Positions 1 through 64,000 of a stretch of DNA of 64,000 nucleotides are shown here, one piece after another (position 1 is the first letter of the stretch; each line of letters starts with the position of its first letter). The notes under the pieces were generated by a model. That model ran no database searches, was not told the DNA's origin, and was given only the letters and a program-made list of their open reading frames with translations. A program made the translations under genes and the position numbers. The DNA lies in NCBI RefSeq assembly GCF_006345805.1, contig NC_043013.1, forward strand, positions 33,728,001 to 33,792,000. The letters run 5' to 3'. Origin of the DNA: Octopus sinensis (Eukaryota).

Positions 1-7
1 GCGCCCA

Positions 8-227
8 AGGTAGCAAACTGGCAGAATCGTTAGCACGCAGGGTTCAATGTTTTGCAGTATTGCGGCTATCTTCCTATTCTGAGTTCAAATCCCACCGAGG
101 TCGACTTTGCCTTTCATTTCTTTCAGGGTCGGTAAAATAAGTACCAGTTAAACACTGGGGTCGATGTAATCCACTTAACTCCTTCCTTGAAATTGCTTGC
201 CTTGTGCCAAAATTTGAAACTAATATT
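8..227 (+). mobile_element. SINE-A copy (tRNA-like head, central CCTTTCATCC..GGGGTCGATAAA..AGTACCAG domain, A2-type tail)
   Basis: Matches the many copies in the window (e.g. 30675-30902, 60662-60894) over head and core; ends CCTTGTGCCAAAATTTGAAAC. Confidence 0.85.
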
Positions 228-242
228 TCATGTTCTACCTTA

Positions 243-857
243 AGGCGGTAAGCTGGCAGAAACGTTAACACGACGAAATGGTTACCGGTATTTCGTCTAT
301 AGTTTCATCCTTTCGGGGTCGATTAAATTAGCACCAGTTACGCACTGGACTGGGGTCGACATAATCGACATAATCCGTTTGTCTGTCCTTGTTTGAGCCC
401 TCTGTGTGTAGCCCTTTGTGGGCAATAAAGAAATAAGAAGCGTTAGCACGCCGGGCGAAATGATTAGTGATATTTCGTCTGCCGTTAAGTTCTGAGTTCA
501 AATTCCGCCGAGGTCGACTTTGCCTTTCATCCTTTCGGGGTCGATAAATTAAGTACCAGTTCCGCACTGGGATCGATGTAATCGACTTAATCCGTTTGTC
601 TGTCCTTGTCTGTCTCCTCTATGTTTAGCCCCTTGTGGGCAATAAAGAAATAAAAAACGTTAGCACGTCGGTCAAAATGCTTAGCGGGATTTCGCCCCAC
701 CTTCCCGTTCTGAATCCAAATTTAGTCAAGATCACCAATGCCCCTTATCCTTTCGGGGGTCGATGAAATAAGTGGCAGCCGAGTAGCAAGGTCAGTTTAA
801 TCGAATTACCTATCCTCCTAAGTTGTTGGTCCTCAGCCAAAATTTGAAATCGATATT
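243..857 (+). mobile_element. Nested/tandem array of three SINE-A units
   Basis: Two units end AATAAAGAAATA (424-435, 641-652), each followed at once by a unit starting at AGAA(A/G)CGTTAGCACG; the last unit has the A2 tail. Confidence 0.85.
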
Positions 858-911
858 ACATTCGTTACCACCATCACCACCATCACCACCACCACCACCA
901 TGACTAATACT

Positions 912-1110
912 CCTTTCTACTGCAGGCACAAGTCCTGAAATTTTGTGGGAGAGGGCTAGTCAATTACATAGACCCTTCTCTGTTCAGCTGCTATCAAATT
1001 TCATTGAAATGATGAAAGTAAAGTCGACCTCAGTGGAATTTGATCTCAGTACGTAAAAACGGACGAAATGCTGCTAAGCATTTTATCCGGCGTGCTAACT
1101 GCCGTTACTA
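912..1110 (-). mobile_element. Degenerate SINE-A copy (A3-type tail)
   Basis: Reverse complement of head and core (GATGAAAGTAAAGTCGACCTC..GAATTTGA..CAG) plus GCACAAG.CCTGAAATTTT tail as at 57226. Confidence 0.7.
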
Positions 1111-1163
1111 ATACCAGCATTACAAGAACCGTTAATAGTAACCACCACCATCACCACCACCAA

Positions 1164-1380
1164 GAGCGCGAACTGGTAAAATCGTTAGCACATCGGAAGA
1201 AATTGTTAGCGGCATTTCGTCAGTCCTCGTGTTCTGAGCTCAAATTCCGCTGAGCTTCACTTTGTCATTCTTCGTTCCGGGATCGATAAAATAAATACCA
1301 GTAGAGCACTGGGGTCAACATAATCGAACTTAAAGACGATTCTCAAAATTGCTGGCCTTGTGTCTAATTTTGAAGTCATT
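1164..1380 (+). mobile_element. Degenerate SINE-A copy (A2 tail)
   Basis: CGTTAGCAC head, TTCTGAG.TCAAATTCCG, CTGGGGTC, GGCCTTGTG tail. Confidence 0.75.
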
Positions 1381-1820
1381 ATTACCACCACTAGCACCAC
1401 CTCCACCACCACTCTCACTAATACCGCAACCACGACAACTACCAATGCAACTATCACCACAACCACTAATACTACCACATTTACTAATATCTCTTCTACA
1501 ACAACCACTAATACTATCACCGCCGCCACAACCACCACCACAACCGCTACTACCACCACCACCATCATCACCACCACCACCACTTCCACCGCCGCCGCCA
1601 CAACCATCGCCATAACCACCACCACCACCACCGTCACCACTACCACCATCACCACCACCACCACCATCAACACCGCCACAACCATCGCCATAACCACCAC
1701 CACCACCACCACCACCGTCCGCCATCATCATCATTACAAACACCACCACCATCATCACCACCACCATCACCGCCGCCGCCGTCGCCACCGCCATAGACAC
1801 CACTGCCGCCGCCACCACAG
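1381..1820. repeat. Cryptic (ACC/ACT/GCC)n trinucleotide tract
   Basis: Direct reading; source of the poly-T/poly-P/poly-G/poly-V ORFs. Confidence 0.95.
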
Positions 1821-1899
1821 TCTCCACAACATCTCTGCATCTTTCGTGCACAAGCACATCTGCATACACCTCACACAATGAAATGAGCAAGTTATCAAG

Positions 1900-3419
1900 G
1901 AATTTAGCTTTTGTTTTCTCTTTTTTTGTTGTTTTTCGCTCTTTTAATTCTTGCTTGTTTCTAATTTTAAATTTTAAAATTTTGTCACCGTTGTTGTTAT
2001 TATTGTTGTTGTTGTTGGTATTGCTGCAATTATTTTTCTTGTATTCTTTCTTCTTTTCTTCCCCATACCTCCTTCCCTTCCTCCTACTACCATAGCTTAT
2101 TCTTCCCCTTCCTCTTAGTTATTTCTTTTTCTTTTTTCTTTTTTCCCCCTTTTATTATTACGCGTTCAATTTTAAAAGGTTTTTGGTCTTTAATTATTTG
2201 AATTAGGCGAAGAATGAATAAATAAATAAATAAATTTGAAATTAGGTGAGAGAGAGGGGGAGAGAAGCGGGAGGAAAAGAGAATTAGGAAAGATGGTGAA
2301 AATTACGAAGAGAATGAGAGATAGAATTGGAGAAAAAGAGAGAGTGAAGGTGAGAATGAAAGTCAAAGAAAATGGTAAAGAAATATATTAAGCAGAATGA
2401 CGTGAAAACAATAAACAAATAAAAATATATTTTGGAATGGGAGATATATGTTGGGAAGAGAGTGAGAAAGGCGGGGTAAGAGGTTGATAGGTAAAGAGAT
2501 AGAGGGAGAACAGGAAAGAATAAGAGCAGAAAAATGAGAGAGGGAGAGAGAGAGGGAGAGAGAGAGAGGGGGGAATAGAGAGAAAGAGAGAGAGAAAGAA
2601 ACCTAGCAAGACTGGGAGAAAGAAATAAGAATGAGAAAGAAGGATTTAAGGAAGTGAAAAGGAGAGAGCAGATGACATGATGAAAGGAGAGAGAGAGAGA
2701 GAGAGGCTAATTAACATTGAGAGGCTGAGAGAATGAAACGAGAAGAAAGAGGGATTTAAGAGAGTGATAGGGGAGGGAGAGGAGAGACGGAGCACGAACG
2801 AAAGAAGTCAAGAGAGCGGGAGAGACATAAAGTGGCGGAGAGAAACTAAGGGGCAGATGTGAGAAATAGAAAAGAGAGATTTAAATGCGGAAAGAGAAAG
2901 AGAGGGGAGACATAAACAAGAGAGAGAGAGAGAGAGAGAGGAGGGAGGGAGAGAGGGCTAGACAGACAGTGAGAAAGATAGAGGAAGAGAGACAGAGATA
3001 AAGAGAGAAAAAGAAAGAGAGAGAGGGTAGTCAGACAGACAGTGAGGAAGAAAGAGGATGTGAAAGAGAGAGAAAGACAGACAGACAGACAAAGACATAC
3101 AGCTAGAGCGAGACAAACAGACAGACAGACAGAGAGAGAATGTGTGTGAGAGAGAGAGAGAGAATGGTGGGAAAAAGACTAGCAAAAGGAGAGACAGTGA
3201 AAGGAATGTCAAACGAGAAGAAGAATGAAAATTAAGAATATTCTGAAAGAGAAATGGGTGGACGACATGGGTTGGAGAGCGTTGACAACGGCAAAAGACA
3301 GAGAGGAAAAAGAAGACAAAGAGAGAACTGAGAGGAAGGAAGTAAGAAAGAAAGGAAGGAAGAAAGGGAAAAAAGAAGAAAATAAATTAGATCTGCAAAG
3401 TTGACTTACTGCACTTTGT

Positions 3420-3482
<63 letters not shown>

Positions 3483-3500
3483 TATATATATACATACATA
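1900..3500. repeat. Pyrimidine-rich then purine-rich low-complexity tract ((GA)n, (GACA)n) ending in (TA)n
   Basis: Direct reading. Confidence 0.9.
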
Positions 3501-4012
3501 TGCGTTTATGTATGTATGTATGTGTGTGTTTTGTTTGCGTTATTGAGTGCGTAAATATGAGCGTGTGTATGTATAATTGAATCAGTGTGAGTATGTAAAT
3601 ATGTAGTTTTATGTATTTATACTTTTCTCTTACTGTGTATTTGTGTATGTGTGTAAATATTGGATTGCAACTGTGTGCTTAATGCGACATATGCGTTCGT
3701 GCGGTGTGTGGTAAGCGTATGTGTGTTTAAATTTTTCCGTTATTTCGTCTTCCATTTTAAATGTCTATCTCCCAACTCATTCCTCCCGCCTACCCTCCTA
3801 CTAAATTGACCTCTCATAATATTTCGCCGGCATTAGAGTAGATGATAGCTACTTAGAACGTCACTTATATATGGAGGTGTGAACGGGGATTGGGCGTTAG
3901 TTCGACTTTATAAATACGTGAAGAGATGGGGGGAGGTCAGAGGATGGTACTGGTTGGTTGGCCTTTTAGTTGTGTGATTTTAAGTAGGAATCGAGTATGA
4001 TTCGTCTAATAA

Positions 4013-4045
<33 letters not shown>

Positions 4046-4065
4046 TACATATATATATATTATAT

Positions 4066-4110
<45 letters not shown>

Positions 4111-4239
4111 GCACATATACATATACATATGCATATATATAATATATATATACATATATACACATATACATATGCACATATATATACAAATGCATATATA
4201 CATATACATATACATGTATGTGTGTGTGTGTATGTTTTT

Positions 4240-4440
4240 ATGTCTGTGTTTGTTCCCCCAACATCACTTGACAACCGATGCTGGTGTGTTTACGTCCCCG
4301 TACCTTAGAGGTTTGGCAAAAGAGACCGATAGGATAAGTACTAGTCTTACGAAGAATAAGTCCTAGGGTCGATTTATTCGACTAAAGGCGGTGCTCCTGC
4401 ATGGCCGCACTCAAATGACTGAAACAAATAAAATAATAAA
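4240..4440 (+). mobile_element. SINE-B 3' module downstream of a TA/TG microsatellite
   Basis: CTTGACAACCGATGCTGGTGTGTTTACGTCCCCG...CATGGCCGCA.TCAAATGACTGAAACAA, as in full copies at 53181 and 54243. Confidence 0.85.
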
Positions 4441-4624
4441 ACCATACATATACATATATATATATGCCTACATACACACACATTTTATATATTTCTTTTA
4501 CTCTTTTTAGATGTTTCAATCATTGGACTGCGGCCATTTAACTTAAACCATCAGCTGAAAATTCGCAGGCTTGGGCCAATTTTATATAAAGTTATCACCA
4601 TCATCATCATCGTCGTCGTCGCCG

Positions 4625-4655
<31 letters not shown>

Positions 4656-4656
4656 A

Positions 4657-4714
<58 letters not shown>

Positions 4715-4872
4715 TATGTTTGACTTTTGCTTTATATTTGTACAAGTTGGCTCCAAGTCTCACCCAGAGACCTCAAGAGACAACAGGGTTGGAAGTTCAT
4801 GTTTTTTTATGCCTAGTGTGCCATATATTTGGGGGGGTGGGGGTGTTATTATTATTATTATTTTTATTTTTA

Positions 4873-4936
<64 letters not shown>

Positions 4937-4950
4937 CATCATCATTGAGT

Positions 4951-5504
4951 GAGAGAGCAGTGCATGCCATCAAAGTGATACTGGGATAAAATATACGAAG
5001 CCTAGTATACCCATCAGGACTACCCGTCTGATAAGGGTATACGAGGCACATGCACCACAACCATATGTGCGTGACATGGTAATCTCATATCAAGATAAGC
5101 AGCACATAACCTTGCAGGTGGACCCTAGTTAGAATTTTCTTCTGGTCGAGTAACCCATCCCGCTCAAAAGGTCCCTTAATAAGGGTTGGTAAAGGATGCT
5201 GAATGAAACACCCATGTTTCCGGAGGTGAATTATTCAAACCCCAAAGAATCCCTCTCAACACATTGCTATGATGTTCCCCCACTACTTCTGCTCGTGATC
5301 AGAGATGCACATATCGTCAGCCACTAAGGGGCATGCTCAATTGGTTAATGTCAAACAACTGACAAGCAAATCTATGGTATTGAGCAGAATATTTGATGTA
5401 GTCCATCTTTTATACCAAGACAAAACAATGTACATGATAACACTTCCAATCAGTTAAGACAAGAAGCCACGAGAGCCACTGCCTGGTACTGCATCAGGGC
5501 ATTT
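4951..5504 (-). mobile_element. Family C: ~550 bp non-autonomous element embedded in (ATT)n
   Basis: Colinear with 46622-47135 with the same two ends; both copies are flanked on each side by (ATT)n. Strand inferred from a hairpin and (AAT)n run at the left end. Confidence 0.8.
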
Positions 5505-5534
5505 ATATTATTATTATATTATTATTAATATTAA

Positions 5535-5585
<51 letters not shown>

Positions 5586-6355
5586 AGTAGTTGTGTGTGG
5601 CGGTAGTGGTCATGATGATGGTGGTGGTGGTGGTGGTGGTGGTACTGATGGTTGCGATGGTGGCGGCAGTGGATTGGTAGAATCGTAAGAGCGTCGTACA
5701 AAATGACTGAACAATATTTATTCCCGCGAAAATCAATTTCGTCATTCATCCATCTGGGGTCCCTTAAGTAAGGTACCAGTGAAGACGTTTTAGTGCTTTA
5801 TGGTATCGACTGATCGTCTTCCCTGAAAACTGCTGGCTTTGTGGCTTTGTGGCTAAATTCGTAACAATTAATTATTGGTGAACAACATATCTTCCTTAGG
5901 TTCAAGCAAAACGTTGACTGCTGAGAGAATTTAAGTTTTTGAAGCTCTTTTCGGTAACCTTCGCATATCAATGACCTCTGCTTGTCAAATGTTGAACTCT
6001 TTTAAACATCAGTGAGAAGAAGGGATTTATTTATTGCTAGAAAAGCTAAACTCTTTCTCTCTGTCTCCCTTTGCCTCTTCCTCTCTCTCTCTCTCTCCCC
6101 CCTTTTCTTGTTCTCTCTTGCCCTTTCTACTCTATTTGGCTGTTAAGCTCGCTACGTAAGAGACTGAAGGTTCGAGATTTTTGTGCGTTGCACTTATTAT
6201 ATTTTGAAAAGCGCAAGCATACGAGAATCCTGGACTTTGTGTCAATTATGTTGTTTCACACACATACACACACACACACACAATCACAAATCAAACACAG
6301 ACACATACACATACAAACACTCACACACACACAATACGCACACATATACATACAG

Positions 6356-6390
<35 letters not shown>

Positions 6391-6811
6391 TATCTATATG
6401 CTCTTATATCACCCGTGACTATCTGTGGTTAGTACATGCACGTGTGGATTAGTGTAGGAGCGAATAAACACCCTGTTTATTATGTCTGTATAGAGATTCC
6501 AAGCTTTTAACTATCTCCGTTTGCGTGTATGTGTGTGTATGTGAGTGTGAGTGTGTGTAAATATGAGTGCGTGAAAACTGTAATGGAAGTCGCTATACTT
6601 CCATTTTACAAGAGGACACTACACCGCGGTAGAGAAATTGGTGAAAATTGGTACGTTTGAAAGCCATACGAGAAGTATTTAAACACTAAAGCGACAGTAA
6701 GGTATAATAGTCGAACGGAGAGTGGTAGTGGTAGTAGTAGTAGTAGTAGGGTTGGTGGCGGAGGAAATGTAATGATGTGAGAAGAAAGCAGAGGAGCATT
6801 TGCAGTGGAAG

Positions 6812-6845
<34 letters not shown>

Positions 6846-7049
6846 TGGGGGAGCGTTTAGTTATATTGTAGTGTTAGTTTCAATCGATGCAAAATACACT
6901 AATGCGACTTTGGATGGGGAAAAGACGATGCAGTGTTTGAAATAAACGAGCTGTTAACATGTCTGATGCAGAGTGTGCTTCTGCTAGCGATCGCGGTCAT
7001 CGTCGTGTTTGGATTAACCCTATAGACAACACACACACTTTGCACCGTG

Positions 7050-7360
7050 TCAATCGTCGTTTGTAAATAGGAAAGGTGTGTGGGTGGGGTGCGAGGGGGA
7101 GTGAGTAAATGGAAGGTGAAAGGCGGCGGTTAGGTGGACGGGAGTTCTTATGATTCTGCAGCAAATTCTAATTCTAATGCAGGTTTATCTATTTGCATGT
7201 GTCTGCGGTTGAGTTGCGAGGTCGACCTGACGTGTGAAGGGTCTTATAAAAGAGGTTAATCTCTATCTGACTATAACAGTGTCAAATCACCATTTACCCA
7301 TTGTAAAAGAGACTCGTGTTAACAGGTTGGGTGACGTCATTGTGTATTGTAAAGGTCAAC
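7050..7360 (+). promoter_or_regulatory. Possible Pol II promoter/enhancer (motif cluster in unique sequence)
   Basis: ATTTGCAT (7191-7198), palindrome AGGTCGACCT (7219-7228), TATAAAAG (7245-7252), TGACGTCA (7332-7339), AAAGGTCA (7351-7358). Motifs only, no transcript evidence. Confidence 0.3.
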
Positions 7361-7689
7361 ACAGTCTATTCAATAACTGTAATGGTGCCATCAATTTAGT
7401 TACTTTTATATAACAATATTTGTAGTTATATTGCTATCGTTATTACAGCAATTATCTTCTTTTAACGTTATTATAAACAGCGTTTTGTTGTTGTTGCTGC
7501 TGTTGTTGTTGTTGTTGTTATATAAATTATCGATTTTATTTCTGCCATTTCACTACCGATCTTAATGCACATTTGTATTTTCCTTCCTTTAGCTGCCCTT
7601 ATTAGCCTCATTAGCAGCACAATTACCTCCATCATCAATTTAATATCACCATTATGCTTGAGAAAGCAATTATTAATGATAATAATATT

Positions 7690-7748
<59 letters not shown>

Positions 7749-8160
7749 TGTTGACGATGATGATGACGACGATGATGATGATGGTGATGATGATGACGAT
7801 GATGATAACAACGACGACGATGATGATGATGATGATGATATTCATGGCGATGGCGGTGGTGGTGAAGATGAAGGTGATATCGACAGTAGTGATGATGGTG
7901 ATGATGGCAATGATGATGATGATACGTTAACGATGATAATGTTGCTGACGACGACGATGACGATGATGGTGATGGTAATGATGATGATGATGATGATGTT
8001 GATGATAATGATGATAATACTGGTGACGGCGACGACGACGATGATGGTGTTGGTAATGATGATGATGATGATGATGATGTTGGCGGCGTTGACGATGACG
8101 GTGATGGTGATGGTGATAGTAATGATGATGATGATGTTGATGATGATAATGAGTGTCATT
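7690..8160. repeat. (AAT)n followed by cryptic (GAT/GAC/GGT)n
   Basis: Direct reading; source of the poly-N/D/M ORFs. Confidence 0.95.
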
Positions 8161-8919
8161 GTGATTAGGACAATGCTGATGCTAACGCTATTAACACTTT
8201 TATTATTGTTTTGATCGGGAATGGTACAGCAGAAATGTTATCTCCAACTGTTAACATAAATTTTAAAGGATCACTAAACCCTTTGATGTTCGTCGTCAGT
8301 CGTTGAAAATTCTCCTCGGACAATTTATTGTCTGTAATTCTACAATATTCTCTTCAATAATCGTGTCGTTTCTAATTTTTAGAAATTATCCTCCAGTAAT
8401 TCTGTGATATTGCCTGTCCATGTATAACTGTATGGCCTGCAGATATTTGCTGTTTATGCTATTTGCGCTTTTACAGTTCTACGGCAATCGCTTCAATCGG
8501 TGTTTCGTTTAAAATTGGACAGAATAAAACGTCGACATATGTAGCGTTAGTTAATGTGGTGATGGTGGCGCTGGTTGCTTTTGTTGTTGGTGTTGCTTGT
8601 CGATGTATAAATTCACGTATCCACAACATTTATCATTTAGATTTGTATGCATAATAGATTCCATATTGTTTGCGCCACACACCTGCCCTGGTGCAAACCT
8701 TCATTGCCCGTTTTAATTCATTTCTCCATAGCTGTAAATTTCTGTATAACCCCACAATACTTGACACGCCGTCAAGGTATTGTCTCCGGGTATATACTGT
8801 ATAAATGTGTGTATGTGTACGTGCATTTATGCATATAATTCATATAAAAACATACATACATATCTATCTATCGTCTGTTTGTCTAACTGTCCGTTCATAT
8901 ACACACACACACATACATA

Positions 8920-8956
<37 letters not shown>

Positions 8957-8958
<2 letters not shown>

Positions 8959-9164
8959 CAATGCTGATTCGCTAGCTTCTGCACGCATTTTTTTCTCTCC
9001 TTGTTTCTCTCCGGGTTTCTTTTCTGTGTATCTTTCTGTTGAAGAACGTAGGCTCGAAACGTAAAATACTTGTTTTATTTATATTCCTGAGCGCCATACT
9101 AATACAATGTTTGTTTGTATTCCACCTGCCTTCGTCTTTTGTTTATTTTCATAAAGCTTCCCGT

Positions 9165-9166
<2 letters not shown>
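8957..9166 (+). mobile_element. Penelope-like terminal-repeat fragment between two (TA)n tracts
   Basis: Unique ~210 bp block bounded by (TA)n on both sides; contains the hammerhead-like motif at 9031-9068. Confidence 0.5.
9031..9068 (+). ncRNA. Degenerate minimal type I hammerhead-like motif (variant core CUGUUGA)
   Basis: TCTTT-CTGTTGA-A-GAAC(GTAG)GCTC-GAAA-CGTA-AAATA: palindromic ACGU helix III, GUA site; A6 is U and both stems carry a mismatch. Confidence 0.4.
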
Positions 9167-9200
<34 letters not shown>

Positions 9201-9225
9201 AATATATATATATAATTATATATAT

Positions 9226-9229
<4 letters not shown>

Positions 9230-9256
<27 letters not shown>

Positions 9257-9266
9257 TGGATAGATG

Positions 9267-9341
<75 letters not shown>

Positions 9342-9342
9342 G
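9230..9342. repeat. (TAGA)n microsatellite
   Basis: Direct reading. Confidence 0.95.
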
Positions 9343-9362
9343 AGTGTGTGTTTTAGTGACAG

Positions 9363-9566
9363 TGTTTGTTCACCCATCATTACTTGACAACCAGTGTTGG
9401 AGTGTTTACGTCCCCGTAACCTAGTGGTTAGGCGAAATGACAGATAGAATAAGTACTAGACTTTAAAAAAAAACAAATCCTGGGATCGAATTGTTCGACG
9501 AATGCACTTCAAGGCGGTGTTCCTGCATGGCTGCAGTAAGCTGATTGAAACAATTAAAAAAAAAGA
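9363..9566 (+). mobile_element. SINE-B 3' module
   Basis: CTTGACAACC..TGTTTACGTCCCCGTAAC..GAATAAGTACTAG..AAGGCGGTG..GCATGGCTGCAG. Confidence 0.8.
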
Positions 9567-9702
9567 AGAAAAAGGAATATGTATTTACGTGTCCAAACTT
9601 ACTTAAGTGTGGAGGGTTTCGTGCAAATGTTTCGTGAGTGATGGGCTTGGAATTCGTGGCCTTTGAAGCATTCTTGTAACATTCAACAGATTAAAAAGTG
9701 AA

Positions 9703-9965
9703 AATGGCTTTGTGGTTAAAAAGTTTGTTTCAGAACCACGTTATTACGAGTTCAGACTTAATGCGAGGTACCTTGGGCTAGTGTCTGTTCCTATAACTAA
9801 CCCGTGTGAGGGAATTTTGCCTGCGGAAACTGCGTGTAAGACTATCGTATATAAGTCCTACACCAAACTTTATATGTATAAGTACTGGACTTAATTTCTT
9901 CGTGTAAATTCTTGAATGCTGTCTCCAAGAATGGTCGCAGTCTAATGACTAGAACAAGTGAAAGA
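9703..9965 (+). mobile_element. Old, internally deleted SINE-B
   Basis: GGCTTTGTGGTTAA head, ACCTTGGGC.AGTGTC CORE-like part, ATGGTCGCAGTCTAATGAC tail. Confidence 0.6.
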
Positions 9966-10051
9966 CCAAAAGAGTACTACTCATATGTTGAATTCTATTT
10001 CTCCAGTTTCTGGTACTGAAGCTGTACCTATGTATGTATGTCATTGTTTAG

Positions 10052-10152
10052 TTTTATTTCAAGATTTCTTGCCAATAGAGAAAGAGACGGTTTTTAACCT
10101 AGATCCAAGGCTCCTTCATTGGAATTTCAACATCAGTAACAGGGTACTTTTG
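10052..10152. repeat. Interspersed ~100 bp repeat, copy 1 (copy 2 at 10720-10820), next to (TATG)n
   Basis: TCAAGATTTCTTGCCAATAG...ACAGGGTA.TTTTG shared by both copies. Confidence 0.8.
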
Positions 10153-10719
10153 TTTCTGTATATATATGTATGTATATATATATATGTGCAGATTTGTTTG
10201 ATTTGCTTTATATATGTATATTCATGCATACAGTTGCATATATAAACATGCTCATATGTATTAGATGACAAACTTCTAGAAAATTTTACTGATTTTTACA
10301 GTTCGAATTAGCTTTCTCCTTTCTGGTTTTGAGAAGCATAATTTCTCAAGATTGATGTTTAGGCAGTGTGTTACATATCCCAGTGCCCCAATAATTAAAG
10401 GTATAAACCTGAACTCAACAGGTTTCTCAACAGTTCAGCATATGTATTTTCTTTTTCAATGATCTGCGGTTTATGTTCAAATCCGCTGGGCAGTTATTTT
10501 CCACAACTGTGCACAGTTCCTCTTCTCTATCCCAAATCATTATATCAAGTCTGTTGTGCTTAAATTTTATTGAGGTCTTCACTAGGACATTCTACCAGTA
10601 TTCCTTTTCATAATGAGTGGCTATCGCTTCTACCATACTGTGCCTCACATTCCCGGTATAAACCTGAATATGTATATCTTAATATGTATGTATGTATGCA
10701 TGTATATGTCATTAATCAG

Positions 10720-10820
10720 TTTTATCTCAAGATTTCTTGCCAATAGCGAAAGCGCCGATTTCTAAACTAGAATCAATGGTTTGTCAGTGAAATTTCGATA
10801 TCAATAACAGGGTATTTTTG
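10720..10820. repeat. Interspersed ~100 bp repeat, copy 2
   Basis: Direct repeat of 10052-10152. Confidence 0.8.
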
Positions 10821-12812
10821 TATGTATGTATGTATGTATGTATGTATGTATGTATGTATGTATGTAGGTATGCATGCACGTATGTACGTACGTAAGTTAT
10901 TCTTTCAGTGTTATTTAAGTTCTTGAGCTGTTGATGCATACACCCAAGTATGTGCATCTATTCACATAAGAACATCAGATGAACATTTGTATGCATGTAT
11001 GTATGTATGCATCACCTATACTCTTGGCCAAAATATTCTACGGACATATTTATTTTCTTATTTCTCCAAAATATGCACGTATGCTTTCCTGTTAATAGCT
11101 ATAATACAATTTATGTTCTTTAGTTATACAACATTTATCCGTTGTAGGGATTTTTTTCTTTACAAAATTCTCGACTTATGTTGTACAGTTCTCGAGTGAT
11201 GAAAAGATTTACTCACTACTTCGAAATTAAGCCATCGTAAAATCATTAATTATTTTCAGATTACATATCAGCCTCATTAACGTTTGCATGTGTGTAAATA
11301 CACATATTTTAATTTTTGATTATATTTATGAAGTCTTGTCAAACGAATTTGGTTCAGCATTGTTCAGCCGTTCCAAAGTGTATTTTTTTTCTAGTGAATA
11401 GGCTTAATGAGAGCTATTAAACAGTTAGTAGCTACTTAAGCAAATATTAACATGGCAGTTAAGAAACTTAGCCTGTGATACGGAAGTTTTAATACAAGCA
11501 ATAAACAAGGAATCTACACATACATAAAAAGCACACTTGAGCACATGCACTCACACACGCACTTGCACACGCAAACGCACATGCATATATATATACTCAC
11601 AAATATAGCAAATATGGCGACGGTGACAACACTTCTCATTGAATGTCTAACTATTTCTATAGTTAATGGGTATTAAAGATTTTTAATTAGCAACTAAAAC
11701 CCTCATATTTCAATAGCACCGATCTTTTCTATGAAGCTAGTAATATTGTGCCTGCTAGTGACTTAAATAGATTTCCTGCATATCTATAAACGCATAAAAT
11801 ATTTTTAATTATATATATTCATGGGTGTGCTAGGATGTCTGTGTGGCGTGTGTTTTTGTGTGTGTCGGTTTGCATTCGTGTAGGCATATTTAGTCTCCTA
11901 TATTCCTCACGCAATATATATATACACAAATATATATGCATACATATGCATATAAGTATATATATATATATATACATTTGCATATATATATATATATATA
12001 TATATACATGCACATACATGCACGCGCACGAGCATGTGTATGTATTTGTGTGTCTATGTATGTTCGTGCATCTGTACATGTCAGAAGTCGGCCTAGTAAT
12101 ATGTACAATCCTTGCTTACGTACAAATCAAAGATACCGTTTTGACCAAAATGATTATTTTCAGCTTTTACCACGATTATTACATGTATGTCTCTTCTCAG
12201 TCAAATGCCATGCAGAATCATGACAATTGGCATTGTGGACGCACTGAAAAACAATAGTTATTTCATGATTAGTATACATATATTTGTGTTTCTAGGCGAT
12301 GTGTTATAATTAGCTTGATTTAAATCAGGTACACTTGAACAGCTAACAAGACCAGCTTTAGAAATACAGACTCGATTACTAGTTAACATTTCAAGGGATT
12401 ACTGACATATAAGAGCTTCTTATAGCGTCTAGTTTCAACTTTGCAAGTATAATGCGGTTCTCTGGAAAATACTTAAATGCAATAGCTATACTATTTTTGC
12501 TGAGGCTCAACTAATCGTAATTTTTTTCTCAAATTTCTCATGTTTTCGGTCTAGATATAAAGCTAGCTTTGTATCTTAACTGTCGTTTGCTAGTGTGTCT
12601 TTGCCGAAAACGTTGTTTTCTACAGAGTAGATATCTTAGAATTTTTTCATCAACCATATTAGTTGTATAGTCAATCCACAGCAGTATGTTAATACAAAAG
12701 AGAGTTTGGTTGATTACAGCATTTGTTAATTCAAGGAGCTACACGTCATTCAGTGTCTACAATGTATATACATAAATACATAGTTACAGACAAGATGTTC
12801 CCGTTAACTCTC

Positions 12813-12849
<37 letters not shown>

Positions 12850-12887
12850 ACACATACATATGTATGTATGTGTTTATATACATATAT

Positions 12888-13045
12888 AGGCGTGGCTGTG
12901 TGGTAATAAGAAGGTTGCTTCTCAAACACATAGTTCTGGGTTCAGTTCCACTGCGTGGAACCTTGAGCAAGTGTCTTCTACTATAGTTTCGAGCAGACCA
13001 ATGCTTTGTGAGTGGATTTGGTACACGGAAACTGAAAGAAGCCTG

Positions 13046-13095
<50 letters not shown>

Positions 13096-13429
13096 ATATA
13101 TGATAAAACTTACTTAGAAGAGGATGCGTGGCGTTCAATCATATAATAATATAAATAATATATATATATATATTATATATATGTATATGAATGTATTGGT
13201 TTGTGTGTGTGTGTATGTGTGTTTATGTTTGTTCCCCCACCATCACTTGACAACAGATGCGGGTGTGCTTAGGTACACGTAAACTAGCGGTTCGGCAAAA
13301 GAGACCGATAGAGTAAGTACTAAGCTTACAAAGAATAAGTCCTGCGGTCGATTTGTTCGACTAAAAACCTTTAAGGCGGTGCTCCAGCGTAGCCGCAGTA
13401 AAATATTGAAAGAAAAGAATCAAAGAATA
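12888..13429 (+). mobile_element. Full SINE-B (tRNA head, CORE-like domain, internal TA/TG microsatellite, 3' module)
   Basis: GGCTGTGTGGTAA A-box region, GGTTCAGTTCC B-box region, CCTTGAGCAAGTGTCTT, internal (TA)n/(TG)n, 3' module. Confidence 0.85.
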
Positions 13430-13431
13430 TA

Positions 13432-13636
13432 CAGGAAATCCTCGACTATCGCGGGTGCTACGTCCCCCCGTGATAGGTGAAAATCCTCTAATTAGAAACG
13501 GCAATGCACTGTATATTTTTCGAAATTATTTTTGTAATTTGTATATATTTATTTTATAATAAATGTACATAGGAATCGACTTTAGCTTAAATGATAAACC
13601 GCGATAGGTGAACCGCGATATGGCGAGGGATTACTG
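13432..13636. mobile_element. Tigger/pogo-type MITE
   Basis: Imperfect TIRs CAGGAAATCCTCGACTATCGCGG / CCGCGATATGGCGAGGGATTACTG, flanked by TA on both sides. Confidence 0.8.
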
Positions 13637-14197
<561 letters not shown>

Positions 14198-14513
14198 TTA
14201 TATATCTATATGTAGTTATGTATATTTACATGAATGCTGCATATTTGCAAAATGTTGTTTCTAGCAGCAATGAAGCCTTCGGGTGAAAATAAACGTGGAC
14301 TCTTGTATAAATTGGAACAATGCATTGCGCGAAATAATGATTTCAGTCAATCTAATTAAACGAAGAATATTTATTAAATAAATCACACTACACACTTCAT
14401 GCTGCATCGCACATACCTATAGGAAGAGTAAATGAGATACCAATAATCAAAGTAATGTCTATGGACCAAAACTTCTTCTGACCTAAATATTCATTTGAAG
14501 ACCGAGCAACTCA

Positions 14514-14867
14514 CGCCTAAACAAGGTTTTTATAGTCTGTAAGACTACAGAGATAATATCGCCATTAGATGAGCGAATTTTCCAAAACTTACGTGACAAC
14601 AATAATTAAGAATTATTAGATAGAAAACCCTATAAAATTAAGGTAGCACACTTAATTTTATGGCAGAATACGATATCAGTAACTGAACTGATCAAATTAA
14701 ACAGAATATGAAATAAGACAAAACTTACGCAGATCAACGTTATGGATTTATCAAACATCCAACATTTAGTGATTGATGCGCTTAATGTCGCACAATCAAT
14801 AACCGAAAAGAACGTTTCCGAGGTAGATGTTAGAAGTTATGACGAGATACTCGGAAGACAATTGTGA
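14514..14867 (+). pseudogene. Possible decayed pogo/Tigger (DDE_1) transposase fragment
   Basis: One 117-codon frame with two internal stops; TTEIISPLDERIFQNL resembles the TTS.IQPLDQGII.N(L/F) motif. Resemblance judged by eye. Confidence 0.3.
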
Positions 14868-14986
14868 AATATCACAACGTCGTCTGCATTCAGAAAAGAA
14901 AATCTATGTCTTTGCGTGACATAAGCATGGTACATTATTTACATTATTTACATTTGACGATATTTGTCCTCATCTTGATTGTTGTT

Positions 14987-15032
14987 AACACAACATTTCG
15001 ACTGATATACATTCCAGCCTTCATCAGGTGTC
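14987..15032 (-). ncRNA. Minimal type I hammerhead ribozyme motif
   Basis: Minus strand GACAC-CTGATGA-A-GGCTG(10 nt)CAGTC-GAAA-TGTT-GTGTT: helices I and II pair, GUU site. Confidence 0.7.
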
Positions 15033-15099
15033 TTGGGGAAATTTCGAACCTGGGTTCTCATTCCTAAGGTATTTTTCGATGTTGTTGTTGTTGTTGTTA

Positions 15100-15167
<68 letters not shown>

Positions 15168-15259
15168 ATCACTACGCCATATGCCCGCGGGCATATGGCG
15201 TAGTGGTTAAGAGCGCGGGTTACTAACCCAAAGATTCCGAGCTCGATTCCAAGCAGTGA

Positions 15260-15359
<100 letters not shown>

Positions 15360-15365
15360 GTAGTA

Positions 15366-15405
<40 letters not shown>

Positions 15406-15466
15406 TAATAATAATAACATCGAAAAATACCTTAGGAATGAGAACCCAGGTTCGAAATTTCCCCAA

Positions 15467-15512
15467 GACACCTGATGAATGTTGGAGGGTATATCAGCCG
15501 AAACGTTGTGTT
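15467..15512 (+). ncRNA. Minimal type I hammerhead ribozyme motif
   Basis: GACAC-CTGATGA-A-TGTTG(10 nt)CAGCC-GAAA-CGTT-GTGTT: palindromic ACGU helix III, GUU site; helix II weakened by substitutions. Confidence 0.7.
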
Positions 15513-16425
15513 AACAACAAACAAGATGAGGACGAATATCTGTCAAATGTAAATAAGGTAAATAATCTACATAATTCCTAATCTCTTAAATATAGAACTG
15601 TATAAGCGTGGTAACTAACGATTCTAATGAAATTAGCAATGTCTTCTGCTACGACGCATTACACAAGCATAAAAATGAATAACAACAAGAACAAAAATAA
15701 CTACTACTACTACTACTGTATGATTTTTGTATTCACTGTTGTTATTGCTGTGGTGGATCGGATATCGAGATGGCTTCTAATCTTTTTATAATTACAAAAA
15801 TTAATAAATTCTTCGTTCGAGAGCGTTGGATTCTTGATTGCCATAGAGACTAACCAATGTTAAATGTCTGCGAATTTTACTTGGAATTAAAAAGGAACTA
15901 TTCTTGTACTATCCTTACCAAAGCATCTATCGATGTCCACAAACATTTAAACCGCCCTTGTAATGATATCAGCAATTTATTGAAAAATGTTTTCCCGAAC
16001 CTCTCTGCTAATAAACAGTGTTTCCTCGGGTCTTCCAAATTTTGTTAAGACGATCTTACTCTAAAGGCAAAAAGAAATCAATAACCTGATCTACCGGCAA
16101 CGTATTTAGATCATCCTGTCATTGAAATAGAAATGGTAGAATGAACATTAAAAACAGTTGAATCCCCAGTCACTAAAATCTTTCTCTAAATTACTCAACT
16201 CAAGAAACGTGCCTACAGCTCAAACATTATGAATGTTTTGTACGACCCCAAACAGTTTTATTTTACTACATCGAACTTTGCACAAACATTTACTGCATCT
16301 AACCACATTCCAAAACTGATTATACATAGCAGCTATGAATCTATTAATTCTAATCATGTCATCTCTAATGCATTTCCTGTAGGCTTTAATTATTTATCAA
16401 TACGCTGTACAAACTAGTAAATATC

Positions 16426-16464
<39 letters not shown>

Positions 16465-16466
<2 letters not shown>

Positions 16467-16620
16467 GACGTGCTTAAGTTTCCGTCCACCAAATCCACTA
16501 ACAAGACTTTGGTCGGCCCGAGGCTATAGTAGAAGACCCACAGTGTGGACCATGGTGCTACACAGTGGGACTGAACCCAGAAACATGTTGTTGGTAAGCA
16601 AGCTACTTACCACACATCTA
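16465..16620 (-). mobile_element. SINE-B 5' module
   Basis: Reverse complement of head and CORE-like part (AGTGGGACTGAACCC..GCTACTTACCACACA). Confidence 0.8.
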
Positions 16621-16630
16621 CATCTTTATA

Positions 16631-16661
16631 GGACCGGGTTCGATACCCGACATCTCCACCA
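16631..16661 (+). pseudogene. 3' fragment of a tRNA-Ala ending in genomic CCA (tailless retro-copy)
   Basis: GGACCGGGTTCGATACCCGACATCTCCACCA = T-arm, acceptor strand CATCTCC, discriminator A, CCA; TTTATA on both sides. Confidence 0.65.
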
Positions 16662-17472
16662 TTTATAATTTCATAACAATATATATATATTGTTTTTTTT
16701 AAAAAAAGCAATGTTGTCAAATATTAGAATGTTTATATAAGTATGTGTATAGCCATGGATATGTATTTGTAAGCATGCGTATCTGTGTATGTGTAAGTGA
16801 ACATATGTTTGTGCTTAAGCACACATATACACGACTGTATGTATATGTATCCATTCGAACTTGTGTATCTGTATACTTGCCTCCATATATGTCAATAATG
16901 CCGTTACACAGCTTGTATACATAATTCTTTGTTATTTCATTTTTTCCCCACCCCTCCTTCGTTCCTTTTTCTCTCTCTTCCTTTCTTTCGTTCCCCCCCC
17001 CTTACTCAGTATATGAGAATCGCTACATAGATGTTTTTAACTTGCGTGCGAGATGGTTTGCGTGAATATATGTACGCATGCATTTATGTATATATTTAGA
17101 TTTATAATTATACGTCTGTATATGTATGGCGTTTGCACGCATCCTTCTGTGTATGTTGATATATATATGTACATTTTAATATAAATATGTATTGCAGTGT
17201 AATATTTATAACAGGTTTAATTTCTATGCATTAATTTATACTTTCTTCATTAACGTCAATATGTATTTTTTTCAATGTAAGGTTTTTTTTTCCTCGGATT
17301 TTATAATTTTTATAAGTTTTTATATATATATATACGTATATTTTTGACCTTTTTGTTTATCGCTCGAAAATTGACCGTTTTTTCTAAAGGGCCAATCAAA
17401 CAAGTCCATTTCTTTTTAAAGGTGTAGTGTTTGTAAGAGTCTAGATTGAATTGATATATCGGTTCCATTCTA

Positions 17473-17524
17473 GCAAAAACTGTCTGATGAACGGCAACGA
17501 GAAACTCAGAGTAACAGATTTTGT
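17473..17524 (+). ncRNA. Minimal type I hammerhead ribozyme motif in a block (17341-17621) bounded by (TA)n
   Basis: GCAAAAACTGT-CTGATGA-A-CG(GCAA)CG-A-GAAA-CTC(A)GAG-TA-ACAGATTTTGT: helix I 10 pairs with one mismatch, GNRA-capped helix II, GUA site. Confidence 0.8.
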
Positions 17525-17809
17525 TGAATTTTCTGCTGCTTAAAATAAAGCATATTACTCTACCACTGGTATTTGAGTACTCTTTTTTCCACCTTGTTTC
17601 ACATTTATGTGTTTACTCCGGTATATATATATATATAAAGATGCTTGACAATAAAGTAAACAGGAATAAATCGTTTTCATGCTGCACTGTAAGGGTGAAA
17701 TCCATTGTTGAATGAGGGACGCTATAATTATTAGCCCCAGAAACTATGATGAATTGGCTACACCTTTATAAATAGACATAATTTTACCCACCCCCTCCCC
17801 CTGCGGGAG

Positions 17810-18240
17810 AATTTTGTGACAGTGAGTTTTTGTTCTATTGGATTCTGGAAGCGGTGATTGCCTCTTTTAGTTTTTTGCTTTGTGTAAGACATTTGTGGAA
17901 TTATTTCATGCTCCAGGAATTCGCCAGAACTTTTTGCCTGTCAGTTAAAAAAAAAAAGTATCACATCTGCGTGAGTACAGAAATCTCTTAAATTATGTTA
18001 TAATATTTATGTGAATTTTGAACCCTGTATTTGTGGCAGGTTGTGTGAGATAATTGTACACTCAGTTTTGGTGACAGTTTTTTCTGTGAGACAAGGTTCA
18101 ATTGGATTCTGGAAGCTGGGATTGCCTATTTAATTTCTGCACTTTGTGCTTTGTGTTAGGCATTTGTGAAATTATCTTATGCTCCAGGAATTCGCCAGAA
18201 ATTTTGGCTTCTCAGTTAAAATATTTTCTGTGTCACATCG
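17810..18240. repeat. Diverged tandem duplication, two ~165 bp copies, period 264 bp
   Basis: ATTGGATTCTGGAAGC at 17837 and 18101; ATGCTCCAGGAATTCGCCAGAA in both copies. Confidence 0.85.
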
Positions 18241-18370
18241 AAATCCAACGTTCGACATTCCCAGGTTTCTACATTGTAAGGTTCGAAACCCAAGGTTGAA
18301 CAACGAATTGAAAGGCAGATTTTATGAAATCAAGGTTCGGAATCCACTGACGAAATCCGAGGTTTGAAAA
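18228..18370. repeat. Degenerate array of AAATCC(A)AGGTTCGAAA-like units
   Basis: About five imperfect units; probably internal to a non-autonomous transposon (inference). Confidence 0.55.
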
Positions 18371-19600
18371 ACCAAATTTGTGTGGGGCCAATTTTGGGGG
18401 AACCAAAAACCGGGATTGTCCGAACTTCTAAACTATGTATATATGTTATCTTTGTAACGGATCTTTTCCTTTTGAACGGCACTTTGTAACATAATTTCTA
18501 GTTAACTAAACACTTTTAAACTTCGTATACTGGTAGAATGTGTTTATAAAACATCATTTTTTCTTGGCTTTATTGAGAAAATTCTATATGTTGTAACATA
18601 TTTCGTCTTTAATTTCGAGCATTTCGGCAATTTTAACCAATCGCTGACCTCCATTTAGGTCAATAACATTCTGTGCATAATGAATATGTCCCTCCTTTAA
18701 GAAACAGATTGGATTTATTTACATTTCTGAAGAAAAAAGATACCCTTCCCCCACCCCTTTCTTAGAGCCATACCTTTCCCTATTATGTATACGCTGTTTC
18801 TTCATTTAAATCGGTTCCTTTGTTTTCCTAACCTGTTTAGAATAGGTTTTCAAATATCAATCTGTATAAATCTGATTGTTATATTTTAACCCATGTTTCG
18901 ATGGTGTAAACACTTTAACATTTATCTTTGATGTATCTAGTTGTTTCTTCATTCTATGCATTTATTTATTTATTTATGTATTAGTTTATTTATTAGTTTA
19001 TTCCTTTTAACCCTGTTACCTATTCACACTGTGTTCCGTGTTGTGCAATTTTCCTTGTTACTTGACTGTCCAAAAATTTTTGTTACTCCTAAGTTGGAAC
19101 TAAGAAATATTTTCTAATTTAGTTTTTCAGGAATACAATTCATTGGTCGAGGTAAGAATTTTTAATTTTCAGTTCTTTAACTTGATCGTTGGTTTATTTT
19201 AATTCATTCATCATTAAAGAAATATCTTTACAATACTTACAGCCAATCAATACGTAATTTTCATTTCGTTATTATGTAATACACTCATTGATTTTAACCC
19301 ATTTCATTTTTCTTCCTAACCCTTGTTTCAAATTATTTTATAGCTAAATATTTAAAATAAGCTTAACTAAAAACCCAGGCCCTATCGACATACGCATGTA
19401 TATCCTGTACGTATGATGTATTGTTATTGGAAATTTTTATTTTTCATCTTTACCCAGATTCAAATAACGAATCTTACATTTCTTATTAGAAACTAATTTT
19501 CACATTGTCGCTTTCAACATATTAAAGTAATTATTTTTTATATACATTTAATCCGCCACATTAATATTTGTCTCCAAATCACGTGACAAGACTTGTCTCA

Positions 19601-19813
19601 CATCCGTAGTGTTCGTTTGATTTGTCTCCTTCACCACTTACCTCCCATTTTGAAATCAGTCCGGAAACGCCAACGATCTCAGACAATAGAAAATTTTGAA
19701 GGAAATTCGTTACGAGTTACAGCACATTACCTTTGAAAACGAGTTCCAGGACACATTTCGGAACTATCACAAACGATAACCATGGTAACAACTATTTTGA
19801 AGGAAAGAATTAG
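19601..19813 (+). pseudogene. Mariner transposase C-terminal fragment (frameshifted, with stops)
   Basis: HP*CSFDLSP (cf. HPPYSPDLAP), LPPILKSVRKRQRSQTIE..NSLR, EFQDTF, NYFEG*. Confidence 0.75.
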
Positions 19814-19881
19814 ATTAAATTATAAATAAAGCAATAATTTTTTCCTCGTAAAAACCCAGGATTTTTCTTAAGAGCTAGGAT

Positions 19882-19978
19882 TTGTGTGTCTGTCTGTCTG
19901 TGTCTGTCTGTGTGTGTGTCTGTGTGCTTGTCTGTCTGTCTGTGTGCTTGTCTGTCTGTGTGCTTGTCTGTCTGTGTG

Positions 19979-20015
<37 letters not shown>

Positions 20016-20115
20016 TTATGTGCCTGTCTGTCTGTGTGCCTGTCTGTCTGACTGCCTGTGTGCCTGACTGCCTGTGTGCCTATCTGTCTGTGTACCTGTC
20101 TGTCAGTGTGCCTGT
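19882..20115. repeat. (TGTC/TGCC)n cryptic microsatellite
   Basis: Direct reading. Confidence 0.95.
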
Positions 20116-20595
20116 CTACCTCACATCCCCCTCTATCTATCTACACAAATTCACAGATACACAATTGCACACACATACACAAATAATTGTTCATCTGGGC
20201 GTATTTTAGAACAATCCTGCTCGATTCTTCTGATTTATATAAGCTGAATATTATATTAGTTGCTTCGTTACAGTGAACTGGGTAACAAGTAAATGACATG
20301 CACAGTTCAGAACAATTGCTTATACAGCAAATATTAGACCTTATAAAGCACAATGTTTAGTTTAACAGCTTAACGTTATATAATTAAAGTTTAGTCAAAC
20401 TAATAGTATTGTCTGTGAGCAGGTGGCAGAGATTTTAATTCAGACAGTATATTCTAGTATGAGGAACGAAGTTCGCCAATATTTTATTATATATGTATTA
20501 TACAGCAGCTTATCATTGGGAGTAGATATATATATATATATATACCTGTAGGCATATGTTGTGTCTGTGTTAAATATGTATATATATACTGACAT

Positions 20596-20900
20596 GTGAA
20601 TATTTCTCATGTATATACATATATATATATATATATATTCACATGTATATTTATATATATATATTCACATGTATATGTGTATATATATATATTCACATGT
20701 ATATGTATATATATATATATATTCACATGTAAATATATAGAGATACACATATATTCATATATATATATATCTTCATATGTATATATGTATATATATATTC
20801 ATATGTATATATGTATATATATCTTCATATGTATATATATATATATATCTTCACATGTATATATATCTTCACATGTATATATATAACTTCACATGTATAT
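20596..20900. repeat. Compound minisatellite: TTCA(C/T)ATGT anchors separated by variable (TA)n
   Basis: About 12 anchors; one more at ~21194. Confidence 0.85.
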
Positions 20901-21046
20901 ATATGTGCCTATAAATACGTATGCATATACATACATTTGCATATATTTGTGTATATAATATATATAAATGCATATTACACGCATACATATATAGAGGGAG
21001 ATGGGGACAGGAAGAATGTATACCTGTATGTATGTATGTATGTATG

Positions 21047-21166
<120 letters not shown>

Positions 21167-22179
21167 TATGTAAATACATACATACATTCATCTTCACATG
21201 TATATATGTTTGAAAGATTGTGTGTGCATGTGCGAGTGTATACGTGGGTGCGCCTGATGTTGGCTAACTGGTAGTTGTCATATTAATAAGATTAATAATA
21301 GTAATTGTTTGTGGTTCTGTTCTTTTCGTTATTAAAGTCCTGCTTGGTGGTCTAATTATGGTGGCTACAGCTATTAATAATGGATATAGTAGTTATCGAA
21401 CCAACGCCGGCACTGCTGCTGTTCTTGTTACTAATGCAATTACAGCAGTAATACCAACAGCTGTTATACTGCCCCCAATGTAGTTTATTCTTGTGTTGTT
21501 AATCTCTCTGTTGTCATTGTGCTAATCGGTACTACTGTTGTTTAAAATCAGCAAGAACATAATAGAGAAGACCTCTTATAGCAGGCCGATCCATTTAGGG
21601 TCAAAGATCAGATATACTTATATATATCTAGCACTTTAGTTGTTCGGCTCTGGGGAGATTTCATTGGTATTTCTAGAAGGTCAAGTGACATACATAATTG
21701 CTACAGATTAACATACATAATTAAGATAAATGTGATGTGTTTATCAATTTTCCTCGAGAGGAAGGACATACGAAATATTCTCCATATCGTCTCGTTTAAT
21801 GTCCATCATGTTCTAGTGGCTTAGTGAAATATTCATGATTAGAGACAGTCCGACTGTGGCCATCTCAACTCTTCTACTGAGACATATAAAGAAATCTAGT
21901 ATCTTGTGTAATTTTGTTACTGTGAAATTTAAGGAATATTTGATCGAACAACTGTTTAGAGATTTTCTCGTTGGCTTATGATACATGTATGTTGTTAGAT
22001 GCTTGAGGCGGTTTAAAATGTCGCTATTAACTCTACTTCGCTTGTACATTGACACGAAGGAAGTTCTGTCATTTGACCAAACCAAGCGAGATTTCAAGAT
22101 GGAATAATGTCACGCAAAATAACAGTAAAGAAATTTATCTTGAGATACTGATTAATTATTCAATCCGTTTATGAGAGAT

Positions 22180-22425
22180 TTTGTGGTTAGTCCGCGTTGT
22201 ATCGTAAGGAGCATATAACCGAATTTCCGGTTTCTTTGACATATATATTCCTCTTTGGACAAGGACGGTCCGGCACAGGATTACTCATTTTGATCAGCTG
22301 AGTGGATTGGAGCAACGTGAACTGAAGAGCTTTGCTCAAGAACACAACTCACAGCCCGGACCAGGAATCGAAACGCAATATTACTATCACAAATCCAATA
22401 CTCTAACCATTAAGCCAGGTGCCAT
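22180..22425 (-). mobile_element. SINE-D-type head with V-like middle and different tail, degenerate
   Basis: Minus strand GGCTTAATGGTTAGAG..TTCGATTCCTGG..GTTGTGTTCTTGAGCAAAG..CCTGTGCCGGAC..GAAACCGG. Confidence 0.65.
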
Positions 22426-23709
22426 CACTCCAGGTTTTAGATTTGTCAAACATTTTCTCCTCTAGGCACCAGGCCCGAATTTTTGGAGGGGGCCAGTTGT
22501 AAAAACACTTTTGGAAAGAAAGAATCGATGGCAATTACATTTGCGTGTGAATTTGTTTGCTTTGGTAGGGTGAGTGTGCGTGCGCGCATGCGCATTACTC
22601 TATACGAGAGAGTAAGCTGGCAGAACCGTTAGCGATATATAGTATATCTTGTATGCACCGTTAGATGTACGACTGTGGTTGATGAATTTAGAGCTTCATG
22701 TATCGTATTATCCTCATCCAGTTTGTTTGAAGCTTAGTAGTTTAGCGACAGCTTTACTCAGTGCTATGATATATAACGCAATCGTAGAAGGAACTTCGAT
22801 AAAATTTATATCGTTTGTTATTACATGTGTTTCATCATTGTCATTCTTTAGAACTGTTCATTTGATATCTGAGGAACAACTGGCTTCTTTTCCTCAACGA
22901 ATCATCGGGGAAGTCTATTGCATTATCTTACTGAGTGCTAAAATCTAAAGTCGGATAGATGGCGAGACATTTTATAGGTATTTTGAGAGGGGACTAGAAA
23001 GAATGCAAAAGATTGAGAGAGATTAAATGTCACGAAGAAACAAGATAAAAAGAAAGGGAAGAGAAAATTACAGAAAGAAGAGAGAAAACGAGAGAGAGAA
23101 GAGAAAGAAAAACGAGAAAAACAAGACAAGATTGTAATTAAAGAAAGGAGGAAAGGTCTTAAAGAAAAAAGTAAAATGTATAATCGAAAAATATTTTGAA
23201 ATATTTAGGCAAAATAAAATACTAAAATGAATAAAAGATATAATGGAGAATGTGACAGAGGAAGAGAAAAGCTTATTTGTGTTCTATGCTAACTATTTTC
23301 TTCAGATAATCCCAATGTTTTGCTTCTGTGTATCACATAAACGAACGCATTCGCACATTAAAAGCAAAACGGTAACAATCAAGTCATTGCCTTCGGACAA
23401 ATAAACACTACTAAAACTAGTGGTTTCATTCCGTTTGTTTCTCTTATGTTTCTATCTATCTGTCTATATGTGTATGTCTGTATAATTTGTTGTGTTTTTC
23501 TAATTTTTGCCGTTCTACATTTGGCAAATTCTTTGATTGTTCTGTCACTGTTTGTCAATTTCGCTTCTACATCCGGCTTCAACAATTCCATTGCTGTTTT
23601 GAATCTCTCTTCTTAATATGTAATTTAGTGATTCTCCTGTCTCTAATGGTTAATTCTATCATTGTATCCGGTTTCCCTAAGATCATTCTTCCTCTACTGC
23701 ATTATTATA

Positions 23710-24046
23710 TATTTCTTTACTACCCACGAGGGGCTAAACACAGAGGGTACAAACAAGGACATACAAAGGGATTAAGTCGATTACATCGACCCCAGTGCGT
23801 AACTGGTACTTAATTTATCGACCCCGAAAGGATGAAAAATTTTATATATATATCTATACCCCCCCCCCACATATATATGTATATATACATACATACATAA
23901 ATATATATTTATTTACATAATTTATCGACCCCGAAAGGATGAAAGGCAAAGTCGACCTTGGTGGAATTTGAACCCAGAACGTAACGGCAGACGAAATACC
24001 GCTAAGCATTTCGCCCGGTGTGCTAACGTTTCTGCCAGCTCGCCGC
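23710..24046 (-). mobile_element. Full SINE-A (A1 tail) with 13 bp TSD, interrupted by an 80 bp filler
   Basis: TSD CTGCATTATTATA at 23697-23709 and 24047-24059; internal 27 bp direct repeat 23811-23837 / 23918-23944. Confidence 0.9.
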
Positions 24047-24605
24047 CTGCATTATTATAAATCCGCTGTTACATGAGCTAAATTTAACAACAGTACGGTA
24101 ATATATAATTTGAGGACTATTTTTGCTACTACTTCTAACAACTTGAAGGTATCTTTCGATGAACTAGGGACCGAACGATTTGGTCTGAGTCCTTCATCGA
24201 GTTAAGTCAGTCTGCGTGTCGCGCTGTTTTGTCTCTCTTAATTAACCCCCGCAACCCTTTCTGAATACATCCATCTATATTTTTCTTTCAACTTCTCTCT
24301 CAGTGTCTTTCCAATATGCTTGTCTTCCTTTCTCTTACCATACATAACTCTCTTAGCATTTCCCCTACGCACGTTTCTCTTTTCTTCCCTCATACACACA
24401 TATTCTCATGCTATAATTCACTCCACTTCTTCTTCACTTGGTTTCCCTGGCAAACCAAATATATATCCTTCTACCGTTACTTTTAATCTCCCCTTCAATA
24501 TTTCCTTTTCCACTTTCACTTTCTCTTTCGCTCCAGCATTTTTTCTTTTTTTAACCCCCTTCTCTATCTCTCTTTCTCCTCTCTCTCTTTATCTATCTAT
24601 CTATC

Positions 24606-24667
<62 letters not shown>

Positions 24668-24969
24668 GCTCCCTCTCTTCGTGACTGGCTTTTTATCCGC
24701 TACGACACGACTTCCCATTCAACACCTTTCACTCGAATTCCATCAAGCAATCTCCGAACGACCTATACATATTTTCTAATTATCACACTTTCTTCAGCTT
24801 TTCTTATCTCACCTTTTATATCTATCTGGCTATCTCTCGATCTTGATATATTACACACACACACACCACACACACACACACACACATGTATATATATACA
24901 TATATATGTATATATTTGAATACATGTTTACGTACATATAAGCATATGTATATATGTGTGTATATGTGC

Positions 24970-25003
<34 letters not shown>

Positions 25004-25099
25004 GTATATATATATGTGTGTGCATATATACATACATATATACATACACACACACATATATATATATATATGTATATATATATTATATATATATATATG

Positions 25100-25150
<51 letters not shown>

Positions 25151-25848
25151 ATATATACATACATATATATATTACGTATATGTGTATGTGTGCATATATA
25201 TTTATCTTCCCATAAGTCTCGATCTATCTAGCCTCTTAATATACGCACGCACGAACACACACACACACACACACACCCTAACACACGTATATACATAATT
25301 TTCCTTGCATGTATATCTATCCTGTCTATCGATATTTCAATCTATCCATTGACCTACCAAACAACATACCAACCTATCTCCGCCACCGCCTATCCATCCA
25401 CTCACCTACCCAACTACCTCCCTACCTACATCCTTACCTCCCTACCTACGTACATAGCATCTTGCCTACATCCCAGCTTCCCATTCTGGTTCATTTATAA
25501 ATAAAACAAAGAATGAAATGTATTTGTAATTGCAAGACTGTTTGAGATTCAAAGAGCTCTTTGATTATAAAGATTAACTTAATCTCTATAATTATCATTA
25601 ACATGTGACCTACACTTTCTAATCAAACAATAATGAGTAGCAGAGATAGTAAAGCATATTTTCTAGGTTTATTGGAGGTGGGGGTTAGTAAGAATTACAT
25701 GTATGTATGTATGTATATGTACACACATACATATGTACGCATTCAAATATATGTACATGTATGCATACATATATGCCAATGGTAAGAGCGTACTTTCTCG
25801 ATTAATTAGATGAGGGGAAGACAATGAATATGAACCTACATACACACA

Positions 25849-25889
<41 letters not shown>

Positions 25890-25947
25890 GTACATAATTT
25901 AAACACATACACACGCACAAACACATTCACACATATGTATATATATG

Positions 25948-26030
<83 letters not shown>

Positions 26031-26257
26031 GATAGATAGATAGATGCATAAATTAAACACATGCACGCACACATATACATCGATCCTACAGACACACACA
26101 CACACGCACAGACTCACTCATGCATATTTTTATTCATATAAGCATGTATACATATTCTGAGAGATTAAAATATAGATCACAATACTGATAAACGAGAAAA
26201 TGCGTATGAATATATATACATACATACATATATACATACATACATACATATATACAT

Positions 26258-26303
<46 letters not shown>

Positions 26304-26616
26304 TATATATATACCTGTATATGTACACACGTGATAAAGTATATACACAAATACGTATATGTATGCATATATGTGTGTGTGTGTGTTTATGTATAGACGT
26401 AATATATACAAAGATATGAATATATTCATACGTACATAATGAAAATATATGTATATATATATTTTCCATATATAACGCATAAATACCGCGTTAAGCATCA
26501 ATTAGTCAAAGCGTCAACGTAGCTGCTTCTGTTCATAGTCATGTGTGCACGTATACAAGTGTACGTGGGTGTGTGAATGTAAATGTACACACACAAACAC
26601 ACACACACACATACAT

Positions 26617-26938
26617 GCTTAGTGGTTAGAATATTTTTCTCACGAGCGTAAGGGCGCGAGTTCGATTCCCGGCAACGCGTTGTGTTGTGTCGTGTCCTTG
26701 AGCTAGAACACTATTTCACCTTGCTTCTGTCCACTCAAATGGCGAAAACAAGTAATACCTGTATTTCAAAGTGCCGACTTTGTCATTTTCTGTGTCCCGT
26801 TGACTGTCACCGAGAGACTACATCAAAGGAAGCGTGTCTGTTGAGTACTCAGCCATTTTCCACATTTATTTCACGAGCAGTCTGCTTTGCTGTTTGGATC
26901 AACTACAACACTCGTCGTCGTAACTGACGGAATGCCAG
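26617..26938 (+). mobile_element. SINE-D copy
   Basis: Colinear with 13830-14154 (GCTTAGTGGTTAG, GAGTTCGATTCCCGG, CTCGTCGTCGTAAC). Confidence 0.8.
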
Positions 26939-27092
26939 TTAGAGATAGAAAGAAAGAAGAGAAGAAAAGATAGACCGATATTTAGTCAAAGAAACCGACA
27001 GATAGATAGATGAAATAATCATAATAAACAGAATATTGTCAAATACTAAGGTTAATGTAACTCGCAGCAGTCCGTACCTATATTAGAAACAT

Positions 27093-27152
<60 letters not shown>

Positions 27153-27160
27153 TATTATTT

Positions 27161-27290
27161 CGGAAGTTAGACTGAACAGCCATTCTTGAACTGTTTTACA
27201 ATGTCTGTCAGGTGTATCCAGTCTGCACCATATGTCAGACCATCTTCATGCTCAGTTGATTTTGGTATGAAAATTGGTTCCATCTGTGAC
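27161..27290 (-). mobile_element. Possible 3' end of a non-LTR element with (AAT)n tail (27092-27160)
   Basis: Unique block with GTCTG/CAGAC hairpin abutting a pure (ATT)n; class not established. Confidence 0.3.
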
Positions 27291-29931
27291 TCGGCTTTAG
27301 TCCACGCACACATACACACACACGCGCGCGCGCGCGCAACATACATTCAATTTTAATAGAAAATTATTTGAGGGAGACGTTGCTGCTATTTTTAGCAAGT
27401 CGAACTAGTGACCAAATGTCATGAATTCCAATCTGCTTTCTCATGACGTTCTGCTCTTTAGCAAAACACATTCTACATTACTTTAGTTGTTATTGTTTTG
27501 TTGTAGTGTTGCTGGTCGTGTAGACCAATGACTAACGGCATTCCAGCCGCGATTCCTTCATACACAGTTTCCTGTATAAAGTGAACTCAGAATCACATTA
27601 TCCAAAATCTCCCTTTCTAAGACGAAGGGATTTTGAGCCGAGGTTGATATGGCTGTTGTTTCTGGTATTTTTGGTGAAGCCTTCACGTAAAGGCACATTC
27701 TTTGTCGCGTAAATATATCATGCATTGTGATCAATGCTAACTTCGTTCAATTGTCTTACCCCATACAATTATATTCGCAGTTAGCCTATTCATGCTCCCC
27801 ATTTTATATATCTTAACATTTGTCCATCCGTCTACCTACTTCTCTATTGGTCTGATTGTATGTCTATCTCCCCAGATTATTATTTCTAACCATATTTTCA
27901 GTACGCTTTATTTTAAACATAGATTTGAAGGGTTTTGGGTGTATGTATTATTGTTTTGCCTTAGGTCAGCACCGACCGTTTGTACTGTGAGCGTACATTT
28001 CTTTTGTATATCAAAGAATACATTGGTTACTGTTTGAATTATGCGACATATTGTTTCTCTCTCTGGCAAGCTGAGAAACCGCAAAAAGGGGATCTGATAG
28101 CAGATCACGTTTGTATTGGTTCACACGCTGGCTACTAGTACTGCAATCAGTTTATATATATATTTTTTCAGTATTATCTATCCCGAAAGTTATATTGGTA
28201 GATGTGTAAATAATGTTTTATTTTAAGCTCTTTTAAAGGATAACAACGGAGTATTTTTGAAAAATGAAGTGATTTTAGACTGAAAATTTAATCAAATTTA
28301 TTTTGATGTCCCAATCAACATGAGTTTCCCAATAAGCACTGGAATCTATTATAAATCACACATTTTGAAGAGGTGATTACAGTAAATTGAAGAAGCTTTA
28401 GAATACTTTTATGGAGGGATAAAGCGCAAAATGAACATCGCAAAAATTTATATTCAGAACGCAAAGGCATTTTGTGTCACTCTACCGATTCCAATCTTTT
28501 GTCTTGCAGCCTGGTAAACCATTATTCCAAAGTTAATTCAACTTTCTCTTATGCCGATCAGTCACTACAACAAACCACTTCCTTAGAATACGAGAAATTA
28601 CAGCAAAATATTCTCTATATCATGTTCTGTCATAAAAAGGGATACTGTACATGTATCTGAAAGGAAGAGTGCTGGTCGTGGTTGGAATGTCTTTGATCAT
28701 ACTTCTGCTCAATTAGAGCTAACAGTACCAACACTCCTCCACTCATTGACCTCGCGTCTTATATATATTTTTATTCCTTGTCCTCGCCAACACACCATAG
28801 CAGACTCGACGTATTTTTTCTCCTTATATTAATAACAGTAACTATGCTCTGATCAATTTTTCTCTCCAACCTCAAGTCTGCAGGAGTTCAAAATGTGCAT
28901 TAAACCGTATCAACCTCCCCAAGCTATAACTATTCAACTGTGACTATTATACAGAGAGCTCCACCTCCTCACGATAACAAAACGCAATCCTGCCAAATGA
29001 CGGCCCTCCGTTTGTCTTGTTATTAATATTTTCATTTAAATTTTTTATAGCATATTGATTATTGTCATGGCTATTTTTTTTTTTAAATTATATTTTTTTA
29101 TATCAAAGAAAAATGAAATGACGGCCATTTTCTCTTTGTGTTTATTGGTGCAATTTATTATTTTTCTTTATTTTTTTGTCTGTTTCTTTTTTAATAATAT
29201 CTGTTTTTGCTCTTGATCCTATTGTTTTTTTATTATTCTTATTACTATTGATGATGGTCGTGTTTTTGTTGAAGCTATTATTCGTGCTATCGTAGTGTAT
29301 TTTTTTATTTGTTTTGTTTTCTTTTCCATGTTGAAATGATTTTGGTTTGCATTTATTAAAAATTTCAAAATGAATCGATTAACGCGGACACTAAATGAAA
29401 CAATTTATCCATTGTCCTTTAATTATATTTTCCATTGGTCTCTATTACCAAAGGTTTTCTTCTTGCCCTGCCTACTGCTACTGTTGTTGTTGTCGAGTTA
29501 TTGTTTTTGTTTTGCTAAGAGTTCAGTTGTGGTCGACCAGACGTGCGATCAAAGGCGTTATTCTCGTGGTCATTTGCTTTCTAAGGATGTCTGGTAGTTC
29601 ATTATTTTACGCGTTCACTTTTTAAAGACACTAGTGCATTGTTTGAGGATGATTTAGTGACTGTTATTTCCTTCTGTCTGAAAGATCACTACAAGGCTCC
29701 TTCCCTAACGTCCTTTTCGTATATATGTATATATATATATATACACGCACACATGTCTGTATATATATATATATATATATATATACACGCACAGGTATGT
29801 GTGTATGTATATATATGTATATATATACACGCACATATGTGTATGTATATATATGTATATATATATACACGCACACATATGTATGTATATATACATACAT
29901 ATATATGTATTTATACATATATATATATATA

Positions 29932-30323
29932 TTTTACTTTTTTACATGTTTGTCATTTGACTGCGGCCATACTTGAGGACCGCCTTCAATCCAAGAAGTT
30001 GATCCCAAGACTTATTCTTTGTTAGCCTGGTACTTGTTCTATCGGTCTCTTTTGCCGAACCGCAAAGTTTCGGTGACATAATCACCCAAACATTGGTTGT
30101 CAAGTGATGACGGGGAGGGGGGTGACAAACACACACACAAAGACACATACACATAAATATATCTACATTTAAATACACGACGCGCTTCTTTGTTTCCGTC
30201 TACCAAATCCACTCACAAGACTTTGGTCGGCTCGAGGCTATATAGTAGAAGATACTTGCCCAAGATGCCACGCTGTGGGGCTGAACCCAGGACCATGTGG
30301 TTGGGAAGCAAGCTTTTTATCAT
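29932..30323 (-). mobile_element. Full SINE-B
   Basis: Both modules present on the minus strand. Confidence 0.85.
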
Positions 30324-30627
30324 ATTCCTTTACTTTTGCGAGTTTGAGCTCGAGAGCTGCGGCCATGTTGGAGCACCGTTTATGCAGAAGCCTCTTTCCA
30401 TTGCAAATTAATTTAATTTCGAAATTATGTTCAGCATTAAGATATCGTAATATCTAAGATATATCGTAGTATCTAAGATATTATCGTGTTTAGCAAGGCA
30501 ATTTACAAAGGGAATGACGAATGTTTTCCTGTTCAACAAAAGATTTTTAGTTTTTACCTTTCCAATCATTGTAGACAAAAGATAGGGGGAGATGTTATAT
30601 GAACGGCAATGTAATATACATGGTTTA

Positions 30628-31070
30628 AAGCGGCGAACCGGCAGAGCAAAATGCATAGCGGTATTTCGTCCGACGGCGAGCTGGCAGAAACGTTAGCACG
30701 CTGGGCGAAATGCTTCGCGGTATTTCGTCTGCCTTTACGTTGTGAGTTCAAATTCCGCCGAGGTCGACTTTGCCTTTCATCCTTTCGGGGTCGATAAATT
30801 AAGTACCAGTTACGAACTGGGGTCGATGTAATCGACTTAATACCTACGTCTGTCCTTGTTTGTTCCCTCTGTGTTTAGCCCCTTGTGGGTAATAAAGAAA
30901 TAGGTATTTCGTCCGACCTTACGTTCTGAGTTCAAGTGCCACCGGGGTCGACTTTACCTTTCATCCTTACGGGGTCGATAAAAATAAGTACCAATTGAAC
31001 ACTGGGGTGTGTGTAATCGACATATCCCCTCTCCTGAGATTTGTGCCAAAAAGTTGAAGCTAATATAACA
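30628..31070 (+). mobile_element. Young SINE-A1 (30675-30902) inserted into the head of an older SINE-A2
   Basis: Perfect 15 bp TSD GGTATTTCGTCCGAC at 30660-30674 and 30903-30917. Confidence 0.9.
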
Positions 31071-31402
31071 CACATGGTGAAAATTTTAGGGAGAATATCT
31101 TTGATTTAAAGGTCCCTATATATTTGTCGTCGATAAATTTATGGGTTGTAGGACGAAAATTAGTCTCAACTATATTGAGAATATTAAGAGGGGAATGTAA
31201 CTGTGGTGGGTCACTTATTTAGTGATGGGTCAAATTTGATAAGAGAATCTTCATAGAGGAAGCATCGACCACATTTTATGAGTGGCTTGTATTCGAGTCA
31301 ACGAAAGAGCCTCTGTGCAGTTGCTAAATTGATTAGAAAAAGCAATCAGATGTCTCTCAGACGCACAAACGTATACACATATACATACATAATATATATA
31401 TA

Positions 31403-31568
31403 CGACGGGATTCTTTCAGTTTCTGTTTACTAAATCCACTCACAAGGCTTTGATCGGCCCGAGGCTATATAGTAGAAGGCACTTGCCGAAGGTGCCACGC
31501 AGTGAGAATGAACCCGGAACCATGTGGCTGGTAAGCAAGCTACTTACCACACAGCCACTCTTGCTCCT
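31403..31568 (-). mobile_element. SINE-B 5' module
   Basis: Reverse complement of head and CORE-like part. Confidence 0.85.
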
Positions 31569-34455
31569 ATACGGAAAAATACCTATGATCCTAGTTTTTG
31601 ATCAATTCGCCTAGATATGAAGTTAAGCCACAGCAGCACCATCAACGAGAGAGACTTCAATCACGACTGCTTCTACCGCGACAACGATGACGATGACGAC
31701 GACGACCACCACCACCACCCTCACTACTACTACTATGTAGAATATTGTGTCTGGCTCATGAAGGGAACGAAATGTGTTTGTAGATTTGAACTCTCGGTCT
31801 AGGATTACATTTAACTTCTATTAAACAATCTCAGAACAATGAAAGAGGAATAGTTAGCCACATCTCTCTCAAATCTCATTTCATCACCTCAAAAACAGAC
31901 GGATTGAATAATGTCAATCTGGGCTGAGTGCACTTAGGAAAAGGCGGAATGGTCATAGCTGGATTGTATCTGCTTCATCGTGGCTGACCTGATGGTCTTC
32001 TTGATCGATACCCATTCAAAATATCGGAACACTATTTAAAAATTTTTTTAAATCACCTTTGATATTTCAGGACACACACCCTCAAGATATACAATACATG
32101 TTTCCCTTGCACGCATTCCGTTGTTGCCCTTACATAACATGAAAAGCATGCAATGCCAAATATACAGCTTACTAAAAGTTCTTGCCTTCAATGGCCTCTC
32201 AGATATAGTATATATACACACAACGCGTGTCCGCATTAACGTTAAGCCATTTACTCTACGTCGATTGACTGCAAGAACGCCGTTGTTGGCTTACAAACTG
32301 TTTTGTAAAATGGCGTCAGACTATTTGCTTGAAAATACATTACTTTCCGGTACCCCTAATCTATATATAAACATAAGTTTAAGAAATTTATGGGTATACA
32401 TGTTTCTCTGCGAAATTATCATCACCTTTTGCTTATTTTTCTTACTTATTCAGACAAGAAACGTCAACAAACACGACATTTTGCGGCCTCATCGAAATTC
32501 TTCAAACCGAAATTGAGAACTGGCACGTAATTTTTCATCAGAGTAGATTCCACTAGTCATACTAAGGAAGAACGGTGATGTGAACTGGGTATAAGCTTAG
32601 ATATATCCACTAATAACAAATACAAAGTACAGCCCATGCTACGTGCTTCTTCACATTATCCGCCAACTAAATTTTTAAATCGACATAGTTCGTTTTTGCT
32701 TCTTAATTTGTTTCCTCTTGAGGGGAGTTGAAATGCAAAGTAGGGCCCTGGTGAATGTGCTTTGTTTTATGTTTCGATATTTTTCGCCTTTTAATAATGC
32801 ATCCTTTTGCCATTTTACAAACAACGTTACTAGTATTTGTGTGTCGAAGATCAATAACAAATATCGATATTTTGCCCTTTTCATTTTATTTCCATCCCCA
32901 AAACCATTTCTTACTCCTCCTGACCTGTGGTGGTTATTGGTTTATCTCACACATAATGACGTTTTTTTTTTAAAATACAAAAACCAATAAAATTAGCCAT
33001 AACAGTAACAATAATAACAATAACAACAACAACACAATACCTCTATGGTGTTAGTATTTTTATAGACTATTAATCTTTATTTTAATTGTTTCAAAACACT
33101 GGTTTAATGGTTTAAAAATTGCCGATCAAAAGGTGATCAATATTTTACATTGGGGAAAAGTCTGGTGTGTGTATTTATATATTTATTTATATTATTTGTT
33201 GATATATTTGTTTATTTTGCGTTTAGTTTTAATTACAATTTCTGAGATATAGTAATTAAAACGGTCGTGTAGCAGTATAAGATTTAGCTTTGTGGTAATA
33301 TAGAATGCGGTTTTGTGGTATTATAAGTGCATTGGGTTTGTAATGTATTTTGTAATCGAAAAACTACGATTTATAACTCCATTATTAATGATTCATCGTT
33401 CTATATTCAGAAACGTGTTTAGTAAGTGCTTATAGAAATGACCAGAATCTTTTAAAAGGGCTGTGAAAGCGCCAACAATTCTCATTATATCGCCTTAAAA
33501 ATGAAAATATTATATAAGGTAATCCAGAGAAATTTCTCTAGATTACCTAGATAGATGATAGATTGCTATGGTTGGGATGCTGTTGATCACATGGCGCTAT
33601 TCGATGAGAACCGACTACTGGTGAATTATCAGCGAACGCGGAAATGTAGGCAGTGGCACGGCCTGTGTGAAACAACACCCAAATATTTTTCGGAAAAGAA
33701 TATATATATCACATTATGCAGTTCCTGAATGCATAATGTATATAGGGGGTTGCAATGCTTTTCACTGGTCAAAGATTTTTTAATTAACAATGAAGGCAAA
33801 CACTACAATACACAACCACAATAGCGAGAGTATTTCAAATGAATCTTCTTTAGATCATTAGTTGCACATAGACGTAACGATCAAGCAAAATGTTAAATTT
33901 GAGATAAGCCTTCAAAGTCGAAGCTATCCTAAGCAAAATAAAAACAGAAGCCAAATTACCTTAAGTCAAAATTTAATAATTTCCAAATATATGAAAAAGA
34001 TGTTAAGAGCTTGATCGGAGCTGAACTGAAGCAGCGCAACAACAACCATGTTTTAAACGTCAGTATATTTTTTACTTCACTCGAGAGCTTCAAGATTTGC
34101 TCAGAGTAGCATATATCCATATGGGAACTATACTATAGGAATCTTATGGAAACCTATTGTGAAAACATTGCAAATTGAACAACTCAGTGGTAGGTTAATT
34201 ATAACGCTTGAGTATGCTCATCTTTCTATCTCAAAATTATCGAAACCACCAGTTCAATATTCATAATGGGCAACTCGTATAAAGAGGGAAGTAAACTGCT
34301 GGTTCGAAATGGGATGTCATTGAATTTCATATCTAACGCTCACCTCTGAGTTTCCACTTTTTAAGAAGTAGCTGCATAGTGTACATGTTGCAATTGCACA
34401 GATAATGAGCTCTTAGGTATGTACATTAAATTAGAGTTGATATAATTAGTACGTA

Positions 34456-35048
34456 AAGGCGGTGAGCTGGCAGAATCGTTAGCACGCCGGGCGAACTGCT
34501 TAGCGGTATTTCGTCTGCCGCTACGTTCTGAGTTCAAATTCCGCCGAGGTTGACTTTGCCTTTCATCCTTTTGGGGTTGATTAAATAAGTACCAGTTACG
34601 CACTGGTGTCGATATAATCGACTTAATCCGTTTATCTGTCCTTGTTTGTCTCTTCTGTGTGTAGCTCATTGTGGGCAGTAATGAAATAGCTATTTCGTCC
34701 GCCGTTACATTCTAAGTTCAAATTCCACCGAGGTCGACTTTGCCTTTCATCCTTTCGAGGTCGATAAATTAAGTACCAGTTGAGTACTGGGGTCAATGTA
34801 ATTGACCTAATCCCATTGTCTATCCATGGTTGTCCCCACTATGTTTAGCCCCATGTGGGCAATAATGAAATAAGAAATGTTAGCACGCCGGGCGAAATGC
34901 ATAGCGGCATTTCGTCTGATTTTTACGTTTTCAATTCAGATTCCACCGAGATCAACTTTACTTTTACTCATTTCGGTGTCGCTAAAACAAGTACTAGTGG
35001 TCGATTTGATAAAAATTTTCGGGTTTGTGCCAAAATATGAAACAAATT
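34456..35048 (+). mobile_element. Nested/tandem array of three SINE-A units
   Basis: Junctions at 34688/34689 (GAAATA|GCTATTTCGTC) and 34872/34873 (GAAATA|AGAAATGTTAGCACG). Confidence 0.85.
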
Positions 35049-36585
35049 TAATAAATAATAAAAAGAAAAAAAAGGCAAGTGTTATTTAAAAATAAACACT
35101 GCATTTTAATTTTGTCTCCGCGTGTAAGGGATACTATACTAGTTATATTTTTAGTGTTATCGTTCTCATCAGTGAGATACAGATTTTATTTCATATACAA
35201 AATTAGTGATTATGTAATCTGTTTGTTTCTGTTCCTCAAATATTTTCGGTCTAATACTAAACAGTGGCCTGGCAAAGATCTTGGCCCCAGATTAAACTGG
35301 GTTGAATTTATATTACAAGATTATACATTAGCTAGCTCCTTTCAAAATATTTGAGCAGACTCATTAAATATATAGTAATTGCGTGGATTTATTTAACTAA
35401 GTTCAATAATGTTATGTGAAATTAACCACGTCAAAAATTAATCCTGTAGCTTTTAAATAGATTTTCGAGAAATTATCAATCTTTTATCTGTGAGAATCTT
35501 TAACAATTACGGCAAATGATTGCTTTTTCGTCTCAAAAGAAAATTTTAACTACAAGCTAAAATTCTTGGGAACTTTGTTTTGTTGTATATAAAAACCTAT
35601 ATCGAATGAACAAAGCAATATTGAATACACGAATCTATAGCAATTATGTATAATAAAATTAAAACATGGCCATATATGTTCACCACTATTTTACTAGCAA
35701 CAAAACACAAGCTCCATATTTTCCCCAAAGCATCTAAATGAATTTTGAATTGTCTCATGTGTTTGAAAATCAGTAACAGTGTCCGCTTGGTTTCTATTCA
35801 ATATCTAGTCAGAAGAGAAATTTCAATGACCCGAAAACACTTTCTTTGTATATTTCTTTTCTATGTTGTTCTTATTTTTGAACACGCCGTTCAGCAAATA
35901 ATCTCTTATCTTATCCTAACAAATAGCTTTGCAGCAACGGTAATACTACAACTTAACAGTTAATCCAATGACAACACTGTTAAGATAATTAGCAGATTAT
36001 TTTTACAAATAATTTGAATTAGGTAACATCGACAATTGCAAAGATCAAAAGGATAAGACGATGAAGAGGAGAAGGGCGACGTCGATAATAATAAATTATG
36101 ACGACGACGACAACAATGATGCTGGTGTTGGTTATAATTACATCGTTGAGTATTGATGTTAGCGATGATTGCAGTTTTGATGATGACATTCAAAGGAGAG
36201 AAAATAATTACAATGACTATAATAACGAATGTAATGATGATGGTGATGACGACGATGATAATGGCGATGACGGCGATGTTCTTTTTTAGCTGGTGGAGAC
36301 AGGTTTGTGCTACAAAAGGTTTCAATTGTAATTGTTTTGTTTCTTTTGTCGGTTTTAGTGCACGTACAAATATATTATCAAAACTGACCTTCGTTTCTTA
36401 TGACATCAGAGTGGGGTTAGCAAAAGATTAAGCAACTATATCTTGCAAATAAATCAAAAACACTGTTTATATTAATGGCTTCTTAAAAAAGAAAAGACGT
36501 AAATAGCTCAAAATATATTGGTATTAACACATAAGCACACCGAATGAAATACTACACGTATGCAAATATATATATATATATATAC

Positions 36586-36631
<46 letters not shown>

Positions 36632-36647
36632 TGTGTGTGTGTGTGTA

Positions 36648-36822
36648 GGGGCAGGCGTAACACTGTGGTAAGAAGTTCGCTTCCCAGCTTCATGGTTCCA
36701 GGTTCAACCCCACCGCGTGGAAACTAAGACAAGTTCTTTCTACCATAGAATAGTGCGGACTAAAGCTTTGTGAGTGAATCTGGAGGACGGAAACTGAAAG
36801 AAGCCCAATATGTGTGTGTCTG

Positions 36823-36889
<67 letters not shown>

Positions 36890-37100
36890 TACATATGTGA
36901 GTGTATGTGTGTGTCTTGTCTGTATTTCTCTCCCATCACCGGTTGACAAGCGTATCCGTAACTTAACGGTTCTGCAAAAAGATACCGATAGAAAAAGTAT
37001 CAGGCTTAAAAACAAAGTACTGGGATTGATCTATTCGACTAAAATATTCTTCAAGGCTGTGCCCCAGCATGGTCGCAGACTAATGAGTGAAACAAAAATT
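36648..37100 (+). mobile_element. Full SINE-B
   Basis: Head, CORE-like part, internal (TA)n, 3' module. Confidence 0.8.
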
Positions 37101-37165
37101 AAACAAACTATATGCATATATAACATAATATATATATACACATATATGTCTATATATGAGTGTGC

Positions 37166-37218
<53 letters not shown>

Positions 37219-37286
37219 TTAGTATGTGTAGAGATACACGCGTGCGAACATACATATATGTATATAGGTATATATTTGTCTATCTA

Positions 37287-37328
<42 letters not shown>

Positions 37329-38333
37329 TATGCATACGTAATGGACACACGCATATGTATGTGTGTGTGCGCGCATGTGCGTGCGCGTGTATCTTTGTAT
37401 ATCAAACTGCATTCAAAGATCGGGTGACTGATATTCTAATACAACACAATGCTTGCTGCGCAATTAAACCGAATCACTTTTACAGTAGCTGGATATAGAT
37501 AACAAATATCTTAATATATTGTATGTATGTATGTATATATACACCCAGAGGCTTATACACACACACACACACAGTAAGATTAGCAATTTTAGAACTCGTA
37601 ACGCTTTATCGTTGCTATCATTGTTAGTTTTGTGGACGCAGTTGGTTTTATTAGTTTAAAACCAGTCACAATGTTCAATCGACGGTAGATGATGGATTAA
37701 AGACGATTAAAAAAGAATTGATTTTCATCTTGGGTCAAGTTCTACTGAAAAATTATCATCATCGTCATTATCATCACCAGCTTCATCGTCGTCGGCGACG
37801 AAGTCATCTCACTGGCTGCCGTTGTCGTCGTTGTCGCCGTCGCCAGCGGCTTCATTATCATTAATTTTTAACGATCATTCTATGATGAAGATGATGTTTA
37901 ATGTATTTTGTTGCAGGAATTTCTCGAGTAAGCTCTGGAGTAATTATTTTGGGTTGCTGCGGCTGTGTGTAACAGTTTAATTTATCATACTGTTCCACTG
38001 CTTTATAAGCGGGTCACTGAACACGACATACCGAAATTTTCGTTCCGGGTCTCGTGAAAGGTCAAGCTGACCGCTGTTTATAATTCGTGCTTATATACGC
38101 TTAGTCATACATACATATATGCAGACTTGCATACAGAGATACGCGCGCACACATATGAATGTATATATATGTTATATATATATATATATATGTATAGATG
38201 GAGAGAGGCGAGGTAAAGAAAGAGACAGAGAGATATATAAAAAGGGAGATAGATAGGTAGATAGCTATTTGTATGTTTGTATATGTGCGTAGATAAATTT
38301 GTCTCTGGTTACGTTTATATATGTATGAATAAA

Positions 38334-38388
<55 letters not shown>

Positions 38389-38567
38389 ATCTATCTATCT
38401 ATATCTATCTATCTATATATATATATATATATATAACTATGCGGATGTATTTAACAGTATATTTGAAGAAATGTTCAATTTTAATGGCATCTATATATGT
38501 ATGTATATGTAAGTATGTATGTCTATTTATCTAACCATACATACAGACATACACACACACATAGATA

Positions 38568-38761
38568 AATGCGGTGCTGAAAACTCCTGGCTTTAAGGGT
38601 GTCGCCAAAGGCCTGGTTGGAAGCCCAACGTTCCGAGTTCTTTTACAGAGTTTAGAAAGACTGTAGGACTGCTGCAATAATTTTGTGAATCTGAGAAGGA
38701 AATATGTTGAACAAAATCAGAATTATCTGATTTTCCCCTATTTTCTTTTCAGCACTCCTCG
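38568..38761 (+). mobile_element. Mariner-derived MITE
   Basis: TIR cores GTGCTGAAAA / TTTTCAGCAC, ends CCTCG|TA; internal EFFLQSLERL*DCCNNFVNLRRKYVE resembles a mariner C-terminus. Confidence 0.75.
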
Positions 38762-39457
38762 TATATATGACCGAGTTGACTGATTCGTTAGGCAGTAGGA
38801 CACAATCTAGAGTGCTTTCTGAGATTAGTTAGGAAACTCCGGACGTGTAGATCAAATCGCGTTGATGTCAGCTATAGCTTTCACTCGCACAGAGTGGTTG
38901 ATTTGTTTGAGCGCCGATATTTATTTATTTATTTATTTTAGCAGTGAAATTTCCCATATCAGTAGCGCCGGCACAAATATCTCCAGCACAGATATAGCAC
39001 CAATGTAAACCAAAAGAAACTTCAGCATTGTCACAACCATACTACTATGATCTCAACATTTTTGTATCACTAATAGAGAGCTTCAAGAACGGAACAGAAG
39101 CACCAAGCAGTGATGTACAAACTTGTTATCAGTTCCAATATGCTTGAGACATATTCGAATGCTTAACAAAGCCATTTACAACGACCAATGTTGTGATAGA
39201 ACGTGGTTCTTCTTTCCACTTAATAAAATGAATTCATGTTCTGAATTTGTCCTTCAAACAAGTATGGAATCTTTTTCGAGAAAAAGGAAATGGTGTCATG
39301 AACAACTATACATACATGTATACATACATATATCCTTATGTAGATACATACATTTATACACACACACACACACATATATGTATATATAAAAGACCGAATG
39401 AGATAACAAATCCAAGGCTGAGAGGAGTTTTCAGGACAGGACAGTTATAATGAAATA

Positions 39458-39505
39458 GTCTTACAGCTGTTTCTGGGATATTACGGATATCCCTTCATCA
39501 GAGAC
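39458..39505 (-). ncRNA. Minimal type I hammerhead ribozyme motif in a block (39390-39742) bounded by (TA)n
   Basis: Minus strand GTCT-CTGATGA-A-GGGATAT(CCGTA)ATATCCC-A-GAAA-CAGCTG-TA-AGAC: 7 bp helix II, palindromic ACAGCUGU helix III, GUA site, 4 bp helix I. Confidence 0.8.
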
Positions 39506-39904
39506 GGTGTGAGAAAATATTTGAGTTCGAATTATTGAGGAAAAGATAGGGAATATAGAAGGAAATAAGAGAGTGAAAGTAGAAATAAGATATATAAAGA
39601 TATTGTAGTTGCAGTCCCATTATTCGAGGAAAATGGTGTATGGAAGAGGTAAAGAAATTTCCTGTACATGATGTATGAGTTCCAATAGCAGTTCCTATTT
39701 AGTCATTTCAAAGCATGGAAATGTGTTGCTCGTTCGAGAGGGATATATATATATATAATAAAAATAAGAAAATTTGTGTATGAAGCTATGTCCGCATATA
39801 CCAACTTTCAACATAAAGTTATGATTTCCTGATTAATTTAAAACATAATTATGCCAACTTTGCGCTGTTTGTATATAAATATGTGTGTGCGTGTATGTGT
39901 GTGT

Positions 39905-40082
39905 GTCTGTCTGTCTGTGTTTGTCTCCACTCCATCGCTTGGCAACTGATGTTGGTGGTTCAGCAAGAGAGACCTATAGGATAGGTACCAGGCTTACAAA
40001 GAATAAGTCCTGGAGTCGATTTCTTCGACTAAGAAGCTGTGTTCCAGCATGGCCGCAGTGAAATGACTGAAACAAATAAGAA
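39905..40082 (+). mobile_element. SINE-B 3' module
   Basis: CTTACAAAGAATAAGTCC..GCATGGCCGCAGTGAAATGACTGAAACAA. Confidence 0.8.
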
Positions 40083-40103
40083 CATTATATATATATATAT
40101 ATA

Positions 40104-40899
40104 CTAGCAGTATAACCCGGCCTTTCCCGGGATTAAGTTACGATTATTAAGCTAATCAAGTTCTTTATTTCCAGCCAAACTAAGTAATATCGACGTCAAA
40201 TTTGGGCAAAATCCGTTGAAATTGGTTATATTATATATATATTATATATATTATATATATATAATATAATATAATATAATATAAATATATATGGGCAACA
40301 GGCACGAACACACATGTACGTACGTACACCTATTGCATGTTTTGTGCATGCATATATGTTCATAAACAGAAATGAATGGAAAAATGTGGTTAAATTTGTA
40401 GATTAACACTCGCACGATTTTCACGAAGAAAAATAATCGTATTTTTTGCGTGGAATCAACTACTCTGGCCTCTTAATATGCTACAAAACCCTTTTTGTGG
40501 TCCGTGAAACGGAGTGGGTGTGGTGGAAGCCTCGGAAATTGTACCCATTTATATTGTGCAGTTCACTGACAGATTGCTACTCACCTCTTTGTTTCTTTGT
40601 TGTTAAATAAATGGATTTTTAACAAAACACTTTTTTACTCGGCGGATCTTCTTCTAGCATCCCTCTTATATAATACTTTCACTTTAATAGTGAAAGTGTC
40701 TGCATTACAAAAGAGAGATGTTTTTGTTTCACTTTTAACACGTAATACTGAAATAGTGGAGAAGATATGATATTGCTGTGGGGTCGCCCTAGGGAAAAAG
40801 TTAAGATTTTTTGCCGATGACACTCCCCGGACCTTAAGTATGGCATGTGTAAAATTTGAATAAAATTGGTTGTGTAGTTCTGAAGTTTTAGGAAAACAC

Positions 40900-40936
<37 letters not shown>

Positions 40937-40982
40937 TAGACAAACAGACAGACACACATTCTCAGTTTTATATATATAGAGA
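40104..40982 (-). mobile_element. Non-autonomous Helitron
   Basis: Minus strand starts A|TCTCTATATATATAAAA, has (TGTC)n near the 5' end, subterminal hairpin CCCGG/CCGGG (40116-40131), ends CTAG|T. Confidence 0.8.
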
Positions 40983-41040
40983 TATGTGTGTGAGAGAGAG
41001 AGAGAGAGAGGGAGAGGGAGAGAGAGATGCACACACACAC

Positions 41041-41079
<39 letters not shown>

Positions 41080-41876
41080 CACACACACAAGCTGCCTAGA
41101 ATATTTTTCAAGCATGAATACTCATAAATGTCATTATTATACCATGTGTATGTATCTATTGTTGAAAGTGGATAATTATACACTTTACACACACACACAT
41201 ATATATATTAGTACATACGTATATGTAATGTACGAATGTGTGTGTCTGTATGTATATATATATATACAAACGTGTCTTTGTGAATACATTTATATATGAT
41301 TTTATATAGGAATGCGTGTTTCTAAAGACATACCTGTATATTCATACACACACGCAAACGCCTGTATATATGTTTGTGGGGCGAGTAGTAGTGTAGTATG
41401 TAAGTATGTATTCATATATATATTCTCTTTGTGCATACACGGGCGTGGGTGTCAATGGGTTAGTACGAACATATATATGAATTGCATTGATAAAAGTTGA
41501 TCTCACTGAAAAAGGATTCCCAAATATCTTTAATCGATAAGGTTCACTCGCATTTACGGTTCAATAATACGAAATTAAATTCCCAAACTTGATCACTGGT
41601 CGTCATCGCCACCTCCACGCACACCCTTACTGAAAAGTTCTGAATCTCGTAACGGAACCTGTGACAAAATTATTCTATCTCTACATCATTGGTTGACGTT
41701 GTCACTTGGCGTTTGGATTAAATGGGAAGTCTTTCCTAGTACTTCATACACAAACACTATATATATATAATCTGTGTGTGTAGATAAGATATATAGACAT
41801 ACATTTATGTGTACATACACACAGACCAATGTAATGTATGGATACATATATATAAATATATGCATATATTCACGTG

Positions 41877-41914
<38 letters not shown>

Positions 41915-42448
41915 CATGTATATGTATATGTATGTATATATTTAGCTATAAACATATATATTCATATATATATACATACGTATATATGTATATGTGCGTG
42001 TGTATATATGTGTATATATTTATATATGTATATATATATATATGTGTGTGTGTATGTGTGTGTATATATATATGTGTGTGTGTGTATGTGTGTGTATATA
42101 TATATATATATACGCATATAAACATTCAGAAACATATATTAATATAGCGACACGCACGCATACGCATATAAAATACACGTGTGTGCATATGTATCTGTGA
42201 CTGTGCTCTGTATGTGTGTGCGTGTGTGTATGTGCACGCGGTGGCTTTAGGAGAGAAAACGTAATTTTCCGCTTGTTTTGTCCGCACGAAAACCTTTCTT
42301 GATGGGAGAAAGTTTATGTGTTATTCTTAGGCGAAATGTGTTTCGTTGTTCTTTTAAGATTTTATGAGTCCAATAAATCTTTCAGAACTGCCTATGTGGT
42401 TGTGGTTTCGTGCACATTTCCCTCTGTAAGGTGTATGCATATGAATTT

Positions 42449-42485
<37 letters not shown>

Positions 42486-42854
42486 ACATATATAGCAATG
42501 TAACTACCTTCTACATCTTCGTTCTTAGTCTTCATCTTCACAATCTCTTTTCTCAACTTTGCGCACGTTTACGTACATACATACCTACATACATAGACAC
42601 ACATATATATATATATACATGCATATAAATACATATATATATATATATATATATAAATACACATGTATATATACATACATGTATATACATACATGTGTAT
42701 ACATATGTATATATAGAGCGAGAGGCAGATAAATAGGGATATATGTATATGTGTGTGTGTGCATATTATGTGTACATATACTTATATATATACATATGTA
42801 TATTTGCCAATCTGTCTATTTGGTGTGTGTATATATATATGTGTGTATTATAAA

Positions 42855-42890
<36 letters not shown>

Positions 42891-42891
<1 letters not shown>

Positions 42892-43075
42892 TTTATTGAT
42901 AAAGCTGCAAAGGCATAACAAAATACTGTTACTCAGAGTTAAACGTTCCCATTCGTCGGACACTTTTGGTTGAGCATCATCAGGTTTTGCGAATCAACCA
43001 AAGCGATCTGACGAATGGGAACGTGAAACTCTGAGTAACCGTTTTTGTGATGTTTTTGCAGCTTTATTAATAAAC
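42891..43075. mobile_element. Head-to-head inverted pair of hammerhead-bearing Penelope-like modules between (TA)n tracts
   Basis: ~80 bp arms 42892-42973 and 42994-43073 are reverse complements around a 20 bp spacer. Confidence 0.85.
43000..43045 (+). ncRNA. Minimal type I hammerhead ribozyme motif
   Basis: AAAGCGAT-CTGACGA-ATG(GGAA)CGT-GAAA-CTC(T)GAG-TA-ACCGTTTT; same family as 17473-17524. The mirror copy on the minus strand has mutated core boxes (CCGACGA, TTAA). Confidence 0.8.
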
Positions 43076-43139
43076 CATAAACCAGAGACATACGTATATA
43101 CGCACACACGCGCACACGTATACACACACATGTATATAG

Positions 43140-43213
<74 letters not shown>

Positions 43214-43731
43214 CACACACGTGTATCTGCACTTATGTTTGTATGCAATTATGTAGAAATACACACGCATATATTTATATACAAAGAGAGAATGAGTGAG
43301 AGACAGACACACAGGCAGGGAAAGACAGAGAGAGAGAGAAAAAATGAAAATAGGGGGAGAAAGAGGGAAATAGAGGAAAAGCCACGAAAAGATTACAGTG
43401 AAATTGTTGCATGGAGTAAAGTGTCGAAAGTTTCGGTCAGACCGTTTCTTCTGGGTTAAAACGATAGTGGACAGGGAAGTAAATGTGTGCTTATGGTTAA
43501 ATTTTGCGCAGGGATTCTCAACTGCTTTAAGTAACTATGGAATTTTACACAACCAGTTGCTATGTTGATGTATGATTAGTTTTTCTTTATCTAGCACATA
43601 TTTACCACAGAAGTGGAAATGAAAATTGTAAAAGTTTCCATCACTATTATTAAGTATTTATAATTTGTAGTTGGCGATGATCGTGTATAACACCATTTCA
43701 TTCCTTCTAGAAATCTTCAGCATGATTTAAC

Positions 43732-44113
43732 CTCTTTTACTTGTTTCAGTCATTTGACTGTAGCCATGCTGGAGCACCGCCTTTAGTCGACCAAATCGAC
43801 CCCAGGACTTTGCAAGCCTAGTACTTATTCTATCGGTCTCTTTTGCCGAAACGCTAAGTTACGGGGACGTAAACACACCAGCATCGTTTGTCAAGCGACG
43901 TTGGTGGGGGGAAAACACAGACACACAAACATATACACACACACATACACATATATACGACGGGATTCTTTCAGTTTCCGTCTACGAAATCCACTCACAA
44001 GGCTTCGGTCGGCCCGAGGCTATAGCAGAAGACACTTGCCCAAGATGCCACGCAGTGGGACTGAACCCGGAACCATGTGGTTCGTAAGCAAGCTACTTAC
44101 TACACAGTCACTC
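43732..44113 (-). mobile_element. Full SINE-B, little diverged
   Basis: Near-identical to 53181-53593. Confidence 0.9.
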
Positions 44114-44993
44114 GTTAGATATATTACGAAGTAAGATTTTCCATCAAATTTAAGATGAAATTAATTTCAATCTAAAGAAAATTCGTGAAATATTCCCTAT
44201 TTATATTCATAGAACTTTAGTAATTTAGGAGAGGAGAAACAGAAAACAGTTTTAGCGTTTACGTGAAGAGTAACAGAGAGGGAGAGAGAGAGAGGGGGAG
44301 AAACAAGGAGTGAGTGGGGGCACTGAATTTGTAGAAGATGTGCTTCTATATTCAAATCTTACTAGCCTTCCCTGTTAGAATGTTTCCCGTATTTCAGATT
44401 GTTATATATCTTTATGACGGCAACACAGTAAGTGCTGCAACATAGACAATCAACATTTTACGGACGACACCCATTCGTGATACAAGGCATGACGGTTATG
44501 CGCACAGAGCTCTGCGCCCGACCGTGCACACACCGGCGAATAAGGACGGGAGTGCGAACGGACGGCCAAGGCTCCGAACGTGCTGGGATACATTTTCAAG
44601 ACCCTCCGAGATTTTCAAAAAGCAATTTTAGTTTACGCCACTGAAGCTGGAATACCGCGGTTAACTGCATCACACTTGGTTTTGTAAGGATATCTGTTGT
44701 TCAAACTATGTGATTGCGTGGTGAAAAGGCAAATATATGCGCTTGTTCGTTTTGTAGTCGGGATAAGGGTGAGCTATGATGTAATATATATCTGGAAATG
44801 ACAGATGCTCTTTAAACCTATCTCCTAGAATAGGCCTGGTATCAACTTTATACATTGGCATTTTGTACAATAGTAAATGTTTCTGGTAATGAATGAAAAA
44901 TATGTGATTAACTGGAGATGTTTCACGGCCTGCTATGATAATGTAGTTCTTTTTTTCATTGCTTGGCTGTCACTAGCTCCTTGCCTCTCTCTC

Positions 44994-45039
<46 letters not shown>

Positions 45040-45580
45040 TATTTGTGTCCTTCTAATCAATATAAATGCATATATTTCATTGCGATCTTGATCTAAGTAC
45101 GATAATCGCACGTTAAAATGCGATGTATTGATAAATTCTAATAATTAATAATGGAAAATTTTACAGACTTTGATATACGGAAGTAAAGACATTTATGCAA
45201 CTGCAAACAATATAAAATAAGTGAAAACAAAAGACAGTATTCTGCTTTAAGATATTTTATTGCTATGGAAGTTATATGTATAAGTGTGTGCATGTGTGTG
45301 CGTGATAGATTGCATTTGGTATTATAAGGAAGCATTATTTAACTGTATAGTTTTGGTGGGTTTGAGTTCTTAGAACGCATGTAAAATATATGCGGTGACT
45401 GTGTGTGCGTGTTCAAGCTAAGAAGTTGCAGTCGTTGCGCAAATATGCGAGAACAAAGGTAGCACTATGGCAGGTCAAAACTCTGAGGAGCGATTAGTAA
45501 CGGTTTAGATATGAATAAAATTGTGTGCATGTATGTATGCGTGTATATATGTATGTGTGTGTGTGTGTGTGTGTGTATGT

Positions 45581-45715
45581 ATTGGTTAGAGTGTTGGACT
45601 TACGATCGTAAGATTATGGTTTCGATTCCTGGCGATACATTGTGTTCTTGAGCAAAACACTTCATTTCACGTTACTCCTGTCCACTTAGTTGTAGAAATG
45701 AGTTTAGCCTGGAGT
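45581..45715 (+). mobile_element. SINE-D 5' part
   Basis: TGGTTAGAGTGTTGG..TTCGATTCCTGG..TTGTGTTCTTGAGCAAAACAC. Confidence 0.7.
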
Positions 45716-46484
45716 GTGGTGGGCTTCACCAGGCTTTCTCGCCGTCAATACTGCAGCGCCCCAGTGACCCCCAAGTGGTTAAGGGACTTTTCGTTGTCAT
45801 ATATGTGTGTGTTTTCATATATGTATGTATATATATATATATATATATAGATATATATATATATATTTATATACACACACACACATATGTATATATAAAT
45901 CTTTACAAGGAAAATGTAGACATTGATTTCAATAACTCAGCTCCTTAGCATCATTAGAACATGCTTTACTTTGGACTTTCTAGGTTTGTTTAGCAAACCA
46001 CGGTCTGATGACAGTTACAAGCTGAAACTTGTCAACTTTTACCGCGCATAAATTGATGTGTACTCCACTGCAAGATTTCAGTATTCCTTACGTTTAATGT
46101 TAAATTTATACTATATAAACTTCACATATAAACAAACATTAATATGTGTGTGTATGTGTGCGTGTGTTTGTGTGTGTGTGATTGTGTTTATGTGCATGTA
46201 TATTTATGTTTGTGCATGATTTTCTCTGTGTGGTTTTGTGTATGTTTCTGCTTTGCGTGTGTACAACTTCAGATCTTTGTCCAAGAAGTAATATAACTGA
46301 ACATATACTAATTCTAATTAAGAAAATTAGAAGAAAAAAAAATTTTAAACTTGCGATTATAATCTCCCTTCCTTAAGTATTGAAAGTCCACTTTGCAGCG
46401 TTGAAAATAATTGATATGTCTGTGGTGAATATGTGAACAACAGAAAACCACAATACTCACGATGTATAACGCGTATACACACAC

Positions 46485-46559
<75 letters not shown>

Positions 46560-46621
46560 GAATGGGCCAAAATTCACGCACCATTACATCTGACATTTAT
46601 AATACGTTGTTATTATTATTA

Positions 46622-47135
46622 AGAGAGCAGTGCATGCTAATACAGTGACACTGGTGTGAAATATACGAAGGCCAATACATCCACTATGACAACCTGTTTG
46701 CTGAGAGTACACCAGGCACATGTATCAGAACCATATGTGCGCGACATTAAACAGCACATGACCGTATAGATGGGGCCCAGTTAGAATTTTCTTCACGTCG
46801 AGTAGCCCACCCAACTCAAAAGGTCCCTGAATGAAGTTTGTTTTAAGGATGATGAACAAAACACCTATGTTTCCACAGGTGAATTATTCAAACCCCAAAG
46901 AATTCCTCTCAACACATAGCTATGATGCTCCAAAAAATACTACTGCTCGTAATCAGAGCTGCACTTATCGTCAGCCGCTAAGTGACATGTCAAACAATTG
47001 ACAAGAAAAGCAGTTGAATTGAGACGATGTAGCCCATCTTTTATGCCACGACAAAATACGTACATTGTTAACACTTCCAATCAGTTAAGATCAGAAGCCA
47101 TGAGAGCCACTGCCTGGTACTGCATCAAGACATTT
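46622..47135 (-). mobile_element. Family C, second copy, in (ATT)n
   Basis: Colinear with 4951-5504; shares AGAGAGCAGTGCATGC and GAGAGCCACTGCCTGGTACTGCATCA ends. Confidence 0.8.
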
Positions 47136-47345
47136 ATTATTATTATTATTAGTAGTAGTAGTATTCATGTTGTTCATCATGTACGTTTGTATTCATCATT
47201 ATTTCGTTTATTTTATACAATTTTAGTTTAAATTGATGCAAGTCTTTGATAATTCCGGAGCGTATTGGACTTCTGTGCGTGACGTCTCGCCCACTCCGTA
47301 TGGATGTATGTATATATGTATGTATGTGTAATATATATATATATA

Positions 47346-47513
<168 letters not shown>

Positions 47514-48204
47514 ATATATATATTATATATATATATATATTCAATACCTTGTAAATATCTGGTTTAGTTGTGAGTTTATCAATCAAATGCATTTCTTTGA
47601 AAGTAGAACTGGTGAAGATTGACAAAGCGTCATTATAAAAACATAGAACTTAGTAATTCCCATTATCTGTCATACTTTGACCCATAAGCGAAGGGAGATT
47701 TTAATAAAATATTTGATAATCTTTAATATTATGATTTTAAGATAGCGTAAATAAGAAAGTGAAAAATATGATATAATTATTTGATATTTGGTTACAATCG
47801 ATATTAAATGTAAAAATTGAATGCATATTTTGATGTTTTCTCTTCGAGGTTCTCTATTATCTGGTCTGTGTTCTTTTCACAATTTCAAGCTTGAAATATG
47901 TATTTCCAAATTGGTCGCCTGTAAAATTTTAATAAAAAGAAAAATACATAAATAAATAATTAAATAGATCAAATTCATAAGGAAAATAAAATAAAAAGCA
48001 ATATATATGTGTGTGTGTGTAAGTGAGTGTGAGGTGTATGTGCGTGTGTTTTAAATGAATAGGAATAAACATTCTGACAATACAAAACAGGAAATTTAGA
48101 AGTCAAAAGGTAAGCAGATTGTGCTGTCACGGTTTTCAGAAATACACAAGGGACGGGGACAGCTTTTTGACTTTTTATTTACATTTAGTCAGTAAAAGGG
48201 AAAA

Positions 48205-48366
48205 GGGCGCAGAGGAATTTAAGTGGTTAAAAGCTTGTTTCCCAATCACTGTTTTCGTGTTCAATCCCACTACGTGACACCTGTGGCAAGTGTCTTCTAA
48301 TGTAGCTTCAGGCCAACCAAAGCCTTGTGAGTGGATTTGTCAGACGGAAACTGAAAGAATCCTGCC

Positions 48367-48401
<35 letters not shown>

Positions 48402-48740
48402 TGTATGTATGTATGTATGTATGTATATCTGTAGATTAATATGTGACAATTATACAATAGCCAAGATGAAACTCCACAACACCATCTCTTGGCTATTGTA
48501 TAATTATCACATATTAATTTACAGATAAATTTCCTCTATTTACATAATATTGAGGTCTCTTTCTTTCTTTTGTTATCTTACCGTTTTTACCAATATATAT
48601 ATGTATATATGACATCTTTGTATTTTTTGTGTGTTTGTCTTCCCACCAAAGCTCGACAATTGGTGTCAGTGTGTTTCTCTCTCCGTAATTTAGCGGTTCA
48701 GCAAAAATGAGACTAATATTACCAGGTTTAAAAAAATGAG
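48205..48740 (+). mobile_element. SINE-B split by an insertion in its internal microsatellite
   Basis: 5' module 48205-48368, (TATG)n, foreign block 48427-48595, truncated 3' module ~48628-48740. Confidence 0.7.
48427..48595. repeat. Inserted block containing a ~42 bp-arm inverted repeat
   Basis: Arms 48427-48468 and 48483-48526 are near-perfect reverse complements. Confidence 0.8.
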
Positions 48741-48883
48741 AACATTTTGTTGGGTTCCTTACAACAGAATTGCATCACCAAATGCACAAAATACCAATTG
48801 GTTGTTTTAAATCTCACAAAGTATTATTTCTTACTGCGTAATTTCATGAATAGTTACTTCTTCGATCTTTCACACAATTTCTG

Positions 48884-49115
48884 TCTTTTACTCGTTTCAG
48901 TCATTTGACTGTGACCATGCTGGAGCACCGCCTTTACTCAACCAAATCGAGCCTAGGACTTATTCTTTGTAAGCCTAGTACTTATTCTATCGGTCTCTTT
49001 TGCCGAACCGCTAAGTTACGGGGACGTAAACACACTACCATCGGTTGTCAAGCAATGTTGGGGGTGGCAAACACACACAAACATATACGCACATGAATAC
49101 ATACATATATATATC

Positions 49116-49173
<58 letters not shown>

Positions 49174-49188
49174 TATATTATACATATA

Positions 49189-49242
<54 letters not shown>

Positions 49243-49465
49243 ATATATATATATTATATATATATATATTATATTATATATATATATATATATACATATA
49301 TACGATGGGCTTCTTTCGGTTTCCGTCTACCAAATCCACTCACAAGGCTTTGGTCGGCCCGAGGCTATAGCAGAAGACACTTGCCCAAGGTGCCACGCAG
49401 TGGGACTGAACCCGCAACCATGTGGTTCGTTAGCAAGCTACTTGCCACACAGCCACTCCTACGCC
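48884..49465 (-). mobile_element. Full SINE-B with expanded internal (TA)n
   Basis: Both modules intact; ~220 bp TA-rich middle. Confidence 0.9.
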
Positions 49466-50876
49466 TATAGTCTATTCAGTTTCACTCACAAGTTTTTCAG
49501 CGACCCAAAGTTAGAGAGCACTAGCGATGCAGCCAACAATGTATGAAATATTCATTTATTTATTTATTTATTTACCACTTAGAGAACAATTGATTCGCCA
49601 GTGACAAGTTTCCAACGAAACAATCAGTGGTTGACACCAATCGAAATGCTTTAGCCATGATTGAAAGTGTTTTTCATTATTTGTATTGTAAATGTTCTTA
49701 GTAAAGAAATGAAAGTCATGAGTTCCCATTCCTGTCCAAACTATGTTGTTCTGTAGCGTCTATCAATAATCAATACCGTTTGTGTTAGAGCAATGGGAAA
49801 CAACAAATAAACAAGGCAAACATAGACCTCTCAAGCGCTATCATATCATTTGTTTTTCTGGTTTATTTTGACACATTCACTGATGCTGATTAATAGAAGT
49901 GTGCCTTTGTATATAGTTATATTTCCTTGTATATTAAATACACACACACACACACATACACATAACTGACAACGAAGAAGAGAGTGGAGATTTATTCACA
50001 TCCAAAACTTTCTTATTAAAAAGTTTTCTCCAGTATATATAACATTGACCTACATATGTTTCGACTGCAGCCACTGCACATTGCTCTGTAAGCAATTATG
50101 CATCCTAGTCACTGCAATTTCATTAGGAGTCCATCATGACGTTTTCAAAGTGAACTAATTCAAATTAGCGGCTTGTATTGGTATTTAGTTATAGGTAATA
50201 GCGTTACTTTTTAAATCCAATGGAATTCTGGTCATATAATCACCTCTGGTGGTACTACAGTTGAAACGTGTTTTAAAATGTTTATTCAGATTTCAATTAA
50301 TTGTATCAGTTTTGTCTACGGTTTGCTGTATGGAGTACATTACTTTTTCAGAGGATTTTTAAAAACTTATTTTGGGTTTTTTGCCCTCAATTAATATTGT
50401 TATTGTTAGTAGTAATAATTAATATTGTTATTGTTAGTAGTAGTAGTAGTAGTAGTAGTATAAATATCATTAATTATTACAACCATTATTCTTACTCGCA
50501 TAATTACTATAGATGGTGAGTTGTGTTTATTGAAACTGTTTAAGCGTATCTTTTCTCAACTGTGGATATGTTATAGCCTGTTCCTGTCTTGTGTTTATAA
50601 CAGTAAATTTAGAAGTAAAATTTGGTGCATTTCTTCCACACAAAGATTACATCTTTTATCACCTTACTAATTATTTCCCAAACAATCTAATATACTTTAT
50701 TACTATCTTTTATTACCCGAATTAGTTTATTAAGGCTAGTAGTATTCATTTTGTTCCCATTTCTAAACGAATACAAATGACTGGCAATTATTTGCTCAAT
50801 GTAACGTGAACAAGCTCCTATATAGAAATTCTCTGAAGTAACATTACATCTATATACAATATATTTATAGCTACAA

Positions 50877-51173
50877 TTAGTTAAGTGGGCAGACTCTGTT
50901 CCTTACACAACCGTATTTGATAGTTCTACTACTTCCATTAATAGTTTTCGCTTCAGATTCACTAGAAGTGATTTCTAAATTCTCTTGTCTATCTCCTAAG
51001 CTATTGCTCTTTCTCATATAGACAAGATTCTGAGTACTGCGCTTTTGAAGATTCACATCTTCCACTTCAAGGCTAACGTAGGAGTTTGTTCGGCTAGCTT
51101 TTATTTTGCTGGTTGTTAAACCATAGTTCCTCTCTTTATATCTAGTTGGGTTACTTATTGCTGGTTCGCTCAT
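50877..51173 (-). CDS. 98-aa non-repetitive ORF, unknown (possible small gene or terminal exon)
   Basis: CAACATG start context, ordinary amino-acid composition, AATAAA about 150 nt past the stop (50726-50731 and 50709-50714, minus strand). No homology recognised. Confidence 0.2.
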   Translation of the reverse strand: MSEPAISNPTRYKERNYGLTTSKIKASRTNSYVSLEVEDVNLQKRSTQNLVYMRKSNSLGDRQENLEITSSESEAKTINGSSRTIKYGCVRNRVCPLN

Positions 51174-51547
51174 GTTGATATTGTTGCAATTTATTGACCT
51201 ATAATTATTATTCTAGTTACTATTGTTATTATTTGCATGAAAACTGTTTAATCTACTAGCGTTGTGTGATACGATAATTTGTGATGATTTTTTTGTTATT
51301 CGAAAAGTCTAGTCTACGCCTATGTTTATTAAATATTCTATAGAATTTACGGTCTTTTAGAAAATATTAAGCCAATTCCAAATGGAACAGTTTTGGTATA
51401 TTGGAAATTATTTGTTTTCCGAAGGGAATTATTTATCACTCGATATTGCTAGAGGTATCGCTGTTATTAAGGTGCATATTGCTAATTATACCTAAGCTTT
51501 TTGTAGAATTATATAGTTATGCATGTATGCATGAGTGTGTATATATT

Positions 51548-51685
<138 letters not shown>

Positions 51686-53180
51686 CACACACACATAGAT
51701 TATGTTGTATATAATTGATAATCACTAAATCCCATCCGCAAGGCAAGGACAATCAGTAGAATTAATGATAATTTTTTCTGGAACAAAAGGGAGACGAAGT
51801 AAGTAAAATTTGTATGCAGGCATTTTGGAGATAAGGAATTTGTTCGTTAGTGATAAATAAGGGGGATAACTCCTTATATCTTTGTAGTTAAATATAAGCT
51901 TATTCGTACTTACCTGATGCTAAATTGACACTGAATATATGTATGTTAGAATTTTAGTAAAGAATTCTGATTAGGCAAATAAAAATATTGGAATAGGGAA
52001 AATATCCAGGGGTGATCTCTGCGTGAAGAACATATAATAAAAGTAGGAGTTTAAATAGCCATTTTACTGAGCCACTCTGATCCCATTGTTAAATCACTAG
52101 TAATTAAAGCCGTAATATAATGAAAATGAATAATTCCTAATGAATTATTATGGTCAAAATCAGAGAACACATATATTGGATAGAGATTCTCTACTTATAT
52201 ACATGTATACACATATGTGTATGTGGGAATAAGTATGTGTGTATATAGTTGCTTCTATATGTGAGTGTGTGTATTGATGGACGCGAATTCCGGTTATATA
52301 AAGAGACTGATACTTCCATATCTTACATTTAACAACCTAATCAAGAAGTCGGTCATCGATTTTCTTTTCTAATACTTGAGTTCCATCTTCTTTTGTGGTG
52401 TTATTTTTTCTTGCTTTTGTTAAGATCTCTCACAGTTGTATAATGGCATGACTGTTTTTGGTATTTTTTTCTACTAGTTATTTGTTTGATTTTTCTTTTC
52501 TTTCTAATACATTTCAATTTATTTCCAGAAAATAGACCCTTCATAATATGTACAATTTGACAGATGAGAAATGACATTTCCCTTTACGATAGAAATCAAA
52601 CTACAAATCTTTAGCTAACTAAGAAATAGGAAACATGCTCACGTATACAACATTATCGAAGAGCGCAGTTTTCGCGCGGAAACTATAATATATTTCCAAA
52701 GATCACGCAAGGACAGTCTCTTAATAAGCTTCAATTCTTCCTACAAATCTGGACAAATACCTAAAATATTAAAAATGATTTCTTCCGGAAGATATATCAG
52801 TAACTGCATTGTGGACCTACGTCGCATGGCAATGAAGATCCAGTTGTTCGATCAGCTGAATTACCTCCTCCTGAATTAGCATGTAAACGGTTGAGTATTC
52901 CGGAGCCATATGCTTTTAAGGTAATTTTTACTGTGTAATGGCAAGGTTGCACGTTTCTGAATAACAGATGGAATCTATTCGGTAGCTTTATCTACAGATG
53001 CTCTCTACCTAATTTCACACACAAGATATTGGTCGATCCAAAGCTATAGAAGATAACATTTGCCACAAATGCCACGCAGTGGAACGGAATCCGGGAACTC
53101 GTGTTTTTGTGAAAGAAACTTCATAACCATCAGGTCGTACTAGGATATATCAATATATATCCATGAACCTAACAGCTTAA

Positions 53181-53593
53181 CTCTTTACTCTCTTTTACTT
53201 GTTTCAGTCATTTGACTGCGGCCATGCTGGAGCACCGCCTTTAATCGAGCAACTCGACCCCGGGACTTATTCTTTTTGTAAGCCCAGTACTTATTCATTC
53301 GGTCTCTTTTGCTGAACCGCTAAGTAACGGGGACGTAAACACACCAGCATCAGTTGTCAAGCAATGCTAGGGGGACAAACACAGACACACAAACACACAC
53401 ACGCATATATATATACATATACATATATACGACGGGATTCTTTTCAGTTTCCGTCTACCAAATCCACTCACAAGGCTTTGGTCGGCCCGAGGCTATAGTA
53501 GAAGACACTTGCCCAAGGTGCCACGCAGTGGGACTGAACCCGGAACCATGTGGTTGGTAAACAAGCTACTTACCACACAGCCACTCCTGCGCC
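53181..53593 (-). mobile_element. Full SINE-B, young
   Basis: GGCGCAGGAGTGGCTGTGTGGTAAG head through AAAAGAGAGTAAAGAG tail. Confidence 0.92.
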
Positions 53594-54242
53594 TATATCT
53601 TCTTAAATAAGTGTTGTGTCAGATAGGGAGTTATGGCCTCCTTTGTAGTTGATCAAATGTTGATGGTCACTTATGCATGCATAGTTATTATCGTTATGTA
53701 GCCCGGATTAATTCTGCCTCAGTAGACCAGTGGTATGCAGGAAATTGTATGAACGATTAGTTATGATCAAAATAACTGTTGCTGTTATATTGTATAACAC
53801 CTAAAAATACACATTTCGACAGGTCGACAGGGGGCGTTGAATCACTTAGGGTTCAATGTTACTTCTGGGAAATGTTGCACATTTTTGTATGGGGGTGGGG
53901 GACGATAACGAATTATTTCTTCTCTCTAGTATTTGAATTATTTACGTAATATTACATTATTTACTTTGCTACTCACCGGATCCTGAGCAGACTGACCCCT
54001 CAACAGCACGAGAAACAAATTAACAAAACAGATGAACTACGTTTTGTGTGTGTGTGTGTGGTGTGTGTGTGTGGTGTGTGTGTGTGTGTGTGTGCAGACA
54101 TAAACAAGCTTCCCGCCCGAAAACTGTTTCCTTGAGGCAATATATTTCTTTCTGCTCTAGGCAAAAAGCCTGAAATAGCGATAGAGAGCTGTCAATAATA
54201 TCAACTGGTATTTACTTTATCAACGCAGGTATTTACTTTATA

Positions 54243-54643
54243 GGCGCAGGAGTGGCTGTGTGGTAAGTAGCTTGCTAGCCAACCACATGGTTCCGGGTTC
54301 AGTCCCACTGCGTGGCGTCTTGGGCAAGTGTCTTCTGCTATAGCCCAGGGCCCACCAATGCCTTGTGAGTGGATTTGGTAGACGGAAACTGAAAGAAGCC
54401 TGTCGTATATATGTATATATATATGTATGTGTGTGTGTGTTTGTGTTTGTCCCCCTAGTATTGCTTGACAACCGATGCCGGTGTGTTTACGTCCCCGTTA
54501 CCTAGCGCTTCGGCAAAAGAGAACGATAGAATAAGTACTGAGCTTACAAAGAATAAGTCCCGGCGTCGATTTGCTCGATTAAAGGCGGTGCTCCAGCATG
54601 TCCGCAGTCAAATGACTGAAACAAGTAAAAGAGAGATAAAAGA
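54243..54643 (+). mobile_element. Full SINE-B, young
   Basis: Same structure as 53181-53593, opposite orientation. Confidence 0.92.
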
Positions 54644-55016
54644 AAAAGAAAGCCTAAATAAGGAATGGCAAAGTCAACGGTTGAATTTAAACCCAGCATG
54701 TACAACCGGAAGAAATCTCGCAAAGTACTCCGTTCTATTTGCTAACGGCTCATCCTGCTCGTCGCCTTTGGAGCAAAATATATCCACATATACAATAAGG
54801 GCGAAAAATATCCAAGTTGTCAGCAAAACCGCCAAGTATGATCTTCATACACCCCTTAAAAATGAATATTTCATTGGGAGCAATTTTAGTTCTTTCACTT
54901 CCCGCAGCTTTGATGAAAATATTATATCAAAACAAAAGAATTTATTCTAATTGCGCTTATAATTAGAATTATTTAAGAACTATTTTAGTATCCCCAATAT
55001 ATAAACGGTTGTCTGG

Positions 55017-55107
<91 letters not shown>
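55017..55107. repeat. (TATC)n, left flank of the LINE insertion
   Basis: Direct reading. Confidence 0.97.
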
Positions 55108-55975
<868 letters not shown>

Positions 55976-56411
55976 CAGTTAACGTGTGCGTATGTGAATG
56001 TCTATAACATAGTCTATGTATAAGAACAGATATGAAAGAAACAAAGATATATTTTCTCAATACATACACCAAAAGACTATGACATCTATAATTTCTTTTT
56101 CTTCTACTCTCTCTTATTTTGTTTTAAAGTCGCTTACGTATCACCACTTCTGCCGTCATGACCTTGCTGATCCTCATCAATCATTCCCTAGCAATCCACA
56201 CACTAGTAACAGGAACGAAATCAACAAGGGCAAAAACATTACACTTAAGGCGAAAACAGATATGGACACATAAGCGTAGACACACTAAAGCGAGTATGTA
56301 TGTATATGTATGTATATATATGTGTGTATGTGTCAAAAAATACATACTCGCATACACAAATATACATATGTTCGTACATATATACCTAAATAAATAAATA
56401 AATATTCATAT

Positions 56412-56453
<42 letters not shown>

Positions 56454-57225
56454 CGTATCTTGCTGCTCACACTCCAATGCATACACTTATATATTCACGA
56501 ATGCACATATACATATGTCTGGGCATATATGTGTGTGTATACATGCACACACACGCATATATATGTATATGTATTCATGTATGTGTATAAGTGATTGATT
56601 GTTAGATTGCATACTTTAGACTCGCCCTAACAAGGTTCATCATGTTAATCCACCCACACCAATTCTCTAGGGTGTTTCTGAATATGAGAATGAAAAGATT
56701 ATATCTTTATATTGTTTCTGAAATACACGCAACTTTCTGCATTAGTAATGGTACAGATTTTCCACGTAAAATCTAGCGTTTTGAAACTTGTCATTTAGCA
56801 ATAGATCCATTAAACTCCTCTTTTTTTTAACAAATTCGCATTAGATTTATCCAGATGTCATTATTCCTTGAGGTTAAGCACAGAGAGTTTTGTTTAAAAT
56901 ACATTTAGTAATTATACTTATGTCCAATTTGCTTCAGTCAATGACATTTTTGAATTATTACTATTAACATTAGCCTTTTGGTTGTTGAACTTCAACTCCG
57001 ATTATTTATATATATATCAAAGTTTAAAAAATTGTATTACCAAGTTCGATGTAGGTTTCCACGATTGCAGATTGTTTTCTGAAATATTTTTCTTCATCGT
57101 TCAGTTTAGAATTATCCTGCTATTTGCAGTTTTTCTACTTTCATCCTCCAAAGTCCTTGTCTTGTAACAAACTTGAAATCAATATACCATACAAGAGTGG
57201 TAAAATCATCTTCATAATGTACTCT

Positions 57226-57427
57226 TTTCTACTCAAGGCACGAAATTTTGGGGGAGGGGGTCAGACGATTAAATCGACCCCAGTACGTAACTGGTACTTA
57301 ATTCATCGACACCGGAAAGATGAAAGGTAAAGTCGACCAAGGGGGGATTTGAATTCAGAAGTAATGACAGACGAAATACTGCAAAGCATTTCGTCCGGCG
57401 TGCTAACGTTTCTGCCAACACGCCGCC

Positions 57428-57478
<51 letters not shown>

Positions 57479-57660
57479 TTCTACTCTAGGCACATGACCC
57501 GATTAAATGTATCCCAGTACGCAACTGGTACTTAATTTATAGACCCTGAAAGGATGAAAGGCAAAGTCGGCCTCGGCGGAATTTGAACTCAGAACATAGA
57601 CAGACGAAATACTGCTTAGTATTTCGCTCAGCTTGCTAACGTTTCTGCCAGCTCGCCACC
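57226..57660 (-). mobile_element. Two SINE-A copies (A3 tail) separated by (AAT)n
   Basis: Units 57226-57427 and 57479-57660, both with reverse-complement head and core. Confidence 0.85.
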
Positions 57661-58315
57661 TTATCTTCATAATATTGTAAGGCCATTTTTGGAGTCACTT
57701 ATTTACAATAATTTCATTTTAAATTTCAATCTAAGGTTTTCATCTTTTCCCTCGAAGCAAAAAACTCACCACAATATTTTCTCGTAAACAAATCCGATAT
57801 TCTTCGGTAAAAGGAATTTTAAAAATGTCTTCTAAATTTGATTGGCAATATTTTTTCTAGAAATGTTCAGATATTGTTTTCCTATTTCTGTTATATGATT
57901 CTGATATACTCGAAAAGTAGATGATAATTTAGATAAGCTTGATCGTTCAAATCCACAATTTTAAAATAAAATTTCAATACTTAATATTGACCTAGATTTT
58001 CCTAGATTTATCGCCATGATATTGATACCGAAATGGATAAAATATAGGTCAATGAGAATATTATAAGTAGAAAAACTGCAAATAATCCTATTGATGTTAG
58101 TATAAAATCTTGTTGATCGCATAGATCTATTTTTACTCTCTAATACAACATAAATTTCCATATTTAGGTCTCTACTAACGAATTGTGACAAATCGTTGGC
58201 AAATTTAGCAAATACATACGTATTTTCTTTAAAAACTTATAGATTTCTTATCACTATAGAAAATAAACATAACACTACAAATATTTTAGATATACCCCTT
58301 TAATTTTAATACCAA

Positions 58316-58620
58316 TTGTTTGTTCCTTCTCGAGCCATCCCTGGCTCATTAGGGTCGGTTTCCCGGTTTTCATGGCGTATAGGTTCCCCACCTGGACGGG
58401 ACGCCGGTCCGTCGCAGGTGAGATGCAAGATGCAGGAGGAAAGAGGGAGAGAAAGTTGTGACGAAAGAGTCAGCAGGAGTTCGCCATTACCTTCTGTCGG
58501 AGCCGCGTGGAGCTTAGGTGTTTCATTCATAAGCACACACATCGCCCGGTCTGAGATTCGGATCCGCGATCCCTCGACCTCGAGTCCGCTGCTCTAACCA
58601 CTAGGCCATGTGCCTCCACT
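58316..58620 (-). mobile_element. SINE-E: tRNA head, V-like domain, GAAACCGGG..ATGAGCC..GGCTC tail
   Basis: Minus strand TGGCCTAGTGGTTAGAG A-box, GATCCGAATCTC B-box, CCTGCGACGGACCGGCGTCCCGTCCAGG. Confidence 0.75.
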
Positions 58621-60661
58621 TTAATACAAATTAATCTGCAAGCCTAACCAAACACGTAATTATGCACATAAGCAATCTAACCAGTTTTGGAATATTTCAA
58701 ACACTTTAGTTAAAATTATTCCCTTAGATAATCAAACTTTTCTGTATATAAGCATATTTGTAATGTGTTGTGAAATATTATAATCATTCCTTATATAGAA
58801 CAGTTTTTATGGAGAAAACTGCTTATATAGAACCAACAAGGGGAATAATTTTCATGGAAACAGAAAAATGGCCAGCTAATTCCATCCACCAAGTATGTTA
58901 GAAGTAGCCATACATAAAACCACCCTCATACCTAAACATGTATTACAGAATTTTCAATAGTATTATTACTAATACTGTCTTATGCCTAACATTGCTCAAA
59001 CTATTGTTTCCTTTAACGTAAATATGCTTTAACTTTCTAGTGTTGCTGTCATCACTCCTAATAATTATAGCTTTATTTCCCCTTCCTGTTACCTTTTGGA
59101 AACTAACCACTCAGTATCAATGAGATGTGCAGTCTACTAACTCCGCATACCAGCTTTTCTTCAAATCAATTTTATCTCTTAACATTCAATAATACACATT
59201 ATTTAGAAAATCTAGTATTACATTCAAGATATACAGCGAATTTACAATCAAATTTAAATAATTCTTCCCGCGGTGGAAACCCTGCAGTATTTGTACCTCG
59301 GAGGAAAACGAAATAATTTTAAATAAGGTCAAATAAGGACAACCTTTTTGTCATTTTACAACCATAAAATTCTAAAAACGTAGACATTTCCAACTTATCT
59401 GCTATTCCTAATGAGCAAACTTAAGTCATATAACAGAATTGATAATCTTATTTCTAGGTAATTGTTTCGATTCTCTGCGCTCTGAGCTAAATCCAACTTA
59501 AGATTTCATCTTTCTGAGTTGATAAAATACGATAAAAAGTCCATGATGGAGGATTGGCAGAATTGTTAGTATGTCGGATTAAAAATCTCTTTTAGTATTT
59601 GATTCCAGATTTTTATGCCCTAGTTTCTTGGATGGTAGACTTAACTGTCGCTCGGTTGACTACCATCACTTGCTTTTTAAGAGCCTTTAGCACTTTCACT
59701 CGGTTGCAAGCATCCGCGGCATGTCAGCTGTTTAGCACAAGTATTGGATAAAGACTACATACCTAAATATTGGGTAAAGACTCAACTCATCTTGCTATTA
59801 TAGATTTCTATAATCTATTCATTGATGAATTAATCAACTACGAAATATTAATGTTTTTCAAGCTAATGTTCTTTACTTTTAATTCTACCTTTTTTTTTAT
59901 TAGCTATTGCTGCCTTATTTTTAATCAGAAATTTTTTAGTATTTTCTACTTTAGACTGGGGTCGACCAAAGTATTGTGAGTGGATTTGGTACACGGAAAT
60001 TGAAAGAAGCCTATCGTATATGTATGTATCGATGCGAGTTTGTGTGTGTGTGTGTGTACTTGAGTCGGTTCATTCCACTAAAATTCCTCACGGTGGTACC
60101 CAACATGGCCGCAGTCTAATGACTGAAATAAATACAAGGTTCTTAGTTTATTTGTTTGAATTTAATTATATCAATCCTGTACCGGTCTATTTGTTTTCTC
60201 TCTGTATGTATCCTTTCTTGGAAATAAAATTTGCAGTTGCAGACCCGAAGAGAGTTGCTGTTCTGCCGTATCCCAAAGAGCACAAAATGTGTCACAATTG
60301 CATCTCTAAGATTCTCTGGGAAGCTTAGGTAATGCATAGCATATGCATATATATATATATATATATATATATCTATATATATATATATTGATATCTGACG
60401 TTTTACGATGACAAAAATGCTATGGAGTAAGAGCGAAGCTAAACTTAATTTGAACGAACCTAGTTATTCATTGCTATGTAATTTACCTACTTCAGAAAGA
60501 AACAATCTAATTAAAACCTGACTCAGGAAAACGTCATAAAAATTAAAGAAGATAATTATTACAGTGTAGATATATTTCATGGTGAAAGTGAGTAAAGAAG
60601 GGGTCTACATTAGTGACTGAGTTGCGTTATCAGACCACCGGGTCTGAATAAATATAATAGT

Positions 60662-60894
60662 TATTTCTTTATTGCCCACAAGGGGCTAAGCACAGAAAGG
60701 ACAAACAAGGACAGACAAAGGGATTAAGTTGATTACATCGACCCCAGTGCGTAACTGGTACTTAATTTATCGACCCCGAAAGCATAAAAGACAAAGTCGA
60801 CCTCGGCGGAATTTGAACTCACAACGTAACGGCAGACGAAATACGGCTACGCATTTCGCCCGGCATGCTAACTTTTCTGCCAGCTCGCCGCATT
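60662..60894 (-). mobile_element. Full SINE-A (A1 tail) with 16-17 bp TSD
   Basis: TGAATAAATATAATAG(T) at 60645-60661 and 60895-60911. Confidence 0.92.
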
Positions 60895-61369
60895 TGAATA
60901 AATATAATAGTATTAGCACCAAGAAGTGATCAGGAATAAACCAGCTTTAGGGTAGTTACGTTGTGACATGTCTTAACTTCAAACGGCAACGAACGCACGC
61001 AAAAAGAGAGAAATAAGAAAATGTAGGGATACATTAATGCCTGTATATAATAAACGAACGGGTGTTCATGTCAATGTAAATTAATGTGTAGTAATTTAAG
61101 AATAAGTGTGTACACATTCGAATTCACGTTAAGATTATACATAAACATTTACATTCAACCTTGCTCTAAATTAATCTGAAATTTGTTAACCCCTACACAT
61201 AAATTTTGGCCCATACAACCGAAGAATACGAATTTAAACTTAGCTGCAACTATCACCATCTTACATGATATGATACAATATATGAAGCTTTGTAACACTG
61301 TTACAATATCTTTGGATATCTCGTCATACCATTCTTATAGACTGTTGTATATTACGTAATATGTTAAAT

Positions 61370-61712
61370 CGACTCCAGAATTTATTCTATGTAAGCCTAG
61401 TATTCTATCGCTTTCTGTCGTCGAACCGCTAGTTTACGAAGACATTAAACACACCAGCTTAGGTTTCCGAGCGATGATGGTGAAGACAAACATAGACACA
61501 AAGACACACACACATAGATATATAAATACATACATATATATGTGTGTATATGTTTATTTACGACGGGCTTATTTCAGTTTCCGTCTGCCAAATCTAATCA
61601 CATGGCTTTGGTCAGCTCGATGCTATAGCAGAAGACACTTACTCAAGGTGCCACGCAGTGGGATTGAACCCGGAACCATGTGGTTAAGAAAAAAGCTCTT
61701 TACGACATACCC
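61370..61712 (-). mobile_element. Degenerate full SINE-B
   Basis: Both modules recognisable on the minus strand. Confidence 0.75.
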
Positions 61713-61908
61713 ATGTATATATATATATATAAATACATTATACTTACATACGCATATATACATGTGTGACTTTATCTTTTATTCTCTCCCCTACTCTCTC
61801 TCCACATACTCATGGACATACAAACATACATGCATGCATACACATATGTGTATTTGCGTGTGTCTTTTACAAGACCAGTACCATTGCAATCATGGGGACC
61901 CTAAATAT

Positions 61909-62097
61909 AAGCTGTCAATATATTGTCTCAATGTATTGCTTGCAATACCTCTTCTGTATATATACTTTCTCAATATACCTGATACTATTATCTATTTTAT
62001 TCCTTCATCATTCTTGATTATTCATTGCCCCAAACATTACGCTTGGATCCATTTCAGATTTCCAGTTGTCATCCACCCTTGTGTATTCAATGACAAA
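61909..62097 (-). pseudogene. Possible decayed C-terminus of an R4/Dong-like (RLE) retrotransposon
   Basis: WKSEMDPSVMFGAM and IQK.VL..TLRQYI resemble W..K..VVPVVIGALG and IQK.VLLGT..ILR; needs frameshifts. Confidence 0.3.
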
Positions 62098-62336
62098 TAT
62101 TGATGTCTCTCTGGCATAGAACCCAGCATCATTTACTAAATGATTGGAGCTATTGCTCCTTGTTAATATACGTATTTATTTCAAACAAGGGATATGAAAT
62201 CAAAACGATAACATATATGGTATTGATTTAGCATAACCCATGTGCAACGAATATGCTTGTGTGTGTGGAAATGTGTATGTATGCGTGTGTGCTTTTGTGT
62301 GTTCTGCGTGATTTCATTTAAGAATAATGTTACAGA

Positions 62337-62372
<36 letters not shown>

Positions 62373-62441
62373 GTGTGCATTTAGATAACATTTATACACT
62401 TAAACATAAAAAGAATTCACATCCGTACGTATGTGTATATA

Positions 62442-62536
<95 letters not shown>

Positions 62537-63236
62537 GCTTGAAACATCACTCTGAATATACGCACATTGCGAAATATACATAAATATTTGAAGATAACAT
62601 ATCATTCTATTTTATCTAACTCTCTCTTCACCTGTCTTCCCCCCACACACACATAGAGAAAGAGAGCGAGGGGGAGAAGGAAAGAAAGAAAGAGGGGGAA
62701 AGAAAGGTGACCCGTGTATAAAGAAGAATTTGATGATCCTAAACTCAATCCGAAAAAGTAATTCCATCCACCTGTATACTGCTAATGGTTCCCTTTGCGG
62801 TTGCATGCTTGTCAATACCTTTCAATTTATATTACTCTCGGCAAACGTACTCGAGGTTTTATGCATTTTTTACTGGTACCTTCCGAGTGGTCGAGCCAAA
62901 AGTCGCAGTGAATTCTGACTTGAAGAATTTTAAGGAATTATTGCACGTCAATAAAAACGTATTTCTTGTAAACGGATAAAGACGAAGATACGTATGTATG
63001 TAGAATGAATGAATATAAATAAGTATACATACACACACACACACACAAACTATTTATAACTTTATATACATATATGTACATAATATTTATAATGAATATA
63101 AAATGTGTATGTAGATATAACTCTCCCCCACATACACACAGATAATGTATATGTGTATGCTATATATATATATTACGTATAGATATAAAATATATTGTGT
63201 GTGTCTGTATGTGTGTGTGTGTGTGTGTGTGTGATA

Positions 63237-63360
63237 GCACGTGGTTTAGTGGTTACCGAGACTGGCTGATGATTCGAAGATCAGGTGGTCTTCGAAGACC
63301 ACCTAATGATTCGAAGACAAAGGCACTTCATTTCTCTTTGCCTCACTTTACTCAAATGTG
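63237..63360 (+). mobile_element. Degenerate SINE-D head with a fold-back palindrome in place of the B-box
   Basis: GTGGTTTAGTGGTTA A-box; 22 bp palindrome 63283-63304; AAGGCACTTCATTTC downstream. Confidence 0.55.
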
Positions 63361-63483
63361 TGCGGGCGCGCTAGGTGTGTACGTTATGAGGATACATAAA
63401 TATATATTCATATATAAGCAAACATGTACGAATTATGCATCAATTATGAAACGATGGCGATTGAAATCTTGTAAATAGAATTA

Positions 63484-63621
63484 CAAGCCTTCACCGTGCA
63501 TTGATTATAGAAAAGAATCTAATATTAGTTTATATAAGCCTGACAGTTTTTGTTCCGTTTCTAAGTTTTATATGTCCTAATATTAGAGTAATATCTGTAG
63601 TCAATATGCGGTGAAGGCTTA
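63484..63621. mobile_element. Small MITE-like inverted repeat
   Basis: ~44 bp imperfect arms AAGCCTTCACCG..TCTAATATTAG / CTAATATTAGA..CGGTGAAGGCTT, with TA on each side. Confidence 0.6.
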
Positions 63622-63707
63622 TATTTTTAGTCGTATACATATATAAATTATATATGGGTACGTATTACCAAAAGACATTCTATTTTATATGTATATATAT
63701 ATACACG

Positions 63708-64000
63708 CGAGGTCTGATCAATAAGTATCCGGACTGTTGCCATAGTAACGAAGCTAAAGCGTGCAGAGTGAAGCTGCCAGGCAAAGGTTGACCTTGAACT
63801 CTGCTGCGCATGTGCACTACGTTTCAACGTTCTAGCACAATTCTGCTGTTTACAGCAGTGCTTGGAAAAAAGGTGTGCAACGTGTGATCGTTGCAGTCAC
63901 CATGACAGAGATAGTTGTCATGGCAATACCTGCTCAGTCCTGCGCAAAGTGGCAGAAAGTGTATGGAGAGGAGTGTATAAGCCGCACACAGGTGTACGAG
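63708..64000 (+). mobile_element. Mariner element 5' end with decayed transposase N-terminus (runs off the window)
   Basis: TIR CGAGGTCTGATCAATAAGTATCCGGACT; ATG at 63902; 63941-64000 reads CAKWQKVYGEECISRTQVYE (mariner HTH pattern VYG...SR.QV.EW). Confidence 0.8.

What the first reader, a model, noticed from the sequence alone, without database searches (positions are those of the whole stretch)
387..433. The SINE-A1 3' tail matches the 3' end of the Tx1-like LINE in this window
Seen: SINE 387-433 CCTTG---TTTGAGCCCTCTGTGTGTAGCCCTTTGTGGGCAATAAAGAAA against LINE 55803-55852 CCTTGTAATTTGTCCCATCTGTGTGCAGCCCTGTATGGCCAATAAAGAAA gives 40 of 47 aligned positions with one 3 nt gap (hand alignment), and both end at the same point. 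A1 copies carry 13-17 bp TSDs. Established: SINEs share 3' ends with the LINE that mobilises them (Ohshima and Okada), and Tx1-partnered SINEs are uncommon. Inference: this abundant SINE subfamily uses a Tx1-clade LINE. The same head and core also occur with unrelated A2/A3 tails ending in (ATT)n, so tails have been swapped between partner LINEs.
Basis: partly seen in the sequence, partly recalled or inferred. Interest (0 to 1): 0.75.

Follow-up and report, generated by a model that had tools for sequence, protein, structure and literature searches.

The report
Octopus SINE shares LINE 3' tail
A short mobile element (SINE) that is common in this octopus-like genome ends in the same ~50-base tail as a family of L1/Tx1-type LINE retrotransposons of octopods, so that LINE family very probably copies it; this is a real and probably undescribed pair, but of a well-known kind.

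Summary
SINE 387-433 and LINE end 55803-55852 align at 40/47 positions with one 3-nt gap. The consensus of all seven A1-tailed SINE copies in the window gives the same 40/47, against 20.7±1.2 of 42 in shuffles (35/42 observed ungapped).

The window "LINE" is only a 744-bp 5'-truncated 3' fragment (55108-55852) with no RT, sitting inside a (TATC)n microsatellite.

Related LINE copies fetched from Argonauta hians, Octopus sinensis and host-contaminated metagenomes carry the same terminal block directly after their own ORF2 and 3'UTR. The O. sinensis copy matches the SINE tail best (40/45). The tail is therefore a conserved 3' end of an octopod LINE lineage, not a stray SINE piece.

A full-length Argonauta copy has ORF1 with a CCHC knuckle and ORF2 with APE, RT and zf-RVT. 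Its best solved-structure match is human L1 ORF2p, so it belongs to the L1 superfamily. Tx1 membership could not be tested by phylogeny because no references were obtainable; it rests on published mollusc classifications.

The tail can form a GC hairpin with one compensatory swap. Three A1 copies have perfect 13-, 14- and 17-bp target-site duplications (TSDs).

Verdict: a real SINE-LINE tail partnership, a new member of a known kind, of moderate interest.

The parts
387..435 (+). 3' tail of SINE-A1 copy c2 (the finding); true end is …AATAAAGAAATA at 435
   Evidence: 40/47 to LINE end 55803-55852
242..435 (+). SINE-A1 copy c2: full head, internal deletion of about 50 nt, A1 tail; first unit of the array c2-c3-c4
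   Evidence: cons 105-232 = window 303-435, 92.9% to consensus
436..652 (+). SINE-A1 copy c3, 5'-truncated at AGAAGCGTTAGC, abutting the tail of c2
   Evidence: 94.9% to consensus
653..862 (+). Older SINE copy c4 with A2-type tail (…GCCAAAATTTGAAATCGATATT), truncated at the same head position; last unit of the array
   Evidence: 74.6% to the A1 consensus over head and core
23710..24045 (-). SINE-A1 copy c7/c8, split by a 76-bp AT/GT-rich insertion (23838-23913); perfect 13-bp TSD TATAATAATGCAG at 24047-24059 and 23697-23709
   Evidence: 96% to consensus
30674..30902 (+). SINE-A1 copy c9, full length, nested in the head of an older A2-tailed SINE (c10: 30627-30673 + 30903-~31065); perfect 14-bp TSD GGTATTTCGTCCGA at 30660-30673 and 30903-30916
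   Evidence: 95.6% to consensus
34457..34688 (+). SINE-A1 copy c11, full length; first unit of the array c11-c12-c13
   Evidence: 91.4%
34691..34872 (+). SINE-A1 copy c12, begins at GCTATTTCGTCC (same head position as the c9/c10 junction)
   Evidence: 184-bp period; 89.6%
34873..35050 (+). Older SINE copy c13 with A2-type tail, truncated at AGAAATGTTAGC; last unit of the array
   Evidence: 81.6%
60662..60894 (-). Solitary SINE-A1 copy c16; perfect 17-bp TSD ACTATTATATTTATTCA at 60895-60911 and 60645-60661
   Evidence: 94.8%
55108..55854 (+). 5'-truncated LINE fragment: ORF2 C-terminal remnant 55109-55468 (one internal stop) and 3'UTR 55469-55854; no RT or endonuclease in the window
   Evidence: 67.5% aa identity to P0154 over 120 aa
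55803..55852 (+). LINE 3'-terminal block homologous to the SINE-A1 tail
55017..55107 (+). (ATCT)n microsatellite, 22.8 units, immediately 5' of the LINE fragment
55855..55975 (+). (TATC)n microsatellite, 30.2 units, immediately 3' of the LINE fragment: the LINE sits inside one microsatellite

Best explanation
The last ~45-55 nt of SINE-A1 are homologous to the conserved 3'-terminal block of an octopod LINE lineage. That lineage belongs to the L1 superfamily and is probably Tx1 clade. Its layout is ORF1 with a CCHC knuckle, then ORF2 = APE endonuclease + reverse transcriptase + zf-RVT zinc domain.

Shown: the homology, the LINE architecture, the TSDs, and conservation of the tail in several LINE families and SINE families of Octopus and Argonauta.

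Inferred mechanism:
- The SINE is transcribed from its own head; a B-box-like GAGTTCAAATTCC is present.
- Its RNA is recognised in trans by the LINE ORF2 protein through the shared tail. The tail can fold into a short GC hairpin (GCCC-CUUGU-GGGC in the SINE, GGCC-CUUGU-GGCY in the LINEs), extended by pairing of UCUGUGUU with AAUAAAGA.
- Reverse transcription starts at the exact 3' end …GAAAU(A) by target-primed reverse transcription, which leaves 13-17 bp TSDs.
- This is 'stringent' tail recognition, as in L2, CR1 and RTE partners, rather than poly(A) recognition as in mammalian L1.

The window's own LINE copy is a dead fragment and is not itself the source. The partner is the lineage, and the O. 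sinensis family seen in L007 is the best match so far.
For: - Tail match: 40/47 for one copy and for the 7-copy consensus, far outside the shuffles.
- The SINE-A1 consensus tail against independent LINE 3' ends gives L007 O. sinensis 40/45, L006 A. hians 42/51, L005 45/52 and the L006 fragment 38/43. Local scores are 36-55 against a shuffle mean of about 15 (sd about 2.6, max 34).
- In every one of those LINEs the block lies at the very end of the element's own 3'UTR, 226-384 nt after the ORF2 stop. No SINE core precedes it, and the upstream UTR is alignable among L003, L005, L006 and L010.
- Those LINEs are homologous to the window fragment: 67.5% aa to P0154, 73-75% to P0001/P0002, and 50% between P0154 and L007.
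- Architecture from the near-full-length Argonauta copy in L006: ORF1 639 aa with CHRCGLPGHIRSGC; Exo_endo_phos E 5e-11; RVT_1 E 2e-18; zf-RVT E 6e-8.
- Best PDB match is human L1 ORF2p at E 5e-22, against R2 at 1e-13.
- Hairpin: 93.5% of cells paired against 6-48% when the partners are slid. Pair 36-46 is G-C in 24 sequences (LINEs and Argonauta SINEs) and C-G in all 7 window A1 SINEs. The extended 12-bp stem is 86% paired against 35-53% slid. The hairpin appears in the MFE fold of 4 of 5 tails.
- Perfect TSDs of 13, 14 and 17 bp.
- A1 copies are 90-96% identical to their consensus, while A2-tailed copies are 75-89% identical to it over head and core. A1 is therefore the younger, coherent subfamily.
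- About 25 SINE copies with the same tail lie in 43 kb of Argonauta DNA. They include a different, simple tRNA-plus-tail SINE.
- Literature: L1-Tx1 LINEs are recently active in O. vulgaris, with 13 families and 421 insertions (PMC13282606). Tree-based classification of mollusc LINEs, including O. sinensis, names Tx1 as the L1-superfamily clade (PMC10294476).
Against: - No functional test exists. Tail sharing shows common origin and is the accepted indicator of partnership, but it does not prove mobilisation.
- The Tx1 clade was not tested by phylogeny here.
- The window's own LINE copy matches the SINE less well than the O. sinensis one. Its hairpin is degraded to 3 bp with a 6-nt loop.
- No LINE was found that carries the SINE-A1 version of the hairpin (C-G at pair 36-46). 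The exact source family is therefore unidentified; an exact-pattern scan found none.
- Covariation amounts to essentially one evolutionary event on a 4-bp stem.
- Thermodynamic z-scores of the tails are unremarkable (-1.8 to +0.7).
- ARAGORN and Rfam do not recognise the SINE head as a tRNA, so Pol III transcription is inferred from a B-box-like motif only.
- A more distant relative (L011, 43% aa identity) lacks the tail.
Confidence: 0.75

Rival explanations
1. The LINE lineage is the partner, but it is not Tx1. It would belong to another branch of the L1 superfamily, either a diverse non-mammalian L1 or an undescribed sister clade.
For: - No Tx1 reference could be placed in a tree. The homologue search returned no source names, and the supplements with reference sets were not held.
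- The CX2CX8HX4C zf-RVT motif and the CCHC ORF1 are shared by plant L1 and other non-mammalian L1 as well as Tx1 (PMC5203782).
- Solitary SINE-A1 copies show ordinary AT-rich targets rather than strict site specificity.
Against: - Published tree-based classification of 86,488 mollusc LINE loci, including O. sinensis, names Tx1 as the L1-superfamily clade (PMC10294476).
- Octopus annotations list L1-Tx1 and no plain L1 among the recently active LINE families in Table 1 (PMC13282606).
- Two 5'-truncated LINE copies are flanked on both sides by one microsatellite: (TATC)n in the window and (ATT)n in L006 4735-4900. This recalls the microsatellite-targeting Tx1 families Kibi and Koshi (PMC4494074).
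Confidence: 0.2
2. The tail is shared by descent, but the A1 SINEs are actually mobilised by a LINE of a different clade that carries a closer copy of the tail. The L1-type lineage would be a bystander that acquired the same tail.
For: - No LINE with the exact SINE-A1 hairpin version was found.
- Only a handful of LINE 3' ends from octopods could be inspected.
Against: - Six LINE ends were inspected: five from the fetched loci plus the window fragment. They span about 50-70% aa identity, come from at least two species, and all carry the block.
- In the 64-kb window nothing else matches the tail.
- The one-pair difference is a compensated change that keeps the hairpin.
Confidence: 0.07
3. The end of the window LINE is a 5'-truncated SINE-A1 fragment that landed next to the LINE, or a chimera made by template switching. 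On this view the LINE has no such tail of its own.
For: - SINE copies in this window do abut other elements directly.
- Only one LINE copy is in the window.
Against: - The same block ends the 3'UTR of related LINEs in L005, L006 (twice), L007 and L008, each without SINE core sequence upstream.
- The window LINE's block differs from every SINE copy at the positions where the other LINEs also differ (GGCC rather than GGGC).
- The whole unit 55108-55854 is bracketed by one microsatellite.
Confidence: 0.02
4. The similarity is chance or compositional, between two T/G-rich, A-tailed sequences.
For: The window is AT-rich and full of simple repeats.
Against: - 35/42 observed against a maximum of 26 in 2000 dinucleotide-preserving shuffles. 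No other 42-mer in 128 kb of sequence reaches 26.
- The match is repeated in independent loci from other species.
Confidence: 0.01

Closest known systems
Stringent-type SINE/LINE pairs with a common 3' tail (e.g. eel UnaSINE1/UnaL2, tortoise Pol III SINE/CR1; Ohshima and Okada; Kajikawa and Okada 2002, as cited in PMC3747384 and PMC4824008)
   Same: A tRNA-like-headed SINE carries the last ~50 nt of a LINE. The shared block can form a conserved stem-loop just upstream of a short fixed 3' end. Copies carry TSDs.
   Different: The partner here is an L1-superfamily element (APE + RT + zf-RVT), not L2, CR1 or RTE. No terminal tandem repeat is obligatory. No retrotransposition assay exists.
SINEU mobilised by Tx1-Mar in crocodilians (Kojima 2015, PMC4494074)
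   Same: A non-autonomous element attributed to a Tx1-clade LINE. There is a tendency to insert into other repeats.
   Different: SINEU has snRNA-derived heads and poly(A) tails. Its link to Tx1 rests on shared target preference, not on a shared specific 3' tail. Here the link is a shared, structured tail, and target preference is only hinted at.
Monocot L1 lineage with a conserved 3' end shared with maize and sorghum SINEs (Ohshima 2012, PMC3472496; review PMC3747384)
   Same: An L1-superfamily LINE that keeps a conserved, structured 3' end shared with SINEs. This implies stringent recognition inside a superfamily better known for poly(A) recognition.
   Different: Plants rather than cephalopods, and a different L1 branch. 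The sequences are unrelated.
Microsatellite-specific Tx1 families Kibi, Koshi and crocodilian (TTCC)n/(TTTC)n Tx1 (Kojima and Fujiwara 2004, as cited in PMC4494074)
   Same: LINE copies are embedded in a microsatellite, with the same repeat on both flanks: window (TATC)n, and Argonauta fragment (ATT)n.
   Different: Only 2 of 7 inspected LINE ends show this, and with different repeat units. The SINE copies are not in microsatellites. Specificity is not demonstrated.
Octopus tRNA-derived SINEs OK, OR1, OR2 (Ohshima and Okada 1994) and the 'tRNA-Deu/tRNA-Core' SINEs annotated in octopus genomes (PMC8967140)
   Same: Abundant octopus SINEs with conserved central domains. From memory, the core here (…GCCTTTCATCCTTTCGGGGTCGATAAATTAAGTACCAG…) resembles the Nin/Deu domain.
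   Different: I could not compare sequences, because no SINEBase, Repbase or Dfam copy was available. Identity with a named family is therefore open. No partner LINE is reported for octopus SINEs in the papers I could search.

Membership tests
SINE (tRNA-type, SINE2) | Short, non-coding, multi-copy, flanked by target-site duplications | tested here: met
   About 232-bp consensus. 16 copies or fragments lie in 64 kb, 7 of them with the A1 tail. Perfect 13-, 14- and 17-bp TSDs.
SINE (tRNA-type, SINE2) | 5' head derived from a tRNA, with internal Pol III A and B boxes | tested here: inconclusive
   A B-box-like GAGTTCAAATTCC is seen by eye. ARAGORN and Rfam give no tRNA match, even at E<=1 on the best copy.
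SINE/LINE pair with common 3' tail (stringent type) | 3' end of the SINE homologous to the 3' end of a LINE in the same or a related genome, ending at the same point | tested here: met
   40/47 to the window LINE, 40/45 to O. sinensis L007, 42/51 and 45/52 to L006 and L005, all terminal.
SINE/LINE pair with common 3' tail (stringent type) | Conserved stem-loop in the shared tail | tested here: met
   The 4-bp stem is 93.5% paired against 6-48% when slid, with one compensated G-C to C-G swap. The extended 12-bp stem is 86% paired. The evidence is modest: one event on a short stem.
SINE/LINE pair with common 3' tail (stringent type) | LINE protein mobilises RNA carrying the tail in trans | not testable with these tools
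   Needs a retrotransposition assay.
L1 superfamily LINE | ORF2 with N-terminal APE endonuclease, RT and C-terminal cysteine-histidine domain; RT closest to L1 | tested here: met
   L006: Exo_endo_phos 5e-11, RVT_1 2e-18, zf-RVT 6e-8. Best PDB match is human L1 ORF2p at 5e-22, against R2 at 1e-13. The window fragment is homologous to the C-terminus of these proteins.
Tx1 clade | RT domain groups with Tx1L, Keno, Kibi and Koshi references in a phylogeny | not testable with these tools
   No named reference sequences could be obtained. There is only literature support that mollusc and octopus L1-superfamily LINEs classify as Tx1 (PMC10294476, PMC13282606, PMC8967140).
Tx1 clade | Target-sequence preference (a specific repeat, gene or microsatellite) | tested here: inconclusive
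   The window LINE lies inside (TATC)n, and an Argonauta LINE fragment lies inside (ATT)n. A1 SINEs join other SINE heads at two recurrent points, five junctions in all. Other LINE and SINE copies are in ordinary AT-rich DNA.
Tx1 clade | ORF1 of the RRM/zf-CCHC type rather than the mammalian L1 coiled-coil/RRM/CTD type | tested here: inconclusive
   The L006 ORF1 has one CCHC knuckle (zf-CCHC E 0.06, below threshold) and no Transposase_22 match. This type is said to be consistent with Tx1 but is not exclusive to it (PMC5203782).

The most novel reading that the evidence does not exclude
An octopod-specific Tx1-type LINE lineage uses stringent, hairpin-based recognition of a fixed 3' tail, which is unusual in the L1 superfamily. 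It has driven the large SINE expansion of octopods since before Argonauta and Octopus separated. Its integration machinery favours particular sites inside SINE heads and microsatellites, so that the SINEs build nested head-to-tail arrays.
Probability: 0.3. Interest if true: 0.65.

Novelty: new member of a known kind. Interest (0 to 1): 0.5.

Why it matters
SINEs make up more than a tenth of octopus genomes, and in O. vulgaris most families are listed as 'unclassified', with no partner LINE named in the papers I could search (PMC13282606, PMC8967140). Identifying the LINE lineage that shares their tail names the probable engine of that expansion.

It would also add an L1/Tx1-type element to the short list of L1-superfamily LINEs that recognise a specific structured 3' end rather than poly(A).

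The proposed hairpin (GCCC-CUUGU-GGGC followed by AAUAAAGAAAU) is small and well defined. It can be tested directly by mutation and compensation in a retrotransposition assay.

The concept of SINE-LINE tail sharing is textbook. This is an addition to a known class rather than a new mechanism, and it may already be recorded in Repbase or Dfam, which I could not consult.

Tried and rejected
1. Are the A2/A3 tails (…GGCCTTGTGCCAAAATTTGAAACTAATATT) diverged versions of the same LINE tail? By eye they share CCTTGTG and a GAAA end. Local alignment scores against five LINE tails and the A1 tail fall within dinucleotide-shuffle expectation (106-742 of 1000 shuffles at least as high). Rejected as unsupported.

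2. Classifying the LINE as Tx1 by names of homologues. The profile search returned 479 hits, and the few source names among the 120 listed were uninformative ('hypothetical protein', 'exonuclease III'). Supplements that might hold Repbase Tx1 references were not held. No tree was made.

3. tRNA origin of the head. ARAGORN and Rfam (gathering threshold, then E<=1 on copy c9) gave nothing.

4. Looking for a LINE with the exact SINE-A1 hairpin, and for more tails, in metagenome contigs. The exact 24-mer had 0 hits. The degenerate pattern had 71 hits, all chance matches in microbial contigs lacking the upstream block.

5. Does the tail reach beyond octopods? The one more distant full-length relative with flanks (L011, 43% aa identity) has no such tail.

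6. Thermodynamic support for the hairpin. It is present in 4 of 5 MFE folds, but z-scores are ordinary. The structural argument therefore rests on conservation and on one compensated pair.

7. The idea that RNA 3'-end/target base pairing explains the recurrent SINE-in-SINE junctions. The junctions keep the complete tail plus the complete target sequence, so simple annealing does not explain them.
Full report
**1. The observation**

They align at 40 of 47 SINE positions with a single 3-nt gap.

Anchored at the 3' end and without gaps, 35 of the last 42 bases agree. In 2000 dinucleotide-preserving shuffles of the 744-nt LINE fragment, the best 42-mer match found anywhere averaged 20.7 (sd 1.2, maximum 26). 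On both strands of the real window, the only 42-mers that reach 26 matches to the LINE end are the seven SINE tails of this type (31-35/42). BLAST of the LINE fragment against the window gives the same picture. Seven hits, each covering the last ~42 nt of both partners, are the only significant ones.

**2. The SINE**

Self-comparison finds 16 SINE copies or fragments in the window. Seven carry the 'A1' tail. On the + strand their AATAAAGAAA ends at 433, 650, 30900, 34686 and 34870; on the - strand at 23712 and 60664. All seven continue with TA (…GAAATA).

Their consensus is about 232 bp:
- a head AGGCGGCGAGCTGGCAGAAACGTTAGCACG…, with a B-box-like GAGTTCAAATTCC;
- a core …GACTTTGCCTTTCATCCTTTCGGGGTCGATAAATTAAGTACCAGTT…;
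- the tail …CTGTCCTTGTTTGTCCCCTCTGTGTTTAGCCCCTTGTGGGCAATAAAGAAATA.

The consensus tail matches the window LINE at 40/47, as the single copy does, so the match does not fade at consensus level.

Three copies have perfect target-site duplications (TSDs): 17 bp (60895-60911 / 60645-60661), 13 bp (24047-24059 / 23697-23709) and 14 bp (30660-30673 / 30903-30916).

A1 copies are 90-96% identical to their consensus. Copies with the other tail (A2/A3: …GGCCTTGTGCCAAAATTTGAAACTAATATT, some followed by (ATT)n) are 75-89% identical over head and core. A1 is therefore the younger, coherent subfamily.

ARAGORN and Rfam do not call the head a tRNA. Its tRNA origin is plausible but was not shown here.

**3. 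The 'LINE' in the window**

Only a 744-bp piece is present (55108-55852/4). It holds about 120 codons of an ORF2 C-terminus with one internal stop, ending at 55468, followed by a 384-nt 3'UTR. It has no reverse transcriptase or endonuclease, so its clade cannot be read from the window.

The piece lies inside one microsatellite: (ATCT)n 55017-55107 on the 5' side and (TATC)n 55855-55975 on the 3' side.

**4. Relatives from elsewhere**

The C-terminal peptide finds P0001 and P0002 (73-75% identity; P0002 has zf-RVT). An exhaustive search with P0002 found longer relatives.

P0003 and its homologues include proteins from Argonauta hians and Octopus sinensis, so the family is octopod.

I fetched these loci: L005 (P0154, RT + zf-RVT), L006 (A. 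hians), L007 (O. sinensis), L008 (A. hians), and L003, L004, L009 and L010.

L006 holds a nearly full-length element:
- ORF1 5558-7477 (639 aa, one CCHC knuckle);
- ORF2 in two pieces, 7468-9099 and 9191-10969;
- a 226-nt 3'UTR.

Pfam finds Exo_endo_phos (5e-11), RVT_1 (2e-18) and zf-RVT (6e-8). The best solved structure is human L1 ORF2p (5e-22), ahead of R2 (1e-13). This is L1-superfamily architecture.

**5. The key result**

Every related LINE whose 3' end could be read finishes with the same block, directly at the end of its own 3'UTR:
- L005: …GTTTCCGGGCCCTTGTGGCCAATAAAAGAAATC(ATT)n
- L006: …CCCCTCTATGTTTTTGCCCTTGTGGCTAATAAAAGAAATA(ATT)4
- a second, 5'-truncated copy in L006: …GGACCCTTGTGGTCAATAAAAGAATT(ATT)17
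- L007 (O. sinensis): …TTGTCCCCCTCTATGTTTGGGCCCTTGTGGCTAATAAAGAAATTGG
- L008: …CTGTGTCAGCCAGGTGGCTAAGAAAGAAATTT

The SINE-A1 consensus tail aligns to these ends as follows:

| LINE end | Identities |
|---|---|
| L007 | 40/45 |
| L006 | 42/51 |
| L005 | 45/52 |
| L006 fragment | 38/43 |
| L008 | 25/31 |

The local scores of the first four are 36-55, against a shuffle mean of about 15 (sd about 2.6, maximum 34). Only L008 falls within the shuffle range.

The upstream parts of the 3'UTRs of L003, L005, L006 and L010 are alignable with one another and run without a break into the block. No SINE core precedes it. The block is therefore the LINE lineage's own conserved 3' end. This removes the rival that the window copy merely abuts a SINE fragment.

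The LINE families concerned differ by up to about 50% at the protein level. The tail is thus older than their divergence.

**6. Spread among SINEs**

The two Argonauta loci (43 kb) contain about 25 SINE copies ending …TTCGGCCCTTGTGGCTAATAGAGAAATCTAT. Some share core plus tail with the window SINE, at 71-75% identity over about 140 nt. Others are a different, simple tRNA-like head joined directly to the tail (L006 4900-5360).

The partnership therefore involves several SINE families and predates the separation of the Argonauta and Octopus lineages. A more distant LINE relative (L011, 43% aa identity, organism unknown) has no such tail.

**7. Structure of the tail**

In an alignment of 7 LINE ends, 7 window SINE tails and 21 Argonauta SINE tails (A2), a 4-bp stem closes a CTTGT loop. 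The stem is GCCC…GGGC in the window SINE and GGCC…GGCY in the LINEs and Argonauta SINEs.
- 93.5% of cells pair, against 6-48% when the 3' partners are slid.
- The second pair is G-C in 24 sequences and C-G in all seven window SINEs, a compensated double change.
- The outer pair is G-U, G-C or A-U.

The stem can be extended by pairing TCTGTGTT with AATAAAGA. These 12 pairs are 86% paired, against 35-53% slid. The hairpin appears in 4 of 5 minimum-energy folds, though the energies are not unusual.

The structural evidence is modest. It amounts to one compensated event on a short stem, and the structure was derived from the same sequences. It does fit the stem-loop-plus-fixed-end design of stringent-type LINE tails. 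The block also contains AATAAA.

**8. Mechanism proposed**

Shown: tail homology, LINE architecture, TSDs, and conservation.

Inferred: SINE RNA is bound through the tail by the ORF2 protein of this LINE lineage. It is then reverse-transcribed from its exact 3' end at a nicked target, which gives 13-17 bp TSDs.

The dead fragment in the window is not the source element. No LINE with the SINE's own C-G version of the hairpin was found, so the precise source family in the host genome remains to be identified.

**9. Tx1 or not**

I could not obtain any named Tx1 or L1 reference other than human L1 from the PDB. The profile search gave no informative names, and the supplements were not held. The defining test, an RT phylogeny, was therefore not done.

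Indirect support:
- A tree-based classification of 86,488 mollusc LINE loci that included O. sinensis names Tx1 as the L1-superfamily clade (PMC10294476).
- Octopus annotations list L1-Tx1, recently active in O. vulgaris (PMC13282606, PMC8967140).
- ORF1 proteins of the RRM/zf-CCHC kind are described as consistent with Tx1 (PMC5203782).
- Two truncated LINE copies lie inside a microsatellite, as the Tx1 families Kibi and Koshi do (PMC4494074).

I put Tx1 membership at roughly three in four.

**10. The A2/A3 tails**

The same head and core do occur with another tail. That tail has no significant similarity to the LINE tails. No partner LINE for it was found, so 'tail swapping between partner LINEs' remains a reasonable but untested inference. 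It matches what has been proposed for other SINE superfamilies (PMC4824008).

**11. Comparison with what is known**

Tail sharing between SINEs and LINEs is long established; 58 pairs were listed in one survey (PMC3747384).
- Within the L1 superfamily it is unusual. One monocot L1 lineage with a conserved 3' end shared with SINEs is described (PMC3472496).
- For Tx1, the published case is SINEU in crocodilians. It is tied to Tx1-Mar by shared target preference and has poly(A) tails (PMC4494074).
- I found no paper describing a partner LINE for octopus SINEs. Repbase, Dfam and SINEBase could not be consulted.

I therefore file this as a new member of a known kind. It is real and well supported, of moderate interest, and raised somewhat by the size of the octopus SINE expansion it may explain.

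Noticed in passing
window 242-862; 30627-31065; 34457-35050: A1 SINEs form head-to-tail arrays: c2-c3-c4, c9 nested in c10, and c11-c12-c13. In all three the last unit is an older A2-tailed SINE. The downstream units start at only two head positions: AGAA(A/G)CGTTAGC (3 junctions) and G(G/C)TATTTCGTCC (2 junctions). c9 is a clean nested insertion with a 14-bp TSD. The other junctions look like the same event with the 5' junction resolved by homology between the new cDNA and the target head. This suggests a preferred target inside SINE heads.
   Followed up: partly
window 55017-55975; L006 4735-4900: The 5'-truncated LINE fragment in the window is flanked on both sides by (TATC)n. An independent 5'-truncated LINE fragment in Argonauta is flanked on both sides by (ATT)n. 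L005 and the main L006 copy also end in (ATT)n. This could reflect microsatellite targeting or tail-repeat priming.
   Followed up: partly
L006 4900-5360: Three tandem copies of a ~150-bp Argonauta SINE lie immediately upstream of the 5' end of the full-length LINE. The SINE has a clear tRNA-like head (…AGCTCAATTGGTAGAGCG…GGTTCAATCCC) joined directly to the LINE-type tail. The copies are separated by 7-8 bp (CATTTTGT / TATTTGT).
   Followed up: no
window 55631-55646 and 55742-55757: The LINE 3'UTR contains two copies of a small palindromic hairpin (CGATCCCTATTGATCG / CGATCCCGTTTGATCG) bracketing a T/C-rich low-complexity stretch. Relatives have CCCCC(C)TATTGGGG(G) at the corresponding place (L003, L005, L006, L010). 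This may be a second conserved UTR hairpin with different stem sequences.
   Followed up: no
window 23838-23913: SINE-A1 copy c7/c8 is interrupted by a 76-bp AT/GT-rich simple-sequence insertion containing a G10 run.
   Followed up: no
L011 786-807 and 7373-7394: A more distant full-length LINE relative (ORF1 + 1161-aa ORF2, 43% identity) is bracketed by a 22-bp direct repeat ACACCTGTGAACTGCGTGTCTT. It lies next to an LTR-retrotransposon pol gene. This could be a long TSD or a specific target inside another element.
   Followed up: no
window, whole: Simple-repeat density is extremely high (117 TRF rows in 64 kb). It includes six separate (TCTA)n-type arrays (9220, 24563, 38334, 51548, 55017, 55855) and many (AT)n and (ATT)n tracts.
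   Followed up: no
L001 560-700: The metagenome contig that carries a relative of the LINE breaks off into a different SINE-like head (GGGTGGTGGATGGCAGAATTTGTAGAGCAGCGC…TTCAAATCCTGCCGAC). These 'metagenome' contigs therefore appear to be cephalopod host DNA.
   Followed up: no
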